Of a stretch of 64,000 bases of DNA, positions 1-64,000 are shown piece by piece. The DNA lies in assembly GCA_963701075.1 (NCBI GenBank), contig OY969559.1, forward strand, positions 864,001 through 928,000, read 5' to 3'. This DNA comes from an uncultured Nitrososphaerota archaeon. GTDB lineage: Archaea; Thermoproteota; Nitrososphaeria; Nitrososphaerales; Nitrosopumilaceae. Below the pieces are notes generated by a model. The model ran no database searches and was not told the DNA's origin. It saw only the letters and a list, made by a program, of their open reading frames with translations. Every line of letters starts with the position of its first letter. Within the stretch, counting starts at the first letter, position 1. Position numbers and translations under genes: made by a program.

Positions 1-52
1 CAGAAGATACTTAAATGAAATTCCTATTGACAGTTGATTCACTTGTAAATTT

Positions 53-712
53 CTATTTTGTAAAAGAGACAACTATGTCGTCTTCTGTCTGCTCCAAGTC
101 TACCTTCATATCCCTTGCCAAAAATAGTATTGCAAAGAAGCACCTGATCACGTCTACCAACTCAAGGCCTGAGGTGATGTTCTTAAATGAGCCTGACCCT
201 GTTGGCCTTATCTTGTTCATTATGAGCTCCTCATACTGGCCAATTATCTTCTCAAGCGAGATGAAATAATCGTCAAAGTTTGGTACCTGAACGGGTTCGA
301 AATCCATCTGTCTGCGGCTTGAACGCGGGTTTGCAATAGTTCCAATCAGGTTCTCAAGCACGGAGAGCAACTCATCCAAGGTAACAGGATATGTGGACTC
401 GTGTCGGTAAGGCATGTTTATTATTTCAATATCGACATTTTCTCTCTGGTTGAGGGGCCTTTTCTCCATGGCTGCCTTTTGTAAGGCAAATATGCTTTCC
501 ACCTTCATTCTATGAATCATTGCTGACGAGAGGGCGGCAATTCCTGCTACACGGAGGTCTTTCTTGTCTGTCTGATTTAGAATTGTAATTAACATGCTCA
601 GTATGCGAGTGATATCTATGCTCCAGACATCTTTTTTGGATATGTCAAGAGGTGTAAAGAGAATGTTAACTGGAGGTTGTGCAAGACCAGTGCTAGTATT
701 TTCCTCAGTCAC
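53..712 (-). CDS. scpA: Segregation and condensation protein A (kleisin ScpA)
   Basis: 219 aa; N-terminal 'DVWSIDITRIL...LRVAGIAALSSAMIHRMK' and C-terminal winged-helix 'FFAILFLARDMKVDLEQ', typical of ScpA. Confidence 0.8.
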   Translation of the reverse strand: MTEENTSTGLAQPPVNILFTPLDISKKDVWSIDITRILSMLITILNQTDKKDLRVAGIAALSSAMIHRMKVESIFALQKAAMEKRPLNQRENVDIEIINMPYRHESTYPVTLDELLSVLENLIGTIANPRSSRRQMDFEPVQVPNFDDYFISLEKIIGQYEELIMNKIRPTGSGSFKNITSGLELVDVIRCFFAILFLARDMKVDLEQTEDDIVVSFTK

Positions 713-830
713 TAGATGTCATGTCTCCTATCTTTATAATATCTGTTTGATTTGCTCTTTTGACCGCCCAAGTCAAGAATTTTACCATTTTTGCAACTCA
801 AAAAATATAATCTTGTACTGTATTAGCAAA

Positions 831-1579
831 GTGTTGGATAAAGACCTTGAAAAGTTTGACTTGGCATGTACCTACTTGAAAAATGATCAGAACATCTCAG
901 CACACAATCTGTTCATATCTCTTGCCCAAGATGCAATGAAAAAGGAGAACTTCAAGGCAGGAGTATATCTCATTCTTGCCTCAGAATGCAAGGCAAGGCA
1001 AGGCAAGGATAACAAGGAAGAGCTTGGCATGGCTGCAAAATACTATCTCAAGATTGCAAAAAAAGACAACTTTAGCTCGTCCTATGCATACCAATGTGCA
1101 GCAAGATGCTTTCTCAAGTCAGGCCAGGTAGACATGGCAATGAAAGTGTCAGAAGAGGCAAAAAAACACGTACCAACAATTGTTGAAGAGAAAAGGCCAA
1201 TTGTCATAATAGATGACAGCCCTGCAATTACGTTACGACTCAAGAGTCTATCTTGAGCAACTTGGATATGATGACATCAAGACCACAAATGACGGAAATG
1301 ACGCCATCAAACTTGTTACAAAATTAATCAATGACTCGCAAAATCCCCTCATACTACTTGACATGCAGATGCCCAACATGACAGGTGATACTGTTGCAAA
1401 GAAATTACTGGAGAAAAAACCAGATCTTTCCATCATATTGATAACTGCAGATGAAAAAAGTAATCCGCGAGTTCGCAAGACAATTGGACTTGGCTCTACG
1501 GCATTTATTCAAAAGCCATTTACAATAAATGAGCTGAAAAAATGCACTTGATACCACGGAACAGAACCGTATTAGGTAA
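831..1579 (+). CDS. Response regulator: helical (TPR/SNAP-like) N-terminal domain + C-terminal REC domain; two apparent +1 frameshifts (~1247, ~1542)
   Basis: REC motifs IIDD, LLDMQMP, ITA, FIQKPF are split between ORFs 594-1256 and 1213-1551; removing one base at 1247/1248 joins them (LKSYLEQLG); start at GTG 831 or TTG 834 inferred. Confidence 0.7.
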
Positions 1580-2078
1580 GAAGCAAGAGAGACATATTCA
1601 AGAGATTGACATCTTTTACCTGAAGGCCGCTTATTCTATAATCTGAAACCTGATCAGAAAACTTTTCAATTACTTTTGACGTGGGGTTTTTCTCGGCATT
1701 CTCAAGTCTCATCACTATCAACATGTTCCAATCGCCATCAAGTGTTGCAACAAAAAGATAATTTGGAAACGTCTTTGCAAAATCCTTTATCGATTCGACC
1801 TGACTGTTAATTGAACGGGCAATCTTTAATTTCAAAAACAATGCCTCAAACTCACCTGTGGCAGAGACTCCACTCAAGACTGCCTTGTACCCCTTTATGA
1901 TACCGCTCTTCTCTAACCGCTCAATTCTCTTTCGGATGGTTCTATCAGAAACATCCACTCCTGCATTTCTAAGCTCAGACGCAATCTCTTTGGAAGGGGT
2001 TCTTGCATTCTTGTTTAAAATTGCGATAATCTTTTGGTCTATTTCATCTAAAGAGGACCAGCCTGAATCTTCTGACAT
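1572..2078 (-). CDS. Lrp/AsnC family transcriptional regulator
   Basis: LDEIDQKIIAILNKNAR...TIRKRIERLEKSGIIKGY HTH signature. Confidence 0.9.
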   Translation of the reverse strand: MSEDSGWSSLDEIDQKIIAILNKNARTPSKEIASELRNAGVDVSDRTIRKRIERLEKSGIIKGYKAVLSGVSATGEFEALFLKLKIARSINSQVESIKDFAKTFPNYLFVATLDGDWNMLIVMRLENAEKNPTSKVIEKFSDQVSDYRISGLQVKDVNLLNMSLLLLT

Positions 2079-2116
2079 TATTAGTATAGTAAATCATGTG
2101 TTTTTGAATTTTATGA

Positions 2117-2239
2117 TGGTCCCACGCGCAGGATTCGAACTTGCGACTCTCCGGTTTCTGTAAGCCTGATAGGCTGATGACGGTCAGCCGAGAGCCAACC
2201 ACTACAGCCGGATGCTCTACCAGGCTGAGCTAGCGTGGG
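2117..2239 (-). tRNA. tRNA-Tyr(GTA) with 46-nt intron at 37/38 (2156-2201) and encoded CCA
   Basis: Minus strand folds: acceptor CCCACGC/GCGTGGG, D arm GCTC/GAGC, anticodon stem TCCGG/CCGGA with GTA, T loop TTCGAAT; 4-bp central helix CTGT/ACAG with 3-nt bulges at the splice sites (BHB-like). Confidence 0.95.
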
Positions 2240-2382
2240 ACATCGATTCTCATCCAGTTTGTTCGTATTAAATAATTATCGGATAGGAAAAACAATTGCA
2301 TATTTCCCAAAATCTGAAATAGATCTAGAAAACTTTGGGCCCTACCACACTACATATAAGAAGGTAGTTTGATCCCGATCAC

Positions 2383-2994
2383 GTGTCTGGTTCCGGGGTT
2401 ACCGAGGGAGGATATGTATGTGCACCATATTTGCACAACGAATCATCATCCAAACTCAAAGAATCATTGGAAAACTCTGCTTACATTGATGACATGTACT
2501 TTGTTACTGCCACTTTTTCAGAAGATGGCAATGCATACTTTCCGTCACACAACAATACGTATCTTCTTGCAAGATTTCGAGACCAACAACCTATACTGGA
2601 AGAAGTTAACAAGTACAAGCAAGAGAGACCAACATTTGTCTTCTCAAGATATACAGAGTTCTTTGAAAGATTCAGCGACCAAAAACTCAATCTTGTTTCT
2701 GTTTATTATCTTGATTATGGACACTCAGAATCCGATCTCTCAGACTTGGCATTGATTGTGGCAAAGCGCAACAGAGTAAGACGGGCAGAGTGTGGAACTT
2801 TGCACATGTCCTCAACCGAGTCCCCCAAGTTTACTTTTCCATATGTGGATAATTTGGTTGTCTTTGAAGTCTCAAGTGGAAACACACATCAGAGCGACAA
2901 CAAGTATTGCGAAAAGACAAGAAAGGAAGTTGCAAGAAAAGGAATCAGACTGACCAATTTGTTGAACCTTTCTGTGATAGAAAAAATAAAATAA
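2383..2994 (+). CDS. Hypothetical protein (probably conserved in Nitrososphaerota)
   Basis: 203-aa ORF, GTG start about 25 nt after TATATAA; normal codon usage; no recognisable domain. Confidence 0.65.
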   Translation: MSGSGVTEGGYVCAPYLHNESSSKLKESLENSAYIDDMYFVTATFSEDGNAYFPSHNNTYLLARFRDQQPILEEVNKYKQERPTFVFSRYTEFFERFSDQKLNLVSVYYLDYGHSESDLSDLALIVAKRNRVRRAECGTLHMSSTESPKFTFPYVDNLVVFEVSSGNTHQSDNKYCEKTRKEVARKGIRLTNLLNLSVIEKIK

Positions 2995-3029
2995 AAAAGT
3001 TATATACTCTGCCAAATTCTGTTTGTGTG

Positions 3030-3437
3030 ATGAGCAAGCCTTCTGAACTTGGTTCACTTAAAATTGGATCTTACATCTTGCTACCTGTTGACGCTTCAAG
3101 TCAAGAGCCATGCAAGATAGTAGAATATGATACCAGTAAACCGGGAAAGCACGGAGTTGCAAAGGCAAGAATTGTAGCTGTTGGAATATTTGACAAGAAA
3201 AAATATCCACACGTATCTCCTGTGAGTGCACAGGTACAGGTACCGCTAATTGACAAGAGGGTGGGCTCTGTGATATCAAAAACCGATGCAATTGTACAGG
3301 TAATGGACTCGGAGAGCTTTGAGGTCTTCGATGTGTCACAGATAGAAGATGAAGTGGTAGACAAGGTAGCCCAGGGACAAGATGTTGAATACTGGAAGGT
3401 AATGGATAGAACTATTATAGTCCGAATCAAGAACTAG
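3030..3437 (+). CDS. eif5a: Translation factor aIF-5A (hypusinated)
   Basis: SKPGKHGVAKARI hypusine loop; start reassigned to ATG 3030 downstream of AAAAAGTTATATA (BRE/TATA). Confidence 0.95.
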   Translation: MSKPSELGSLKIGSYILLPVDASSQEPCKIVEYDTSKPGKHGVAKARIVAVGIFDKKKYPHVSPVSAQVQVPLIDKRVGSVISKTDAIVQVMDSESFEVFDVSQIEDEVVDKVAQGQDVEYWKVMDRTIIVRIKN

Positions 3438-3441
3438 GTTC

Positions 3442-3509
3442 GGATGCTGATGATGACGAGAAAAGCCAACTGATATCATTGTGATGAAGATTATGAGTGT
3501 GAAGCATCC
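3442..3509 (+). ncRNA. Putative C/D-box guide sRNA
   Basis: Terminal stem GGATGC/GCATCC; C box TGATGA (3448, repeated TGATGATGA), D' CTGA (3470), C' GTGATGA (3481), D-like GTGA (3499); D guide AGATTATGAGT. Confidence 0.75.
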
Positions 3510-3562
3510 AAGGCTTTCTCTTTCTCGAATGAGTTATACGCAGTGACATGCATACATAGCAC

Positions 3563-3676
3563 ATGAAAGGCCTATGTCACGTATGTCTTGCATCAAACGT
3601 CGAGGTTACGCTAAAGGGCCCCTTGGCCCTGTGTGAGGGCTGCCTCAAAAAAGTAACCGAGTTAGAAAAAAATTAA
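3563..3676 (+). CDS. 37-aa zinc-finger microprotein (CxxC...CxxC)
   Basis: MKGLCHVCLASNVEVTLKGPLALCEGCLKKVTELEKN; below the ORF-track cutoff; co-oriented between the sRNA and dph6. Confidence 0.65.
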   Translation: MKGLCHVCLASNVEVTLKGPLALCEGCLKKVTELEKN

Positions 3677-3702
3677 TTGAATAGATACATCCAGAGTGCA
3701 AA

Positions 3703-4392
3703 TTGAAACTTGGATCACTTTTCTCAGGCGGAAAGGACAGTACCTTTGCCATTTACAAGGCAAAATCTGAAGGCCATGACATATCATGTCTTGTTACCAT
3801 ATTTCCAAAATCTGAAGAAAGTCATCTACTACACCATCCAAACATTGGGCTTACTGTACTCCAGGCAAAAGCTATGAACATTCCGCAAATTACTGTCGGT
3901 CTTGATTCTGATGATACCAAAATAGAGGTTGATAATCTAAAAAAAGCGTTAAAGACCGCAAAAGAGCAGTTTGGAATAGAGGGAGTAGTTCATGGGGGAA
4001 TCCGTAGTGAATTTCAGAAAAACCACTTTGAAACAATTTGTCGCAGTATGAATCTTGACGTGATCGCTCCGCTTTGGAATGTAAACGAGGCAAGCTATCT
4101 GCGTGAGCTGATACAATCTGGGTTTCAGTTTATTGTTACAAGTGTTACTGCACAGGGACTTGACGATTCTTGGCTTGGAAAAGAAATAACTGCACCAGAT
4201 GTTGAAAAATTAATTGCCATGTCATCCAAGTTTGGGTTCAACGCATCGTTTGAGGGAGGAGAGGCGGAGACATTTGTGGTATCATGTCCTTTGTTTTCTG
4301 GACGCATCAAGATTGTAAAATCAAACCAAATATGGGATGGGTACAGAGGAAGGTTTGAAATAACCGAAGCTGTTTTGGAAGAGCAATGCTAG
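3703..4392 (+). CDS. dph6: Diphthine--ammonia ligase
   Basis: SGGKDS PP-loop; FEGGEAETFV motif. Confidence 0.9.
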   Translation: MKLGSLFSGGKDSTFAIYKAKSEGHDISCLVTIFPKSEESHLLHHPNIGLTVLQAKAMNIPQITVGLDSDDTKIEVDNLKKALKTAKEQFGIEGVVHGGIRSEFQKNHFETICRSMNLDVIAPLWNVNEASYLRELIQSGFQFIVTSVTAQGLDDSWLGKEITAPDVEKLIAMSSKFGFNASFEGGEAETFVVSCPLFSGRIKIVKSNQIWDGYRGRFEITEAVLEEQC

Positions 4393-5712
4393 ACAGCCTC
4401 AAGACAGGCCTCCGGGCTGCACTGAAAAAAATAGTCAACTCGTCTGCCATAGATGAGGCACTAATCAAGGAATTATCTAAAGACATCCAGAGGGCACTGC
4501 TACAGTCTGATGTCAATGTAAAACTTGTCTTTCAAATTACAAAAAATCTGGAGGAGCGCTCTCTCAACGAGACTCCACCTCCGGGGCTATCAAGAAAGGA
4601 TCACATTGTAAAGATCTTGTATGACGAACTTTCAAAATTGCTGGGAACAGAGAACGAGTACATTTTCCAGCCAGGTAAGATGAACCGCGTACTAATGCTT
4701 GGAATCCAGGGTAGCGGCAAGACAACAATAACATCAAAACTTGCAAAATATCTGACAAAGCAGGGATATAGGGTCTGTGTAGTTGGAGCAGACACGTACA
4801 GGCCTGGAGCCTTGACTCAACTCAAGACAATGTGTGAAAAGGCAAATGTTGAAGTCTATGGCGAGGAAGGCAACAAGGACTCGCCTGAGATTGTAAAAAA
4901 TGGCCTGAAACATTTTGAGGGAAAGAATTTTGATATTGCACTGATAGATACTGCTGGACGACACAAGGAAGAAAAAGATCTACTCGACGAAATGGTTCGA
5001 ATAGGTCAGGTAGCAAACCCTGACTTGGCATTGCTCATCATTGATGGTACAATAGGCCAGCAGTGTTACAACCAGGCAGAAGCGTTTCACAAAACAGTTC
5101 CAGTTGGCGGTATCATCATAACAAAATTAGATTCTAGTGCAAAGGGTGGTGGGGCTCTTGCTGCAGCGGCCGCTACCGGTGCTAAAATAATGTACATTGG
5201 AACAGGTGAGCGAATTGACGATTTGGAAAAGTTTTCGCCAACTAGATTTGTCGGAAGGATGCTTGGAATGGGAGACATTCAGGCCCTGCTTGACATGGCA
5301 GCAAGACTGGAGACTGAGGGAAACGAAGAGAGGCTCAAGCGCATATCGCATGGCAAGATGAACATGGAAGATTTCTATTTCCAGATAGAAGAAGCTTACA
5401 AAGGCAGGAGGCCTGCGAAGCATAATGGAGAACATGCCTGGAATTTCTGGAATGGTAAAAGAAGACCAGCTAGACCAACAGGAAGAGAGGATGGAAAGAT
5501 GGAGGTATGCAATACAGTCCATGACAAAAGAGGAAAAGGCTGATCCAGATCTAATCAATGCATCTCGCGTAAAGAGAATCGCGCGTGGCTCTGGCTGGCC
5601 TGAACATGAGATAAAAGAGTTACTCAAAGCATACAAGAACTCTAAGACCATGATGAAAGCATCAAAGGGCAGGCAATTACAGGGAATGCTGCGCAAGATG
5701 GGTCTTGGATAA
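4386..5712 (+). CDS. srp54: Signal recognition particle protein Srp54 (apparent +1 frameshift at ~5393)
   Basis: GIQGSGKTT, DTAGRH, TKLD GTPase motifs; M domain (SMTKEE, SRVKRIARGSG) continues in ORF 5425-5712; one-base removal restores IEELTKAGGLRSIMENMPG. Confidence 0.93.
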
Positions 5713-5915
5713 ATTTCGACATATTTTGATTCTTTTAGCAAAATTTGAGATCGCCAAAATACTGTTCTTTGCAAGTTGTTTATAGAATTGTCAGATTCAA
5801 ACTCCTTTTCCATAATTTTTTATTTTCATTAGATGGTTCTCTCTTATCTGTACTGGCTAGTGAAATTCACGGGTAGAGATTTATGCACCTGTTCATCCTA
5901 CCCCGATAGATTCAG

Positions 5916-8246
5916 ATGCCATTAGAGCAAAACACCGGACTTGTTCGTAGTCTATCTCTATTAGACATAACTATGATTGGTATTGCCGCAATGATAGGTG
6001 GCGCCATCTTTAATCTAGTAGGTCCTGCAATGAATCAAACAGGACCATCTCTTATCATTGTCTTTCTTGTCAGCGGAATAATCAGCCTTTTTACTGCTTT
6101 GACTTATGCTGAACTTGGTTCTGCATTTCCAGAAGCCGGTGGTGGCTATAGATGGGTAAGAGAAGGACTCCCAAGACCAAATGCCTTCATCAGCGGTTGG
6201 ATAGCTTGGTTTGCTCACATGATAGCAGGCAGTCTCTACGCTGTTTCGATCGGGGATTTTTTTGGAGGTTTTCTTACAAGTGTTGGCGTTGCATCTGAAT
6301 ATGGAGGAGTGCCACTAGGAAAAATTATTGCAATAATTTCGATAATAATATTTACATACGTAAATTACAGAGGAGTTTCACTCACCGGTAAAGTAGGAAA
6401 CATACTTACAATTACACAGCTAGGAATAATAGTAATTCTAATAGTTGCTGGCTTGTTTGCAATGGCTTTTTTCAATCCTCACTGGGCAGTAAACTTTCAA
6501 CATCTTGCTCCAAATGGAATAACTGGTTTTATTTTGGCGATGGGAATTACATACATTGCTTTTGAGGGTTATGAGATAATCGTACAAGCCGGAGAAGAGG
6601 TAAAAAATCCAAAGAAAAATATTCCAAGAGCAATTTTTATTGCGTTGGGAGTAGTGACCGCTCTCTACATAGTTTTTACTTTCTCATTTCTTGGAGGATT
6701 GAGTAGTTCTGTTCTTGGAAAGGAAGTCTGGCAATACATTGGTGGTTATCAGGATCTTGGAATTGCACAGGCTGCTCAACACCTTGTACCATATGGAACA
6801 ATTGTAGTTTTTGCAGGAGGAATGATCTCAAGTGTGGCAGCCCTTAGTGCCACCACTTTCTCATCAAGTAGAGTTTCATATGCAATGGGCAGACAATACA
6901 ATCTGCCATACATTTTCAGCTCTATTCATGCCAAATATCACACGCCTCATTTTGCAGTGATCGCTTCAGGGTTCATCATGTTGATAATGGCAACATGGCT
7001 CCCATTGGAACAAATCGCAATTGTCGCCGGTGTGATGTTTCTATTTCTCTTTACTCAGGTTAACTGGGCAGGAATTAATATTCGAAGACTCTACGGCCAC
7101 AAGCTAGACTATGGGTTTAAAATTCCTCTATTTCCACTCATGCCAATAATTGGCATAATTTGTAAGGCAGGACTTGCCATTTTCCTGCTGATATACGATC
7201 CACTGAGCTGGGCAATCGCCATTGTGTGGATTATTATAGGATTTTCAATCTACAAATTGTACATCTCAAAAAAAGAGATAGAGCATTATGCTCCCCTAGT
7301 CGCAAACATGGGTCCTTCCAATAGAAAAGATTACCGCATAATGGTTGTTTTTAACAAAAAAACTGTTGAAAAACTTGTAAAGATTGCATCTGCCATAGCA
7401 AAAGACAAGGACGGTGAAATCTCGCTTCTAAATGTGGCAACAATACCTCTCCAGATTCCACTCTCGATGGCACATGGTTTTGCCGATCCTGTTATGAAAT
7501 CATTTGATGAATTAAAAAAGAATCCCAGTTTTTTAGAATATCGATATCTTGTCAGACTGTCACATGATACAACGGAGGCAATTCTTGCTACTGTGGAGGA
7601 ACAGGGAATAAATCTTCTTATAATGGATTTCTTTGATCTTCGAAATAATAGAAAATTGATGACTCTTACTACGTGCGATATTCTTGGGGTAAGTATTAGG
7701 AAGGAATTTGAAAAAGAACTTTCGCATATCGTAATTGCATATGACAAAGGAAGGCACTCAGATTTCGGGCTCGAAATTGCAAATTCATTTTCTAAATCCT
7801 TGGACAGCAAGATAAGAATTTTGAGAGGAGTTGTAGAATCGCCTGAAGAGGAACGGGACATCCTGAGTAAAATAAACGAAAAAATGTTTGATCTTGATCT
7901 TAAAAAAATACCAGTTGAAAGAATTTATCCCACAAGTATTGATGTAACGAAAGATCTGCTAGAAAACCTAAACAAAGACCCCGAGGTAGTAATAATTGGA
8001 GCAGGAAATCAACCAGAACAAGCTTTCAGTCCTAAAACATTGGAAATAGTAGAAAAATCTCGTTTCAGTGTATTTGTAGTACGTAATTCAAGACTTTCTG
8101 AGATCAAAGCAAGATACTTTTGGCACATGATTGCTCCAAGACTAAAAGAGAACAGATTTGTTTACAAAATATACAGTACATCTCTTCGATTAATAAAATC
8201 AAGGAAAAGAATATCCGATGAAGAATACTTTTCTCCAAAAATCTAA
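5916..8246 (+). CDS. APC-family amino acid permease with C-terminal cytoplasmic USP-like domains
   Basis: About 12 TM; YAELGSAFPEAGGGY and AFEGYEIIVQAGEEVKNPKKNIPRA motifs; ~300-aa soluble tail with two USP-like beta-alpha starts (RIMVVF, HIVIAYD). Confidence 0.85.
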   Translation: MPLEQNTGLVRSLSLLDITMIGIAAMIGGAIFNLVGPAMNQTGPSLIIVFLVSGIISLFTALTYAELGSAFPEAGGGYRWVREGLPRPNAFISGWIAWFAHMIAGSLYAVSIGDFFGGFLTSVGVASEYGGVPLGKIIAIISIIIFTYVNYRGVSLTGKVGNILTITQLGIIVILIVAGLFAMAFFNPHWAVNFQHLAPNGITGFILAMGITYIAFEGYEIIVQAGEEVKNPKKNIPRAIFIALGVVTALYIVFTFSFLGGLSSSVLGKEVWQYIGGYQDLGIAQAAQHLVPYGTIVVFAGGMISSVAALSATTFSSSRVSYAMGRQYNLPYIFSSIHAKYHTPHFAVIASGFIMLIMATWLPLEQIAIVAGVMFLFLFTQVNWAGINIRRLYGHKLDYGFKIPLFPLMPIIGIICKAGLAIFLLIYDPLSWAIAIVWIIIGFSIYKLYISKKEIEHYAPLVANMGPSNRKDYRIMVVFNKKTVEKLVKIASAIAKDKDGEISLLNVATIPLQIPLSMAHGFADPVMKSFDELKKNPSFLEYRYLVRLSHDTTEAILATVEEQGINLLIMDFFDLRNNRKLMTLTTCDILGVSIRKEFEKELSHIVIAYDKGRHSDFGLEIANSFSKSLDSKIRILRGVVESPEEERDILSKINEKMFDLDLKKIPVERIYPTSIDVTKDLLENLNKDPEVVIIGAGNQPEQAFSPKTLEIVEKSRFSVFVVRNSRLSEIKARYFWHMIAPRLKENRFVYKIYSTSLRLIKSRKRISDEEYFSPKI

Positions 8247-8317
8247 TTTTATGCTGCAGATTTACTAATTCTAGTCTTACAGGATTCAAACTTTCAGTGA
8301 GTTCAGGTTGTAGAGAT

Positions 8318-8533
8318 CTAACTATAATATTTTTTCAAGAAGTGTTCTTTGTTTTCATAGTATAGACGTAAAACATAATCATCAAGTGATTTTAGTAGAT
8401 AAAGAATTCCACCTTTTCTGATTTTTTTGATCTCTTTTATCGTGTAGATTTTATCAAAGTCTCCCTCGTAATCTGTTATTCGTACCATGTCTCCACGATG
8501 AAACGTGTTCATAGTCATCATCCGAGACATCAA
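8318..8533 (-). CDS. Small hypothetical protein (KOW/SH3-like start 'FHRGDMVRI')
   Basis: 71-aa ORF, divergent from the Lrp gene. Confidence 0.5.
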   Translation of the reverse strand: MMSRMMTMNTFHRGDMVRITDYEGDFDKIYTIKEIKKIRKGGILYLLKSLDDYVLRLYYENKEHFLKKYYS

Positions 8534-8586
8534 GATGCATGAATATAGATATTATTGTTATTTGATAACATTTTCAAATAGTTAAT

Positions 8587-9129
8587 ATGTTACTAGATAA
8601 CGCAATTACAACGATGAAGGAACCATCGTTTGTTCTTGATGAGACAGACCTTTTGATATTGGAACGCATGGCACAGGATGCAAATGTGTCATTTAAGCAG
8701 TTGGCGCAGTCGCTAAAAGTTGATCAGCGTACAATAGCAAAAAGGATAAGCGAAATGAAACAAAATGGAGTTCTTAAGACAAAGATTGAGATCGACTGGC
8801 CTCGACTAGGGCTTGGAATTGCAACCTATGTTGGAGCCGAGACAGGCCTTGGAGAAAAAGATGTTGCCAAACTACAGGAATACATTAGAAAGGAACCGCG
8901 CATTACAGAGGCCTATTCAACAATAGGCGGTCAGGAATATTTTTTCAAAGTGGTGGAGACAGACCTGCAAAGCTTAAGAGATGTTCTCTTACCTCTTGAG
9001 CCAATTACTTCAAAGCTCACAAGCTCCATAATATCTTCGAACATAAAAGATCATGATGATGTAACTCTTTTGCATTTTTTAAGACAGAGAGGATTTTCAC
9101 GTAAGAAGAAAAAGACTACACCTGGGTGA
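8587..9129 (+). CDS. Lrp/AsnC family transcriptional regulator
   Basis: LDETDLLILERMAQDANVSFKQLA...TIAKRISEMKQNGVL HTH; C-terminal RAM-like EAYSTIGGQEYFFKV. Confidence 0.85.
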   Translation: MLLDNAITTMKEPSFVLDETDLLILERMAQDANVSFKQLAQSLKVDQRTIAKRISEMKQNGVLKTKIEIDWPRLGLGIATYVGAETGLGEKDVAKLQEYIRKEPRITEAYSTIGGQEYFFKVVETDLQSLRDVLLPLEPITSKLTSSIISSNIKDHDDVTLLHFLRQRGFSRKKKKTTPG

Positions 9130-9150
9130 CTAGAAGCATTGACCGTCTAA

Positions 9151-9714
9151 CTATTTTTTAATGTTATCTCTGTAAAGTGTAGGCTCGTATGTTTGATTAG
9201 CATTTAGCAAATCAAGGTACGAGTCTACATTTAGACAATATCCTGCTAGGATATTTAGCTGTTTTACCCCTGAATCAGAATTAATTTCAAACCATATGTT
9301 GGTTATGAACTTGTTATTATTTGGATTATGTATAGACCAAGGTGAATTCGAATCTTCAATAAGCATTGTTTCCCCCACTATGAAAGATTTTCTTGTACCG
9401 CCAATTATTAATTCAAGACCATGTGAATCTATGAATTTTTCTAAAGTAAGCAAAGGATTTTTATTGTATATCTGTTCTGCTAGCTGTTTTGGAATTTTAA
9501 GAGGCATCGATACGCCATGTTTGCCTCCTTTAGATCTTGTACAAACTAAAATATGAAAATCTTCAAATTTTTTCAGATAAATGGAAAAAGTTTGTATTTT
9601 GCCGTTTAATGTTTTTATCGCATCATAATTTGTTATTACATCATTAATCTGCGATTCATTAATCTGTGATTCATTCATTAATTTTATGATTTTGTCATTG
9701 ATTTCTAAATTCAT
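9151..9714 (-). CDS. Hypothetical protein, low GC
   Basis: 187-aa ORF; short NESQI duplication. Confidence 0.6.
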   Translation of the reverse strand: MNLEINDKIIKLMNESQINESQINDVITNYDAIKTLNGKIQTFSIYLKKFEDFHILVCTRSKGGKHGVSMPLKIPKQLAEQIYNKNPLLTLEKFIDSHGLELIIGGTRKSFIVGETMLIEDSNSPWSIHNPNNNKFITNIWFEINSDSGVKQLNILAGYCLNVDSYLDLLNANQTYEPTLYRDNIKK

Positions 9715-9990
9715 GACTGATTTTTATTTACCATTTTTCAATTAAGGTTTTCCATTTGTTATAGCCTTGAGTGACTATTTTACAAACTTGAGCGTGTGTT
9801 GACCATTCAAATCTGTGTGTAGTCTAAGGTATCTTTGACCGTCCGACCCTCTCATCGTCTATAGATTCCACTCACAACTCGATGACCGTCTCATGATGAT
9901 CACGTAATGATTTGTTGTAATTTCCTGTGTCTCATTTTTATGGGATCGCATTTTTATTCCGGTACGACTTTCTCTTAGTAGATAAGTTGT

Positions 9991-10521
9991 ATGGTTGTTG
10001 TAGAGAAGGTTACAAAAACTAAAAGTATGTCATTTAGATTGCCAGAGGAGATGGCGGATTTGCTAGAAACAGAATCGTCAGTCAAAAACATAAACACAAG
10101 CACTCTTCTGACTCAGATATGCAATCACCATTTCGGATATGAAGGCAATGTCGGCAAGGCAGGGCTGATTGCATTTCCAAGACCGTTATTGATCCGATTA
10201 ATGGAGGGACAGCCGGAAAAACAAGTAATCGCATTGGCAGAACATATCTCACAAGATGTCATGATAGATATCATGTCAGTCTTGGAAACGGAATACACTG
10301 TAGATAGTTTCTTGCATTTCATGCAATCATGGGCGCATTCATCCAAGATTGCATTCAGACGCGAAATTAAAGGACAGTTGAATACGGTGGTCATCCAGCC
10401 TGAATTGGGCAAAAATTGGTCGCTATACTTGGGACATTTATTTAAAAATGTAATTGAAGAGTTAGCACAGAAACGGGTTGCAATAAACGTAACCGACAAA
10501 AGTGTAATGTTTAGGTTCTAG
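9991..10521 (+). CDS. Ribbon-helix-helix-like N-terminus + putative ligand-binding domain (thaumarchaeal regulator-like)
   Basis: KSMSFRLPEEMADLLETES resembles an RHH strand-helix. Confidence 0.6.
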   Translation: MVVVEKVTKTKSMSFRLPEEMADLLETESSVKNINTSTLLTQICNHHFGYEGNVGKAGLIAFPRPLLIRLMEGQPEKQVIALAEHISQDVMIDIMSVLETEYTVDSFLHFMQSWAHSSKIAFRREIKGQLNTVVIQPELGKNWSLYLGHLFKNVIEELAQKRVAINVTDKSVMFRF

Positions 10522-11110
10522 GTTACATCTTTTTCAAAGTAATTTAATAAAATACGTATAACCCATTCATAACTTAATCCATACTTTCCATTTCAGTTTA
10601 AATTCTCACAACTCTTAACCAAAAAATTAACATTCAAATGATAAGTATTTTGAAATATGTTGTGAACATTGTAATGTAAAAATATGTTCAAATGTTGATA
10701 GCTAAAAATACAAACTCAAAACATAGGACAACTGGGAAAATCATTAGAGCATTGAAGAAGCAAAAATCAAAATGTTCTCAAACCATGAAGTTACACGCAA
10801 ACAGTTTCTGAATACTTGCTCCATTTTTTACACAGATCTTGAAACATTCTATTCAGAAAATGGTATGTTTACATCATATGTCATGCGTTCCAATATCAAA
10901 AGGTCTGTCTCATCAAGAACAAACGATGGTTCCTTCATCGCTATAATTATGTCATTGAATTACATATTAATTGCGAAAAAATGTTATTTGATCACCGAAA
11001 TATCTATATTAGCGTAATTTGGTGAGGGAGCTGATTGTCTCATGATCACAAAGATTGAACGGATTAAACACATTGTGAAACCCGATCTTCAGTGGGTTAA
11101 AAAGGCGTAA

Positions 11111-12727
11111 GTGACCTATGTGGACATAATAATACTGGCAGTAGTACTGGCAGGTTCTCTTGGCCTTGCAGTTATTTTTGGACGATATATGGCAAGGATG
11201 ATTGTTTACGAGAAACGACCTCTTGAGAAGACATTGGGTAGGGTAGAGGACGGCTTCTATCGTATAATTGGTGTAGACAAGTACGAACAGATGACATGGA
11301 AGCAGTATTTTCTTGCCCTGATTGTAACAAATGTCATTGCAGCAGGATTTCTAATGGCCGTACTTCTTTACCAGAACAGTCTTCCCCTATCGCCAAAACC
11401 AGGCCTATCGTTTGATCTCGCATTCAATACAGCTGCTTCATTTGTTACAAATACTAATCTCCAACACTACGCCGGTGATCAACAACTTTCAATCTTTTCT
11501 CAGATGGTTGGGCTGATATTTCTGATGTTCGTAGCACCTGCCTCTGGAATAACTTCATGTTTTGCATTTGTCCGAGCTTTCATCAGAAAAGAGTTTGGAT
11601 TAGGAAATTTCTATGTTGATTTTACTCGAATAATACTAACACTTTTGCTGCCGATTGCCTTTATCTCGGCCCTTTTATTGCTGCTCCTTGGAGTCCCACA
11701 GACGCTAGACTCATCAATAACAGTAGGTAATCTTCAGGGCGGTAATCAAACAATCACGATAGGACCTGTTGCCTCTCTTGAATCCATAAAGCAACTTGGA
11801 AGCAATGGTGGAGGATTCTTTGGTGCAAATTCAGCACATCCATATGAGAATCCAAATGGTCTTTCAAATGTTTTTGAGACCATCTTGATGCTAGTCATTC
11901 CATTTTCATTGCCCATAGCATATGCTCATCTACTGGGTAGAGGTAGAGGGTTATCAATTCTTGCAGCCATGCTAATTGGCTTTGGAGTAATGCTTGCGCT
12001 GGGATTATCAGAGCATAGCGGACCAACAGGTCTTGAGACAAGATTTGGAAACTTTAGTACCACTTTATTCGTGGAATCATCTCTTTCAACAAACACTGGC
12101 GCAGCAAATGCTGCTCTGTCAGGACTCTCACCAAACGCAATCATTGGAGGATACTTGGGCATGTTTATACAAGCAATTCCGGGAGCTGATGGTACCGGTA
12201 TGATGACAATGATAATCTTTGTCATATTGACTCTATTTATTGTCGGTCTCATGGTTGGCAAGACACCAGAATTTATGAGCATGAAGATAACTCCTAGAGA
12301 TGTAAGGCTAGCGGCATTTGTATTTTTGATTCACCCCTTATTCATACTAGTCCCAACAGCAATAGCATATACATCAGAAAATGCACAGAGCGTTCTTGGA
12401 ACACCGACTACAGCTGCGACATATAATCAAGTCTTATACGAATTTACATCTGCCTCTGCAAACAACGGCTCAGATTATCTTGGAACTTCGGCAAACACCC
12501 CATTTTTCAATTGGTCCACAGCATTGGTCATGTTGATCGGGCGTTACGCTCCTATAGGATTGATGCTTGCAATAGCAGGTTCGTTTACAACTAGGGATAG
12601 AAAGGAAGTGGTCGAACCAATCAAAACCTCTGGTCCACTCTTTATTGGTGTTTTATCAGTTATGGTATTCATATTAACAGCTCTGACATTTTTTCCATTC
12701 TTGGTTATGGGACCATTTTCAATGTAG
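11111..12727 (+). CDS. kdpA: K+-transporting ATPase subunit A
   Basis: Filter motifs SFVTNTNLQHY, LGSNGGGFFGANSAHPYENP, SASANNGS; GLMVGKTPE. Confidence 0.95.
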   Translation: MTYVDIIILAVVLAGSLGLAVIFGRYMARMIVYEKRPLEKTLGRVEDGFYRIIGVDKYEQMTWKQYFLALIVTNVIAAGFLMAVLLYQNSLPLSPKPGLSFDLAFNTAASFVTNTNLQHYAGDQQLSIFSQMVGLIFLMFVAPASGITSCFAFVRAFIRKEFGLGNFYVDFTRIILTLLLPIAFISALLLLLLGVPQTLDSSITVGNLQGGNQTITIGPVASLESIKQLGSNGGGFFGANSAHPYENPNGLSNVFETILMLVIPFSLPIAYAHLLGRGRGLSILAAMLIGFGVMLALGLSEHSGPTGLETRFGNFSTTLFVESSLSTNTGAANAALSGLSPNAIIGGYLGMFIQAIPGADGTGMMTMIIFVILTLFIVGLMVGKTPEFMSMKITPRDVRLAAFVFLIHPLFILVPTAIAYTSENAQSVLGTPTTAATYNQVLYEFTSASANNGSDYLGTSANTPFFNWSTALVMLIGRYAPIGLMLAIAGSFTTRDRKEVVEPIKTSGPLFIGVLSVMVFILTALTFFPFLVMGPFSM

Positions 12728-12737
12728 GAGACGGGTC

Positions 12738-14864
12738 ATGGCAAAGACAACAATCACACAATCAATATTTGATGCAAGGATGCTAAGGGATTCAGTAATA
12801 AAGCTCAGCCCCATTTATCTTTCCAAAAAAAGTCCCGTAATGTTTGCAGTAGAGATGGGATTCTTCTTGGTTTTAGGAATTGGTCTTTTGCACAATCCAT
12901 CTTCGTATTTTGTAAATGAAAAAAGCATGTTCTACTTTGAATCAGCAATAATTCTAATACTTACAGTCTGGTTTGCAACATTTTCAGAGTCTCTCTCAGA
13001 AGCTCAGGCAAGGGCAAAAGTTGATTCCCTTAGAAGTCTTGAAAAAGAAGTTCAAGCAAAAAAACTAGTTGATGGGCAGGAGGTCATAGTTCCTTCTAAA
13101 AGCCTCAAAATGGGAGATAGAGTACGGGTCTACGCAGGCGATATAATACCAAGAGATGGTATCATTACAGAAGGGAAGGCATTCATAGACGAGTCCATGA
13201 TGACTGGAGAATCAAATCCGGCCTTCAAGGAAAAAGACAATCCAGTACTTGGGGGAACCAAGGTTGCAAGTGACAAGATAGTAGTTGAGATCACTGCAGA
13301 GGCTGGCAAGAGCTTTCTTGATGAGATGGTCAGCTTAATTGAGAGTGCCACAAGACCCAAGACAAAAAATGAGATAGCTCTTACTATATTACTTGCTGGT
13401 CTTTCGTTAATTTTCATAATAGTGGTTGGAACAATGCTGTTCTTTGGTTATTATCTTGGTTACCATATGGATATCTCGGTACTCTTAGCATTGCTTGTGG
13501 CCTTGATGCCAACTACAATAGGGGCATTAATGCCTGCGATAGGCGTTGCTGGAATTAACAGGCTAGCAAGAGACAACATTGTAGTAAAATCCGGAAAAGG
13601 AGTAGAGGCTGCAGGAGACTGCGATGTTTTGATATTGGACAAGACAGGTACAATTACAGAAGGAGCACGTAGAGTTATTGCATTTGTTCCCATGGAAAAA
13701 TTCACCGAAGAAGATGTCATCGAAGCAGCCTACGCTTCATCATTCAACGACTCCACACATGAAGGAAAATCCATAATCGAGCTTGCAAATGAGAAAAAAA
13801 TTGAACCATCATTTATGATGGAAGTTCTGGCATCCAAGCCAATTGACTTTAGCTCGGAGACTCGTTATAGTGGGATTGAACTATCTCCAAAGAAAAAATC
13901 ATACGCAAAACAAGATTTGGCTTCAAAAACATCTGCAGTCCAGACAAAAACTAGAGTCTCTTCTAGGGTAGAAGAACTAGAAGAGTCCAACACGCAAGTA
14001 AGAATTCTGAAAGGAGCAATAGAGGCCATGCTGAAGATTGCCCCAAAAGTCAATGAACCTGAATTGCGATGGAAAGCACAAGAAATATCAAAAAATGGTG
14101 GAACTCCACTTGCGGTTGCCATAAATGATGAGATAATAGGACTAATTTCACTAAAAGACAATCTCAAAAAAGACATTCGAGAAAAGCTTGAGGAAGTTCA
14201 CGTATCTGGTATTAACACTGTGATGATTACAGGTGATAACTTGCTTACGGCTCAGATTATAGCAAAAGAGGCAAATATTGACCAGGTCATAGCTGAGGCC
14301 AAACCAACTGACAAGCTAAACCGGGTTGTAGAGGAACAGGTAAAGGGCCATGTTGTAGGCATGATTGGCGATGGCACCAATGATGCGCCTGCACTTGCCA
14401 AAGCGGATGTAGGACTTGCAATGAATCGTGGCACTGCTGCTGCAAGGGAGGCTGCAAACATGGTAGACCTAGACTCTGATCCTTCAAAGATACTCAACGT
14501 AGTAAAGCTTGGAAAGCAGTTACTCATGACACGTGGTGCAATTACAACATTTTCAATTGCAAATGATGTTGCAAAATATTTTGCAATTCTTCCAGCAATA
14601 TTCTCTAGGATAAATCCAAAAGTCGAAGTTCTCAATTTAATGCAGCTCCACAGTCCTGAAAGTGCTGTCCTATCTACATTGATATTCAATGCAATAATAA
14701 TTCCTGTACTAATTCCGTTATCACTACGGGGTGTCAAGTACAAGCCAGAATCACCCCAGAGGACATTTATCAAAAATATGATGATATACGGAGTAGGAGG
14801 AGTAGCCCTTCCATTTGCTGGCATAAAGGCAATCGACTTGTTGGTGTCACTCTTTTGGAGATGA
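12738..14864 (+). CDS. kdpB: K+-transporting P-type ATPase subunit B
   Basis: TGES, DKTGTIT, TGDN, GDGTNDAPALA, SIANDVAKYF. Confidence 0.97.
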   Translation: MAKTTITQSIFDARMLRDSVIKLSPIYLSKKSPVMFAVEMGFFLVLGIGLLHNPSSYFVNEKSMFYFESAIILILTVWFATFSESLSEAQARAKVDSLRSLEKEVQAKKLVDGQEVIVPSKSLKMGDRVRVYAGDIIPRDGIITEGKAFIDESMMTGESNPAFKEKDNPVLGGTKVASDKIVVEITAEAGKSFLDEMVSLIESATRPKTKNEIALTILLAGLSLIFIIVVGTMLFFGYYLGYHMDISVLLALLVALMPTTIGALMPAIGVAGINRLARDNIVVKSGKGVEAAGDCDVLILDKTGTITEGARRVIAFVPMEKFTEEDVIEAAYASSFNDSTHEGKSIIELANEKKIEPSFMMEVLASKPIDFSSETRYSGIELSPKKKSYAKQDLASKTSAVQTKTRVSSRVEELEESNTQVRILKGAIEAMLKIAPKVNEPELRWKAQEISKNGGTPLAVAINDEIIGLISLKDNLKKDIREKLEEVHVSGINTVMITGDNLLTAQIIAKEANIDQVIAEAKPTDKLNRVVEEQVKGHVVGMIGDGTNDAPALAKADVGLAMNRGTAAAREAANMVDLDSDPSKILNVVKLGKQLLMTRGAITTFSIANDVAKYFAILPAIFSRINPKVEVLNLMQLHSPESAVLSTLIFNAIIIPVLIPLSLRGVKYKPESPQRTFIKNMMIYGVGGVALPFAGIKAIDLLVSLFWR

Positions 14865-14872
14865 TATAGAAG

Positions 14873-15349
14873 ATGAGGACATTAAAGAGCAAAGTATTTT
14901 CACCCTCAATTAGGATCGTCGTATTGATGATTGTTACAACAGGTGTTGCATATCCGCTTCTTGTAACTGCAATAGGGCAAACTACACTACCATACCAATC
15001 AAATGGCAGTCAAGTTGTACTCAATGGTACAGTTGTTGGCTCCGAACTAATAGCTGAAAACTTTAACTCGACTAAATTCTTCCAGCCAAGAAATTCGACT
15101 GACTCGGGCTCAGGTGTGGATCCAGACATCACTCCAGATGAGGCCTATTCGCAGATACCTGCAATAAGTAATGCCACCGGGATACCAGCTAATGCTTTGA
15201 AAACACTAGTTGAGCTTGACATTGAGAGAAACAAGGATGCAAATGGCTTGCTTTTTGCACCAGATTACGTGAGAGTATTAAATCTCAATGTAGAATTGGT
15301 AACGCAGTATCCAGAAATTTATCAAGTCCCTGCGAACGGAGGACCTTGA
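14873..15349 (+). CDS. kdpC: K+-transporting ATPase subunit C
   Basis: N-terminal TM with YPLLVTAIGQ, SNGS, VGSELIAE, SGSGVDPDI. Confidence 0.9.
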   Translation: MRTLKSKVFSPSIRIVVLMIVTTGVAYPLLVTAIGQTTLPYQSNGSQVVLNGTVVGSELIAENFNSTKFFQPRNSTDSGSGVDPDITPDEAYSQIPAISNATGIPANALKTLVELDIERNKDANGLLFAPDYVRVLNLNVELVTQYPEIYQVPANGGP

Positions 15350-15351
15350 TT

Positions 15352-15438
15352 ATGGATGGCATATTGGCAGCATTTGTAGGGGCACTTCTAATTTCTGCAG
15401 GGGTATTAACGTACTCACTACTAAGGGCCGAAAAGTGA
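15352..15438 (+). CDS. kdpF: KdpF-like single-TM peptide (28 aa)
   Basis: MDGILAAFVGALLISAGVLTYSLLRAEK: hydrophobic helix ending in a KdpF-like Y-x-L-L-R-A-E-K; starts 2 nt after the kdpC stop, with GGAGG upstream. Confidence 0.7.
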   Translation: MDGILAAFVGALLISAGVLTYSLLRAEK

Positions 15439-15506
15439 ATTTCAGACAAGTGGGGTTACAATCATCCGAATTATTTGTTTTTTAAAAGTCCATATCTTAC
15501 AGTTCT

Positions 15507-18048
15507 TCAATTATGCAATGCTTGCAATAGATTGTTCTCAATTTCAAAGAACCACTGCTGGACAGAAGTGCCTGCAACAAACTGGTTCAATGAATAAAGA
15601 ATACCTGCAAATACAAGATAACCCAAGACAATAAACAATATTCCTGAAAACAATGTGTTTGTATGCATGGCAAATTGCTTGTTGCCTAAAACCAACTTGA
15701 TCTCTTTTCCGCGAATTATTCTCCATGCAATAGAGTCCCTGTCAACCCTACCAAGATATGCCGAGACTAGAATCAATGGGATTGCAAGGCCTGTGGCATA
15801 TGAGAATAAGAGCAGGCTTCCAGTTGGTAGCGAGACTGTAGTTGCTGCAAGAAGCAAGATTCCAACTAGTATTGGTCCAACACACGGAGTCCATGACATT
15901 CCAAGTATGCAGCCAAATGTGAATGAACCAAAGTAAGTGACAGGACTCTTGGGCGTAATCTTGAGACCGGGTATTCCCCTGCCAGACAAAGTGTATAGTC
16001 CAAAGAGGATCATTGCAATACCTGCAATCTCTGAAAATACTCCAATGTTTGATTTGAGGTATGTGCCAACAAACGCTGCAGACATTCCCAAAAGCACAAA
16101 GACGATGACAAGTCCAAGAAAGAATGAAACTGACATGCCAAACACATTCATTTTTGATGTTCGAAATGTGTATGCCATGTATGCAGGCAAGATTGGAAGA
16201 GTACATGGAGATGCAAATGATATGAATCCTGAAAGCACAGCTATTGGTACAAGCAAAAATATGGGACCTTGAAGACTTTGTTAGTCCGACATCTGATGGG
16301 ACAAAGTTCTGGCCTGTCTGACCAGTGCCGTTTATCAAATTATTTAACCAAAAATCTTCTTGCTTTTGTTTCTCAATGGTGTCAATTCTGGTTTTGGCAT
16401 TTGTAAAATCTGACATCAGGTTGTTGTCAACTATGAACTGTGATGCCTTGACGTAATAGTAGCCTTCATCAGCAGGACTGATATTATCTGCTTGGTTGCC
16501 TATCGTCTTTATCGCAGCATCAAGGTACTCGATATTATTTGTGTCCATGTATAGTCTCAATAAAGCATATGAGATTATCCCATTTTCTTCAGAGGGTTTT
16601 ACTAGACTGATCTGTTCTCCTGGCTTGTAGATGTTGGTGTCAGGACTGTTTCGTTCAAAGAATCCTCCGCTGTACCAGTCATAGAGATTATCAAGAGAAT
16701 AATTGGCAAGCCCTTGCGCCGTTTTCAGATAACTCTGATCTCCAAGTGTATCATATCCGTCAACAAAAGCAAGAAGCAAGTATGCATTGTCCAAAAGATT
16801 CCCGCTGACTCCCCTGGTACCGTTTACATCTTGGTAGTGATATGCACCATTGTCTGACACTAGGTTGTTCTCAAAAAAATCAAGGGAACATGCTGCCATA
16901 TCGTTATACTTTGTATCTTTTGTGACATTGTACATGTAGAGATAGGTAATGATGGCCTCAGAGTTCCAGTCGGAAAACTTGGTCTTGTCTATTGCTGGTT
17001 TTTCATCAGGTCTTGGGTTTTTCCAATAGTATGCCTCTTCTGGACTAGCGTCGGTGTCTCCGTAAAAGCCACCATCTTGCTTGTCATACCAGTTAGTCTC
17101 AATATAGTTTTGCGTCTTGTTTACAACATCTTTTACCATGGCATCGTCCGGGGTTATCAATAGAAGATGCTCGTATGTCTTGAGAAGTTTTGCATTATCG
17201 TATAGCATTTTTTCATAATGTGGCGGGCTCCATGTTCTGGTTGTGCCGTACCTGTGAAATCCACCGTCTATTGGATCAAACAACTTGTAATCTGTGAGGT
17301 TTTGGATGTCAGTGTATTGGTTTTTCAGAGTATTCTGAACTAGACCAAGATATGTCGTGTTTCCTGTTTCTTGATACATGTCAAGAAAGAAATCAAGCGT
17401 TCTAGCTTCTGGAAACTTTTGTCCAGTTCCAAAACCCCCGTAAATTGTGTCATATAACTTTAGGTTGTAATTGGCATATGCGTCTGGGAGCGCAGCAAGT
17501 TGATTTTCTGTCAGAATTACTTGAGGTTGCTTTTGGTAACTGTACGAGATTTCAGATGAAAATTTATGTGAGTTGACATAGTCTACCGCCTTCTGAAAGT
17601 TTGCTAACATATTTTGTACAGGTCTTGGCCCAGAATATCCAAAGAGTATCTGTCCATCAGGTGTCAGTATTGTAGTGGATGGCCACCCGCCTTCCAAGTA
17701 CTGCCTTGTCAAATCTTCTCGTTTGTCAGAGTCGATGTATACTGGAATAAAGCCTTGATTTACCATCTTGACTACATCTTGGTTGTATAGGTAATCCTCG
17801 CTTTCATACACTTGACAGTAATAGCACCAAGAAGGTGCAGTCAACAACAACATTATGGGCTTATTTTCTTCCTGCGCTTGCCTGAAAACCTGTGGGCCGT
17901 AGTCCTGCCAATTGATCAAGTGCTTTAGTTCCTCGGCATTCTGGAAAGAATATTGAGTTGCGGATGCAAGTTGTTCTGTCGTTTCTACGATGACAAGAAA
18001 AATCACACTCAGGGTTACAAGGATAATATATGATAAATTACCTGCCAA
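15507..18048 (-). CDS. Exported thioredoxin/DUF255 (YyaL-like) + (alpha/alpha) barrel, probably fused to a C-terminal CcdA/DsbD-type membrane domain (apparent +1 frameshift ~16275)
   Basis: Signal/TM anchor; INWQDYG, WCYYCQVYE, GGWPST, GGFHRY, PHYEKMLYDNA; downstream frame has CcdA motifs SFASPCTLPILPAY and WTPCVGPIL and stays open up to the junction. Confidence 0.8.
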
Positions 18049-18244
18049 CTTTTTTCAGTCACCATAACTTGATGGCATCGATACATAAATCTAGACAGTC
18101 AACAAGCAAGTTTATTTCAGATTTGTTTGATATTGTGTGCTTTTGCAAGTGACAGGATACGTTTCGAATAAAAATTAAAAAATTTCAAAATTGTAAGTTT
18201 GAAAAAGGTTATAAAAGCCACACTAGATTCATCCTCCATGATAG

Positions 18245-19291
18245 GTGAATGTCTTCCAGCAGGATACATTGCTACTCGAAGAGTCAGATATCATTCATCT
18301 AATTAAAAAAACAGGACTAGAAAATTTTCTAAATCAACTGCGAGACGAGCTAGAGTCTGGCTTTAAGGACTTTTTCTTGCAAAAAATACAGGTTCCACCT
18401 AGAGCAGAATTCTTTTTCCCACAGGGTACAATGGAATCAATGCCTGCAAAGGACGAAAATTATTTTGCATGTAAGATAGTAAACACACACCTACAAAACC
18501 CACTAACATACAATCTGCCTACAATAATTGCATGTGGTGTTCTAGTTGAAGGAAAGACCGGATTTCCTTTAATGTTAACTGAATCTACCATTCTTACTGC
18601 GTTAAGAACTGGAACTGCATCTGCCATTGCAACAAAATATCTTGCAAGGAAGGATAGCGGTGTAGTTGGTATTATTGGCAACGGCGCACAATCTATCCCA
18701 CAACTTCATGCAATATCCCTTGTGCGTGATATCAAAAAGGTATATGCATATGATATTGACATTGAGGCAAGCCACTCGTTTAAAAAAACAGTAGAAAAGA
18801 TGTTTGGAATATCAGTTATGCTTGCAGACGAAGAGGTTACCACGAGGGAATCAGATATTGTGGTAACTGTAACATGTAAGGAAAAAAATATGCCACCAGT
18901 AGTATACAACAAGTGGGTCAAAACTGGCACTCACATAAACGCGGTAGGAGGGGATTCTCCAAACAAGGTAGAGCTTGAAAAATCGCTCATAGAAAGGGCA
19001 AAACTTGTAGTTGATTTTAAGGATCAGGCAGTATACGAAGGTGAGGCGCAACAGGTTGGAAAGGACAAGATCTATTCTGATCTGGCTCATGTTATAGCCA
19101 ACCAGATCCAAAGAGATGACAATGATGTTACGATCTTTGATTCTGTTGGGTTTGCAATGGAAGATCTTGTCACATACAAGATGGTCTATGATCTTGCAGT
19201 ACGGGAAAAAATTGGAAAACGAGTCAATATAGCGTCAAGACCTAAATTTATAAAAAACCTGTACGAGTCATATTTTGCAGAAACACAATGA
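18245..19291 (+). CDS. Ornithine cyclodeaminase (OCD/mu-crystallin family)
   Basis: MESMPA, KIVNTH, LTALRTGTASA, GIIGNGAQS Rossmann, HINAVGGD, FDSVGFAMED. Confidence 0.85.
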   Translation: MNVFQQDTLLLEESDIIHLIKKTGLENFLNQLRDELESGFKDFFLQKIQVPPRAEFFFPQGTMESMPAKDENYFACKIVNTHLQNPLTYNLPTIIACGVLVEGKTGFPLMLTESTILTALRTGTASAIATKYLARKDSGVVGIIGNGAQSIPQLHAISLVRDIKKVYAYDIDIEASHSFKKTVEKMFGISVMLADEEVTTRESDIVVTVTCKEKNMPPVVYNKWVKTGTHINAVGGDSPNKVELEKSLIERAKLVVDFKDQAVYEGEAQQVGKDKIYSDLAHVIANQIQRDDNDVTIFDSVGFAMEDLVTYKMVYDLAVREKIGKRVNIASRPKFIKNLYESYFAETQ

Positions 19292-20346
19292 CTAACTCAA
19301 ATTTTTCCAAAAAAGATCTTCTCAAAGAAACCATAAATCACATTGACATTACAAAACATGATCCAAGACCATTCGTAGATGAAATGAAGAACATGGCATT
19401 TCAAGCACGAAACCTCAATCGTGCTTGTACAATTTATGACAAGATGCTTGCAGACAAGGATTGTGCAGTGATTCTATGCCTGGCAGGCTCGCTCATTAGC
19501 GCTGGGCTAAAAAAAGTAATTGTTGACATGATATCACATAACATGGTTGACGCCATAGTATCAACTGGTGCCAACATGGTAGACCAGGACTTTTTTGAGG
19601 GGCTTGGCTTCAAACATTACGTAGGAACACAGTTCATCGATGATGCAATTCTTCGTGATTTGCACATTGATAGAATATATGATACATTTATCGATGAAGA
19701 CGAACTGCGCGTATGTGATAATACAGTAACAGAGATTGCAAACTCTCTACAACACAGGCCTTATTCGTCACGTGAATTCATGGTTGAGATGGGCAGGTAC
19801 CTTGATGATAAAGTCCATGCAAAGCCGTCTGATTCCATAGTGCTTTCTGCCTACCAAAAAGATGTACCGATATTTGTTCCAGCATTTTCTGATTGTAGTG
19901 CCGGTTTTGGTCTTGTCCTTCATCAATATCATAACAAACAAAGTTCTGTCTCAATAGATTCTGCAAAGGACTTTCTTGAGCTAACTCAGGTAAAACTTGC
20001 AAACAAGGAGACTGGAATCTTGATGATCGGTGGAGGTGTACCTAAAAACTTTACACAAGACATTGTGGTATCTGCCGAAGTTCTGGGATTTGATGTTCCG
20101 ATGCACAAGTATGCAGTTCAGCTTACAGTAGCTGATGAAAGAGATGGTGCATTGTCAGGTTCTACACTAAAAGAAGCAAGCAGCTGGGGGAAGGTGGATA
20201 CAACCTATGAACAAATGGTATTTGGAGAGGCTACCATTACATTTCCACTCGTTGCAGGATATGCATATCATGCAGCAAACTGGAAACAAAGAACGGAAAA
20301 ACGCTTCAACAGATTATTTGCTCAGACAGTAAAAACAAGAATTTAA
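19288..20346 (+). CDS. Deoxyhypusine synthase-like protein (bacterial-type; possible homospermidine synthase)
   Basis: IVSTGANMVDQD, IDRIYDT, GGGVPKNF, DGALSGSTLKEASSWGK with catalytic Lys; ATGA overlap with the OCD gene. Confidence 0.88.
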   Translation: MTNSNFSKKDLLKETINHIDITKHDPRPFVDEMKNMAFQARNLNRACTIYDKMLADKDCAVILCLAGSLISAGLKKVIVDMISHNMVDAIVSTGANMVDQDFFEGLGFKHYVGTQFIDDAILRDLHIDRIYDTFIDEDELRVCDNTVTEIANSLQHRPYSSREFMVEMGRYLDDKVHAKPSDSIVLSAYQKDVPIFVPAFSDCSAGFGLVLHQYHNKQSSVSIDSAKDFLELTQVKLANKETGILMIGGGVPKNFTQDIVVSAEVLGFDVPMHKYAVQLTVADERDGALSGSTLKEASSWGKVDTTYEQMVFGEATITFPLVAGYAYHAANWKQRTEKRFNRLFAQTVKTRI

Positions 20347-20405
20347 TTCGAATAATTTTTTTGCATTTTTGATTCAAAAGCACTATCTATAATTTTTTTA
20401 TTGGA

Positions 20406-20424
20406 TAAACTGTCCAACAGTTTA
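20406..20424. promoter_or_regulatory. Perfect 8-3-8 inverted repeat overlapping the TATA box of the NiCoT gene (putative operator)
   Basis: TAAACTGT-CCA-ACAGTTTA followed by/overlapping TTTAAATA (20421-20428). Confidence 0.5.
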
Positions 20425-20501
20425 AATAATAATATGGCGAGATTACAGATCGTGAATTTCAACGCTTGCGGTCAAGATAATTTAGAGAATGAAAACAAAG
20501 T

Positions 20502-21296
20502 ATGACATACGAGTGGGCATTTTTAGCAACTGGATTGACGCTGATTGCAATGGGATTGCGTCATGCGCTTGATGTTGATCACATCACAGCAATAGACAAC
20601 CTCATTCGATTCAATAATGCGTCAAAACAAGCAAGATGGGTAGGCACTGGATTTAGTGCAGGCCACATGGTATCCGTTCTTGGAGAAATGATTCTCATTG
20701 TGTTTGTAGCCGCAAGCGTGATCGATAAAGGCGGAACATTTTCCATATCGACTGGGATAATGGGAGCTGTAGCATTAGGGTTTATTGGCATAATCAACTT
20801 CTATGCCATGAGAAAATATGGCAAAACTTCTGCAAGCATACTGGTAGGCAGGATTCTGCCAAGAACTAAAGTTATGGGCACAATGGGTTCATCTTTTGTT
20901 GTAGGCATAATCTTTGGCTTGGGATTTGACACTGCGACGCAACTTTCTGCCATTGCTCTATCTGCCGCTGCCACTGTTATAGGAGGAATAGAAACTGCAC
21001 TTGAGATGATAGCGGTATTTGGAGTTGGCATGGTGGCAATGGATACTTTAGACAGTGTATTGTTCAGGGCCGCATTTATCAAAACATTGGGCACTACAGG
21101 CTATAGATACCTGTCGTACGCATTGAGCGCAACTGCACTGATAATAGCTGGTTCATCAATGTATGAGAGCATAAGCCATTCTAGCGTAGTCCCTGAATAT
21201 ACGGGACCTGTTCTGGCAGTAGGCGTATTGGTCTGTACATTTACCTACGCACGTGCAAAGAGAAAGAACAGACAGCCAGAAAGCGTGAAGAATTAA
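20502..21296 (+). CDS. NiCoT (HoxN/NixA) nickel/cobalt permease
   Basis: GLRHALDVDHITAIDN, FSAGHM, FGLGFDTATQ, GMVAMDTLD signatures. Confidence 0.9.
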   Translation: MTYEWAFLATGLTLIAMGLRHALDVDHITAIDNLIRFNNASKQARWVGTGFSAGHMVSVLGEMILIVFVAASVIDKGGTFSISTGIMGAVALGFIGIINFYAMRKYGKTSASILVGRILPRTKVMGTMGSSFVVGIIFGLGFDTATQLSAIALSAAATVIGGIETALEMIAVFGVGMVAMDTLDSVLFRAAFIKTLGTTGYRYLSYALSATALIIAGSSMYESISHSSVVPEYTGPVLAVGVLVCTFTYARAKRKNRQPESVKN

Positions 21297-21318
21297 TATT
21301 AAATAAAAACCACTTATC

Positions 21319-21972
21319 ATGGAACTACACATGCATAATGTTGTCAAGCTACTTGAAAAAGTGGCACAACGATACTACCCAAGCAGAGTGTTGTCATTTG
21401 AGCCTGCACATATCTTCAAGGTACTTCAGGTAATACACGTGAATATACGAGCAAGTAGAGCCATTTTAATTGAAGAAGTAGGTCTTGGAGAGGGCTCAAT
21501 CAAGACGCTTGTGAAACATCTGAAGATGAATGAACTCATTACTACATCAAAAGCTGGCATGACATTGACAAACAAAGGCAGGGCCTTGTTTTCAAAACTA
21601 AATGAAGCCATGCCTGCAGAAAATGATATCAAAGAATGCTCAATCACCATGGGAAAGTTCAATCACGCAATACTTGTCAAGGGACTGGCAAAAGATGTGG
21701 GAAGCGGTATTGAACAGAGAGATGCTGCAATAAAGATAGGTGCACTTGGGGCAACCACGCTTGTATTTCGAGACGACAAACTCTTCACGTCTGACAAAAG
21801 TTATGACATGCCAATTAAAGATCAAAAACTAACTTTTGCACTAGTTGAAAAGCTGCAGCCTGAAAATGGAGACGTTGTAATAATAGCAAGTGCGGAGAAT
21901 AAAAAAATTGCCGACCTGGCTGCAAAAAGGGCAGCCCTAGAAACCATATCAAATCATGAAAAACACTCCTGA
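21319..21972 (+). CDS. Winged-helix protein (DUF2111/DUF4443-like), putative regulator
   Basis: SRAILIEEVGLGEGSIKTLVKHLK...GMTLTNKG wHTH; GIEQRDAAIKIGALGATTL. Confidence 0.75.
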   Translation: MELHMHNVVKLLEKVAQRYYPSRVLSFEPAHIFKVLQVIHVNIRASRAILIEEVGLGEGSIKTLVKHLKMNELITTSKAGMTLTNKGRALFSKLNEAMPAENDIKECSITMGKFNHAILVKGLAKDVGSGIEQRDAAIKIGALGATTLVFRDDKLFTSDKSYDMPIKDQKLTFALVEKLQPENGDVVIIASAENKKIADLAAKRAALETISNHEKHS

Positions 21973-22015
21973 TGGCCGTAAAAAGCATTTAAAACAGTTT
22001 GACGGATAACAGATA

Positions 22016-22696
22016 TTGAATAACTACCAATGCTATCAGGTTTTAGGGGTAAAAGACGGTTCTTCAATGAAAGAGGTAAAGGCAGCATATCGAAAATTGG
22101 TACTAAAGCATCATCCAGACAAGAACAGTACGGATCAGAATGGGATGAAATTCAAGATTATATCAGAAGCCTACCAGACCCTTCGAACTGATTACAAGAA
22201 AAACATCGGTACAAATTCAAATCACGAAAAACATGAAGACAAAAATTCAAACAAGAAACATGATTTTGGCTCAAAAAGACGCTCATGGGGTGCAAAAGAC
22301 TCGGACAAGACTCCGCAAGAAGACTGGACTAGGTATACCAAATATGCAGAAAATGCCTATCAAGACTTTTGGAAACAATACGAAGATACATTCTGGGATT
22401 ATTATGAAAGGGTAAAGGCAGAGGTAAAGACAGATACTGAACCTATCCAAGTAGAACAAGAAGTACCAATTTCAGTAAGAGTGGACCCAGAAAGATGCAT
22501 AGCTTGTTGTAGCTGTGAGACCATAGCCCCCAAAGTATTTCATGTGGAAAAAAACGTGCATGTCAATCCAAAATCCAAAGTCATAAACGAGGAGGGTGCA
22601 AAATCAGAGAAAATTCTTGACGCAGCTCACACATGTCCTACAAAAGCAATCAGCGTAACTCACAAAGAAACACAACAAAGACTATACCCTTACTAG
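22016..22696 (+). CDS. DnaJ-ferredoxin fusion (DnaJ-Fer)
   Basis: J-domain with HPD; C-terminal [12 protein letters not shown]...CPTKAI ferredoxin. Confidence 0.92.
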
Positions 22697-22821
22697 AAAA
22701 ATAAGGCCACACGTTTGTCCCTCCTAGGGCTAGTCTTTAGAAGTGTTATGAGGCTAAACAGGATGGCAGAACACATATTTTTCTGATTAGGAATAATACA
22801 TGCCACATTTACGATAATCTA

Positions 22822-23985
22822 GTGGACAAGAAAAAACTAGCCGCAGTTATCGAGAATACCAAGGGAATTCTGAAAGAACATCCTCTATGTGATCACTGTC
22901 TTGGTAGGATGTTTGCAGAAAAGCTGGGGGTAGTATCACACAAAAGACTTGGAAATAAGATTAGAAACACGATAAAGCAGCGTCCAACAAAAACGTGCTA
23001 CATTTGCAAAAACATGATGTCAAATCTTGATCTCCATCTGAAAAAAATGCTTGATATGACAAAAGAGTATCAGTTTTCTACGTTTCTAATTGGTGCAATA
23101 TTGCAACCATCAATTCATGACCGAGATGACTCAATTCGTTCCAAGTTTAAGCTTCGTGGAATACCGAGCATCAAAAACGACGTAACCAGAGAGATGGGAA
23201 AATCGTTTTCACGAAAGACAAGATCCAAGGTAGACTATCAGAATCCAGATGTGGTGTTTACAATTGATTTCAAAAAGGAATACTATGAGATAAAGCCAAA
23301 AGCTGTATTGCTACAAGCAAGATATACAAAAAATATCAGGGGTTTACAGCAAAAACAAAAACCATGTGACCAGTGTGAAGGAAAAGGATGTTTTGTCTGC
23401 GACTTTCACGGAATTCGAGAATTTAACAGCGTTGAAGGAAAGATAGCAAAGTTTCTGATTGACAAGTTTGGTGCACAACAGGCAAAGATTACCTGGATTG
23501 GAAGCGAGGATGAATCAAGCCTTGTAATGGGCAACGGAAGGCCGTTTTTTGTAAAACTGCTAAACCCACACAAGAGGGATGTCTCTCTTCCAAAAAAGCT
23601 TGACTTGGATGGAGTTTCAATTCATAGGGTACATGCCATATCGAAAATCCCCTCAGATCCTGTAAGGTTTAGGACAGAGGTTGTTATGGAGATAGAAGCA
23701 GAAAATGAGATTGCATCTAATGCACTGGAAGAACTGGGAAGACTAGAGGGACAACCTGTAGTTTTGTATGAAAATTCGGGCCGTAAGCACAAGAAAATTA
23801 TCTACGACATCAAATTCAAAAAAGAATCTGAAAAGTCATTTAGGATTATGATGGAATCTGACGGCGGAATACCGCTGAAAAGATTTGTTGCAGGACAAGA
23901 GGTAGAGCCAAGCATATCTAGTATACTTGAAACAAATTGCAAATGCAAGTTGTTTGATTTTCACAAAATAATTATTACTAAATGA
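22822..23985 (+). CDS. pus10: tRNA pseudouridine(54/55) synthase Pus10 homologue (degenerate active-site motifs)
   Basis: LCDHCLGR...CYIC zinc site, THUMP, YTKNIRGLQQK, NSVEGKI, GNGRPF. Confidence 0.85.
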   Translation: MDKKKLAAVIENTKGILKEHPLCDHCLGRMFAEKLGVVSHKRLGNKIRNTIKQRPTKTCYICKNMMSNLDLHLKKMLDMTKEYQFSTFLIGAILQPSIHDRDDSIRSKFKLRGIPSIKNDVTREMGKSFSRKTRSKVDYQNPDVVFTIDFKKEYYEIKPKAVLLQARYTKNIRGLQQKQKPCDQCEGKGCFVCDFHGIREFNSVEGKIAKFLIDKFGAQQAKITWIGSEDESSLVMGNGRPFFVKLLNPHKRDVSLPKKLDLDGVSIHRVHAISKIPSDPVRFRTEVVMEIEAENEIASNALEELGRLEGQPVVLYENSGRKHKKIIYDIKFKKESEKSFRIMMESDGGIPLKRFVAGQEVEPSISSILETNCKCKLFDFHKIIITK

Positions 23986-24140
23986 ATGTTTGACCAACTA
24001 GAAGTCTGGAATAGTTGGAATGAACGTGTTTATCTAGTCCACATCTTATGGCGTTTTGCTCGTTGTATTGCTGTCAATGCTTCTAACATCCATAAATCAA
24101 AAAAACAACATTAAAGTAAATCTTACAAAAACCAACAATA

Positions 24141-24530
24141 TTGAATTCTGTTACAGAAACTTGTGTTGTATCGGTGCCAAAAGACAAAGTTTTCACATTC
24201 CTGTCTAATCTTGAAAACCTACCAAAGTGGAGTACACAGTTTGTAAAAGAAATATCTGTTGTTGATGGCAAGTACAAAGCAGTAACACCAATAGGAGAAG
24301 TCTTCATACGGTTTGAAACCGATCCCAAGGCAGGTCTCATTGACATCTATGCCGGACCAACTGAACAACATATGACACCAGCGTATATGAGGATCATCCC
24401 TTTTTCAGAGAATTCCACTGGAATAATGTTCACATTTTTCCAGTGGACTGATACCGACAACATGACTTGGCAAATCTTTTGTAAATGGATAAAAATTGAA
24501 GTTGAAAATATCAAAAAACATTTTTCCTAG
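24141..24530 (+). CDS. SRPBCC/START-like domain protein
   Basis: VSVPKDKVFTFLSNLENLPKW signature. Confidence 0.75.
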   Translation: MNSVTETCVVSVPKDKVFTFLSNLENLPKWSTQFVKEISVVDGKYKAVTPIGEVFIRFETDPKAGLIDIYAGPTEQHMTPAYMRIIPFSENSTGIMFTFFQWTDTDNMTWQIFCKWIKIEVENIKKHFS

Positions 24531-24603
24531 ATGCTTTAGACTTGAAGACGGTCATCATACATAAATAAATGTCTGATACAAGTCCGGTACGAGGTAATAT
24601 TTG

Positions 24604-25069
24604 ATGGTGATGTATTGTCCAGATTGTAAAAAGCCATTGATCGAATTTGATCTAGGCTCAGGAAACTATCACTGCTCCAATCCTCAGCTGCCTCTTTCAA
24701 TATTTAGAATTAATGACAGGAAAACAGCACCGAAAAAATGTCGAAACTGAGGAAATAGAAAACCGACCTCAAGTCAGTAACCTAGATAAAAAACCAAAGC
24801 GGATTCTCGTTGGACTGGCAATAGAAAATACATTGCTTAGCATGGGTCCTTCCATATTTGATAAAGTAACCGCCAGGTTGCGAGAAGTTTACAATGCTAA
24901 TGTCTTTGATTGTCTTGATAATCCACAATACCTAAAAAAAATCCTAGAGGAGAATTTCGACAACAGTATTAGCACTGTGATGACAAAGTCACTTAAAACC
25001 GTCCTGGGAGAATTTGCCTATTATGATTCCATACGAGAATTTTTGGATAAATTAAGTGACAAGAATTAG
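24604..25069 (+). CDS. Zinc-ribbon + thaumarchaeal helical 'output-domain'-like protein (apparent +1 frameshift at 24684/5)
   Basis: YCPDCKKPL...YHCSNP joins SCLFQYLELMTGK (ORF 24713-25069) on removal of one base; C-terminal half resembles 30415-30708. Confidence 0.6.
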
Positions 25070-25160
25070 TATCCGAAATTGGAAAACAAGATCATAAATT
25101 ATCATTTGTATGGTACGGGACAAATTATTTTATACTGATTCTTTCTGATTCAACCAAGAA

Positions 25161-25424
25161 ATGATAATTGGAGATGAATTCGTTGACCGTGCAAACTCTT
25201 CGCTAGTACGCAACAGTAGACTCGTTCTTAAATCAAGAGATGGTGTCTCTGTTACCGATTTGATGCCAACTCTCTATGATATGGCAAAAATAATGATGAA
25301 AATACAATGCAACCTTGACAGAACAAGCGCAGATGACAAGTTGCTTGAGGATCTCTCCAAAATAGAGTCTGCAATAATGAAAATGACTCTTGACATTGAA
25401 TACTTGAGAAGAAAAGGTCATTGA
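25161..25424 (+). CDS. Small helical hypothetical protein
   Basis: 87-aa ORF after a TTTTATA box. Confidence 0.55.
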   Translation: MIIGDEFVDRANSSLVRNSRLVLKSRDGVSVTDLMPTLYDMAKIMMKIQCNLDRTSADDKLLEDLSKIESAIMKMTLDIEYLRRKGH

Positions 25425-25530
25425 TCTGCACTAATTTTTGCTCTTGTTTCCACCCAATAGCCAACTTTGTAACAAATTTCTATAAAATTTCTACCAATAA
25501 TTTATCAAAAACCCATGTATCATTATCTTA

Positions 25531-25683
25531 TTGCCTCGCAAAGAATACAAGACAATTACTGTAAAAGAAGCAACGTTTGTAAGGTTTCTTAAGGTAATCC
25601 ATGATGCAAAAAAAGCAAATCCTGAACTTGATAATAGCATCTTTGTTGACAAGCTTTTGGATTCATACAAAAAGAAAGGATGA
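25531..25683 (+). CDS. 50-aa ribbon-helix-helix-like microprotein
   Basis: MPRKEYKTITVKEATFVRFLKVIHDAKKANPELDNSIFVDKLLDSYKKKG (TTG start); YKTITV strand + two helices. Confidence 0.6.
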   Translation: MPRKEYKTITVKEATFVRFLKVIHDAKKANPELDNSIFVDKLLDSYKKKG

Positions 25684-25795
25684 GTAAAGATACTGTTTTT
25701 CTACCCTTTAATGGATTTTTCTAGGCTCAATTATCGAATGATCTGAATGGAATGGATATCAAGGTTTTATTATAGTCGGATTCAAGCTTTTTTGA

Positions 25796-26500
25796 TTGGA
25801 TCCGCTGTTAAAAGTACATGAAGCTCACAAAGATGGCGTTCTATCAGACAAAATTCACTCACTAATAGTCAAGAGATTTGAGATTGTACTTGAGGGTGTA
25901 AGCAGGGTAGAGAAAGCATCTGGAATTAATTTTCCATTGGCATACGTAGAACCCTCGATTGTAATCTCGCAGCCTACTGGTTCATTTGACTATGGAATCT
26001 TGTTTGCAAGAACGCTTCCTGTAATTGCAAACGGGAAGGTTGAGATCATTATTCAAATCACTGCCCCGCTTGTTGCCTATGGACTAAAAGGTACAATACA
26101 TGCCATACTTGCCCATGAGTTTCTGCATTATCTTGAATTAATTAAAAGAATGTCCAAGATGGAGATGGTCTCAGATGAGCTCTCGGGCAATCTCTTTGAG
26201 AGTATGTATGCTGATACTACTAGATTGTTCGAACCTCGTTCGGTATTTGATGACAAGACTCTCTTGTTACACATAACGAAGAAATTTCCAGAGGGGTTTA
26301 GGGATTACAAACTAGAAGATAAGGTATTAAAAAATTGGATTCAAAAGAAATTACCTACAATAAACGTTGCACTTGATAGAAACATAGTCAAGATTCCTGC
26401 CGATGTGCTTGCAAAGACCAAAGTTGATCCATCTCTGGTTCAAAAATTAGAGCAAATAGAACAAAAATCTTTAAAACTGAGAAAGAAGAAACTCTATTGA
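25796..26500 (+). CDS. Conserved protein with HExxH (zincin-like) motif
   Basis: AILAHEFLHYLE. Confidence 0.7.
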   Translation: MDPLLKVHEAHKDGVLSDKIHSLIVKRFEIVLEGVSRVEKASGINFPLAYVEPSIVISQPTGSFDYGILFARTLPVIANGKVEIIIQITAPLVAYGLKGTIHAILAHEFLHYLELIKRMSKMEMVSDELSGNLFESMYADTTRLFEPRSVFDDKTLLLHITKKFPEGFRDYKLEDKVLKNWIQKKLPTINVALDRNIVKIPADVLAKTKVDPSLVQKLEQIEQKSLKLRKKKLY

Positions 26501-26674
26501 TTATTTGGTGAACTCTGTATAGCCGCATTTGCCACAGGTTCGTCTGTCCTTGTGATCTGACATGAAAACCCCCTTGCCACATCTTGAACATTCTTTTTTT
26601 GTCTTCTCCGCTTTGTCGTCTTTTACCTTGTAGTACTTGTAAACAGAGGGGCTTGAGCCTTTCTTGCCTGCCAT
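26501..26674 (-). CDS. rps27ae: 30S ribosomal protein S27ae
   Basis: MAGKKGSSPSVYKYYKV...ECSRCGKGVFMSDHKDRRTCGKCGYTEFTK; TAATG overlap with rps24e; absent from the ORF track. Confidence 0.95.
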   Translation of the reverse strand: MAGKKGSSPSVYKYYKVKDDKAEKTKKECSRCGKGVFMSDHKDRRTCGKCGYTEFTK

Positions 26675-27036
26675 TACTTTTTCTCTTCCTTCTTCTCTTC
26701 AGCAGGCTTGGCCTCTGCTGCTTGTGCAGGTTCTGCTTCTTTTGCAGGTGCTGCCTTGGCTTTTTCTAACCTTTTGAATATCGCTGCTTTGAGATGTTCC
26801 TTTGCCAACTTTTCGTCTTCATAGACATAAAATGTTCCTGAAAGTGTTGGCCTGCCAGTCTCATTTTTGAGATTTATCGGAATCACAATCTTGCCTTCAA
26901 GATTGAATTGTTTTGATATCATATCAACAGCTTCTAATCTCTTGAGTCTGCCTGCAAGTCCTTTGAACGTACACGTAATCTCTCTTCTTGAAAGTAGAGG
27001 GTTCTTTACATCGCGTGTAACTTCAATCATGGACAT
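26674..27036 (-). CDS. rps24e: 30S ribosomal protein S24e
   Basis: KNPLLSRREI motif; adjacent to rps27ae. Confidence 0.9.
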   Translation of the reverse strand: MSMIEVTRDVKNPLLSRREITCTFKGLAGRLKRLEAVDMISKQFNLEGKIVIPINLKNETGRPTLSGTFYVYEDEKLAKEHLKAAIFKRLEKAKAAPAKEAEPAQAAEAKPAEEKKEEKK

Positions 27037-27120
27037 GTATTGTGAGTCCTTTTAATAGTTCATATAAATCTTAACGAGTAAATAGTGAACAATTTTAAGA
27101 AATTAGAACATCGGTACAAC

Positions 27121-27681
27121 ATGGATCGTTTCATGATTCATCTCAAGAATACAGGTTATCTGCCACATGATGCACCAGTGCTATTGAAAAAAGCAGATCA
27201 GCTGACTTCGGAATTGGATGCTATCATTAGAGATACACGAGTTTCAAAAAGATACTTGGAATTTGATGTATCCATTGCAAAAGAACATCTTGATCTGTTA
27301 GTTGAAAAGTTAGGATCAATTGGAGACCTTGATCATGCTAGACATCTTGTCGAGGAAGAAATAGAAAAAGACGAAGCGGTAGAAAGCGGAAAATTTTATT
27401 TCAATAGTGAAAGATTTTGGGAGTGTCACGAGGTTCTTGAAGGAGTCTGGAAAAAAACATATGAAGGTGAAAAAGACCTTGTACAAGGAATAATTCTTGC
27501 CGCTGCCGCATTTGTCCATTATCAAAAGTATGAAAATGAGATTTGTCTTTCTATCATGAATCGTGCAATGCAAAAACTTGCTAGTTCCACAGGAAAGTAC
27601 CACGACGTAGATGTCGATGAATTCAAGAAAAAAATCTCTGATATGATAAAAACTGGAAAGATTGATACTTTTGCTATCTGA
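27121..27681 (+). CDS. DUF309 domain protein
   Basis: FNSERFWECHEVLEGVW...QGIILAAAAFVH. Confidence 0.85.
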   Translation: MDRFMIHLKNTGYLPHDAPVLLKKADQLTSELDAIIRDTRVSKRYLEFDVSIAKEHLDLLVEKLGSIGDLDHARHLVEEEIEKDEAVESGKFYFNSERFWECHEVLEGVWKKTYEGEKDLVQGIILAAAAFVHYQKYENEICLSIMNRAMQKLASSTGKYHDVDVDEFKKKISDMIKTGKIDTFAI

Positions 27682-28930
27682 TAAGGCTGATTGCAGTCTT
27701 GATTACATCTGCACCTGCAAGCAAACCTATCTTTCCTTTTTTTGCCTGCTCTTCAGTAAATCTTGTAGTTCCATCCTTTTTGACTGAATCGCCAGAGACC
27801 AAAATTGGAACAGGATCGTCGCTATGTCCTTTGTTTATGCATGGGGTAGAGTGATCTCCTGATATCACGACTGAAACCTTTGAGGTGTCTATGATATCTA
27901 ACAGAGTGCCAAAAAACCTAGTATCAATCTCCTCTATGTTTTTCATCTTTCCGATGGCGTCTCCATCATGGCCAAACTCGTCTGGGCCCTTGATGTGTAC
28001 ATAAATGGCATTCTGTGTTTCCATTGCCTTTGCTGCAACTCTTGCCTTTTCCTCATAATCAGTCAGTCCTCCGGCGTTAAATGTCTGCATCTTTAGCACA
28101 TTTGCTATGCCGATTTCAACTGGCATATCAACTATGCATGAAAATTTCATCTCATGTAACTGGTTTATTGGAATGACATTTGGAAAACTGTTTCCCGCGT
28201 CGCGCAACAGTATTGAATTTAGAAGTTTCTTGCCCTGTGCACTGCGCCTCTTGTTTATCTCACTATTTTTCATAATGGCAAGTGACTGATCTGTGAATTC
28301 ATTTACAAGTAAGGCAGAGAGTTTTGCTCCTGCTGATTCATTTAATGGAAGTGATCTTTCTATCTTCAAGTAATCACCAACAGCTTTTGCAACGCCCATG
28401 CCATCAATTCTTGCATATGCTGGGTCTGTGTTACTGATATCTGGTGACAGGAACTCTCCATCACATCTTATCCTTATTATGACTCTGTGCCCTATGGTTG
28501 GTGATACCACTACAGATGCTTTTGGATTTGAAAACTTGATCTTTTGTTCTAATTCGTGAGAAATGGCAATTGCGTCTTCTCTTTCAATCTTTCTGCCAGC
28601 TCTTCTATCAGTTATGACTCGCTCGTCGTTTACAGTAGAAAAGTTTCCACGCAATGCAAGGTCTCCATTTTTGAAATCGATTCCAATCCCTATTGATTCT
28701 ATGACTCCTCTTCCTACATACACCGAATTCTCAAATCTATAGCCTAGCATGTTAAAGACAGCAATGTCTGATTGAGGGGCTATTCCCTTTCCTACCGAAA
28801 TGACTTCACCTATTGCTCCATTACTTGCAAGTCTGTCCATGTTTGGGGTCTTGGCATATCCTAGCGGAGTCATTCCTTTCAAGTCTGGATGTGGCAAGTC
28901 TCCTATTCCGTCAAGTAAGACGTAGATCAT
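27674..28930 (-). CDS. apgM: 2,3-bisphosphoglycerate-independent phosphoglycerate mutase
   Basis: LDGIGD, PQSD, GRGVIE, DRRAGR, KGPDEFGHDG, SGDHSTP, GHSDDPVP. Confidence 0.93.
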   Translation of the reverse strand: MIYVLLDGIGDLPHPDLKGMTPLGYAKTPNMDRLASNGAIGEVISVGKGIAPQSDIAVFNMLGYRFENSVYVGRGVIESIGIGIDFKNGDLALRGNFSTVNDERVITDRRAGRKIEREDAIAISHELEQKIKFSNPKASVVVSPTIGHRVIIRIRCDGEFLSPDISNTDPAYARIDGMGVAKAVGDYLKIERSLPLNESAGAKLSALLVNEFTDQSLAIMKNSEINKRRSAQGKKLLNSILLRDAGNSFPNVIPINQLHEMKFSCIVDMPVEIGIANVLKMQTFNAGGLTDYEEKARVAAKAMETQNAIYVHIKGPDEFGHDGDAIGKMKNIEEIDTRFFGTLLDIIDTSKVSVVISGDHSTPCINKGHSDDPVPILVSGDSVKKDGTTRFTEEQAKKGKIGLLAGADVIKTAISLIR

Positions 28931-29087
28931 GTGAACATTGGAATTGTTCGTAATTCTTATTCAGCCTCATCTTCCAAGTTTTTCATATATTACATAAACC
29001 TTGATTTTTTCAAGTCGATCACAATTATTTGCCAACTTGAATATATTAAAAAATGCTAGATGCTCTAACTGATTTGTAATAAGAAAA

Positions 29088-29522
29088 TCAAATAGATATC
29101 TCTTTGAGTTTTATCTTAAAGTTCAGTGTCTTTCCTGCCAGAGGATGATTCAGGTCTACTGTAACTATTCCTTCATCCACTGCAGTAATCATTGCAGGTA
29201 CCTTCTCGCCTGTTGGTAGACCTGCCTCAAAGAGCAGTCCGGCTGTAAGATCCGCTTCTTGTGGGAATACTTCTCTTGGAACCTTTTGTACCAGGGTTGG
29301 ATCGTGTTGCCCATAGGCTTCAGCAGGCTGTATGGTGAACTCTTTCTCATCTCCTTCATTCATTCCTAAGATCGCGTCATCAAATCCTTTTATCACGTGA
29401 CCTGAACCCACTTCAAACTCTAATGGTTTTCCGTGGTCTTCTGAGCTATCAAAAACTGATCCATCGTCGAGTTTTCCAACATATTCTACTTTTACCTTAT
29501 TTCCAGTCTTTACTGCCACCAA
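29088..29522 (-). CDS. slyD: FKBP-type peptidyl-prolyl isomerase (SlyD-like)
   Basis: VEYVGKLDDGSVFDSS, PAEAYG, VDLNHPLAGKTL. Confidence 0.92.
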   Translation of the reverse strand: MVAVKTGNKVKVEYVGKLDDGSVFDSSEDHGKPLEFEVGSGHVIKGFDDAILGMNEGDEKEFTIQPAEAYGQHDPTLVQKVPREVFPQEADLTAGLLFEAGLPTGEKVPAMITAVDEGIVTVDLNHPLAGKTLNFKIKLKEISI

Positions 29523-29625
29523 TCTAAACCCATCCTATTTTATCTGTAAAAAATTTTCTACCATATGTAGATATGGATTTCATATCTCCTTAGGAATGGT
29601 ATAGTAGAAAAATCCTTTGGTTGTT

Positions 29626-30198
29626 CTATGCTTTTGACATCTTATCGTCTTGCAATGGAAATTGCTTTGCAAGATCTTCGGCAAGTTTTTCATAAGACTC
29701 TCTTGTTTTGCCAATCTCCTTGAGTTTTTCTGATTCTACATTTGAAAGCTCTGTGCTTATTCGTTCCACATCATTTCGAAGAGCCATCTCTGCCATCTCA
29801 AACAAGCGGTTGTTTTCTTTCCAAATGTGCTGGACCAGGTGATTGATGTATTCTTGCATATCTGTGATCAATTGGGTGGCATTGCCTGTGGTCATGTATG
29901 TCTTGGAAGATTCTTCCATCCTTGCAGCCAATTTTCGGGTTAATGCATGTTCCATAAGCATGATTGCAATAGGCCCACTCTCTTTTGACATGCCCTTTTT
30001 TTCAAGTTCTGGAAAAAGTGAGTTTTCCTCCTTGCCGTGATGACACAAATCAGTAAAATTTTTTGTAAAATCAATGACTTGTAAAATTATAGGTTCAGGT
30101 ATGGTAGTTCCATTCTGCAAAAGCGGAATTGTTGCCCACATTGCTTTTAGCACTTTCTCGATTAGCGCATGGTCTTGTCTTAGCGATTCAGTAGACAT
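29626..30198 (-). CDS. Hemerythrin (HHE) domain protein
   Basis: DH...HHGKEENSLFP...EH...HIWKENNRLF. Confidence 0.88.
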   Translation of the reverse strand: MSTESLRQDHALIEKVLKAMWATIPLLQNGTTIPEPIILQVIDFTKNFTDLCHHGKEENSLFPELEKKGMSKESGPIAIMLMEHALTRKLAARMEESSKTYMTTGNATQLITDMQEYINHLVQHIWKENNRLFEMAEMALRNDVERISTELSNVESEKLKEIGKTRESYEKLAEDLAKQFPLQDDKMSKA

Positions 30199-30414
30199 TT
30201 TGATGTTTGTGCACATATTTTGTTCTAATTTAAGCGTAATTTTTGGTAAATCCAATAATTTGGGGTGTTCGTAGTGCGTTTGTTTGTACCGGATAAACAG
30301 GATGATATCTGCGATCAGTGTGATGTGATATGTAATGTATCAAACTAGTCCATTCGGAAATGTATCAAATACAGGGCTGCCTGTATCCAGGTTTTTCATA
30401 AACCGGCGTGATAT

Positions 30415-30708
30415 ATGTCCATGACCTGTGACGATCTTGATATGAAGAAAAATCTTGTTATTCTAGCAGTTGGAAAAACACTCATAGATATTGACTCTAG
30501 AAGATATACCGAAGTTTCAAAACTTCTTGATGAAAAATATGGTATCGCTCTTTCTGATTGCTATGAAAACCCGAAATACCTGCGGGAAGTGCTAAAAGAT
30601 CTCTACGGAAATTCATACAAGTTTTTAGTAGATTCAATTAAAGAAAAACTCTTAGACTTTCCTGATCATCTAACGATTACAAATTTCTTAGATGTGTTAA
30701 CAAAATAA
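30415..30708 (+). CDS. Stand-alone thaumarchaeal helical domain (NitrOD5-like), paralogous to the C-terminus of 24604-25069
   Basis: DCYENPKYLREVLKDLYG versus DCLDNPQYLKKILEENF. Confidence 0.6.
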   Translation: MSMTCDDLDMKKNLVILAVGKTLIDIDSRRYTEVSKLLDEKYGIALSDCYENPKYLREVLKDLYGNSYKFLVDSIKEKLLDFPDHLTITNFLDVLTK

Positions 30709-30849
30709 TCTAATTCAATATTCTGATTTCATCACTTTTTTAGATAAAAAGATCCATTCCAGTGTCTTTGGGGTAGATCTCCCGGCATTGAATCATATGT
30801 TCCGATCATTGAAAAGGTTTTAACTTAGCAGATCGGGAATTTAGCAGAT

Positions 30850-31866
30850 ATGGGAGATCTTCGCAAGGATTATGTTATTGATAAATTCGTAATTGTTTCT
30901 CAAGATAATCACAACGCCGGTGACTCAAAGAAATGTCCTTATTGTCCTGGAAATGAATCTATGACAAACCCATCATCGCTCTCCCTTGTTGCAAAGGATG
31001 GTATGTTGCAAAGACTTCAGGATACAGAAGACCACTATGTGGAAAATTGGTCTGTTAGAGTATTTGAAAGCAAGAATCCAGTGGTTGCCACTACATCCGA
31101 GAATTCTTACAGTGACAGGCCGCTTTATAGCGAACCAGCTTACGGTTACCACTATATCGTAGTTGCATCTGAAAAACACAAGGACTCACTTGCTAGTATA
31201 CCGATTGAACAGTGGTCTAACGTTCTAGTTGTAATTCAGGATAGGCTTAGGTGGTTATACACACAAAGAGGGGTGACCTATGTCTCAATCTATGTAAATC
31301 ATGGTAAGGAGGCTGGCGGTCCTGTTATTCACCCGCATATCAACATAGTTACATTTTCTACAATTCCTCCTGTAATAGAACAGGAAGCAGAGGCTGCGCA
31401 CAAGATTCTAAATGAAAAAGGTATATGCCCAATGTGTCAGACTGTAAGTACTGAGACAGGCGGACCAAGGCAGATCCTGCAAACTGAAGGATTCTTGGCA
31501 TTCTGTCCATGGGCTCCCTCACATCCGTACGAATTTTGGATATATCCAAAAAAGCACACGACAAGCTTTTCGAAAATAACTCAAAAGGAGATAAATGATC
31601 TGTCTCTGATCTTGAGGGCTACACTTGGCGGACTTGCCAGTACAATGAAAAATACCGCATACAACATGGTGTTTCATCTCTCACCAGAAAAGAAAAACAA
31701 CCGACAGATTCACTGGCATATAGAAGTATATCCGCAGTCTGATTCTTGGTCTGGTCTTGAAAGGGGATATGGAGTTTTCTTGAACAAGGTAACTCCGGAA
31801 AAGGCAGCAGAAGAGCTTGGCGCATCTTGCAGAAAAGAACTAGCAGGTCTAGTTGGCATAGTATAA
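30850..31866 (+). CDS. galT: Galactose-1-phosphate uridylyltransferase family (HIT)
   Basis: CPYCPGNE, NHGKEAGGPVIHPH, HWHIEVYP. Confidence 0.88.
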   Translation: MGDLRKDYVIDKFVIVSQDNHNAGDSKKCPYCPGNESMTNPSSLSLVAKDGMLQRLQDTEDHYVENWSVRVFESKNPVVATTSENSYSDRPLYSEPAYGYHYIVVASEKHKDSLASIPIEQWSNVLVVIQDRLRWLYTQRGVTYVSIYVNHGKEAGGPVIHPHINIVTFSTIPPVIEQEAEAAHKILNEKGICPMCQTVSTETGGPRQILQTEGFLAFCPWAPSHPYEFWIYPKKHTTSFSKITQKEINDLSLILRATLGGLASTMKNTAYNMVFHLSPEKKNNRQIHWHIEVYPQSDSWSGLERGYGVFLNKVTPEKAAEELGASCRKELAGLVGIV

Positions 31867-31908
31867 CCAATCATTTGGTTTATTTATTGAAGTAAATCAA
31901 GAATAACT

Positions 31909-32338
31909 GTGGCAGTTGAAAAGTGGGTAGCTGCAGCAAGCTTCGCAATGTTTGCACTGTTTGTAGCTGAATTGATATCGGTATCGCATTTTCTAAAAAA
32001 TCCATCATATGATATAGATCCTTCATCATCGGTTCTAGAATTTATTTCAATTAGTGGAGCACCTGCATTAGTACTTGCAGGCTCTTCATTTTTGTTGGCA
32101 CGCAGATATGGTTCAATACTTTGCGGTTCTCTTATCATTGCTGGAGGAGTTGTAACATTAATTGGAATGGGCTATGTCAATACCATGATACCTATGATAG
32201 ACTCCTGCATATGTGGTTCCACAACTTTCACTTACTCCAATTATATTTATGGGCGTATCAATACCTGTCATGATAACTGGCGGTCTTTTATTTCGCTTGA
32301 AGCCTAGACCGAAAAGAGATTACGTTTTTGACGGATAA
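31909..32338 (+). CDS. 4-TM membrane protein (apparent +1 frameshift at 32202/3)
   Basis: Three TM helices, then the other frame supplies a fourth (PIIFMGVSIPVMITGGLLFRLKPRPKR). Confidence 0.7.
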
Positions 32339-32766
32339 TCAAATCTCATTGAATTAGAATGTAACTTGAATCCTAATTTTTTGTAAAAAGGAATAAGATC
32401 ATCTGTACAATCAAGAATGGTTTTGTAACAACCTTGTTTTTGCGCATATTCCAATAAAGAATGTACTATTTTTTGACCAACCCCTCTTCCTTGGAATTCT
32501 TTTGCAACCACGACATCTTCGATGTGACCAACCTTCCCTCCGTTATGGATGAATTTTTGTTCAATTATGATGCTTGCCGCACCTATGATTTTTGAATCCA
32601 TTACTGCAACGTATATTGTCTCATTTGGATTTTCAGAAATCTTATCAAATATGGCCTGGGCTTTTCTTGGACTCATATCGCTTGTACTCCTAAGCGAATC
32701 AAGCGAATACAGAAATCCATTGAAGAGATCTTTTTTCTGGAGCTTGCGTATCTTAATTTCGGTCAT
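32320..32766 (-). CDS. GNAT acetyltransferase (glucosamine-phosphate N-acetyltransferase-like)
   Basis: IEQKFIHNGGKVGHIEDVVV, QGRGVG, GCYKTILDC. Confidence 0.85.
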   Translation of the reverse strand: MTEIKIRKLQKKDLFNGFLYSLDSLRSTSDMSPRKAQAIFDKISENPNETIYVAVMDSKIIGAASIIIEQKFIHNGGKVGHIEDVVVAKEFQGRGVGQKIVHSLLEYAQKQGCYKTILDCTDDLIPFYKKLGFKLHSNSMRFDYPSKT

Positions 32767-32775
32767 GTTTAAGAC

Positions 32776-33477
32776 TTAGATCTGGCCAAGCCTTTCCAAA
32801 TAATGCTGATATGCGCGTCGATAGGAAGCCTTGTCGCCTATGTCGATAAACCCATTCTTAATCGAATATCCGTTTACCCTGTTCTTCTTAGCCAACGCAC
32901 TACGAATAACAAGGTCCATCCCATATGGCTTGCCTTCTGGAATTAACTCGAAAATTCCAGGCTCCATGACATAACATCCTATGTTGATATTGCCTTTCAC
33001 CTCGGGCTTTTCTTGCCATGTCTTGACCCTGCTGGTCTTGTCCATTTCTATGAATCCATATGGAATCTTGGTCTTGTATTCGGACAACCCCATAGTCACA
33101 AAGGATTTTTTCTTTTTATGATAATTAATCATATTTTTCAAACTAAATTCAAAAATTGAATCTCCGTATACGCAAACAAAAGTATCATCAATAAATTCTT
33201 GTGCAGTTTTTAATTGTCCTGCTGTTGCCAGAGGTCTATTTGCAACTGCGTACTCTATTTTTACACCAAATCTGCTCCCGTCTTCAAAATAATCTTCTAT
33301 TGTTCTTCTCAAATAACTTACACATAAGACAAATGAATCGACGCCGTTGTTCTTTATCCATTCAATCAAATGCTCTAAGAGTGGTTTGTCTCCAAGTGGA
33401 AGCATAGCTTTTGGCAGAAATGTAGTGTAAGGTTGAAGTCTTGTTCCAAGTCCACCAGCTAAGATTACAGCCTTCAT
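32776..33477 (-). CDS. Nucleotidyltransferase (sugar-1-phosphate NTP transferase family)
   Basis: AVILAGGLGTRLQPYT...PKAMLP. Confidence 0.9.
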   Translation of the reverse strand: MKAVILAGGLGTRLQPYTTFLPKAMLPLGDKPLLEHLIEWIKNNGVDSFVLCVSYLRRTIEDYFEDGSRFGVKIEYAVANRPLATAGQLKTAQEFIDDTFVCVYGDSIFEFSLKNMINYHKKKKSFVTMGLSEYKTKIPYGFIEMDKTSRVKTWQEKPEVKGNINIGCYVMEPGIFELIPEGKPYGMDLVIRSALAKKNRVNGYSIKNGFIDIGDKASYRRAYQHYLERLGQI

Positions 33478-33525
33478 GAGATGTAGTCTAAGAATGTAGT
33501 ATTTATTTTGAAGGATAAAGATATT

Positions 33526-34827
33526 CTACCTAATCTTGACAAGCTTTGTCAAGACATCTTTTGGAGTTTTGCCAAATAGCAAGATCATCGGCTCTTTTCC
33601 AACATCTCCTCTATGATATATGATATCTGGAGGGTTCTTGAGTTTCTCAATTGCGCTCTTTATCCCCCACGATATAGTTTTTCCTTCAGTAACCTTGGTA
33701 TCATGTGATTCCAGAACTCTATCATAATATGCGACGCAAAGTCTCTTTGCAATAGCTTTTTTGATTGTCTTGTTGTCATATTTGATGTTAACAGCAGATC
33801 TTATCGAGGGGAACTTTCTTGTCACCTCTAGGACTGCATTGGCCACATGTTTTGAGCCTCCGTACTTGAGTATACCTGTCACCGTAACAAATTCTCCTGT
33901 TTTGACTATACGTCCTTCAAGTCCTAGTATGTGGAAAATGGATTCTGGACAAGGCTTGGAAAACACAAAATTTGTCTGCACTTCTGGTATGTGACCGTAA
34001 ATTCCTTTGATGTTAACAAATTGATTGATTGCTATGGAAAGATCATCTTCTATTATGTCAGCATTTTTTTGTCTTGCAATAGCTAGGCCTTTTCCAACTC
34101 TTGTCGAATTCTTGATGGATTCAAATGAAATCTTTTGTGCAAGACTTGCAGATTCAGACAAGCCCTTTCCTTTGGCTATATTCACACAAAGTGCGGCAGA
34201 AAATACGCATCCTCCGCCATGACTTTCTCGCTGAAGCCTTTTTTGAGAAAACATGTGAAATTTCTTGTTTTCAAGTAAGAGGTCAGTTACCTTATCGTCT
34301 TGCATATGTCCGCCTTTTATTATGACATTTTTTGCACCCATGGAATTTATCTTATGGGCTACTTTTTTTGCATCACTCCAGGACTTTATTTTCATACCTG
34401 TGATCCTCTCTGCTTCTGGCACATTTGGAGTTATGACATATGAGAGAGGTATGAGCAATTTCTTAAAATCAGAAAAAGCGTTAGCCAGAAGAAGCATCCC
34501 TCCAGTTGTTGATTCAAAAATAGGATCAAGCACGATGGGCATCTTTAGATTTTTCAATTCAGAATGAATTGTTTTTATGGTTTTTTTATCATAGACCATT
34601 CCTATCTTTATTGCATCAATCTTGAAATCTGAAAGAACTGATCTTATCTGACTCTTGATGATTTCAGATGAAGCAGGTTCTGACTTGAAAAACTTTGAAG
34701 AGTTTTGGCTTGTTAATGCAGTAATTACACCGAGTCCGTATGCTCCAAGAGATGTGAATGTCTTTATATCTCCTTGAATGCCTGCGCCAGAAGATGGATC
34801 AGAGCCTGCTATAGACAATACATTCAT
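33526..34827 (-). CDS. thiD: Bifunctional HMP/HMP-P kinase ThiD + thiamine-phosphate synthase ThiN
   Basis: IAGSDPSSGAGIQGD, TPNVPEA, HGGGC; C-terminal IPEVQTNF, GGSKHVA, GDVGKEPM. Confidence 0.92.
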   Translation of the reverse strand: MNVLSIAGSDPSSGAGIQGDIKTFTSLGAYGLGVITALTSQNSSKFFKSEPASSEIIKSQIRSVLSDFKIDAIKIGMVYDKKTIKTIHSELKNLKMPIVLDPIFESTTGGMLLLANAFSDFKKLLIPLSYVITPNVPEAERITGMKIKSWSDAKKVAHKINSMGAKNVIIKGGHMQDDKVTDLLLENKKFHMFSQKRLQRESHGGGCVFSAALCVNIAKGKGLSESASLAQKISFESIKNSTRVGKGLAIARQKNADIIEDDLSIAINQFVNIKGIYGHIPEVQTNFVFSKPCPESIFHILGLEGRIVKTGEFVTVTGILKYGGSKHVANAVLEVTRKFPSIRSAVNIKYDNKTIKKAIAKRLCVAYYDRVLESHDTKVTEGKTISWGIKSAIEKLKNPPDIIYHRGDVGKEPMILLFGKTPKDVLTKLVKIR

Positions 34828-34882
34828 GACATTACCATAGGAAACTCACGTTTAAATTCAATCGATTGGTAAAAAAGGTAAA

Positions 34883-36220
34883 TTGGGAACACAAATGAGC
34901 GCGGCCCGTAGGGGCATTGCCACCGAAGAAATGAAAACAGTGGCAAAAGACGAAGATGTAACTCTAGACTGGCTCATTTCAAAAATGGCAACAGGCTCGA
35001 TTATAATTCCACACAACAACGTCAGACCACAAAAGATTCACGTGGTAGGAATTGGCAAGGGAATGAAAACAAAGGTCAACGTCAACATTGGTAATTCTAC
35101 TCTGAATCAGAATCTGGATGAAGAAGTAAAAAAGGCTAAAGTTGCTGTAAAATATCACTCAGACACTATAATGGATCTAAGTGATGGTGGGGATGTAGGT
35201 CTTTTCAGAAGGACTCTGCTTGAGGCAGCTCCTATAACATTTGGTACAGTTCCAGTATACGAGGCTTACAATTATGGTGTTGAAAAACACAAGAATCCAC
35301 TTGATATAACTGAAGACGACTATCTCAATGCATTTGAACGTAACATAAAAGATGGAGTTGATTATACTACAATACATTCTGGTATTACAAAAGATATAGC
35401 AAAAAGAATTTTGGCAGTAAAAAGACACGGCGGAATAGTAAGCAAGGGAGGAACTATCACGGCCGCATGGATGCTAAAGTATGACAAGGAAAATCCATAC
35501 TATGAGCACTTTGATTATCTAATAGAGCTGGCAAGACAATATGATGTTACTTTTAGCTTGGGCGATGCTCTAAGGCCAGGTTCCATACTTGATTCGCATG
35601 ATGAATTGCAGGTTCAGGAGATGATTAACATATCAAGGCTAACAAAAAGAGCTCATGAAAAAGATGTACAGGTGATGGTGGAAGGACCTGGACATGTACC
35701 ACTAAATGAAGTTGCTGCAAATGTTAGACTAGCAAAATCTCTGATTGGCGATGTACCGTATTATGTATTGGGACCGCTTGTAACTGATGTAGCATCAGGC
35801 CATGATCATATTGCCAGTGCAATAGGTGCTGCAATATCTGCAAGTGAAGGGGTAGACTTGCTGTGTTATCTAACTCCGGCAGAACACTTGGCTTTACCAA
35901 ATGCTGACGAAGTAAAGGCAGGGTTGATTGCATATAGAATTGCCGCGCATGCTGCAGACCTTGTCAAATTGCGAGACAAGGCAATCAAGTGGGATATGGA
36001 AATGACAGAGGCAAGACGAACTCTCAACTGGGAAAAACAGATTGCATTATCAATTGATCCTGAAGAGGCAGCACGGATACATGCAAGAACAGGTCAACTC
36101 AAGGGAAATACTGTACCCTGTACAATGTGTGGGGGAGCGTGTGTCTACATAATGCTTCCACAACAGAGATACACCAAATCAGATGAAGTAACAGAAGAAA
36201 AACTACAACAAGTCAGCTAG
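34883..36220 (+). CDS. thiC: Phosphomethylpyrimidine synthase
   Basis: TKVNVNIG, SLGDALRPG, EGPGHVP, TPAEHL, CTMCGGAC. Confidence 0.97.
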   Translation: MGTQMSAARRGIATEEMKTVAKDEDVTLDWLISKMATGSIIIPHNNVRPQKIHVVGIGKGMKTKVNVNIGNSTLNQNLDEEVKKAKVAVKYHSDTIMDLSDGGDVGLFRRTLLEAAPITFGTVPVYEAYNYGVEKHKNPLDITEDDYLNAFERNIKDGVDYTTIHSGITKDIAKRILAVKRHGGIVSKGGTITAAWMLKYDKENPYYEHFDYLIELARQYDVTFSLGDALRPGSILDSHDELQVQEMINISRLTKRAHEKDVQVMVEGPGHVPLNEVAANVRLAKSLIGDVPYYVLGPLVTDVASGHDHIASAIGAAISASEGVDLLCYLTPAEHLALPNADEVKAGLIAYRIAAHAADLVKLRDKAIKWDMEMTEARRTLNWEKQIALSIDPEEAARIHARTGQLKGNTVPCTMCGGACVYIMLPQQRYTKSDEVTEEKLQQVS

Positions 36221-36608
36221 AACCTTGTCAAGGCTTGGAACTGTTTGATATTGTGTTAATTCTAAAGGACTTATCCATCTGTATTCTTGATTCTCCCAAT
36301 TAAGAGTAATTGTAGGATCTTGTACAGAAAACAAGAAGGGGAAGATCAACCACTCGTGGTTTGCATATTGAGGGGAATCTACACGAATTTGTTGTGCAGA
36401 TTTAAGAAGACTAATGTTATTTTCTGTTATGCCTACTTCCTCCAATATTTCCCTTTTCAGCTCTGTAGATTGGCTCTTCACTGCCTTCTATTATTCCAGA
36501 TACTCCTGCCCAAAGGCCTTTCATTGACTTTACTTTTTCGCTTCGCTTTAAGATGAGATACTTGTCGTTATGAACTAGAAAGGAAGTGACGATTTTTGTG
36601 GATTTCAA
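36203..36608 (-). CDS. NUDIX hydrolase (apparent +1 frameshift at 36458/9)
   Basis: Nudix box GIIEGSEEPIYRA-KREILEEVGI is split between two ORFs. Confidence 0.85.
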
Positions 36609-37463
36609 CTATTTTTCAACAGCATTTACCATGGATACTAATTTTTTGTATGCGTCATCCATGTCAACATTCTTTGCAAGTCGCTCTTTTGCACTACTGA
36701 TATACTTGAGAATCTCTTCAGTCCTGTTTTCCTGAATCAAAATAAGCATCCTGCCTATGTCCTTCCAGAACTCTTCAGCATATCTTCTAATTTCTGGATT
36801 TGAGATTATTGTCTCAATGAGTTCTGGAGATTCTGTCATTATTCCAGCAGTTAGAAGCTTTTGTGCCTTGAACGTGGTACCTGCCATCTTTTCAACTAGT
36901 GTAAAGTTCTCCTCCTTTGCAAGTATGTTAGCAAGTGTCAAGTTGACTAAGTGAGTCATACCTAAGATTATTGCAATTTTTTTGTCATGCTCTGTCGCAT
37001 CTATCTGAACAAAATTTGCTTCAGGAAATAATGATTTTGCCACCAAAAGCTCTTTTTTTGCATCACGAATTGGAATGGAGATTATGTTCTGTCCCTTTAG
37101 CTTCTTTGTTCCGGGCCCAAACATGGGATGAATACAAATTGGACTTACCTTATCTGGAATTTTTGATAGTGCAGCTGCAGTTTTTAGCTTGAGTGAAGAA
37201 ACGTCAATAAGGAAAGATTCTCTTTTCATCTCTTTTGCAATCAGTCTTATAGTTTCTGGAGTGCGCTTGACTGGAATGCAAAGAATAACATAATCTGCAG
37301 GTAATATTGCGCCAACAAGGGATTGTGCCTTTGTAACTGCTTTATTTTGGATCTCTTTTTCGGCATCAAAACCAATTACCTCAAAACCCTTCTCAAGAAA
37401 GTACTTTGTGAACCATTTGCCTATTTGTCCTTCTGCACCAATTATGGCTATTTTCTTCTTCAT
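36609..37463 (-). CDS. tyrA: Prephenate dehydrogenase
   Basis: IAIIGAEGQIG, DVSSLK, IHPMFGP, EHDKKIA. Confidence 0.9.
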   Translation of the reverse strand: MKKKIAIIGAEGQIGKWFTKYFLEKGFEVIGFDAEKEIQNKAVTKAQSLVGAILPADYVILCIPVKRTPETIRLIAKEMKRESFLIDVSSLKLKTAAALSKIPDKVSPICIHPMFGPGTKKLKGQNIISIPIRDAKKELLVAKSLFPEANFVQIDATEHDKKIAIILGMTHLVNLTLANILAKEENFTLVEKMAGTTFKAQKLLTAGIMTESPELIETIISNPEIRRYAEEFWKDIGRMLILIQENRTEEILKYISSAKERLAKNVDMDDAYKKLVSMVNAVEK

Positions 37464-38830
37464 TTTTCTGTCCTCATCACTTCTTCTATTATCTTCATTC
37501 CTTGGTTAAGTGTTTCTTCTGGCTGACAAGCAGATATTCTGACAAATTCTTGGTAATTTCCAAATCCTTCACCAGGTGCTATCGCAACGCCATAATCTAA
37601 AAGCTTGTTTGTAAACTCAACAGAGTCAAAATGTGGCTTTTTCACCTTGGCAAAGAGGTACATTGCGCCATCTGGCTCCACAAACTCAATTTCCATACTC
37701 TTTGCCTTTTTTATCACAGCTTCTAGTCTAGTTTTGATGGTTTTAGTATTATCGGTAGTGTCAGCCTCGAGTGCTTTCATGGCTACATATTGAATTGGTT
37801 CTGATACGTTTGTCATAGCCAACGCCTGTAGCTTTGCCATCTGGTCTATTATCTCAGGACTTGATACGGCATATCCTATTCTAAATCCAGTCATTGCATG
37901 AGATTTGGAGAAAGACTGGGTCACAATTGATTTGCTGTACTTGTAGGAAAGAACACTCTTCCAATTTTTGAATGCATATGAAGAATAAATCTCATCACTT
38001 AACACATAGAGGTTGTTTTTTATTGAAATATTCATTATTTGGTCTAGTAATTTTTCTGATAGTATTTTCCCGGTGGGGTTGTTTGGATAGTTTAGCACTA
38101 TCATCTTTGTATTTTGGTTGATTGCGTTTTCAATCTCTTCTATCTTGGGCTCCCATCTATTTTCTAGGCTTGTGTGAATGGTTCTGACCTTGACCCCTGA
38201 ATTTAGAGCATTGTCTCTGTATGCCGGCCATGCTGGCTCTATTATTATTATCTCGTTTCCAGGATTTAGCAGAGTAGAGATTGCAAGAAAGACTGAAAAT
38301 CTCGCACCAGGTGAGACAAGAATATTTTGTGAATCTGTCTTGATGCCAAATGTCTTGGTAACATAGCTTGCAAGAGCTTCTCGAAACTCCGTCATTCCTT
38401 TTGAATCTCCATACTTTGTGTATCCCTTATCATAGACCTGGGAAAGGGCACTATTGACTATCTTTGGTGGGAAAAAGTCTGGCTCGCCTACCTCCATGTG
38501 AATTATTTTTTTTCCTTGTTTCTCTAGTGTCTTTGCCTTCAAGAATACTGAAAGATGAGTTTGCTTGTTTGTTGATTGTATCTTGACAGATTCATTTAAC
38601 AGAAAATTTAGCATTGTCAAACCCGTTTTCTCATCAAGACCAATCTCTCTACATAATGACTGAACCTTGGTTCGAAGCTGACTTTCTCTTTCTTCATTGG
38701 TTATGCCTAGTCCCAGATTATTCTTGAGGTTGCCAATTTCTTTTGCCGTGTCATTTCTTTCCCTTAATAATTTCAGCATATCAAATGTTATCTTGTCCAT
38801 CTTGTCGCGCAGCTTGTCAATATCTGACAT
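37460..38830 (-). CDS. Chorismate mutase-aminotransferase (class I/II) fusion
   Basis: N-terminal LRDKMDKITFDMLKLLRER CM domain; NYPNNPTG, SDEIY, SFSKSHAMTGFRIG. Confidence 0.9.
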   Translation of the reverse strand: MSDIDKLRDKMDKITFDMLKLLRERNDTAKEIGNLKNNLGLGITNEERESQLRTKVQSLCREIGLDEKTGLTMLNFLLNESVKIQSTNKQTHLSVFLKAKTLEKQGKKIIHMEVGEPDFFPPKIVNSALSQVYDKGYTKYGDSKGMTEFREALASYVTKTFGIKTDSQNILVSPGARFSVFLAISTLLNPGNEIIIIEPAWPAYRDNALNSGVKVRTIHTSLENRWEPKIEEIENAINQNTKMIVLNYPNNPTGKILSEKLLDQIMNISIKNNLYVLSDEIYSSYAFKNWKSVLSYKYSKSIVTQSFSKSHAMTGFRIGYAVSSPEIIDQMAKLQALAMTNVSEPIQYVAMKALEADTTDNTKTIKTRLEAVIKKAKSMEIEFVEPDGAMYLFAKVKKPHFDSVEFTNKLLDYGVAIAPGEGFGNYQEFVRISACQPEETLNQGMKIIEEVMRTEK

Positions 38831-38833
38831 TTC

Positions 38834-39931
38834 TTATCGAATCACTGGTGAAATGAAGCCTGCTCTTAATGCATGATCAACAAGTATCACTGAGACCAGA
38901 GAATCAACTACAGGCGGCGCTCTTGGGACTACGCATGGGTCATGTCTGCCTTGAACTATTAGAGATACTGACTTTTTTGTCTTGACATCTACGGTATGTT
39001 GCTTTTTTGCAATGGATGATGCAGGCTTGAAAGCAACTCGAAGCACTAACGGCATTCCAGTGGATATTCCTCCTAGTATACCTCCAGCATTATTTGTTCT
39101 AGTTACAATCTTTCCATTCTTTGTTATGAATTCGTCATTGTTCTCAGAACCATGCAGAGTTGAACCGTAAAAACCTGAGCCAAATTCCACTCCCTTGACA
39201 GCAGGAATTGAAAATAACGCCTTGCTAAGATCTGATTCTAGGGAACCAAAGATTGGCTCACCAAGACCTACTGGAAGATTTGTAGTGATAGATTCGATAA
39301 TTCCTCCCACAGAATCCCCACTTCGCTTTGCTGCAAGTATGGCAGCTCGCATCTTTTCTGCTATTTTTGGATCTGGGCATCTTACTTCATTGTTGTAAAT
39401 GAAGTTCTTCATCTTTGGCACAACTTGGTTATTCAGCTTTATCTTGCCTACTTGACAAGTGTAAGAATAAGTGTCGACTCCAATAGTCTGAGAAAGCAAT
39501 TTCTTTGCAATGGCTCCTGCCATTACAAACGTAGCAGTAAGCCTACCAGAAAATCTGCCTCCTCCTCTATAATCATTGAATCCGTTATACTTTATGTATG
39601 CTGGATAGTCAGAATGGCCAGGTCTTGGTCTCAACGTTAAATTTTCATAATCGCGAGAACGTTGGTCTTGATTCCAAATTACCATTGTAATTGGATCTCC
39701 AGTAGTGTATCCACGAAATACACCTGAGAGAATTTCCACCTTATCCTCTTCTTTTCTTTGAGTTGTTATGACTGATTGACCTGGCTTGCGCAAATCAAGC
39801 ATCTTTTGAATGTCCTTTTCCTCAAGTTCCAAACCTGCTGGACAACCATCTACGACAGCTCCTATGCATCTGCCATGACTCTCGCCAAAACTGGTAAAGA
39901 CATAGCGCTGGCCAATCGAACTTGAAGACAT
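38834..39931 (-). CDS. aroC: Chorismate synthase
   Basis: FGESHG, RPGHSD, RGGGRFSGR, AFKPASSI, GRHDPCV. Confidence 0.96.
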   Translation of the reverse strand: MSSSSIGQRYVFTSFGESHGRCIGAVVDGCPAGLELEEKDIQKMLDLRKPGQSVITTQRKEEDKVEILSGVFRGYTTGDPITMVIWNQDQRSRDYENLTLRPRPGHSDYPAYIKYNGFNDYRGGGRFSGRLTATFVMAGAIAKKLLSQTIGVDTYSYTCQVGKIKLNNQVVPKMKNFIYNNEVRCPDPKIAEKMRAAILAAKRSGDSVGGIIESITTNLPVGLGEPIFGSLESDLSKALFSIPAVKGVEFGSGFYGSTLHGSENNDEFITKNGKIVTRTNNAGGILGGISTGMPLVLRVAFKPASSIAKKQHTVDVKTKKSVSLIVQGRHDPCVVPRAPPVVDSLVSVILVDHALRAGFISPVIR

Positions 39932-40037
39932 GATGAAATTTTCATTTGGATGCTTATAATCCTTATAGGGATCAGTGATTTTCAACAAAATTCTGACCCA
40001 TACAATCAAAAATTAGATAATTGGTTAACATGTTACT

Positions 40038-40826
40038 ATGAAAATACGTAGTGCGCAGGAAAGCGACAAGGATGTCGTCTTGGAATTCTGCAAAGACACA
40101 TTCCAGTGGGGTGACTATATTGCCGATGTCTGGGACAAATGGAAGTCAAAAGGGGGCTTGTATGTATTGGAGGAAAATAATTTAGTTGTTGGCGTATACC
40201 ATGTGGTTTCTTTTAAAAAAGAAGCATGGATTGAGGGAATGAGAGTGCATCCACAATATAGAAAAAAAGGATTTGGTACTGACATGTTAACTCATGCAGA
40301 ATCTGTCATACCAAACAAGGTAATTCGATTGATAATTGAAAGTGAGAATCATCCATCAATAAGACTTGCCGAATCAATGGGATATAACATAGAAGAAAAA
40401 TGGAGACTATATTCAATGGTTCCAGCAAAACAAGAATCAAGTGCAATAATGGCAACACCGTCATTCCAACTAGATGGTATAATTGAATCGTCAACATATG
40501 CCAATTCATGGAAATGGTTGCCACTAGATGCAGAAGAAGTCAAAAATCTCATAGAACAAAATAGAGTCATAATATCTATCAAAGACGGAAAAACACTAGC
40601 TGCCGGAATATGGAATCAGTCAAATGAATTTCCTCATGTATTCCAATTTGTATTTGTAAGCGGAACAAATGAAGGCATGTCAGATATTCTAAAATATGTT
40701 CAGAACAAGGCACACGATCTAAACTCAGAGAGGATCCAAGTCTTTATACAAGAAAAAATTTCGCCGGAGGTAAATTTTTTGGACAAGAGATTGTTATTTT
40801 ATTTAATGAAAAAAGAATTGCATTAG
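40038..40826 (+). CDS. GNAT N-acetyltransferase
   Basis: WIEGMRVHPQYRKKGFG, NHPSIRLAESMG. Confidence 0.85.
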   Translation: MKIRSAQESDKDVVLEFCKDTFQWGDYIADVWDKWKSKGGLYVLEENNLVVGVYHVVSFKKEAWIEGMRVHPQYRKKGFGTDMLTHAESVIPNKVIRLIIESENHPSIRLAESMGYNIEEKWRLYSMVPAKQESSAIMATPSFQLDGIIESSTYANSWKWLPLDAEEVKNLIEQNRVIISIKDGKTLAAGIWNQSNEFPHVFQFVFVSGTNEGMSDILKYVQNKAHDLNSERIQVFIQEKISPEVNFLDKRLLFYLMKKELH

Positions 40827-40860
40827 AAAAATCTATAATGCTTGAACCAAAGATAAACTC

Positions 40861-41268
40861 ATGAATTATTGGCTTGTAAAACAAGAACCGACCACGTATA
40901 ATTATGACCTACTGGAAAAAGAAAAAAAGACTGTCTGGGACGGAGTTCACAACAACTTGGCATTAAAGCACATTCGTGCAATGAAAAAAGGAGACAGGGC
41001 ATTTTTTTACCATACGGGAGATGAGAGACAGGCTGTCGGTATACTGGAGATTACAAGTAATCCGTACCCAAATCCAAAAGAAGATGATAAGAGGTTTGTA
41101 GTAATGGACGTAAAACCAGTCTCAAGATTGAAAAGGCCAGTGACTCTTGAAGAGATAAAAAAAGATGTCAAGTTCAAAAACTGGGAATTGATAAGAATCT
41201 CAAGACTATCTGTGATGCCAGTCCCAAAACAACTCTGGGACGAGATTGTGAAAAAGTCAAACAAATGA
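40861..41268 (+). CDS. EVE domain protein
   Basis: YWLVKQEP, WDGVHN, GDRAFFYHTG, SRLSVMPV. Confidence 0.92.
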   Translation: MNYWLVKQEPTTYNYDLLEKEKKTVWDGVHNNLALKHIRAMKKGDRAFFYHTGDERQAVGILEITSNPYPNPKEDDKRFVVMDVKPVSRLKRPVTLEEIKKDVKFKNWELIRISRLSVMPVPKQLWDEIVKKSNK

Positions 41269-42532
41269 CTATGTTGAAATCTTGGCCCCTATCTTGTTCA
41301 TTTCCTTGATAAAATCAGGATAGGAGACATCTACGGATTCTGGGTCTGTTACAGTACAGTTACCTACAACCATTCCTGCAATACAAAATGCCATAAACAA
41401 CCTGTGATCGTCTGCAGAGTCAAGCTCAGCACCATTGAGGGACTTTGGTGCCTCTAGAATCAATCCGTCCTCTTTTTCTGTGATGCCAATGCCAATCTTT
41501 GACAGCTCTTTTGCTAAAATGGAAATTCTGTCGGTCTCTTTGAACCTAGCATGCCTTACATTGTAAATCTCAATTGGATTTGACGTTCGAAGTGCCAAGA
41601 TAGCCATTGGCGGAAGCAAGTCTGGAGTATTTGAGAGATCAAACCTTCCTCCTGTAAGCTTGGACGGTGCCTTGACCCTTACTGTATCACCTATGGATAC
41701 ATCAACGCCCATCTTTTTCAGGTGCGATATCATTTCTTTGTCCCCTTGTGGCAAATCTCCAATCGGAGCAGAAACTATCATGTCATCTCCTACTAGTACC
41801 GCAGCAGAAAGAAGAAGTGCCATACTGGAAAAATCCGCAGGTACTGTGAAATCTGTTGGCTTGTAGTCCTGTTTTGGTATGTTGTATTTCTTGTAAGGAG
41901 ATATGGTATTTACGTTGACGCCAAATTTTTGCATGATTGCAATAGTTGCATCAAGATATGGCTTTGAAACCAGATCACCTTCAATTTCTAAGGTAATACC
42001 TTTCTCAGTTTTAGGAGCAGCAATCAAAAGTGCAGAAATAAACTGACTTGAAACAGAGCCAGCTATGGAGGTACTACCACCACGAATCTTTCCCTTTACG
42101 GTAATGGGCGGAGTCCCATTAGTTGATGTACACTTTGCATCAAGTTTCTCAAGAGCGTCAAGAAGCGGTTGCATGGGTCTCTTCCTGAGACTAGCATCTC
42201 CTGTAAGCGTAATCCTGACATCAACAAGAGAAGCTATGGCTGCAGATATCCTAATTGTTGTACCAGAGTTTGATGCATCTATCTCCGATCCTGTCGTGGA
42301 TATGCTACCAGTACTTTCAACGTTGACAGTAGAACCGCTGGTTGATATCTTGGAACCGAAGACCTTGCAGGCATTTATGGTTGCAATGGTATCTCGAGAA
42401 AGCAACACATTTCTAATTGTGCTATTTCCCTTTGCAAGAGATGCCAAAAAGATAGCACGATGTGTATAGACTCTTGTTGGGAGGACATGATATCGTGCCA
42501 GATAATTTTGATTTTTCAACCTTACATTTCAT
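41269..42532 (-). CDS. aroA: EPSP synthase (apparent +1 frameshift at 42469/70)
   Basis: N-terminus MKCKVEKSKLSGTISCPPNKS joins YTHRA; NSGTT, SSQFISALL, KETDR, DDHRLFM, VSYPDF. Confidence 0.93.
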
Positions 42533-43376
42533 GGACTTCAGCCTTTTGGTTGGTGACAGGAGAAACTATTACAGTTCCATCAAGCGAGGAAAATACCTTC
42601 TTTACCAGTAAAATCTTGTCATTTTTTGCAATTGCTGCAATAGAAGGACCATTTCCTGAAACAGATGCCCCCAGTGCACCGCTCTCCATTAACTCTGTCA
42701 AGATCTTCGGGTCAGAACCAAGTATGGTGGAAGTGGCAAGACCATTGAGTGTCATTGCATTCCAGTAATCTGATTTATTTGCCAAATCCCATGCTTGAGA
42801 GAACACATTTTGCAAAATTTTCAATTTTTTTACATTTCCTCTTTTACGAGACTTTGGAATGAATATCACTGCAGATAGATCTTCTGGTGCCTTTTCGGCT
42901 TTTATTATTTTGATGTCTGTGTTGTCAGTTACAACAAATCCTCCGAAGTAACATCCGCACGCATCATCAAATGCCCCTGTAATACTCACTTTTGATTGGA
43001 TTGAAGCTTGTACCCCATCTCTTAAGATTTCTATATCAGTTGCTTTTGGTTTGAAAAGTTTGGCACACGCAAGTGAAATTACAGAAGATATGGCGCTAGA
43101 GCTTTTCAGACCATATCCTGCCGGTATCTCTGTTTTGACAGATATTCTAAGCCTATTTTTTTCCAGTTCAGATTTTGGCACTGATGTTTCCACAACGGCT
43201 CTTATCAGACGTGAGCTAAGGCTTGATTCTCTGTTCTCAAAAATTATTCCCCTTCCCGACTCTGTCACAATTGTAGCTTCAATTCTAAGCGATATGCCAA
43301 GTGTTGCACCCTTGCCAGTTGCAATGGCATTTACTATTGAGACTGCACCGTGCATACTTGCTCTTACTTGGGCCAT
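42522..43376 (-). CDS. aroK: Archaeal shikimate kinase (GHMP family)
   Basis: GAVSIVNAIATGKG, IPAGYGLKSSSA, ITGAFDD, SGNGPS. Confidence 0.92.
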   Translation of the reverse strand: MAQVRASMHGAVSIVNAIATGKGATLGISLRIEATIVTESGRGIIFENRESSLSSRLIRAVVETSVPKSELEKNRLRISVKTEIPAGYGLKSSSAISSVISLACAKLFKPKATDIEILRDGVQASIQSKVSITGAFDDACGCYFGGFVVTDNTDIKIIKAEKAPEDLSAVIFIPKSRKRGNVKKLKILQNVFSQAWDLANKSDYWNAMTLNGLATSTILGSDPKILTELMESGALGASVSGNGPSIAAIAKNDKILLVKKVFSSLDGTVIVSPVTNQKAEVHEM

Positions 43377-43377
43377 T

Positions 43378-44199
43378 CTAAAATCTCCCAAGCAGTGTCA
43401 ATTTCATTGCTTCGTATGGGGCCGGTTGACCGGTCCAAATCTCAAAAGATTTCATTGCTTGAGCAAGGAGCATTTCCCAACCATATATGATCGTCGCCCT
43501 TTGTTCTTTTGACTGCTGAATTAATGGTGTTTCTACAGGCATGTACACAATATCGTAAACTATGGAATCTTTGGTGATGTTTTTTGTTGATATGGGACAA
43601 CCTACTCCCTTAAGACCGACCGAAGTTGCGTTCACAATAAACCTGAAATTTGCAGCCATCTCTCCGGCTCTTGCCAGATCCACATATTCAGATTCTAAAC
43701 CAAGTTGTTTTGCAAAGTTCACCATTTCTTCTGCCCTTTCCCGTGTCCTGTTTGTAATGGTTATCTTACGAACCTTCTCCTTTGCAAATCCTACAATGAC
43801 GGCCCTAGCAGCTCCACCTGCACCAATTAACAATACATCACAGCCTTTGCAGTCGATCTTCCTTTTTCTTATCGGATCTAGAAAACCATCTACATCCGTA
43901 TTGTATCCCTTTAGGTAACCATTAGTGTTGACTACGGTATTTGTTGCTCCTACCGTCTTGCATTGGTCATCAGCTTCGTCAAGTAATTTCATCATGTCTA
44001 CTTTGTGAGGTATAGTGACGTTGAAACCTGCAATACCTATCTTTTTTAGATCTTTAATGCCATCCTCAAGTTCGCCCTTTGGAATCCTGTATGCTATGTA
44101 AGTACAATCCAACTTTAGAAATGCAAATGCGGGGTTGTGAAGTGCAGGTGATAATGAATGATCAATGGGATCGCCTATGACCGCATAAGTTTTTGTCAT
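43378..44199 (-). CDS. aroE: Shikimate dehydrogenase
   Basis: GDPIDHSLSP, NVTIPHK, NTDVDG, GAGGAA. Confidence 0.95.
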   Translation of the reverse strand: MTKTYAVIGDPIDHSLSPALHNPAFAFLKLDCTYIAYRIPKGELEDGIKDLKKIGIAGFNVTIPHKVDMMKLLDEADDQCKTVGATNTVVNTNGYLKGYNTDVDGFLDPIRKRKIDCKGCDVLLIGAGGAARAVIVGFAKEKVRKITITNRTRERAEEMVNFAKQLGLESEYVDLARAGEMAANFRFIVNATSVGLKGVGCPISTKNITKDSIVYDIVYMPVETPLIQQSKEQRATIIYGWEMLLAQAMKSFEIWTGQPAPYEAMKLTLLGRF

Positions 44200-44263
44200 T
44201 GAAAACTAATTTCCTTGCATCATGATTTAAGGTATTAGGAATGGTTCGGCAAACTATTGATAC

Positions 44264-44548
44264 TCAAACGCCATAGCTGTTTGTTCTGGAATAAAACTTC
44301 TTTAATTTGGAGCCGCATTTTGGGCAGCTGTCCTGCTGATGAATTGTGGCACAGTCAAGACATACGAAATTAGCCTCCTTATTTTTTGGTGTCCTGTATT
44401 GGTATATTATGATGTATGCTAGTGCAACTATCCATACAAGTATCAATAATGGAATTAGATGAAAGATTCCAAGAACTGCTGTTACTGCAACAGCTAGTAT
44501 GATGACATTTCTTGGAACATTGTTCAAAAACTGACCCATTTTCTTCAT
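44264..44548 (-). CDS. Small 2-TM protein with C-terminal zinc ribbon
   Basis: Hydrophobic N-half; CLDCATIH...CPKCGS. Confidence 0.7.
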   Translation of the reverse strand: MKKMGQFLNNVPRNVIILAVAVTAVLGIFHLIPLLILVWIVALAYIIIYQYRTPKNKEANFVCLDCATIHQQDSCPKCGSKLKKFYSRTNSYGV

Positions 44549-44650
44549 ATTGTAGTAGTTTATCTTTTATAATAAGGCTGGGTAGAGGGCGGTTTTTCTT
44601 ATGAGACAATAAGAGATTAGTTAATTAATACAAAAGGAACTTTATGATGT

Positions 44651-44875
44651 ATGAAATCCGACGATTTTAGAGACATTGTAGAGGAGTGCGGCAAGATACT
44701 TGACGAGAACGTGAACATACTTTCTGATATGGAGTTTGAAATTGATTCTGAGAAAGAAGACGTTGTAAAACCCATGATGACAAAAAACGAACTTGTTGAT
44801 ATGGCTCACGATGTAGCGGAATCTGTCAGAATAAAAAAAGCCGAGTCTTCGTTTGTTCGAAGACATTTTGACTAG
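44651..44875 (+). CDS. Small acidic hypothetical protein
   Basis: 74-aa ORF with normal codon usage. Confidence 0.55.
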   Translation: MKSDDFRDIVEECGKILDENVNILSDMEFEIDSEKEDVVKPMMTKNELVDMAHDVAESVRIKKAESSFVRRHFD

Positions 44876-44921
44876 TCTTTAGTATCTAGTTAGGCCATGA
44901 GAGGTTTCTCTTGCAACCTGC

Positions 44922-45596
44922 TTACTTTTGCAATCTAAATATTGACGCCATTTCATCAAGACTAAATTGTCCTGGGGCTACTGGTTTTCCAAGGGATACA
45001 TATGTGAATGGACTTCCAAGTCTTGTACATAGAATCCTGGACATTCTGCCATAGTCACCCATTGCAAAAGCGATCAGATTTGATCTACGCGGCATTCCTT
45101 TGTATAAGTTAAGAATCCTGAATGTGTCATTAATCGTTCTTGCTGTAGTTACAACCTTGATATTTTTTGAAAATCTTGACATTTTCTTTACCATTGATCT
45201 TAACAACTTCTCACTTGGAGTTTTTGAGAAATCATGCCATGATGCTAACATGTTTACTCTTGTTCTTTTGAGGTATTGGTATAGGCTTTTGTTTTTTCTC
45301 AATGTGTTGTATTCCACATCAAGAAGATACGGGTTGAATTCTGCAATCAATTTTAGTATGGAAATTCTCTCCGTCTCGGTGCCAGCAAACTTACCGCCTT
45401 CTGATTTAGGTCTAAGAGTACAGATACATCTTCCCAGGTATGGCTTTACTACATTTAGACAATAAGGAATTTGAGTTGGGTTCAAAAAATCCAATCTTAG
45501 TTCAGCATAGTCTGATTTGCTTAGTGACTTCCTCAAGTTGGTTACGAGCTTTGCTACGCTACGCACGCCAATTGATACGCAAGTTTTATTGGCCAT
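44922..45596 (-). CDS. aroD: Type I 3-dehydroquinate dehydratase
   Basis: AELRLDF, TLRPKSEGG, SWHDFSKTP, FAMG, VAPGQ. Confidence 0.92.
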   Translation of the reverse strand: MANKTCVSIGVRSVAKLVTNLRKSLSKSDYAELRLDFLNPTQIPYCLNVVKPYLGRCICTLRPKSEGGKFAGTETERISILKLIAEFNPYLLDVEYNTLRKNKSLYQYLKRTRVNMLASWHDFSKTPSEKLLRSMVKKMSRFSKNIKVVTTARTINDTFRILNLYKGMPRRSNLIAFAMGDYGRMSRILCTRLGSPFTYVSLGKPVAPGQFSLDEMASIFRLQK

Positions 45597-45620
45597 TATT
45601 AGTCTGATGTTTTACTTGGT

Positions 45621-45923
45621 TTAGCCTGACTTGGTTTGGTTTGCTGGTGTGCATGCTTCCCACTGCTTCAATGAGGAGCATTCGCCTGGATTGCGTTGTG
45701 CATTAGATATTGCTTGGCTCATTGCTGACCATTGGTGTGGTGTGCAGAGCTGATCTCCACATATGTTTTGGCCACCCGTGAATCTGTCAGTCTTATGAGC
45801 ATCTTCTTGGTATGAAAAGTCTCTTGGTGTCAATGCGCTGGCAGATGGTACGACCATTACCCAGATCATCACGGACAACAATGCTACTGCAGCCAGTCCA
45901 AATCGTAGTTTTTGATTTAGCAT
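45621..45923 (-). CDS. Small secreted Cys-containing protein
   Basis: Signal peptide (ASA cleavage); ICGDQLC and C-x7-C. Confidence 0.7.
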   Translation of the reverse strand: MLNQKLRFGLAAVALLSVMIWVMVVPSASALTPRDFSYQEDAHKTDRFTGGQNICGDQLCTPHQWSAMSQAISNAQRNPGECSSLKQWEACTPANQTKSG

Positions 45924-46088
45924 CTAGGATCTTGTATATTCTACTGATATATTTACATTAGCATACAATCATACTTGATTATAATATCAATGTCATTATC
46001 ATTCCGGATCGTTTTTTCTCGACAAATAGGTAGTTCTCGAACAAACATTACAGAAACTTTTATGAAACGACCAAGATATGAAAATCAC

Positions 46089-46385
46089 ATGAGCACAGAG
46101 AATAGATCGGAAGCAAAAGACACAGTCTTCATCGGAAAAAAGCCTTTGATGGCATATGTGACATCGGCGCTCATACAGCTTGCTAACCGCCCAAAAATAT
46201 CGATAAAGGCCAGAGGGCTTAGCATAGGTAGAGCTGTCGACGTGGCACAAATAGTTGCTAGGAGGACAGACGGTTCCGGATACTCTATAGGGGAAATCAA
46301 AATAGGATCTGAACAGCTCGAGTCAAATGACGGAAGGCCAAGAAACGTATCCACTATAGAAATTGAAGTCAAGAAAAATGCATAA
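46089..46385 (+). CDS. albA: Chromatin protein Alba
   Basis: VFIGKKPLMAYV, IKARGLSIGRAVDVA, NVSTIEI; start reassigned to ATG 46089. Confidence 0.95.
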   Translation: MSTENRSEAKDTVFIGKKPLMAYVTSALIQLANRPKISIKARGLSIGRAVDVAQIVARRTDGSGYSIGEIKIGSEQLESNDGRPRNVSTIEIEVKKNA

Positions 46386-46511
46386 GACTGCCTAAAACAT
46401 GTAAATCGTGGAAAACATGTTTTAGCTGATTTTCTTTGATTTCTACTATGTAACTAGTTGATACTCAGATCTTCTTACAAATATTAAATATCAAACTACT
46501 TTAGGAAGGTA

Positions 46512-47378
46512 GTGTGGAAACCAAACTCCATCATAGTTTCTGATTCAAGAGATCTTTCCCAAATTGGAAAAAATGCCGTGTCCCTCACTGTAACGTCTCC
46601 ACCATACCATAACGCCATAAACTATGATGAACATCAGACAAGTCAAAAATGGTATAGGGGAACTGTTGGAGTATCAATTGAGAACTGGCTTGAAGAAATG
46701 AAACAAGTGTTCTCACAGGTTTATCAAGTAACCAAACCAGGAGGTTATTGTTGCATTGTTATAGGAAATGAAATCATAGAAGGAAAAATCAAACTACCTT
46801 TACCAGCCCTATTGTCAATTGAACTGACAAAAAATGATGTTGGCTGGAAGTTCTTTGAAGAGATAATTTGGAACAAGGTGACTGGCGGCAAAAAGAGGTT
46901 CCGTGTAACAGTACAACATCCGTATCCGACCTACTATTATCCTAATATCATGCATGAACAGATTATCATACTGCGAAAGGAACCGTTCCACAACGTCAAG
47001 GATAAGAAAAGTAGACTTAGAATCGATAATATCATGAAAAAGGAGATGGCAAACTCGGTATGGCATATTGCCCCTGTACCGCCAAGTTACAGAAAGTTCC
47101 ATCCAGCAGCTTTTCCAGAAGAGATTCCGTATAGGTTGATTCAACTTTACAGTAACGTGGGTGATTTAGTCTTGGACCCATTTACAGGGAGTGGCCAAAC
47201 CCCCAAGATGGCTAGGTTTCTGAAGCGAAGGTACATAGGAGTTGACAAGTCAGAGAAATATGTCAAGATTGCAACAAAGAGAGTCATGGAACCGCCACTA
47301 CTTCGCGGCTTGCAGTTAGTACCTAACTGGAAATTCCCAGAACAGCTTATTCTTGATAGCTCTAATCTGAGATCGTAA
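46512..47378 (+). CDS. Orphan amino-DNA methyltransferase (beta class, SPPY; N4-C or N6-A)
   Basis: VTSPPY precedes HPAAFP and VLDPFTGSGQT; no adjacent nuclease. Confidence 0.9.
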   Translation: MWKPNSIIVSDSRDLSQIGKNAVSLTVTSPPYHNAINYDEHQTSQKWYRGTVGVSIENWLEEMKQVFSQVYQVTKPGGYCCIVIGNEIIEGKIKLPLPALLSIELTKNDVGWKFFEEIIWNKVTGGKKRFRVTVQHPYPTYYYPNIMHEQIIILRKEPFHNVKDKKSRLRIDNIMKKEMANSVWHIAPVPPSYRKFHPAAFPEEIPYRLIQLYSNVGDLVLDPFTGSGQTPKMARFLKRRYIGVDKSEKYVKIATKRVMEPPLLRGLQLVPNWKFPEQLILDSSNLRS

Positions 47379-47409
47379 AGGTTATCTATCAAGGATCGTC
47401 AATCATGCC

Positions 47410-47613
47410 ATGGTAACTACAAACAGCAAGTCGTATTTTCGAGAGGTAGAAAAAAGCCATAGAAACTACACTTCTGCACTAAAGAGGGCCGGATCAAGAC
47501 AATCCGTAATGAATCTTTATTGGAAACACAAGCGTCAACATGAGGCCCTCCTGAAAAAACATCTCAGAGAAGAGATGGCTGAAATAGTTCAAATAAAAAA
47601 GAAATTCAAATAA
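47410..47613 (+). CDS. Small basic helical hypothetical protein
   Basis: 67-aa ORF. Confidence 0.6.
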   Translation: MVTTNSKSYFREVEKSHRNYTSALKRAGSRQSVMNLYWKHKRQHEALLKKHLREEMAEIVQIKKKFK

Positions 47614-47646
47614 CTTCTTCTTTTTCTTTAATGATAATTAATTCCC

Positions 47647-47817
47647 TTAACTGTTACTGGAAGAATTGTACCACATCTTTACTACACTGATGTCAGATCC
47701 GCTTTCATTTGGTTTAGAAATTTTTAGTTTGTTCTCCTTGTGTTGCTGCATGTTCACGTGACTCTCCACTTCCTTTTCATCTATTTCTTGTGAACATATG
47801 TTACAGCGAAGATTCAA
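47647..47817 (-). CDS. C2H2 (U1/matrin-like) zinc-finger microprotein
   Basis: CNICSQEIDEKEVESHVNMQQH; TTG start inferred. Confidence 0.6.
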   Translation of the reverse strand: MNLRCNICSQEIDEKEVESHVNMQQHKENKLKISKPNESGSDISVVKMWYNSSSNS

Positions 47818-48133
47818 TGTATACTGGGAAGAAAATTCACTATAATAATGTGATGAACATTTGGAATTTCTATGAAAATTCTCGTATGTGTCCATGATTG
47901 ATTCCAAAGATTGGAATTTGATGACCTGTTGAAAGAGTATCAAAACAAAGTTTGTAAATAATGATCAAATGATGATCCAAAATTGAATTTATTGCATCGA
48001 AATTAAATTTCAAAATAATGACATGTATTGAAAAAACGGCGATGATCGCAGCAAATTGTAACGATGTGATTTTCTAGAAATTTTAGAGCGCTAATGTTAT
48101 ATCCATGCTGTTTTATTGATATTGATAATTGAT

Positions 48134-48199
48134 TGTCAAGGGGGCATGAAACTGTTTCTCACGCGAAACGGGGAGTAAAGCGTGAAGCCCCGCTTGACA
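48134..48199 (+). ncRNA. Putative structured RNA with enclosed pseudoknot
   Basis: TGTCAAG/CTTGACA and GGGGC/GCCCC closing stems; hairpin CTGTTTC/GAAACGG whose loop TCACGC is complementary to GCGTGA; GC-rich island in an AT-rich gap. Confidence 0.55.
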
Positions 48200-48348
48200 T
48201 TTCGGCTTTATCGGTCTAACATATTTAGATTTGTTTATAATTGACATGCTGTCATGCGTAAACTAGGTATTTTTTGTTTTTTTCAAGGCAGGCACATCTG
48301 TAATCTTATGAAAAATAATACCTTGATAAAATATTTCAAACTAATATT

Positions 48349-49404
48349 TTATTTCTCAATGATGTATTCATCATCTACTTCCATGCCAAAATGTCTCCCA
48401 GTGGCTGGTTTGGCATATGCAAGTACAACATCTCCTCTTTTGAGATGTGTTACGGATACTAGATGACCATTTGGACGGACAAATCGAATCGTCTCTGCAT
48501 TCTGGGCAATTATGCCTCCTACCTCATCATCAATCTGAGCTTTTATCATTAACATGGGCCTACTTTCTATTTTTGAGCGGCCAACAGTAGCTCTTCTAGC
48601 CCTGCCATGCGAATCAGTTACTAGTACTTCAGACCCTGTTTCAAGCTCTGAGAGATACTTGGTGGTTCCATCTGGTGCTAATGTATAGCAATGGACAGCT
48701 CCGGCATTGACCCTAAATGGCCGAGGAGATGTAAAAGAAGAGCCTACAGACTCGTTATGAACTAAAAACAAAAAATTTGACCTGCTTCCTATCAGCATTC
48801 CCTCTCCACGACCAAGCATAGAAGCTGTATCAACACAAACGCGCTCGCCATTTCCGACCTCTTTTATTTCAAGAATTTTTGCTGGCTTGAGGTCAAAGTT
48901 TTTTGTTCCCAGGTATACCAGTGTCTCCTTTACTTCATTTAGAGAACTTGTAGAGAATATGACCCCGTCCACACCTATCTCTAGTATGGAGAACATCTTT
49001 CGTACCTCTTCAGGCGAATTGGCAATAGCAAATATCTTTGTGTGGATTTTGTGAAGTTTTGCGATAATGTTCTCAAGAGGAATTATCTTCCAGTCTTTTA
49101 CTTCTACTATCACAAAGTCAAGCCCTCTCTTTGCAAACTGTAGTATCTTTTCAATGTCTGCATTTGATAACACCTTGAACTTCATTCCTACTTTTCTTCC
49201 CTTGATTTTGGTCACCTTATCCACTATGATATAATCTGCATTCTGTGATGCATAAATCGTTGTAAGTTTTGTCTTCAATCCCTTGAGGGCTGAAGGGTCT
49301 ACATTGACAATTTTGATGCCTTCTTTTTCTATCTCGGTTAAAAATTTGACAAGCTGGCCCCTGGATACCTTGGGGGCTATGATGAATTCTCTATTTTTTG
49401 TCAA
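48349..49404 (-). CDS. 3-dehydroquinate synthase type II (archaeal AroB')
   Basis: DWKIIPLENIIA, GERVCVDT, RPFRVNAGAVH, QNAETIR, GRHFGM. Confidence 0.95.
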   Translation of the reverse strand: MTKNREFIIAPKVSRGQLVKFLTEIEKEGIKIVNVDPSALKGLKTKLTTIYASQNADYIIVDKVTKIKGRKVGMKFKVLSNADIEKILQFAKRGLDFVIVEVKDWKIIPLENIIAKLHKIHTKIFAIANSPEEVRKMFSILEIGVDGVIFSTSSLNEVKETLVYLGTKNFDLKPAKILEIKEVGNGERVCVDTASMLGRGEGMLIGSRSNFLFLVHNESVGSSFTSPRPFRVNAGAVHCYTLAPDGTTKYLSELETGSEVLVTDSHGRARRATVGRSKIESRPMLMIKAQIDDEVGGIIAQNAETIRFVRPNGHLVSVTHLKRGDVVLAYAKPATGRHFGMEVDDEYIIEK

Positions 49405-50179
49405 GGTACTTTGCAGCTTCCTTTGCCGATTCCTTTCTAAATATTATTGCAGCAAGAGCATGAGTCATCTTGGCTGGGTTGGCATGCTCAAATATGTTTC
49501 TGCCATATGTTACTCCTTTGGCACCGGCCTGCATTGCTTCTTCTGTCATTTGCAAAACATCCTTGTCTGTTTTTGCTTTTGGTCCACCAGCAATTACCAC
49601 TGGAACCGGGGTGCTCTTTACTATCTTAGAAAATGAATCTACGTCTCCAGTATACAACGTTTTGACAATATCGGCACCACATTCTGCGCCAATTCTTGCT
49701 ACATGCCCAACTATGGTTGGGTCATGAGGATTCTTTATGTTCTCTCCTCTTGGATACATCATTGCAAGTAATGGCATACTCCACTTGTGGCAATCATCTG
49801 CAATTGTGCCAAGCTGTTCTAGCATCTCAGGTTCTTCCTTTCCTCCGATGTTGATATGTAAAGATACGCCATCAGCTCCAAGACGCAATGCTTCTTGAAC
49901 TGAGCCAGTAAGCATCTTTCTGTTTGGAGACATGGAAAGAGAAGTACTTGCAGAATAATGAACTATCAATCCAATTTTAGTTGGCTTGGGTAAATTCTTG
50001 AAAATTCCCTTGTTGATTATAACAGAGGTAAGGCCAAAATTCTGACATGTGTAGATTAAGGGATATGGATCCTCGATTCCCTTTAGAGGACCATTGGATA
50101 TTCCATGATCCATTGGGATACACAACATCTTGCCGTTTCGTAGTATGCGATTCATTCGAATCTGAAAACCACTAACCAT
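49391..50179 (-). CDS. 2-amino-3,7-dideoxy-D-threo-hept-6-ulosonate synthase (AroA', DhnA-type aldolase)
   Basis: PMDHGISNGP, PLLAMMYPRG, GADIVKT, IAGGPK, YGRNIF; adjacent to DHQ synthase II. Confidence 0.92.
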   Translation of the reverse strand: MVSGFQIRMNRILRNGKMLCIPMDHGISNGPLKGIEDPYPLIYTCQNFGLTSVIINKGIFKNLPKPTKIGLIVHYSASTSLSMSPNRKMLTGSVQEALRLGADGVSLHINIGGKEEPEMLEQLGTIADDCHKWSMPLLAMMYPRGENIKNPHDPTIVGHVARIGAECGADIVKTLYTGDVDSFSKIVKSTPVPVVIAGGPKAKTDKDVLQMTEEAMQAGAKGVTYGRNIFEHANPAKMTHALAAIIFRKESAKEAAKYLDKK

Positions 50180-50353
50180 TGGAATTAATCCTTGGTGTGC
50201 CCTACTTAAAAATAGTGGGGCAAAGATGGAATGCTTCCATTTGGCCGATATGAAAGATTACAATGAAAATTACATGCTGGGAGTGTTATAGACAAGTCTC
50301 ATTTCAAGTAAAAATTAATGAAAAAATTTGGATTTCTTAGAAAAAAGATAAAA

Positions 50354-50627
50354 TCACGTTGTATCTTTTGCTGTATTTTTTGCCGCATCTTTGTTTTTTT
50401 TCTTTGATTTGTAGATTCTCCATCCGACATATCCGCCTCCGCCTACTATTGCAGCTATGATCACATCTCGAATAATCAGCTCCACGGTGGAATCCATGAT
50501 GTCCTCCCTGTCCTGTCATATTGGTTGAGCTTGTGTTTGACTGATCTGTTTGTGCATATACAAGCAAGACGGGTACACTTGTTGCAAGTAACAAAAATGC
50601 TGTCAGGCTATATGAAAGCAATCTCAT
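50354..50627 (-). CDS. Small exported protein with C-terminal TM anchor and basic tail (apparent +1 frameshift at 50492/3)
   Basis: Signal peptide (VYA-Q), S/T linker; the other frame gives VIIAAIVGGGGYVGWRIYKSKKK. Confidence 0.65.
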
Positions 50628-50830
50628 GTGAGAACTTTTTAAAGATTATAATAAAACAATTGTCAAACTATGTTAGTGAACATTGTTATTGACTTAAAAC
50701 TGGCAGATTCTATCGTCTAGGTGAAAAATTGCAAAGGATGTATTGTACAAGTCTGACTTTTAATTCGTATCACATCTCATGATTTTAGCTTTCAAACGAT
50801 TAAATACAATAGGGAAAGATCAAAAATCAA

Positions 50831-51949
50831 TTGAGCCAACTAACTCAACAACTTCATCATTCTGAGATAGGTGATATTTTAGAAAATTCTGTTGCTGGAA
50901 AAAGACCTGGCTATGATGAATGTTTGAGACTTTTGGACTCTGATGATGTTCATCTAATGGGTCTTGTAGGTGGACACCTTACAAGAAAAAAATTTGGAAA
51001 AAAAGCCTCATTTGTAAACAATATGATTCTCAATTACACCAATGTGTGTATAACTGATTGCAAGTTTTGTGCGTTTTACAGGCCACCGGGACACGACGAG
51101 TCTTATACTGTGTCATTAGAACAGGTTGAATCAAGATTAAAGGCAGCATGGGATATGTTTGGCATTACACAGGTGATGTTTCAGGGCGGACATAATCCAA
51201 AGCTTAGAATCGAGTACTATGAAGACGCGTTTAGACTTATTCGCAAAAAATTTCCCAAAGTGGGAGTTCATGCCCTTTCAGCGTCTGAAATTGACATGAT
51301 ATCAAAGGTAGAACACACAAGCACCAAGGAGGTACTTGCAAGACTGAAAGAAGCGGGCCTTCAATCAGTACCTGGTGCCGGAGCAGAAATTCTAGTTGAT
51401 AGTGTAAAGCAAGTGATAAGCCCCAAGAAGATCTCAAGTGATACGTGGCTTAGAATAATGGAAGAAGCTCACAGCATGGATATTCCCGCATCTGCTACAA
51501 TGATGTATGGTCATGTTGAAACAAAAAAAGAAATTGCGGAACACTTTGTAAAGATTGGAAAACTCCAAGAAAAGACTGGTGGATTTATGGCATTTATTCC
51601 GTGGAGCTTTGAGCCAAACAATACACTCATGCAAAAAGAAGAGACGGTCAAGTATGCCGCAGGAGGAACCGAGCTACTAAAGATGATTGCCATATCAAGA
51701 ATAATGTATGATGGACTCATACCCCACATCCAGTCATCATGGCTCACAAACGGTATAGCTATGGCCCAGATGGCATTACAGTATGGTGCAGATGACTTTG
51801 GAGGAACACTGCTTGGAGAGGAAGTGGTATCATGTACCGGTGCAAGGTCTACAGAACTTACAGCGCCTAAAATCATTGATGCCGTAAAACAAATTGGATA
51901 TCAAGTGGAAGAACGCGATAACTTTTACAATATTGTAAAAACGTACTAA
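50831..51949 (+). CDS. mqnC: CofH/MqnC-family radical SAM (probably cyclic dehypoxanthine futalosine synthase)
   Basis: NYTNVCITDCKFCAFYR, QGGHNP, PGAGAEIL, ATMMYGHVE, AFIPWSF, YGADDFGG. Confidence 0.8.
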   Translation: MSQLTQQLHHSEIGDILENSVAGKRPGYDECLRLLDSDDVHLMGLVGGHLTRKKFGKKASFVNNMILNYTNVCITDCKFCAFYRPPGHDESYTVSLEQVESRLKAAWDMFGITQVMFQGGHNPKLRIEYYEDAFRLIRKKFPKVGVHALSASEIDMISKVEHTSTKEVLARLKEAGLQSVPGAGAEILVDSVKQVISPKKISSDTWLRIMEEAHSMDIPASATMMYGHVETKKEIAEHFVKIGKLQEKTGGFMAFIPWSFEPNNTLMQKEETVKYAAGGTELLKMIAISRIMYDGLIPHIQSSWLTNGIAMAQMALQYGADDFGGTLLGEEVVSCTGARSTELTAPKIIDAVKQIGYQVEERDNFYNIVKTY

Positions 51950-53433
51950 ATCCCATAACTGGACCACTTGGAATCAACGAGTTTCTTGGTATCTTCATCT
52001 GATTTTACAAGTTCCTGAATTTCTCTTTGGTATCCTTCTTCCTTTGTTTTCTGTGTAGCGTCAATTCCAAGTTTTGAGCCCAGATTGACCAGTGGTGATG
52101 CTGGGTCAAGAGTATCAGTAGGGGTGTTGTTAACTATGGTAACATCTCTTGCCGCATCTGCACGAGTTGTAACTGCCCATATTACATCATTCATGTCGTG
52201 TACGTTGACGTCCTCGTCGACTACGACAAAAATTTTTGTTAGTGCAAGCTGGCCCATTCCCCACAAGCCCATCATGACTTTTTTTGCCTGTCCTGGGTAT
52301 CGTTTCTTGATTGATATTATTGCCATCCCTTGGAACCATCCTGCAGCAGGCATTGAAAAATCAACTACCTCTGGATGAAACATTCTGATGAGTGGAAGAA
52401 ATGAGCGCTCTATTACTTTTCCAATGAAAGCATCTTCTAAGATTGGTTTTCCGACTATGGTAGTTAGGTAGATTGGTTTTTGTCTTCTCATAATTCCAGT
52501 TAATGTAAACACTGGATATGGTTCAGGCGGCGTGTAGTATCCAGTGTGATCACCAAATGGACCTTCCATTCTGATATCTGAAGGGTCCACATATCCCTCA
52601 AGTATCATCTCTGCATTTGCAGGTACTTCGAGATCAACTGTTCTACATTTTACAGTCTTGATTCCTGTCTTTCTTGTGATTCCTGCAAAGACATACTTGT
52701 CAAGTCCTTCTGGCACTGGTGCAACGGCAGAAAAAACTGTAGCAGGGTCTGCACCGATTATTACCGCTACCTCTATCTTGCTACCCGAATCTTTTTTGAT
52801 ATCATAATGATGTGCTCCACGTTTGTGCTTTTGCCAGTGCATGAGAGCATGAGTCTTGTCTAAAACCTGCATCCTGTATACCCCAAGATTTCTAACTCCT
52901 GTCTCGGGATGTTTTGTGGCAGCAAGACCAAACGTAATGAACCTTCCTGCATCCTTTGGCCATGTCTTCAAGATTGGAATTTTTTCAAATGACGGCAAGT
53001 CTTCAAACACTTCTGTTACAGGGCCACTCTTTTGTAATTTCGGTGCAATGTCCGTTATCTTTGAAAGCTCTGGAAGTTTTCGTAGTTTATCAAAAATTCC
53101 ACTTGGAACTTCCATGCGAGTCATATCAACAATCCTCTGACCAATTTCCGTGAAATCAGAACTCTCTAATCCAATTTCTAATCGCTTCATGGAACCAAAA
53201 GCATTTCCTAAAACTGGCATGTCATAATTTTTTACATTTTCAAAAAGGACTGCGGGACCATTTGAATACATGACGCGACTTAGAATTTCTGAAATCTCAA
53301 GATTGGCGTCAACCTGCGTCTTTACTCTTTTTAGCTCACCTGCTTTTTCGAGCTTGTCTACAAACTCGGAAAGCTCCTCAATTGGCACAACGTCTATTGA
53401 ATATGTATCTGGTATAAGCTTAACTGGATTCAT
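51946..53433 (-). CDS. ubiD: UbiD-family decarboxylase (menaquinone pathway type)
   Basis: GPAVLFENV, NLGVYRMQV, EGPFGDHTGYY, KLGIDAT. Confidence 0.9.
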   Translation of the reverse strand: MNPVKLIPDTYSIDVVPIEELSEFVDKLEKAGELKRVKTQVDANLEISEILSRVMYSNGPAVLFENVKNYDMPVLGNAFGSMKRLEIGLESSDFTEIGQRIVDMTRMEVPSGIFDKLRKLPELSKITDIAPKLQKSGPVTEVFEDLPSFEKIPILKTWPKDAGRFITFGLAATKHPETGVRNLGVYRMQVLDKTHALMHWQKHKRGAHHYDIKKDSGSKIEVAVIIGADPATVFSAVAPVPEGLDKYVFAGITRKTGIKTVKCRTVDLEVPANAEMILEGYVDPSDIRMEGPFGDHTGYYTPPEPYPVFTLTGIMRRQKPIYLTTIVGKPILEDAFIGKVIERSFLPLIRMFHPEVVDFSMPAAGWFQGMAIISIKKRYPGQAKKVMMGLWGMGQLALTKIFVVVDEDVNVHDMNDVIWAVTTRADAARDVTIVNNTPTDTLDPASPLVNLGSKLGIDATQKTKEEGYQREIQELVKSDEDTKKLVDSKWSSYGI

Positions 53434-53496
53434 ACTGAGAAACAGGAAAGGGTTTTAACAAAAGAACTTTAATATCCTCTAAGGGAATGGCATAAG

Positions 53497-53727
53497 TTGT
53501 CCGGCCAAAAATGCTCCGTCTGTGGCGGCGGTGGGAAGATTGTTCTTTTAGATACTCAATGTTCTTTTTGCAACGGAACTGGGGAATATAGCAGAACTGC
53601 AGACAGTTACATGAAGTCGCATATTTGTCAATGCATCTTTTTGGACAGGATAACATGTCCACTTTGTGGAAAGAAATGTCATCACGACACTCCAAACAAA
53701 CCAAAAATTTTGATAGGTCCAGTCTAG
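53497..53727 (+). CDS. Cys/His-rich microprotein with DnaJ-type CxxCxGxG repeats
   Basis: CSVCGGGG, CSFCNGTG, HICQC, CPLCGKKCHH. Confidence 0.65.
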   Translation: MSGQKCSVCGGGGKIVLLDTQCSFCNGTGEYSRTADSYMKSHICQCIFLDRITCPLCGKKCHHDTPNKPKILIGPV

Positions 53728-54101
53728 ATAATAGGTGGCAATTCGTTTTTCTTGTCGTGACCGCCAGATCCAAACCTGCAGTAAAAACATTGGTCTGATT
53801 GCATGTACTTTAGCTGTTCAACCTTTATCGCTCCAATTTTTAGCGCAATCTTGGTGAGGATCCTGTACTTGAGCGGCATTGCGGGAATCACCTCTTTTAG
53901 ATAAACGCGATAATGGTCAGGACAGAACTTTAACGTAATACTGCTTGATTCCTTGGAGGTCTCGCTTACCGTCTTGGCTACGTTGATCTGCTCCCTTATG
54001 TATTCATGCTTTGGGCAAGGGCAATCCTTTCCCCCTGGGTGCTTGTATGCAGGCGTGTTTTTCCAGTCAAATTCGGGATATTCCTTCTCAAAATCGTCCA
54101 A
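53724..54101 (-). CDS. Hypothetical metal-binding protein
   Basis: CPCPKH, CPDH, CFYC. Confidence 0.65.
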   Translation of the reverse strand: MDDFEKEYPEFDWKNTPAYKHPGGKDCPCPKHEYIREQINVAKTVSETSKESSSITLKFCPDHYRVYLKEVIPAMPLKYRILTKIALKIGAIKVEQLKYMQSDQCFYCRFGSGGHDKKNELPPII

Positions 54102-54199
54102 TGGCTTAAAATCGGCCTTTAGTCATATAAAACTTCTATAAATACTAGAATTACACGTGATCAAAATCTAAATAAACTACTTTACCAGAAAGCAAATAC

Positions 54200-55333
54200 A
54201 TGTCAAAAGAATCTAAACCAAAAAAAACACGTTCTACTAAAAAAGTTTCAGAGGGCGAATCTCATCATACAGCGGAACTTGAAGCAAAAATAGCAGAGCT
54301 TGAGGCCAAGCTTACTAATTTATCTTCACAGGTAAAGCCAGCAGAGGCAAAACATACTCACACGGCACCTCCGCCAAAACCATCCTCTTCACGCGGTACA
54401 TTGCCTGCTGGATTTAACGCACCACCACCAACTCCCAAGGAGACTCCAAAACCAGAACCGGCAAAACCAAGACCTGCTGCTTCAGGTCCAACACATGGTA
54501 CATTACCAGCTGGTTTCAAAGCACCACCTCCACCAACACCAAAGGAGGAGCCAAGGGCAACACCATCATCTGAATCAACATACTCAGGTGACGTATCACC
54601 AACATATGCTAAATTAAGCTCCACAGGTTACACTGGAAACAAGTATTTTGCAACAAGACCTAGATTGTCGTATCATCCTGCAAACAAACAGTTTACAGGA
54701 TCAGGATCAAAAACTACTACAACCACTACAACTACTGCACCGCCACCTCCACCACCGCCAGCTCCCGAACCAGCACCAAAACCATCATCTTCACGCGGTA
54801 CATTGCCTGCTGGAACGGTAGAATCAGAAAAGAAATCGATGTGGAGGTCAAAGGGTTCAGAATATGAGAATTATGTTTCAGAGGAAGAGACTCGTAAAGC
54901 GCCTCCACCTCCACCAAAACCATCATCTTCACGCGGTACATTGCCTGCTGGATTTAACGCACCACCACCAACTCCCAAGGAGACTCCAAAACCAGAACCG
55001 GCAAAACCAAGACCTGCTGCTTCAGGTCCAACACATGGTACATTACCAGCTGGTTTCAAAGCACCACCTCCACCAACACCAAAGGAGGAGCCAAGGGCAA
55101 CACCATCATCTGAATCAACATACTCAGGTGACGTATCACCAACATATGCTAAATTAAGCTCCACAGGTTACACTGGAAACAAGTATTTTGCAACAAGACC
55201 TAGATTGTCGTATCATCCTGCAAACAAACAGTTTACAGGATCAGGATCAAAAACTACTGCAGCGCCACCAGCGCCAGAGCCGGCAAAACCAAAAACTCTA
55301 CGCGGTACACTGCCAGCAGGTTTTAAGCCTTAA
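54200..55333 (+). CDS. Proline-rich, largely disordered repeat protein with N-terminal coiled coil
   Basis: AELEAKIAELEAKL heptads; six GTLPAG motifs; two GNKYFATRPRLSYHPANKQF motifs. Confidence 0.8.
   Translation: MSKESKPKKTRSTKKVSEGESHHTAELEAKIAELEAKLTNLSSQVKPAEAKHTHTAPPPKPSSSRGTLPAGFNAPPPTPKETPKPEPAKPRPAASGPTHGTLPAGFKAPPPPTPKEEPRATPSSESTYSGDVSPTYAKLSSTGYTGNKYFATRPRLSYHPANKQFTGSGSKTTTTTTTTAPPPPPPPAPEPAPKPSSSRGTLPAGTVESEKKSMWRSKGSEYENYVSEEETRKAPPPPPKPSSSRGTLPAGFNAPPPTPKETPKPEPAKPRPAASGPTHGTLPAGFKAPPPPTPKEEPRATPSSESTYSGDVSPTYAKLSSTGYTGNKYFATRPRLSYHPANKQFTGSGSKTTAAPPAPEPAKPKTLRGTLPAGFKP
54386..55258 (+). repeat. Exact 333-bp direct repeat (54386-54718 = 54926-55258, offset 540) within the Pro-rich CDS
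   Basis: Line-by-line identity; extends to 54366/54906 with 2 mismatches; partial third copy about 54776-54813. Confidence 0.95.
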
Positions 55334-55781
55334 AGGCTTCTAGTACTTCTTGTGAGTGTCCTGCAGGTTTTACTTTTTCAAAAACCCTAAAAATTTTTCC
55401 TTTTTCATCTACTAGGAAAGTTGTTCTGTTTACTCCCATGTACTCACGTCCCATGAACTGTTTCTTTCCCCAGACGCCAAATTTCTTTGCCACATCTTTG
55501 TCTGTATCAGCAAGCAAGATGAATGGAACACTCATCTTCTCACCAAACTTTTTGTGAGACTCTTCATCGTCAGGGCTTATCCCGACTATCTCAATTCCGG
55601 CACTCTTGAATTTCTTGTAATCGCGAGCAAATTCTGCAGCCTCTGTCGTACATCCAGGCGTGAAATCTTTTGGGTAAAAGTAGACAACATATTTTTTTCC
55701 CTTAAAGTCTGCTTTTTTGAGAATCTTTCCCTCTGCATCCTTTAACGCAAAATCCGGAACTTGTTCTCCTTCAGCTAACAT
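55323..55781 (-). CDS. bcp: Peroxiredoxin Bcp (1-Cys type)
   Basis: YFYPKDFTPGCTTEA, GISPD, RTTFLVD. Confidence 0.92.
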   Translation of the reverse strand: MLAEGEQVPDFALKDAEGKILKKADFKGKKYVVYFYPKDFTPGCTTEAAEFARDYKKFKSAGIEIVGISPDDEESHKKFGEKMSVPFILLADTDKDVAKKFGVWGKKQFMGREYMGVNRTTFLVDEKGKIFRVFEKVKPAGHSQEVLEAFKA

Positions 55782-55871
55782 GGTATCAAAAATAACGAAT
55801 CCCTAATTATTTTTTGTCAAGTGATTTCGAATGTTTTATATGGTATGCGCCTTAGGTGAAATTTCAGTAAT

Positions 55872-56582
55872 ATGGTAAATCCACGTGCATGGCTTGCTGA
55901 AGCAATTGGAACATACTGCTTGGTCTTCTTTGGACCTGTTGCCATTGGGCTTGCGGCAGTTGCATATGGAACTGGGCTATCAATTCAAGCAATAGTGATG
56001 ATAGCACTTGCACATGGAGCCGCAATAGGCCTCATGGTTTACGCGTTTGGACACGTATCTGGGGGGCACTTTAACCCGGCTGTTACTATTTCCATGTTGG
56101 TAACAAAACGAATCAACGTCAAAGACGGCATGGTGTATATAATTTTCCAACTTATTGGTGCAATAGTTGCTGCTGCCTCTTACAAGGCTATTTTACCTGA
56201 TATTGGCGCGAGGGTAAACTATGGAACTCAGGCTGGGCCAAGTGCATTACTTCATAACAGTGTCTCGTCTGGATTTGCAGTAGAAACAATTCTCACATTC
56301 TTCCTTGTAACAGTGATTTTCATGACTGCAGTGCACAAAAAAGCTCCCGCTGGAATGTATGGTCTTGCAATAGGCGGGATGATATTTTTGATACACTTGA
56401 TTGGAGTGCCACTAACGGGAGCAAGTGTCAACCCTGCAAGAACATTTGGACCTGCGCTAATCTCTGGATACTGGAACTATGACTGGATGTATTGGGCAGC
56501 TCCCATTACTGGTGCAATAATTGCAGGATTGATAATGAACTATGTCTTTACCAAAAAGGCAGAACAAGAAGAAATAGCGTAG
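55872..56582 (+). CDS. MIP-family aquaporin
   Basis: SGGHFNPAVT and GASVNPARTFGPA. Confidence 0.95.
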   Translation: MVNPRAWLAEAIGTYCLVFFGPVAIGLAAVAYGTGLSIQAIVMIALAHGAAIGLMVYAFGHVSGGHFNPAVTISMLVTKRINVKDGMVYIIFQLIGAIVAAASYKAILPDIGARVNYGTQAGPSALLHNSVSSGFAVETILTFFLVTVIFMTAVHKKAPAGMYGLAIGGMIFLIHLIGVPLTGASVNPARTFGPALISGYWNYDWMYWAAPITGAIIAGLIMNYVFTKKAEQEEIA

Positions 56583-56633
56583 TTTTTCTATTTATTTGAA
56601 ATGTATTATAACGGGTCAACTGAAAGTTTCTTT

Positions 56634-56708
56634 GGACCCGTTGCACAGCTTGGATAGTGCGCGAGCTTGCGGAGCTTGAGGTCGGGGGTTCGAGTCCCCT
56701 CGGGTCCG
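56634..56708 (+). tRNA. tRNA-Arg(GCG)
   Basis: GGACCCG/CGGGTCC acceptor, GCAC/GTGC D arm, CGAGC-TTGCGGA-GCTTG, GGGGG-TTCGAGT-CCCCT; TATTATAA about 25 nt upstream. Confidence 0.95.
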
Positions 56709-57353
56709 TTGTATCTGTTATCAGGAGCCCTGCTTATTTTTGATGACAATCTTGCCATTTGGAAGGGGATTTTGGTAGAATACCTAAAGATTCATGCACT
56801 ATGAATTGAAAAGAACCTAAAACCTATCTGGCTTTATCAATAATTTCTATTTCTTCTTTGTGATTGTTTAATGGAATCATAATTAAATGCATGAATTAAT
56901 TTCGTGCAATTTCATTCATAATCGTAATTAATTCATCTGGAAACTTCTGGTTAGAGTCTAATTTCAATAACACCATATTCATTAAGATATCTTTGCTAAT
57001 TGAACTCTTAAAGAATTCTCGTCCTATGTCAGATAAGAGAATTTTTGGATCAACATAAGATAACCAACAGTTATCCCAAACATGCATCACATCTTTTTCT
57101 AATGAAGTGATTTTTGTATCTAATTCGCTTAGTAATTTCTCAGTTCTTTGCCTTCTCACATTATAATAATTTTTTATCTCATCTATTGCCTTTTGACCAT
57201 CTGGCAATTTTGGTTGAGGAGGATTTAGTTTTGCGTTTTCTTCAAAAAGGAATTTGTCTAAAACTGTTTGTTGCACATATTTCATAGAGATTTTTTTTAC
57301 GGCTTCAATAAAATCACTGTGTGATTTAATCTCATTTTTTCCTATTGTACTAT

Positions 57354-58227
57354 CAACTCATCCTAAAACCCTCCAATACATCATTATTCCAGTAATGTTA
57401 AGAAATGCCAGATAATTTTCTGCAATTCTCTCATATCTGATTCTAATTCTGTGGAATCCACATTTGAGCCATGCAAAGAATCTCTCCACCACGTATCTTG
57501 TCCTGTTGTAATTACTCTGACTTTTCTTATTGTTGTTATTTTTGAAATTTCTGGATGGAATGCAGTCCCTGATGTTTCTATTCTTTAGATACTCTCTAAT
57601 CTTTTTTGCATCATAACCCTTGTCTGCATATACAGCTACGATCTGTTCTATGGAATCATCATCAAGATATTCAGAGATGTTTTCCATCACATCGATGAGC
57701 TTTGTTGAATCATGCTCATTTGCAGGACCAATAATTATTGATACTGGAAGTGAATTGCAATCTACTGCAACATGTATTTTCGTGCCTGATATTCTTTTGA
57801 ATCCGTCGTATCCTGTCACATCTCCCCTTTTTTGGCTGCAACAGTTGACGAATCAACCGATACCTTTTGCAGCTGTATCTTCCCTGAATGGTGTGCTGAT
57901 TTTATTGCATCAGATAAGATATTTTGCCAGATTCCTTTTTGCTGCCATTTCTGCAATCTGAGATGAGCAGTTGATTTTGAGCCGTATCTTTTTGGCATCT
58001 CCTCCCACCTGCAGCCGGTAACCAGAATAAACATGATTCCATTTATTGTGGTACGGTCATCACACCTTGGTCTGCCTGTTCTGGCAGGCGATGGAAGGTG
58101 TTTTTGTATTGTTTCCCATTGTTTGTCTGAGATTTCTTGGAATTTCATGGAATCAGTGTGATTATTCCATCTGATAGATCCAGTGATCGTCAAAAATTTA
58201 CTAAATGATCAGTTTTAGGATGAGTTG
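57354..58227 (-). mobile_element. IS5-family insertion sequence (IS427-like two-ORF form), 874 bp
   Basis: Perfect 16-bp TIRs CAACTCATCCTAAAAC/GTTTTAGGATGAGTTG; TAT target duplication at 57351-57353 and 58228-58230. Confidence 0.95.
57358..58148 (-). CDS. IS5 transposase, orfA/orfB joined by a probable -1 frameshift at AAAAAAG (~57827-57833)
   Basis: TGRPR, TGCRWEEMP, VDSS (orfA); GTKIHVAVD, ADKGYD, RYVVERFFAWLK (orfB). Confidence 0.9.
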
Positions 58228-59693
58228 TATATATTTCGAAAAGAACTGGAGAATCTAGTATGAAATTTTCAATTTCTCGTCTAGACCAGAAAAATATCTT
58301 GTTCGGTGCTTTCTTCATCATAGTTTCAATTTCAGCATCAGAAAAAAAATCACGATCTTTAATCATTGCCACTCTTCCAAGATTAGAAATTATTTCAAGT
58401 ATTTCAGGTGTCATATGAGAACCACCATTAAAAACTTCAAATTTGATGTTTGAATTATCGATACGAATTTTTGATAGAATTTCTTTATCTGTTGATCCTT
58501 CTACAAAAACTGTTTTATCATATGCGATAAAATTGAATTTTGATGAACCAAGTTTTTCATAAAGTAATAATTTATCGACCTCGTCTTTTATGTTAATTAA
58601 TTGATTATCATCCTGTTTCCTTAGGTGAAATAACGATTCATCAGGAGTTAAAGAAATTATTTCTGACGAATGAGTTGTCATGAAAACCTGATTTCCAGTT
58701 TTCGTCATCTCTTGAAGGTAATGAAATGCGGCTTTTTGTGAACTGGGATGTAAATGTAATTCTGGTTCATCGAAAAGAATTATTGAATGGGACATTTTTA
58801 GAGTATGTAAAGTAAAATATGTCATTAAAATTTCTCTTTCGCCTGAACTTAGCGAATCTAGATCTAAAGTACCATCTTCATTTTTTACAAAGATCTCTCC
58901 AATAACTCCACGCTTGAATTTTACAATTATTTCTCTTCCAATCAATTTTTTAATTAGTTCTACTATCTCAGGAAAACGCTTATCCGCACTTTCTATAAGA
59001 CGATCATCTGCATATATGCTAAGAATGGTTTGTTTTAGACGAACAAACTTGTTTTGTGGATTAAGACCCAGTCTAGAAGATAAAAAAAACTCATTGTTTT
59101 GTTGACCTACTTCTAGTTGTGCTTTGCCTTCTTGGTAATTTCTATAAGCTGAAATGTACTCAATGATGGTGTTTTCGCTACCTTCTTGAGGTATTTTGAA
59201 TATTTGATTACATGCAATTGATTGAAAATTTTTCCAACTCCCATGATCGTATTCTATGCCAATTGTAGCTTTTTTATCTTCGCCGATGATCTTCTTCTCG
59301 TGTTCAGTAGTTGGTGTAATTTCTAGCATAATTTTTGCTTTCTCTTCACCATTTCTGATCATGTTGTTCACATAGTCAGGATTATCACTCAATTGTGATT
59401 CTTGACGGTGATACGGATATAATCTTGATTTAACAAATCGAATTGCTTCTAGAATGGATGTTTTGCCAACTCCATTAGGACCAGCAATTATTATGAGATT
59501 TGGAATATCTTTTAAATTTAATTTCTTAATTGATTTAAAATTTTCAATTTCAATCCCAGTTATTTTCATATAAACATAACAAAATCAGTCCAAGATAAAT
59601 CAATTTATCATGCTTTCAAGCGTGTTTTATTTTTGGTAGTAGTTTAAAGAATAATGAATTTAACAAATATATCTACTAATATCTTTCAGATTT

Positions 59694-59996
59694 TTACCCT
59701 TTAGAGTCATCCGTGATCTCTCTTATGCTTCCACTTCCAATCTTTATTTTAGGATACACCGCCATTCCTTCCACATATTCTTCCTTTTGATCATCATAGT
59801 AATTAAAACGCCCAGCGTCAGGAAAGTCTCGTAAAAGTTCTATTGTTAATATTTTTTCTCTGTTCGGCGCCTGCGTTATTTCATGAGTATGTGCATATAC
59901 CTCAACTGTTTTTTTGATACGTGGCTCAAACCATTTACCTAAAACCAGTTTTACATAATACTCTTCTGCCACTTCATACGTTATAATTAAAATCAT
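59694..59996 (-). CDS. Hypothetical protein
   Basis: 100-aa ORF in the island. Confidence 0.5.
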   Translation of the reverse strand: MILIITYEVAEEYYVKLVLGKWFEPRIKKTVEVYAHTHEITQAPNREKILTIELLRDFPDAGRFNYYDDQKEEYVEGMAVYPKIKIGSGSIREITDDSKG

Positions 59997-60057
59997 AATT
60001 AAGAATTTCCAACAAATCCTAAATTACGTATTACCAGTCTGAAAGTGAACTTTAAGA

Positions 60058-60660
60058 CTATTTTGATGAAATTCTTATTTTTGTTCTTGCTAAACTTTTT
60101 TCAAATTCTTCAATAAGCGGGCGAATCTTAATGCCATTATGATAATAAATGGATAATAGTTTTTTAAATTCTTTTTCATTTTTACAAAATACTATTTTAT
60201 CAATAATGTAAGTTGAGTTTATAGTAAGGTTCTCTATTTCTTTAAATTTTTTACCCATTTCAGGATCAGCATAGTAAAAGCGTAAAGTTGAGAGAAACCG
60301 CGAGCTAAAACTATAATGAGCGTATAGTTGTTTTTTATATTCTTTGTATTCTTCAGACATTTTTTCATATGGAAAATCTTTCTCATCTTTTGGAAGAATT
60401 ATGTCATCATCTATGGGTGGTATAATATTTGATGAATTCCAATTCACATATGTAGTAAATATCATGTCATAAAACATGTCATTAAGATTTGCAGAGGATT
60501 TAGGCCCTCTCTCATAATCTGAAAGAATTTCTCTCTTAATGTTGTTGATCTCTTTTCTTTTTTGCCAATTGCTGGCAGTTAATCCAGTAGTCACACAAGC
60601 TCCTAACACGGGAATTGAAACTAAAATTATATCTTTAGCAAGACCATAATCAAAATCCAT
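60058..60660 (-). CDS. Single N-terminal TM, helical hypothetical protein
   Basis: IILVSIPVLGACVTTGL TM followed by WQKRKE; low GC. Confidence 0.65.
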   Translation of the reverse strand: MDFDYGLAKDIILVSIPVLGACVTTGLTASNWQKRKEINNIKREILSDYERGPKSSANLNDMFYDMIFTTYVNWNSSNIIPPIDDDIILPKDEKDFPYEKMSEEYKEYKKQLYAHYSFSSRFLSTLRFYYADPEMGKKFKEIENLTINSTYIIDKIVFCKNEKEFKKLLSIYYHNGIKIRPLIEEFEKSLARTKIRISSK

Positions 60661-60810
60661 TGTTATGGTATTCTACCGCCTTTAGATATGATAAACTCTC
60701 GTATCAGTTTTATCCGGTACAATAATTATTTAAGGATGATCCAAATAGTTTATGTGCGGAATGTACTGTACAATACTAAAAGCATATTTACAGTAACCAT
60801 TAAACCACAT

Positions 60811-61044
60811 ATGTTGAATGACTATGAAAGACTGTCAATCACAAAGTGCCCGATGTGTGGTAGCCCGCATGAATACAATTTAACGATTGAGTATTCTCCG
60901 GTTTTTCAGCTATTAACAGTTATACCTAATACATCCAAAAAGAAATTTGAAGTTTATTTGACATGTCCTGTTAAAGACTCTACCTTCAAAGCAGTAATAG
61001 AATTAGATACTTCCGGTAAAAGTATATCTGGGGTGCATGAATAA
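60811..61044 (+). CDS. Small zinc-binding protein (CPMCGSPH...CP)
   Basis: 77 aa; stop directly abuts the next ATG. Confidence 0.6.
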   Translation: MLNDYERLSITKCPMCGSPHEYNLTIEYSPVFQLLTVIPNTSKKKFEVYLTCPVKDSTFKAVIELDTSGKSISGVHE

Positions 61045-61536
61045 ATGGCCGAAAAAAAGGAAGAAGAGAAACACATTGAAGTTGATTCAACATCGCCTTT
61101 AACCCCTCACGAAAAAGCTTTACTTGCATTTGGTACCACTGCCTTAACTCAATCAGTTGATGCTCTGAAAGACTTTGCTAAAATAATGATCACATTACTT
61201 TCCGGTCTATTCGCAAGTTATTTTGCAATCTTAAAATTTTTAGGAGTATCAAGTACTGCAGACGTAAAGGCTCAAATCGTTAATTTAACAATGTTTCCGC
61301 CATTGCTTTTCATATTTAGCATAATAGTATTTGTATTGGCATTACTTCCAATGGAAGGTAAGGTGTCTCTAGATCTTCCTAAAAGCATAGAGAATTTCAG
61401 AAATACTTTGCTGAAATGGAAGAAAATAGAAGTTGCCATAGGAGTTTCCTTGTTTATAATTGGGATGTTTGTCATGATGGAAATATTCCTAATTTTATTA
61501 GTCTTAGAATCCGCAATCGTTTCTACTTGTTTATGA
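61045..61536 (+). CDS. 3-TM membrane protein
   Basis: Three hydrophobic helices separated by charged loops. Confidence 0.7.
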   Translation: MAEKKEEEKHIEVDSTSPLTPHEKALLAFGTTALTQSVDALKDFAKIMITLLSGLFASYFAILKFLGVSSTADVKAQIVNLTMFPPLLFIFSIIVFVLALLPMEGKVSLDLPKSIENFRNTLLKWKKIEVAIGVSLFIIGMFVMMEIFLILLVLESAIVSTCL

Positions 61537-61774
61537 ATTAGTTAGGTTATGAAAATAAAAAATTAAGGAATGGAGTTTTGTAGCTACTCCGATTAGCTTA
61601 CTGCACACTTTCTGTTAAATTATTTTCACAAAATTTCTTGGGCTCGTGATTACTGTTATCAAGAGAACCCTCGGACTCGCATCCATAAATTCAAATCATG
61701 ATCGAGTCTTACAGTTTTTGAATTTCATGATATGAAAAGTATGATCCACAGAAAGTGAGTTATGAAATTTATTT

Positions 61775-63880
61775 TTACTTTCTGTTTATGCGATTTAGAA
61801 CAGATTCTTTAGCTTTTAACGCATAAACATCCTTTGGATTTATCTCAAGTACCTTATCAAAGCATGATGTAGCTTCCTCATATTTACTCAGATTGTATAG
61901 TGCAAGACCTTTGTTGTATAATGCACTGACATCCTTTGGACATTTCTCCAGTACATTGTCAAACCATGTTATTGCCCCTTCATATTTACGCAGACTGTAA
62001 AGTGCAGTACCTTTGTTAAATAACGCATTAACAAAATTTGGATCTACCTTTAGCACCTTGTCATAGTATGTTATCGCTTCCTCATATCTTCCCAGATAGC
62101 CAAGTGCGAGACCTTTGTTGTTTAATGCACTGACATAATTTGGATCTACTTCAAGTGCCTTGTCAAACCATGTTATCGCTTCCTCATATCTGCCCCGATT
62201 TTTAAGGTCAATACCTTTGTTGTTTAATGCACTGACATAATTTGGATCTACCTTTAGCACCTTGTCATAGTATGTTATCGCTTCCTCATTTCTGCCCAAG
62301 TTTTCAAGTGCAAGACCTTTGTTGTTTAACGCTTTAACATAATTTGGATCTACCTTTAGCACCTTGTCATAGTATGTTATCGCTTCCTCATTTCTGCCCA
62401 GGTTTTCAAGTGCATTACCTTTGTTGTGTAATGCACTGACATAATTTGGATCTACTTCAAGTGCCTTGTCAAACCATGTTATCGCTTCCTCATTTCTGCC
62501 CAGGTTTTTAAGGTTAACACCTCTGTTGTTTAACGCATAAACATCCTTTGGATTTATCTCAAGTACCTTATCAAAGCATGATGTAGCTTCCTCATATTTA
62601 CTCAGATTGTATAGTGCAAGACCTTTGTTGTTTAACGCTTTAACATAATTTGGATCTATCTCCAGTACCTTGTCATAGTATGTTATCGCTTCCTCATATC
62701 TTCCCAGATAGCCAAGTGCAAGACCTTTGTTGTGTAATGCACTGACATAATTTGGATCTACTTCAAGTGCCTTGTCAAACCATGTTATCGCTTCCTCATT
62801 TCTGCCTAGGTTTTCAAGTGCAAGACCTTTGTTGTGTAATGCACTGACATAATTTGGATCTACTTCAAGTGCCTTGTCAAACCATGTTATCGCTTCCTCA
62901 TTTCTGCCCAAGTTTTCAAGTGCATTACCTCTGTTGTTTAATGCGTTAACATCCCTTGAATCTATCTCCAGTACCTTGTCAAACCATGTTATCGCTTCCT
63001 CATTTCTGCCCAGATAGCCAAGGGCATTACCCTTGTTGTGGAATGTTTTAACATAATTTGGATCTACCTTTAGCACCTTGTCATAGTATGTTATCGCTTC
63101 CTCGTATTTACCCCGATTGTATAATGCATTACCTTTGTTGTTTAACGCTTTAACATATTTTGGATCTATCTCCAGTACCTTGTCATAGTATGTTATCGCT
63201 TCCTCATTTCTGCCCAGGTTTTCAAGTGCAAGACCTTTGTTGTATAATGCTTTAACATCTTTTGGATCCACTTTGAGAATTTGATCATAATATTCTAATG
63301 CTTTTTCATAATTGCTACTATAATAGAAACCACTAGCTTCTCGTAAAAGAAAGTCTTTTGAAATATTGATTGATTCACAATGTCTTTCTAATTCTGTCCT
63401 CATATTTTCAATTTCCTTGCTGCGAGCTTCATCTATCTTATGGACAGTTTGACCAAACTGCCCCATTTCATTTTTCAAGTAGTCAAGCTTGAAATCTACA
63501 AGAGCATTATTTGTAACAATAATTTCCCGAATTGTCTCAAGCATGATTTCTTTGGCGGTGATTTGTTTCGGATCAGTTACATCTACCAAAATGGCATCCA
63601 ACTTGGTTGCAATTTTGTCATAGTGTTTCTCACCTCTACTTTGTATGTCTTTGAAGTAGCTTAGAACATGCTCTGCCTTTTGCTGTGGTGGCAAATCAGA
63701 AGGATAACTACTGTAGATGCTTGTTGCTATTGGACCAAAAAAAGGCAGATTAGAAAGCATCGCTGTAAGGACTCGATCCAGTGCAGGATAATCATTTTTG
63801 AAAGTAGCGATATTCTCTGCTATCGTTTTATTCAGCTCGTTTATTTTTTCGTTAAATTCATGCCACGAGGGAAGACGCAT
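61775..63880 (-). CDS. TPR array protein with ~175-aa helical N-terminal domain
   Basis: 14 near-identical 34-aa repeats (ALxNKGxALxxLGRxEEAIxxxDKxLxxDP) plus one divergent repeat and a capping helix. Confidence 0.92.
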   Translation of the reverse strand: MRLPSWHEFNEKINELNKTIAENIATFKNDYPALDRVLTAMLSNLPFFGPIATSIYSSYPSDLPPQQKAEHVLSYFKDIQSRGEKHYDKIATKLDAILVDVTDPKQITAKEIMLETIREIIVTNNALVDFKLDYLKNEMGQFGQTVHKIDEARSKEIENMRTELERHCESINISKDFLLREASGFYYSSNYEKALEYYDQILKVDPKDVKALYNKGLALENLGRNEEAITYYDKVLEIDPKYVKALNNKGNALYNRGKYEEAITYYDKVLKVDPNYVKTFHNKGNALGYLGRNEEAITWFDKVLEIDSRDVNALNNRGNALENLGRNEEAITWFDKALEVDPNYVSALHNKGLALENLGRNEEAITWFDKALEVDPNYVSALHNKGLALGYLGRYEEAITYYDKVLEIDPNYVKALNNKGLALYNLSKYEEATSCFDKVLEINPKDVYALNNRGVNLKNLGRNEEAITWFDKALEVDPNYVSALHNKGNALENLGRNEEAITYYDKVLKVDPNYVKALNNKGLALENLGRNEEAITYYDKVLKVDPNYVSALNNKGIDLKNRGRYEEAITWFDKALEVDPNYVSALNNKGLALGYLGRYEEAITYYDKVLKVDPNFVNALFNKGTALYSLRKYEGAITWFDNVLEKCPKDVSALYNKGLALYNLSKYEEATSCFDKVLEINPKDVYALKAKESVLNRINRK
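61829..63256 (-). repeat. 14 x 102-bp coding tandem repeat (TPR units)
   Basis: Recurring DNA blocks such as ATGTTATCGCTTCCTCAT and ACATAATTTGGATCTAC with 102-bp period. Confidence 0.95.
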
Positions 63881-64000
63881 TCAATCTACATTTCACTTTA
63901 AATTAATAAAGATTGTATGTTCATAAACTACACTGAAATAACAACAAGATATTTCAGGATTCCAACAAACCGTGATATAACAAGCCTTACAGGACCCAAA

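Follow-up and report, generated by a model that had tools for sequence, protein, structure and literature searches.

Evidence for a conserved small hairpin RNA with an unpaired C-rich box in ammonia-oxidising archaea of the family Nitrosopumilaceae

The stretch of DNA analysed here (the window, 64,000 nucleotides of contig OY969559.1) carries at positions 48134–48199 a compact element that we regard, with high confidence, as a member of a real conserved RNA family. With the same high confidence, the RNA gene is placed on the minus strand. The analysis defines a small RNA of ammonia-oxidising archaea for which covariation backs the structure, the strand is assigned, a promoter is likely and several genera share a syntenic home locus. 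Searches of Rfam and of the literature outside subscription journals brought up no small RNA already described from these archaea, and nothing on this RNA was found in passages of PMC5069720. An earlier sequence-only reading had proposed an undescribed structured small RNA at this position. This proposal holds, given the lack of any Rfam match and the presence of homologues with compensatory changes in the outer stem P1 and the inner hairpin H2. The features discussed below are the following (positions are those of the window).

48134–48199, minus strand: small RNA core (P1, H2 and two unpaired conserved boxes), read from 48199 to 48134, as judged from the fold, 16 orthologues and strand counts
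48187–48199, minus strand: 5' strand of P1 (in RNA UGUCAAG, bulged C, GGGGC), pairing with 48134–48145
48134–48145, minus strand: 3' strand of P1, from segment complementarity and type A pairing counts
48180–48185, minus strand: 5' strand of H2 in the RNA (plus letters GCGTGA), with compensatory changes
48159–48164, minus strand: 3' strand of H2 in the RNA (plus letters TCACGC), the 'P2 loop' of the sequence-only reading, with a double change in copy L002
48170–48175, minus strand: C-rich box, GGGGAG on plus and CUCCCC in the RNA, unpaired in the H2 loop and kept in nearly every copy examined
48148–48153, minus strand: second box, GAAACT on plus and AGUUUC in the RNA, in the 3' internal loop of the RNA
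48221–48235, minus strand: TATA-like box with upstream purine-rich stretch (CTAAATAT...), proposed promoter, 21–23 nt from P1 and conserved in all subtypes
48097–48102, plus strand: TTATAT box, conserved in Nitrosotalea copies at 30–32 nt from P1
48349–49404, minus strand: 3-dehydroquinate synthase II gene (Pfam PF01959, E 1.1e-103), upstream neighbour on the same strand
47647–47943, minus strand: 98-aa ORF with a Cys/His pattern and no Pfam match, downstream neighbour on the same strand

All four pairs of complementary segments reported by the sequence-only reading were confirmed within 48134–48199. On the plus strand, TGTCAAG (48134–48140) faces CTTGACA (48193–48199) and GGGGC (48141–48145) faces GCCCC (48187–48191), with G48192 bulged, the two together making up P1. 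CTGTTTC (48152–48158) and GAAACGG (48165–48171) can form a further helix, P2, containing one T.G, and the TCACGC of its loop is complementary to GCGTGA; the purine-rich linkers are also present as described. The minimum-energy fold of an 86-nt piece consists of P1 and the TCACGC/GCGTGA helix, without use of P2. Its energy is -30.5 kcal/mol on the plus strand (z -3.27, 0/200 shuffles equally good) and -28.2 kcal/mol on the minus strand (z -4.20, 1/200 shuffles equally good). It is mainly conservation and compensatory changes in relatives, rather than these z-scores, that lift the element above chance.

The Rfam comparison suggested by the sequence-only reading returned no Rfam 15 family on the element, on either strand, at E up to 10: at gathering score, the whole window gave two tRNAs only, and in the interval 47900–48400, both strands, the five weak matches found at E up to 10 all lay outside 48134–48199. 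Six related loci, searched at E up to 1, yielded a single weak and unrelated match. C/D-box snoRNA-like matches at 47962–48047 on the plus strand, beginning at AUGAUGA, are weak (E 5–8; 17–20 bits compared with gathering scores of 50–60) and probably due to chance; they fall within the same extra intergenic DNA as the element (see below). One tRNA match (2120–2239, minus strand) spans 120 nt, and thus probably contains an intron, and ARAGORN reported a tRNA of undetermined identity at G000:C1:1801561.

BLAST among 201 genomes of the family retrieved two homologues only. In copy L002, which is 96% identical to the element, two of the four differences convert the inner helix into TCATGC/GCATGA, that is, a double change in H2. 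A covariance model built from three sequences, searched against the 61 genomes of the genus, located in 16 of them an orthologue (type A) that adjoins the 3-dehydroquinate synthase II gene. Wherever the contig allows reading, the gene order is constant: DNA methylase, 67-aa ORF, small Cys/His ORF, element, dehydroquinate synthase II and DeoC-type aldolase. The first two of these, an N6/N4 DNA methylase (PF01555) and a basic 67-aa ORF without Pfam match, occupy 46512–47613 in the window and keep synteny with the element across the genus. The window's genome holds two copies of the element, the other being an 80-nt paralogue (type B) at C1:1369703-1369784, flanked by a 278-aa gene of unassigned family and by a PALP+ACT threonine-dehydratase-like gene, upstream of which it lies. 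A paralogue at the type B locus was also found in other Nitrosopumilaceae genera. Additional copies adjoin T2SSE and HerA-type ATPase genes or sit elsewhere. The type C copy L070 (G131:C18), for example, lies between a T2SSE-type and a HerA-type (DUF87) ATPase gene, in surroundings that are perhaps a pilus or transfer locus.

A strict two-box pattern matched 51 sites in 35 of 401 genomes of the family, with one to four copies per genome and all of them in two genera; the reversed pattern, run as a control, gave one match. When a related pattern was applied to 185,579 species genomes, 47 loci were recovered, 31 of which also carry the matching 3' stem strand and bear the titles Nitrosotalea, Thaumarchaeota or Nitrosopumilaceae, the remaining 16 being unrelated bacteria without the stem. 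Among metagenome contigs, 20 of 41 sites were family-like, plus one truncated at a contig end, and neither of the two matches in viral contigs was. The strict pattern misses divergent copies in Nitrosotalea genomes and in other genera, which are recovered by synteny. Indeed, five Nitrosotalea genomes scored as empty by the pattern carry at the type B locus a divergent copy that keeps P1 and the GGGGAG box and has lost the GGAACT box. A related element occurs at the same dehydratase locus in the genera g20, g4 and g13 and, in weaker form, in g17, and was not seen there in the one g18 genome examined. It is present in 18 of 30 g13 genomes, and 17 of these copies were analysed. The form in other genera was located by synteny alone, and these figures apply to the sampled Nitrosopumilaceae genera.

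The family's fixed home locus, in several Nitrosopumilaceae genera, is the one where the RNA gene diverges from the threonine-dehydratase-like gene. In five related genomes without type A, the small ORF lies about 50–75 nt from the synthase gene, compared with about 400 nt here, indicating that type A sits in extra DNA of roughly 350 nt. Taken together with types C and D, this implies that the RNA gene was duplicated within Nitrosotalea, and the window copy is an extra paralogue specific to this Nitrosotalea-like genus. The contexts of the copies differ, and include dehydroquinate synthase, the PALP/ACT enzyme, T2SSE and HerA ATPases, and TFIIB with tRNA endonuclease.

Collection of homologues and a covariation check, both proposed by the sequence-only reading, revealed compensatory changes in P1 and in the TCACGC/GCGTGA helix. 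Copies found by pattern or model have in common an outer stem P1 of 11–12 bp (GUCAAGGGGnC and its partner) and an inner hairpin H2, whose sequence varies among copies while its pairing is maintained. From a minus-strand alignment of 19 published type B sequences, RNAalifold predicted P1 and H2 unaided, with two-sided changes in 7 of 18 pairs, and pair counting on our own type B structure likewise gave two-sided changes in 7 of 20 pairs, of which H2 contributes 6 of its 9; these alignments, like the others used here, are MAFFT or anchor-based and uncurated, and the related sequences in them are not independent. Neither the paired fraction nor the covariation score observed for type B was reached in any of 500 shuffles, and when the partners were slid against each other, pairing fell from 96.8% to 31–44%. 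Across the set of paralogues, 7 of the 11 P1 pairs never vary. In a listing obtained by dynamic programming, H2 is perfectly paired in 15 of 16 type A rows, and the exception, L045, has a G.U only in the stem extension. The figure of 69.8% for H2 in the MAFFT type A alignment is an artefact caused by the misplacement of some rows. Since H2 varies and yet stays paired, the pairing between the loop and GCGTGA noticed by the sequence-only reading is real, and constitutes the main inner stem.

The strand was assigned partly from the kinds of mismatch found in the helices. RNA helices tolerate G.U, and the series U-A, U.G, C-G is the usual path of helix evolution. When 54 distinct sequences (11 of them from genomes marked unpublished) were read on the plus strand, P1 comprised 571 Watson-Crick, 44 A.C and 6 G.U pairs, and H2 347 Watson-Crick, 26 A.C, 6 G.U and 13 other combinations. 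Of 82 wobble-type helix positions, 70 are thus A.C on the plus strand, against 12 G.U. Since A.C read on plus becomes G.U on the other strand, the excess of A.C on plus indicates an RNA read on the minus strand. This family-wide count, together with the promoter and terminator geometry of other genera described below, runs counter to the earlier argument that a G-U pair in P2 favours the plus strand. One type A P1 pair, read on the minus strand, shows the expected series within itself (UG in 10 rows, UA in 3, CG in 1). Pairing in the 19 type B sequences amounts to 96.8% on minus, where our own count from the per-pair table gives 26 G.U cells, and to 91.0% on plus, with 4, and for type A P1 (16 distinct rows) the corresponding values are 95.2% on minus and 87.6% on plus.

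Folding energies point in the same direction. Consensus energy was lower on the minus strand in all six comparisons, and so was the minimum free energy of single sequences in 14 of 16 cases among type A copies, in 15 of 25 among other copies and in 5 of 5 among the divergent ones; the window copy is one of the two type A copies whose plus fold is the more stable. On the minus strand the divergent copies form a near-continuous hairpin (e.g., -43.6 and -37.3 kcal/mol, versus -32.2 and -25.8 kcal/mol on plus). The 2x2 internal loop within H2 is rich in U/U on the minus strand and in A/A on the plus strand. In g13, P1 read on the strand opposite the dehydratase gene, which corresponds to the minus strand of the window, contains 218 Watson-Crick pairs, 34 G.U and no A.C over 17 copies, and the energy is lower on that strand in 16 of the 17. 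It is these data from g13 and the other genera (pair counts, energies, promoter and terminator geometry) that, in our judgement, settle the strand as minus.

On the minus strand, the TATA-like box itself lies at 48221–48228 and is conserved also in g4, g13, g17 and g20. In g13, a CTAAATA-type box ends 21–26 nt before P1 in 17 of 17 copies, at 24 nt in most, and the tRNA genes of the window's genome, in our reading, have a similar box 22–27 nt before the mature 5' end. We propose the box and purine-rich stretch at 48221–48235 as the putative promoter of the RNA. Scans for repeats and of the sigma-70 type yielded no useful result. A run of eight T in g17, and one of five T in g20, comes directly after P1 on the strand opposite the dehydratase gene, and in g13 T-runs lie in U-rich sequence within about 25 nt after P1. 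The minus strand of the window copy, like that of the other Nitrosotalea copies, lacks a T-run directly after P1.

The sequence-only reading had also placed a TTATAT box about 35 nt upstream of a plus-strand RNA. The box is present, at a distance of 31 nt before 48134, and its conservation among Nitrosotalea copies is one of the points in favour of a plus-strand RNA that would adopt P1, P2 and a loop-to-linker pseudoknot and act as an aptamer, ribozyme or switch. This plus-strand RNA would also agree with the slightly greater stability of the window copy on plus (-30.5 versus -28.2 kcal/mol) and with the ability of most type A copies to form P2 on plus (91.7% of cells). However, 2 of the 6 P2 pairs are invariant, and two-sided changes affect no more than single cells of an alignment with some misplaced rows, so that convincing covariation is missing. 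P2 is broken in L044 and cannot be drawn in L045, L046 and L184, and types B and C, the divergent copies and the other genera have no counterpart of it. Its invariant T.G becomes a C.A mismatch in every copy on the minus strand. Moreover, the plus-strand box has no fixed place in other genera and is not kept in g13 or g17, and copy L105 has an intact core and a destroyed box. A pseudoknot in which every one of the six loop bases pairs and no spacer remains would, by our estimate, be under steric strain, and helices read on plus would hold the 70 A.C against 12 G.U given above. No feature observed suggests a ribozyme, an aptamer or a two-state switch, and we consider such a plus-strand RNA very improbable. 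As two of its pairs are invariant, its T.G turns into C.A on minus and P2 is absent outside the main type A clade, the pseudoknot was dropped; of that proposal, the covarying TCACGC/GCGTGA helix stands, and P2 is poorly supported, confined to one subtype and on the wrong strand. Both strands may nonetheless be transcribed, or antisense transcription may occur at the element.

Some properties of the element would suit a function at the level of DNA, as a miniature mobile element, a recombination site or an inverted repeat bound by a protein: one to four dispersed copies are found, type A lies within the roughly 350 nt absent from five related genomes, both flanks are conserved, and GATC repeats are adjacent. 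A duplex, however, predicts no asymmetry between G.T and A.C on its two strands, and the one observed is 70 to 12. The ancestral locus is, in addition, syntenic across genera. The sequence-only reading had considered a MITE or an IS200/IS605 end, and neither terminal inverted repeats nor a convincing target duplication was found (one 11-nt pair may be chance), nor a transposase among the neighbours, and neither viral-contig match is family-like. There is accordingly little to recommend a DNA-level element, which we rate as highly unlikely.

Returning to the minus-strand RNA, its most constant part is the C-rich box. CUCCCC is invariant in all 54 Nitrosotalea-type sequences, for which GGGGAG was also the search anchor, and it is kept in divergent copies found by synteny alone. 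It is exact in g4, in g20 and in 15 of 17 g13 copies, reads UCCCC in the other 2 of 17, and corresponds to GGGAG on the plus strand in g17. Nitrosotalea-type copies leave the box unpaired, as do g4, g13 and g20, and its position has moved from a 5' internal loop in these three genera to the apical H2 loop in the Nitrosotalea types. In the other genera, P1 is followed by a 5' internal loop with (U)CUCCCC(U)U, then by a short hairpin and, after two or three bases, by P1 again. An unpaired CUCCCC on a stable hairpin is therefore the one feature common to the genera examined, though weaker in g17. Apart from the window copy, nearly all copies of types A, B and C have GGAACT as the second box, which is paired in g20. 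The two boxes could pair with each other over 4 bp (AACU with AGUU), which was judged sterically unlikely; both boxes are invariant. The element was also considered as a small protein gene, and this was rejected, as the spacing of the boxes (15–17 and 21–28 nt) changes by amounts other than multiples of three and leaves no shared frame.

As the sequence-only reading had observed, no plus-strand gene follows the element: no plus ORF of at least 60 aa starts downstream, and the next gene (48349–49404) is on the minus strand. Its conclusion that the element is not an ordinary 5' riboswitch is equally upheld, since in addition the gene ahead of the paralogues on minus is a convergent one, whose 3' end they point to. 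On the minus strand itself, the RNA could be conceived as a cis-acting, riboswitch-like 5' leader of the 98-aa ORF (47943 to 47647), which lies on the same strand about 255 nt downstream of the proposed start. Against this, the paralogues have no co-oriented downstream gene and the RNA converges on the upstream gene at the ancestral locus; T-runs directly follow P1 in g17 and g20, as described; and the 98-aa ORF is present without the element in five genomes. A leader function is, in our view, improbable.

Our preferred reading, held at about even confidence, is that of an independently transcribed minus-strand small RNA, a Nitrosotalea-specific paralogue acting in trans through its exposed C-rich box. 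The gene would run on the minus strand from roughly 48200 to 48134 plus a tail, from its own promoter. The stable 11–12 bp outer stem and the covarying inner hairpin would hold CUCCCC unpaired, together with AGUU(U/C)C in this subtype, the hairpin serving as scaffold and stabiliser, and the exposed box would pair with purine-rich, Shine-Dalgarno-like GGGGAG stretches in target mRNAs. That the RNA is a base-pairing regulator at all is a proposition to which we give slightly less than even weight. A bolder version, which we put forward only tentatively, is that CUCCCC mimics the pyrimidine-rich end of 16S rRNA and masks ribosome-binding sites, making the RNA a global translational regulator in many ammonia-oxidising archaea; in Nitrosotalea of acid soils its gene would have been duplicated as many as four times, with copies next to genes for amino-acid biosynthesis. 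In a crude test on this genome, 26 of 268 GGGGAG sites lay 3–12 nt before the start of long ORFs, which is no commoner than for five control hexamers. The 11-mer complementary to the second box has two other sites only, neither of them at an evident gene start, and the search for targets by exact box complements and rRNA similarity gave nothing convincing.

These empty target searches would also suit a role of the same minus-strand hairpin as a protein-binding RNA, either a sponge or part of a ribonucleoprotein, with the C-rich box and the outer stem read by a protein. The seven invariant P1 pairs, next to an H2 free to vary, and a box that stays unpaired although its place in the fold has moved between genera, are also consistent with a bound protein. 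On the other hand, no protein gene is conserved beside the copies, whose contexts differ, and no K-turn-like G.A pairs were seen on the minus strand; we therefore hold protein binding to be a somewhat doubtful alternative, and base pairing through the box remains the preferred reading. If the RNA is a regulator acting via its C-rich box, it would offer an entry point to post-transcriptional control in organisms central to nitrification in soil and ocean; if it has a protein partner, it would point to a new ribonucleoprotein.

Some trans-acting bacterial sRNAs, for instance in staphylococci, show a C-rich box on a hairpin that pairs with Shine-Dalgarno-like sequences. The RNA described here resembles these C-rich-loop sRNAs in its promoter-like box, its compact and stable hairpin, its unpaired and invariant pyrimidine box, its U-rich end in several genera and its paralogous copies. 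Unlike them it is archaeal, the likeness lies in these features, and in some genera the box lies in an internal loop. Archaeal H/ACA guide sRNAs are comparable in being single hairpins about 65 nt long that comprise an internal loop and an upper stem, encoded by independent small genes; the internal loop of the element, however, is one-sided (0–1 nt versus 12–13 nt), neither a K-turn nor a K-loop is present, minus shows no tandem G.A, and Rfam gives no match. Also at variance with H/ACA sRNAs, an ACA box right behind the stem is missing in the paralogues: the window copy ends in ...GACA on both strands, but the paralogues continue with UAAAA-like sequence on minus and UU... on plus. In contrast to C/D box sRNAs, the element contains no C or D boxes. 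Small pseudoknotted riboswitch aptamers and ribozymes in Rfam 15 share its size, GC-rich helices and conserved junction letters, but the element matches none of them at E up to 10, has no regulated gene downstream, and its pseudoknot helix is unconserved.

Two further motifs were observed in the flanks. Most Nitrosotalea copies have two or three GATC motifs, separated by a few bases each, in the stretch from the minus-strand TATA-like box to P1; these may form the operator of a dimeric regulator, and they are degenerate in the copy of the window (48200–48220). Between the RNA gene and the dehydratase gene, g4, g13 and g17 have in common a motif of the form GCATAAAAATTGAC (L217–L220), which may be the dehydratase promoter or a regulator site.
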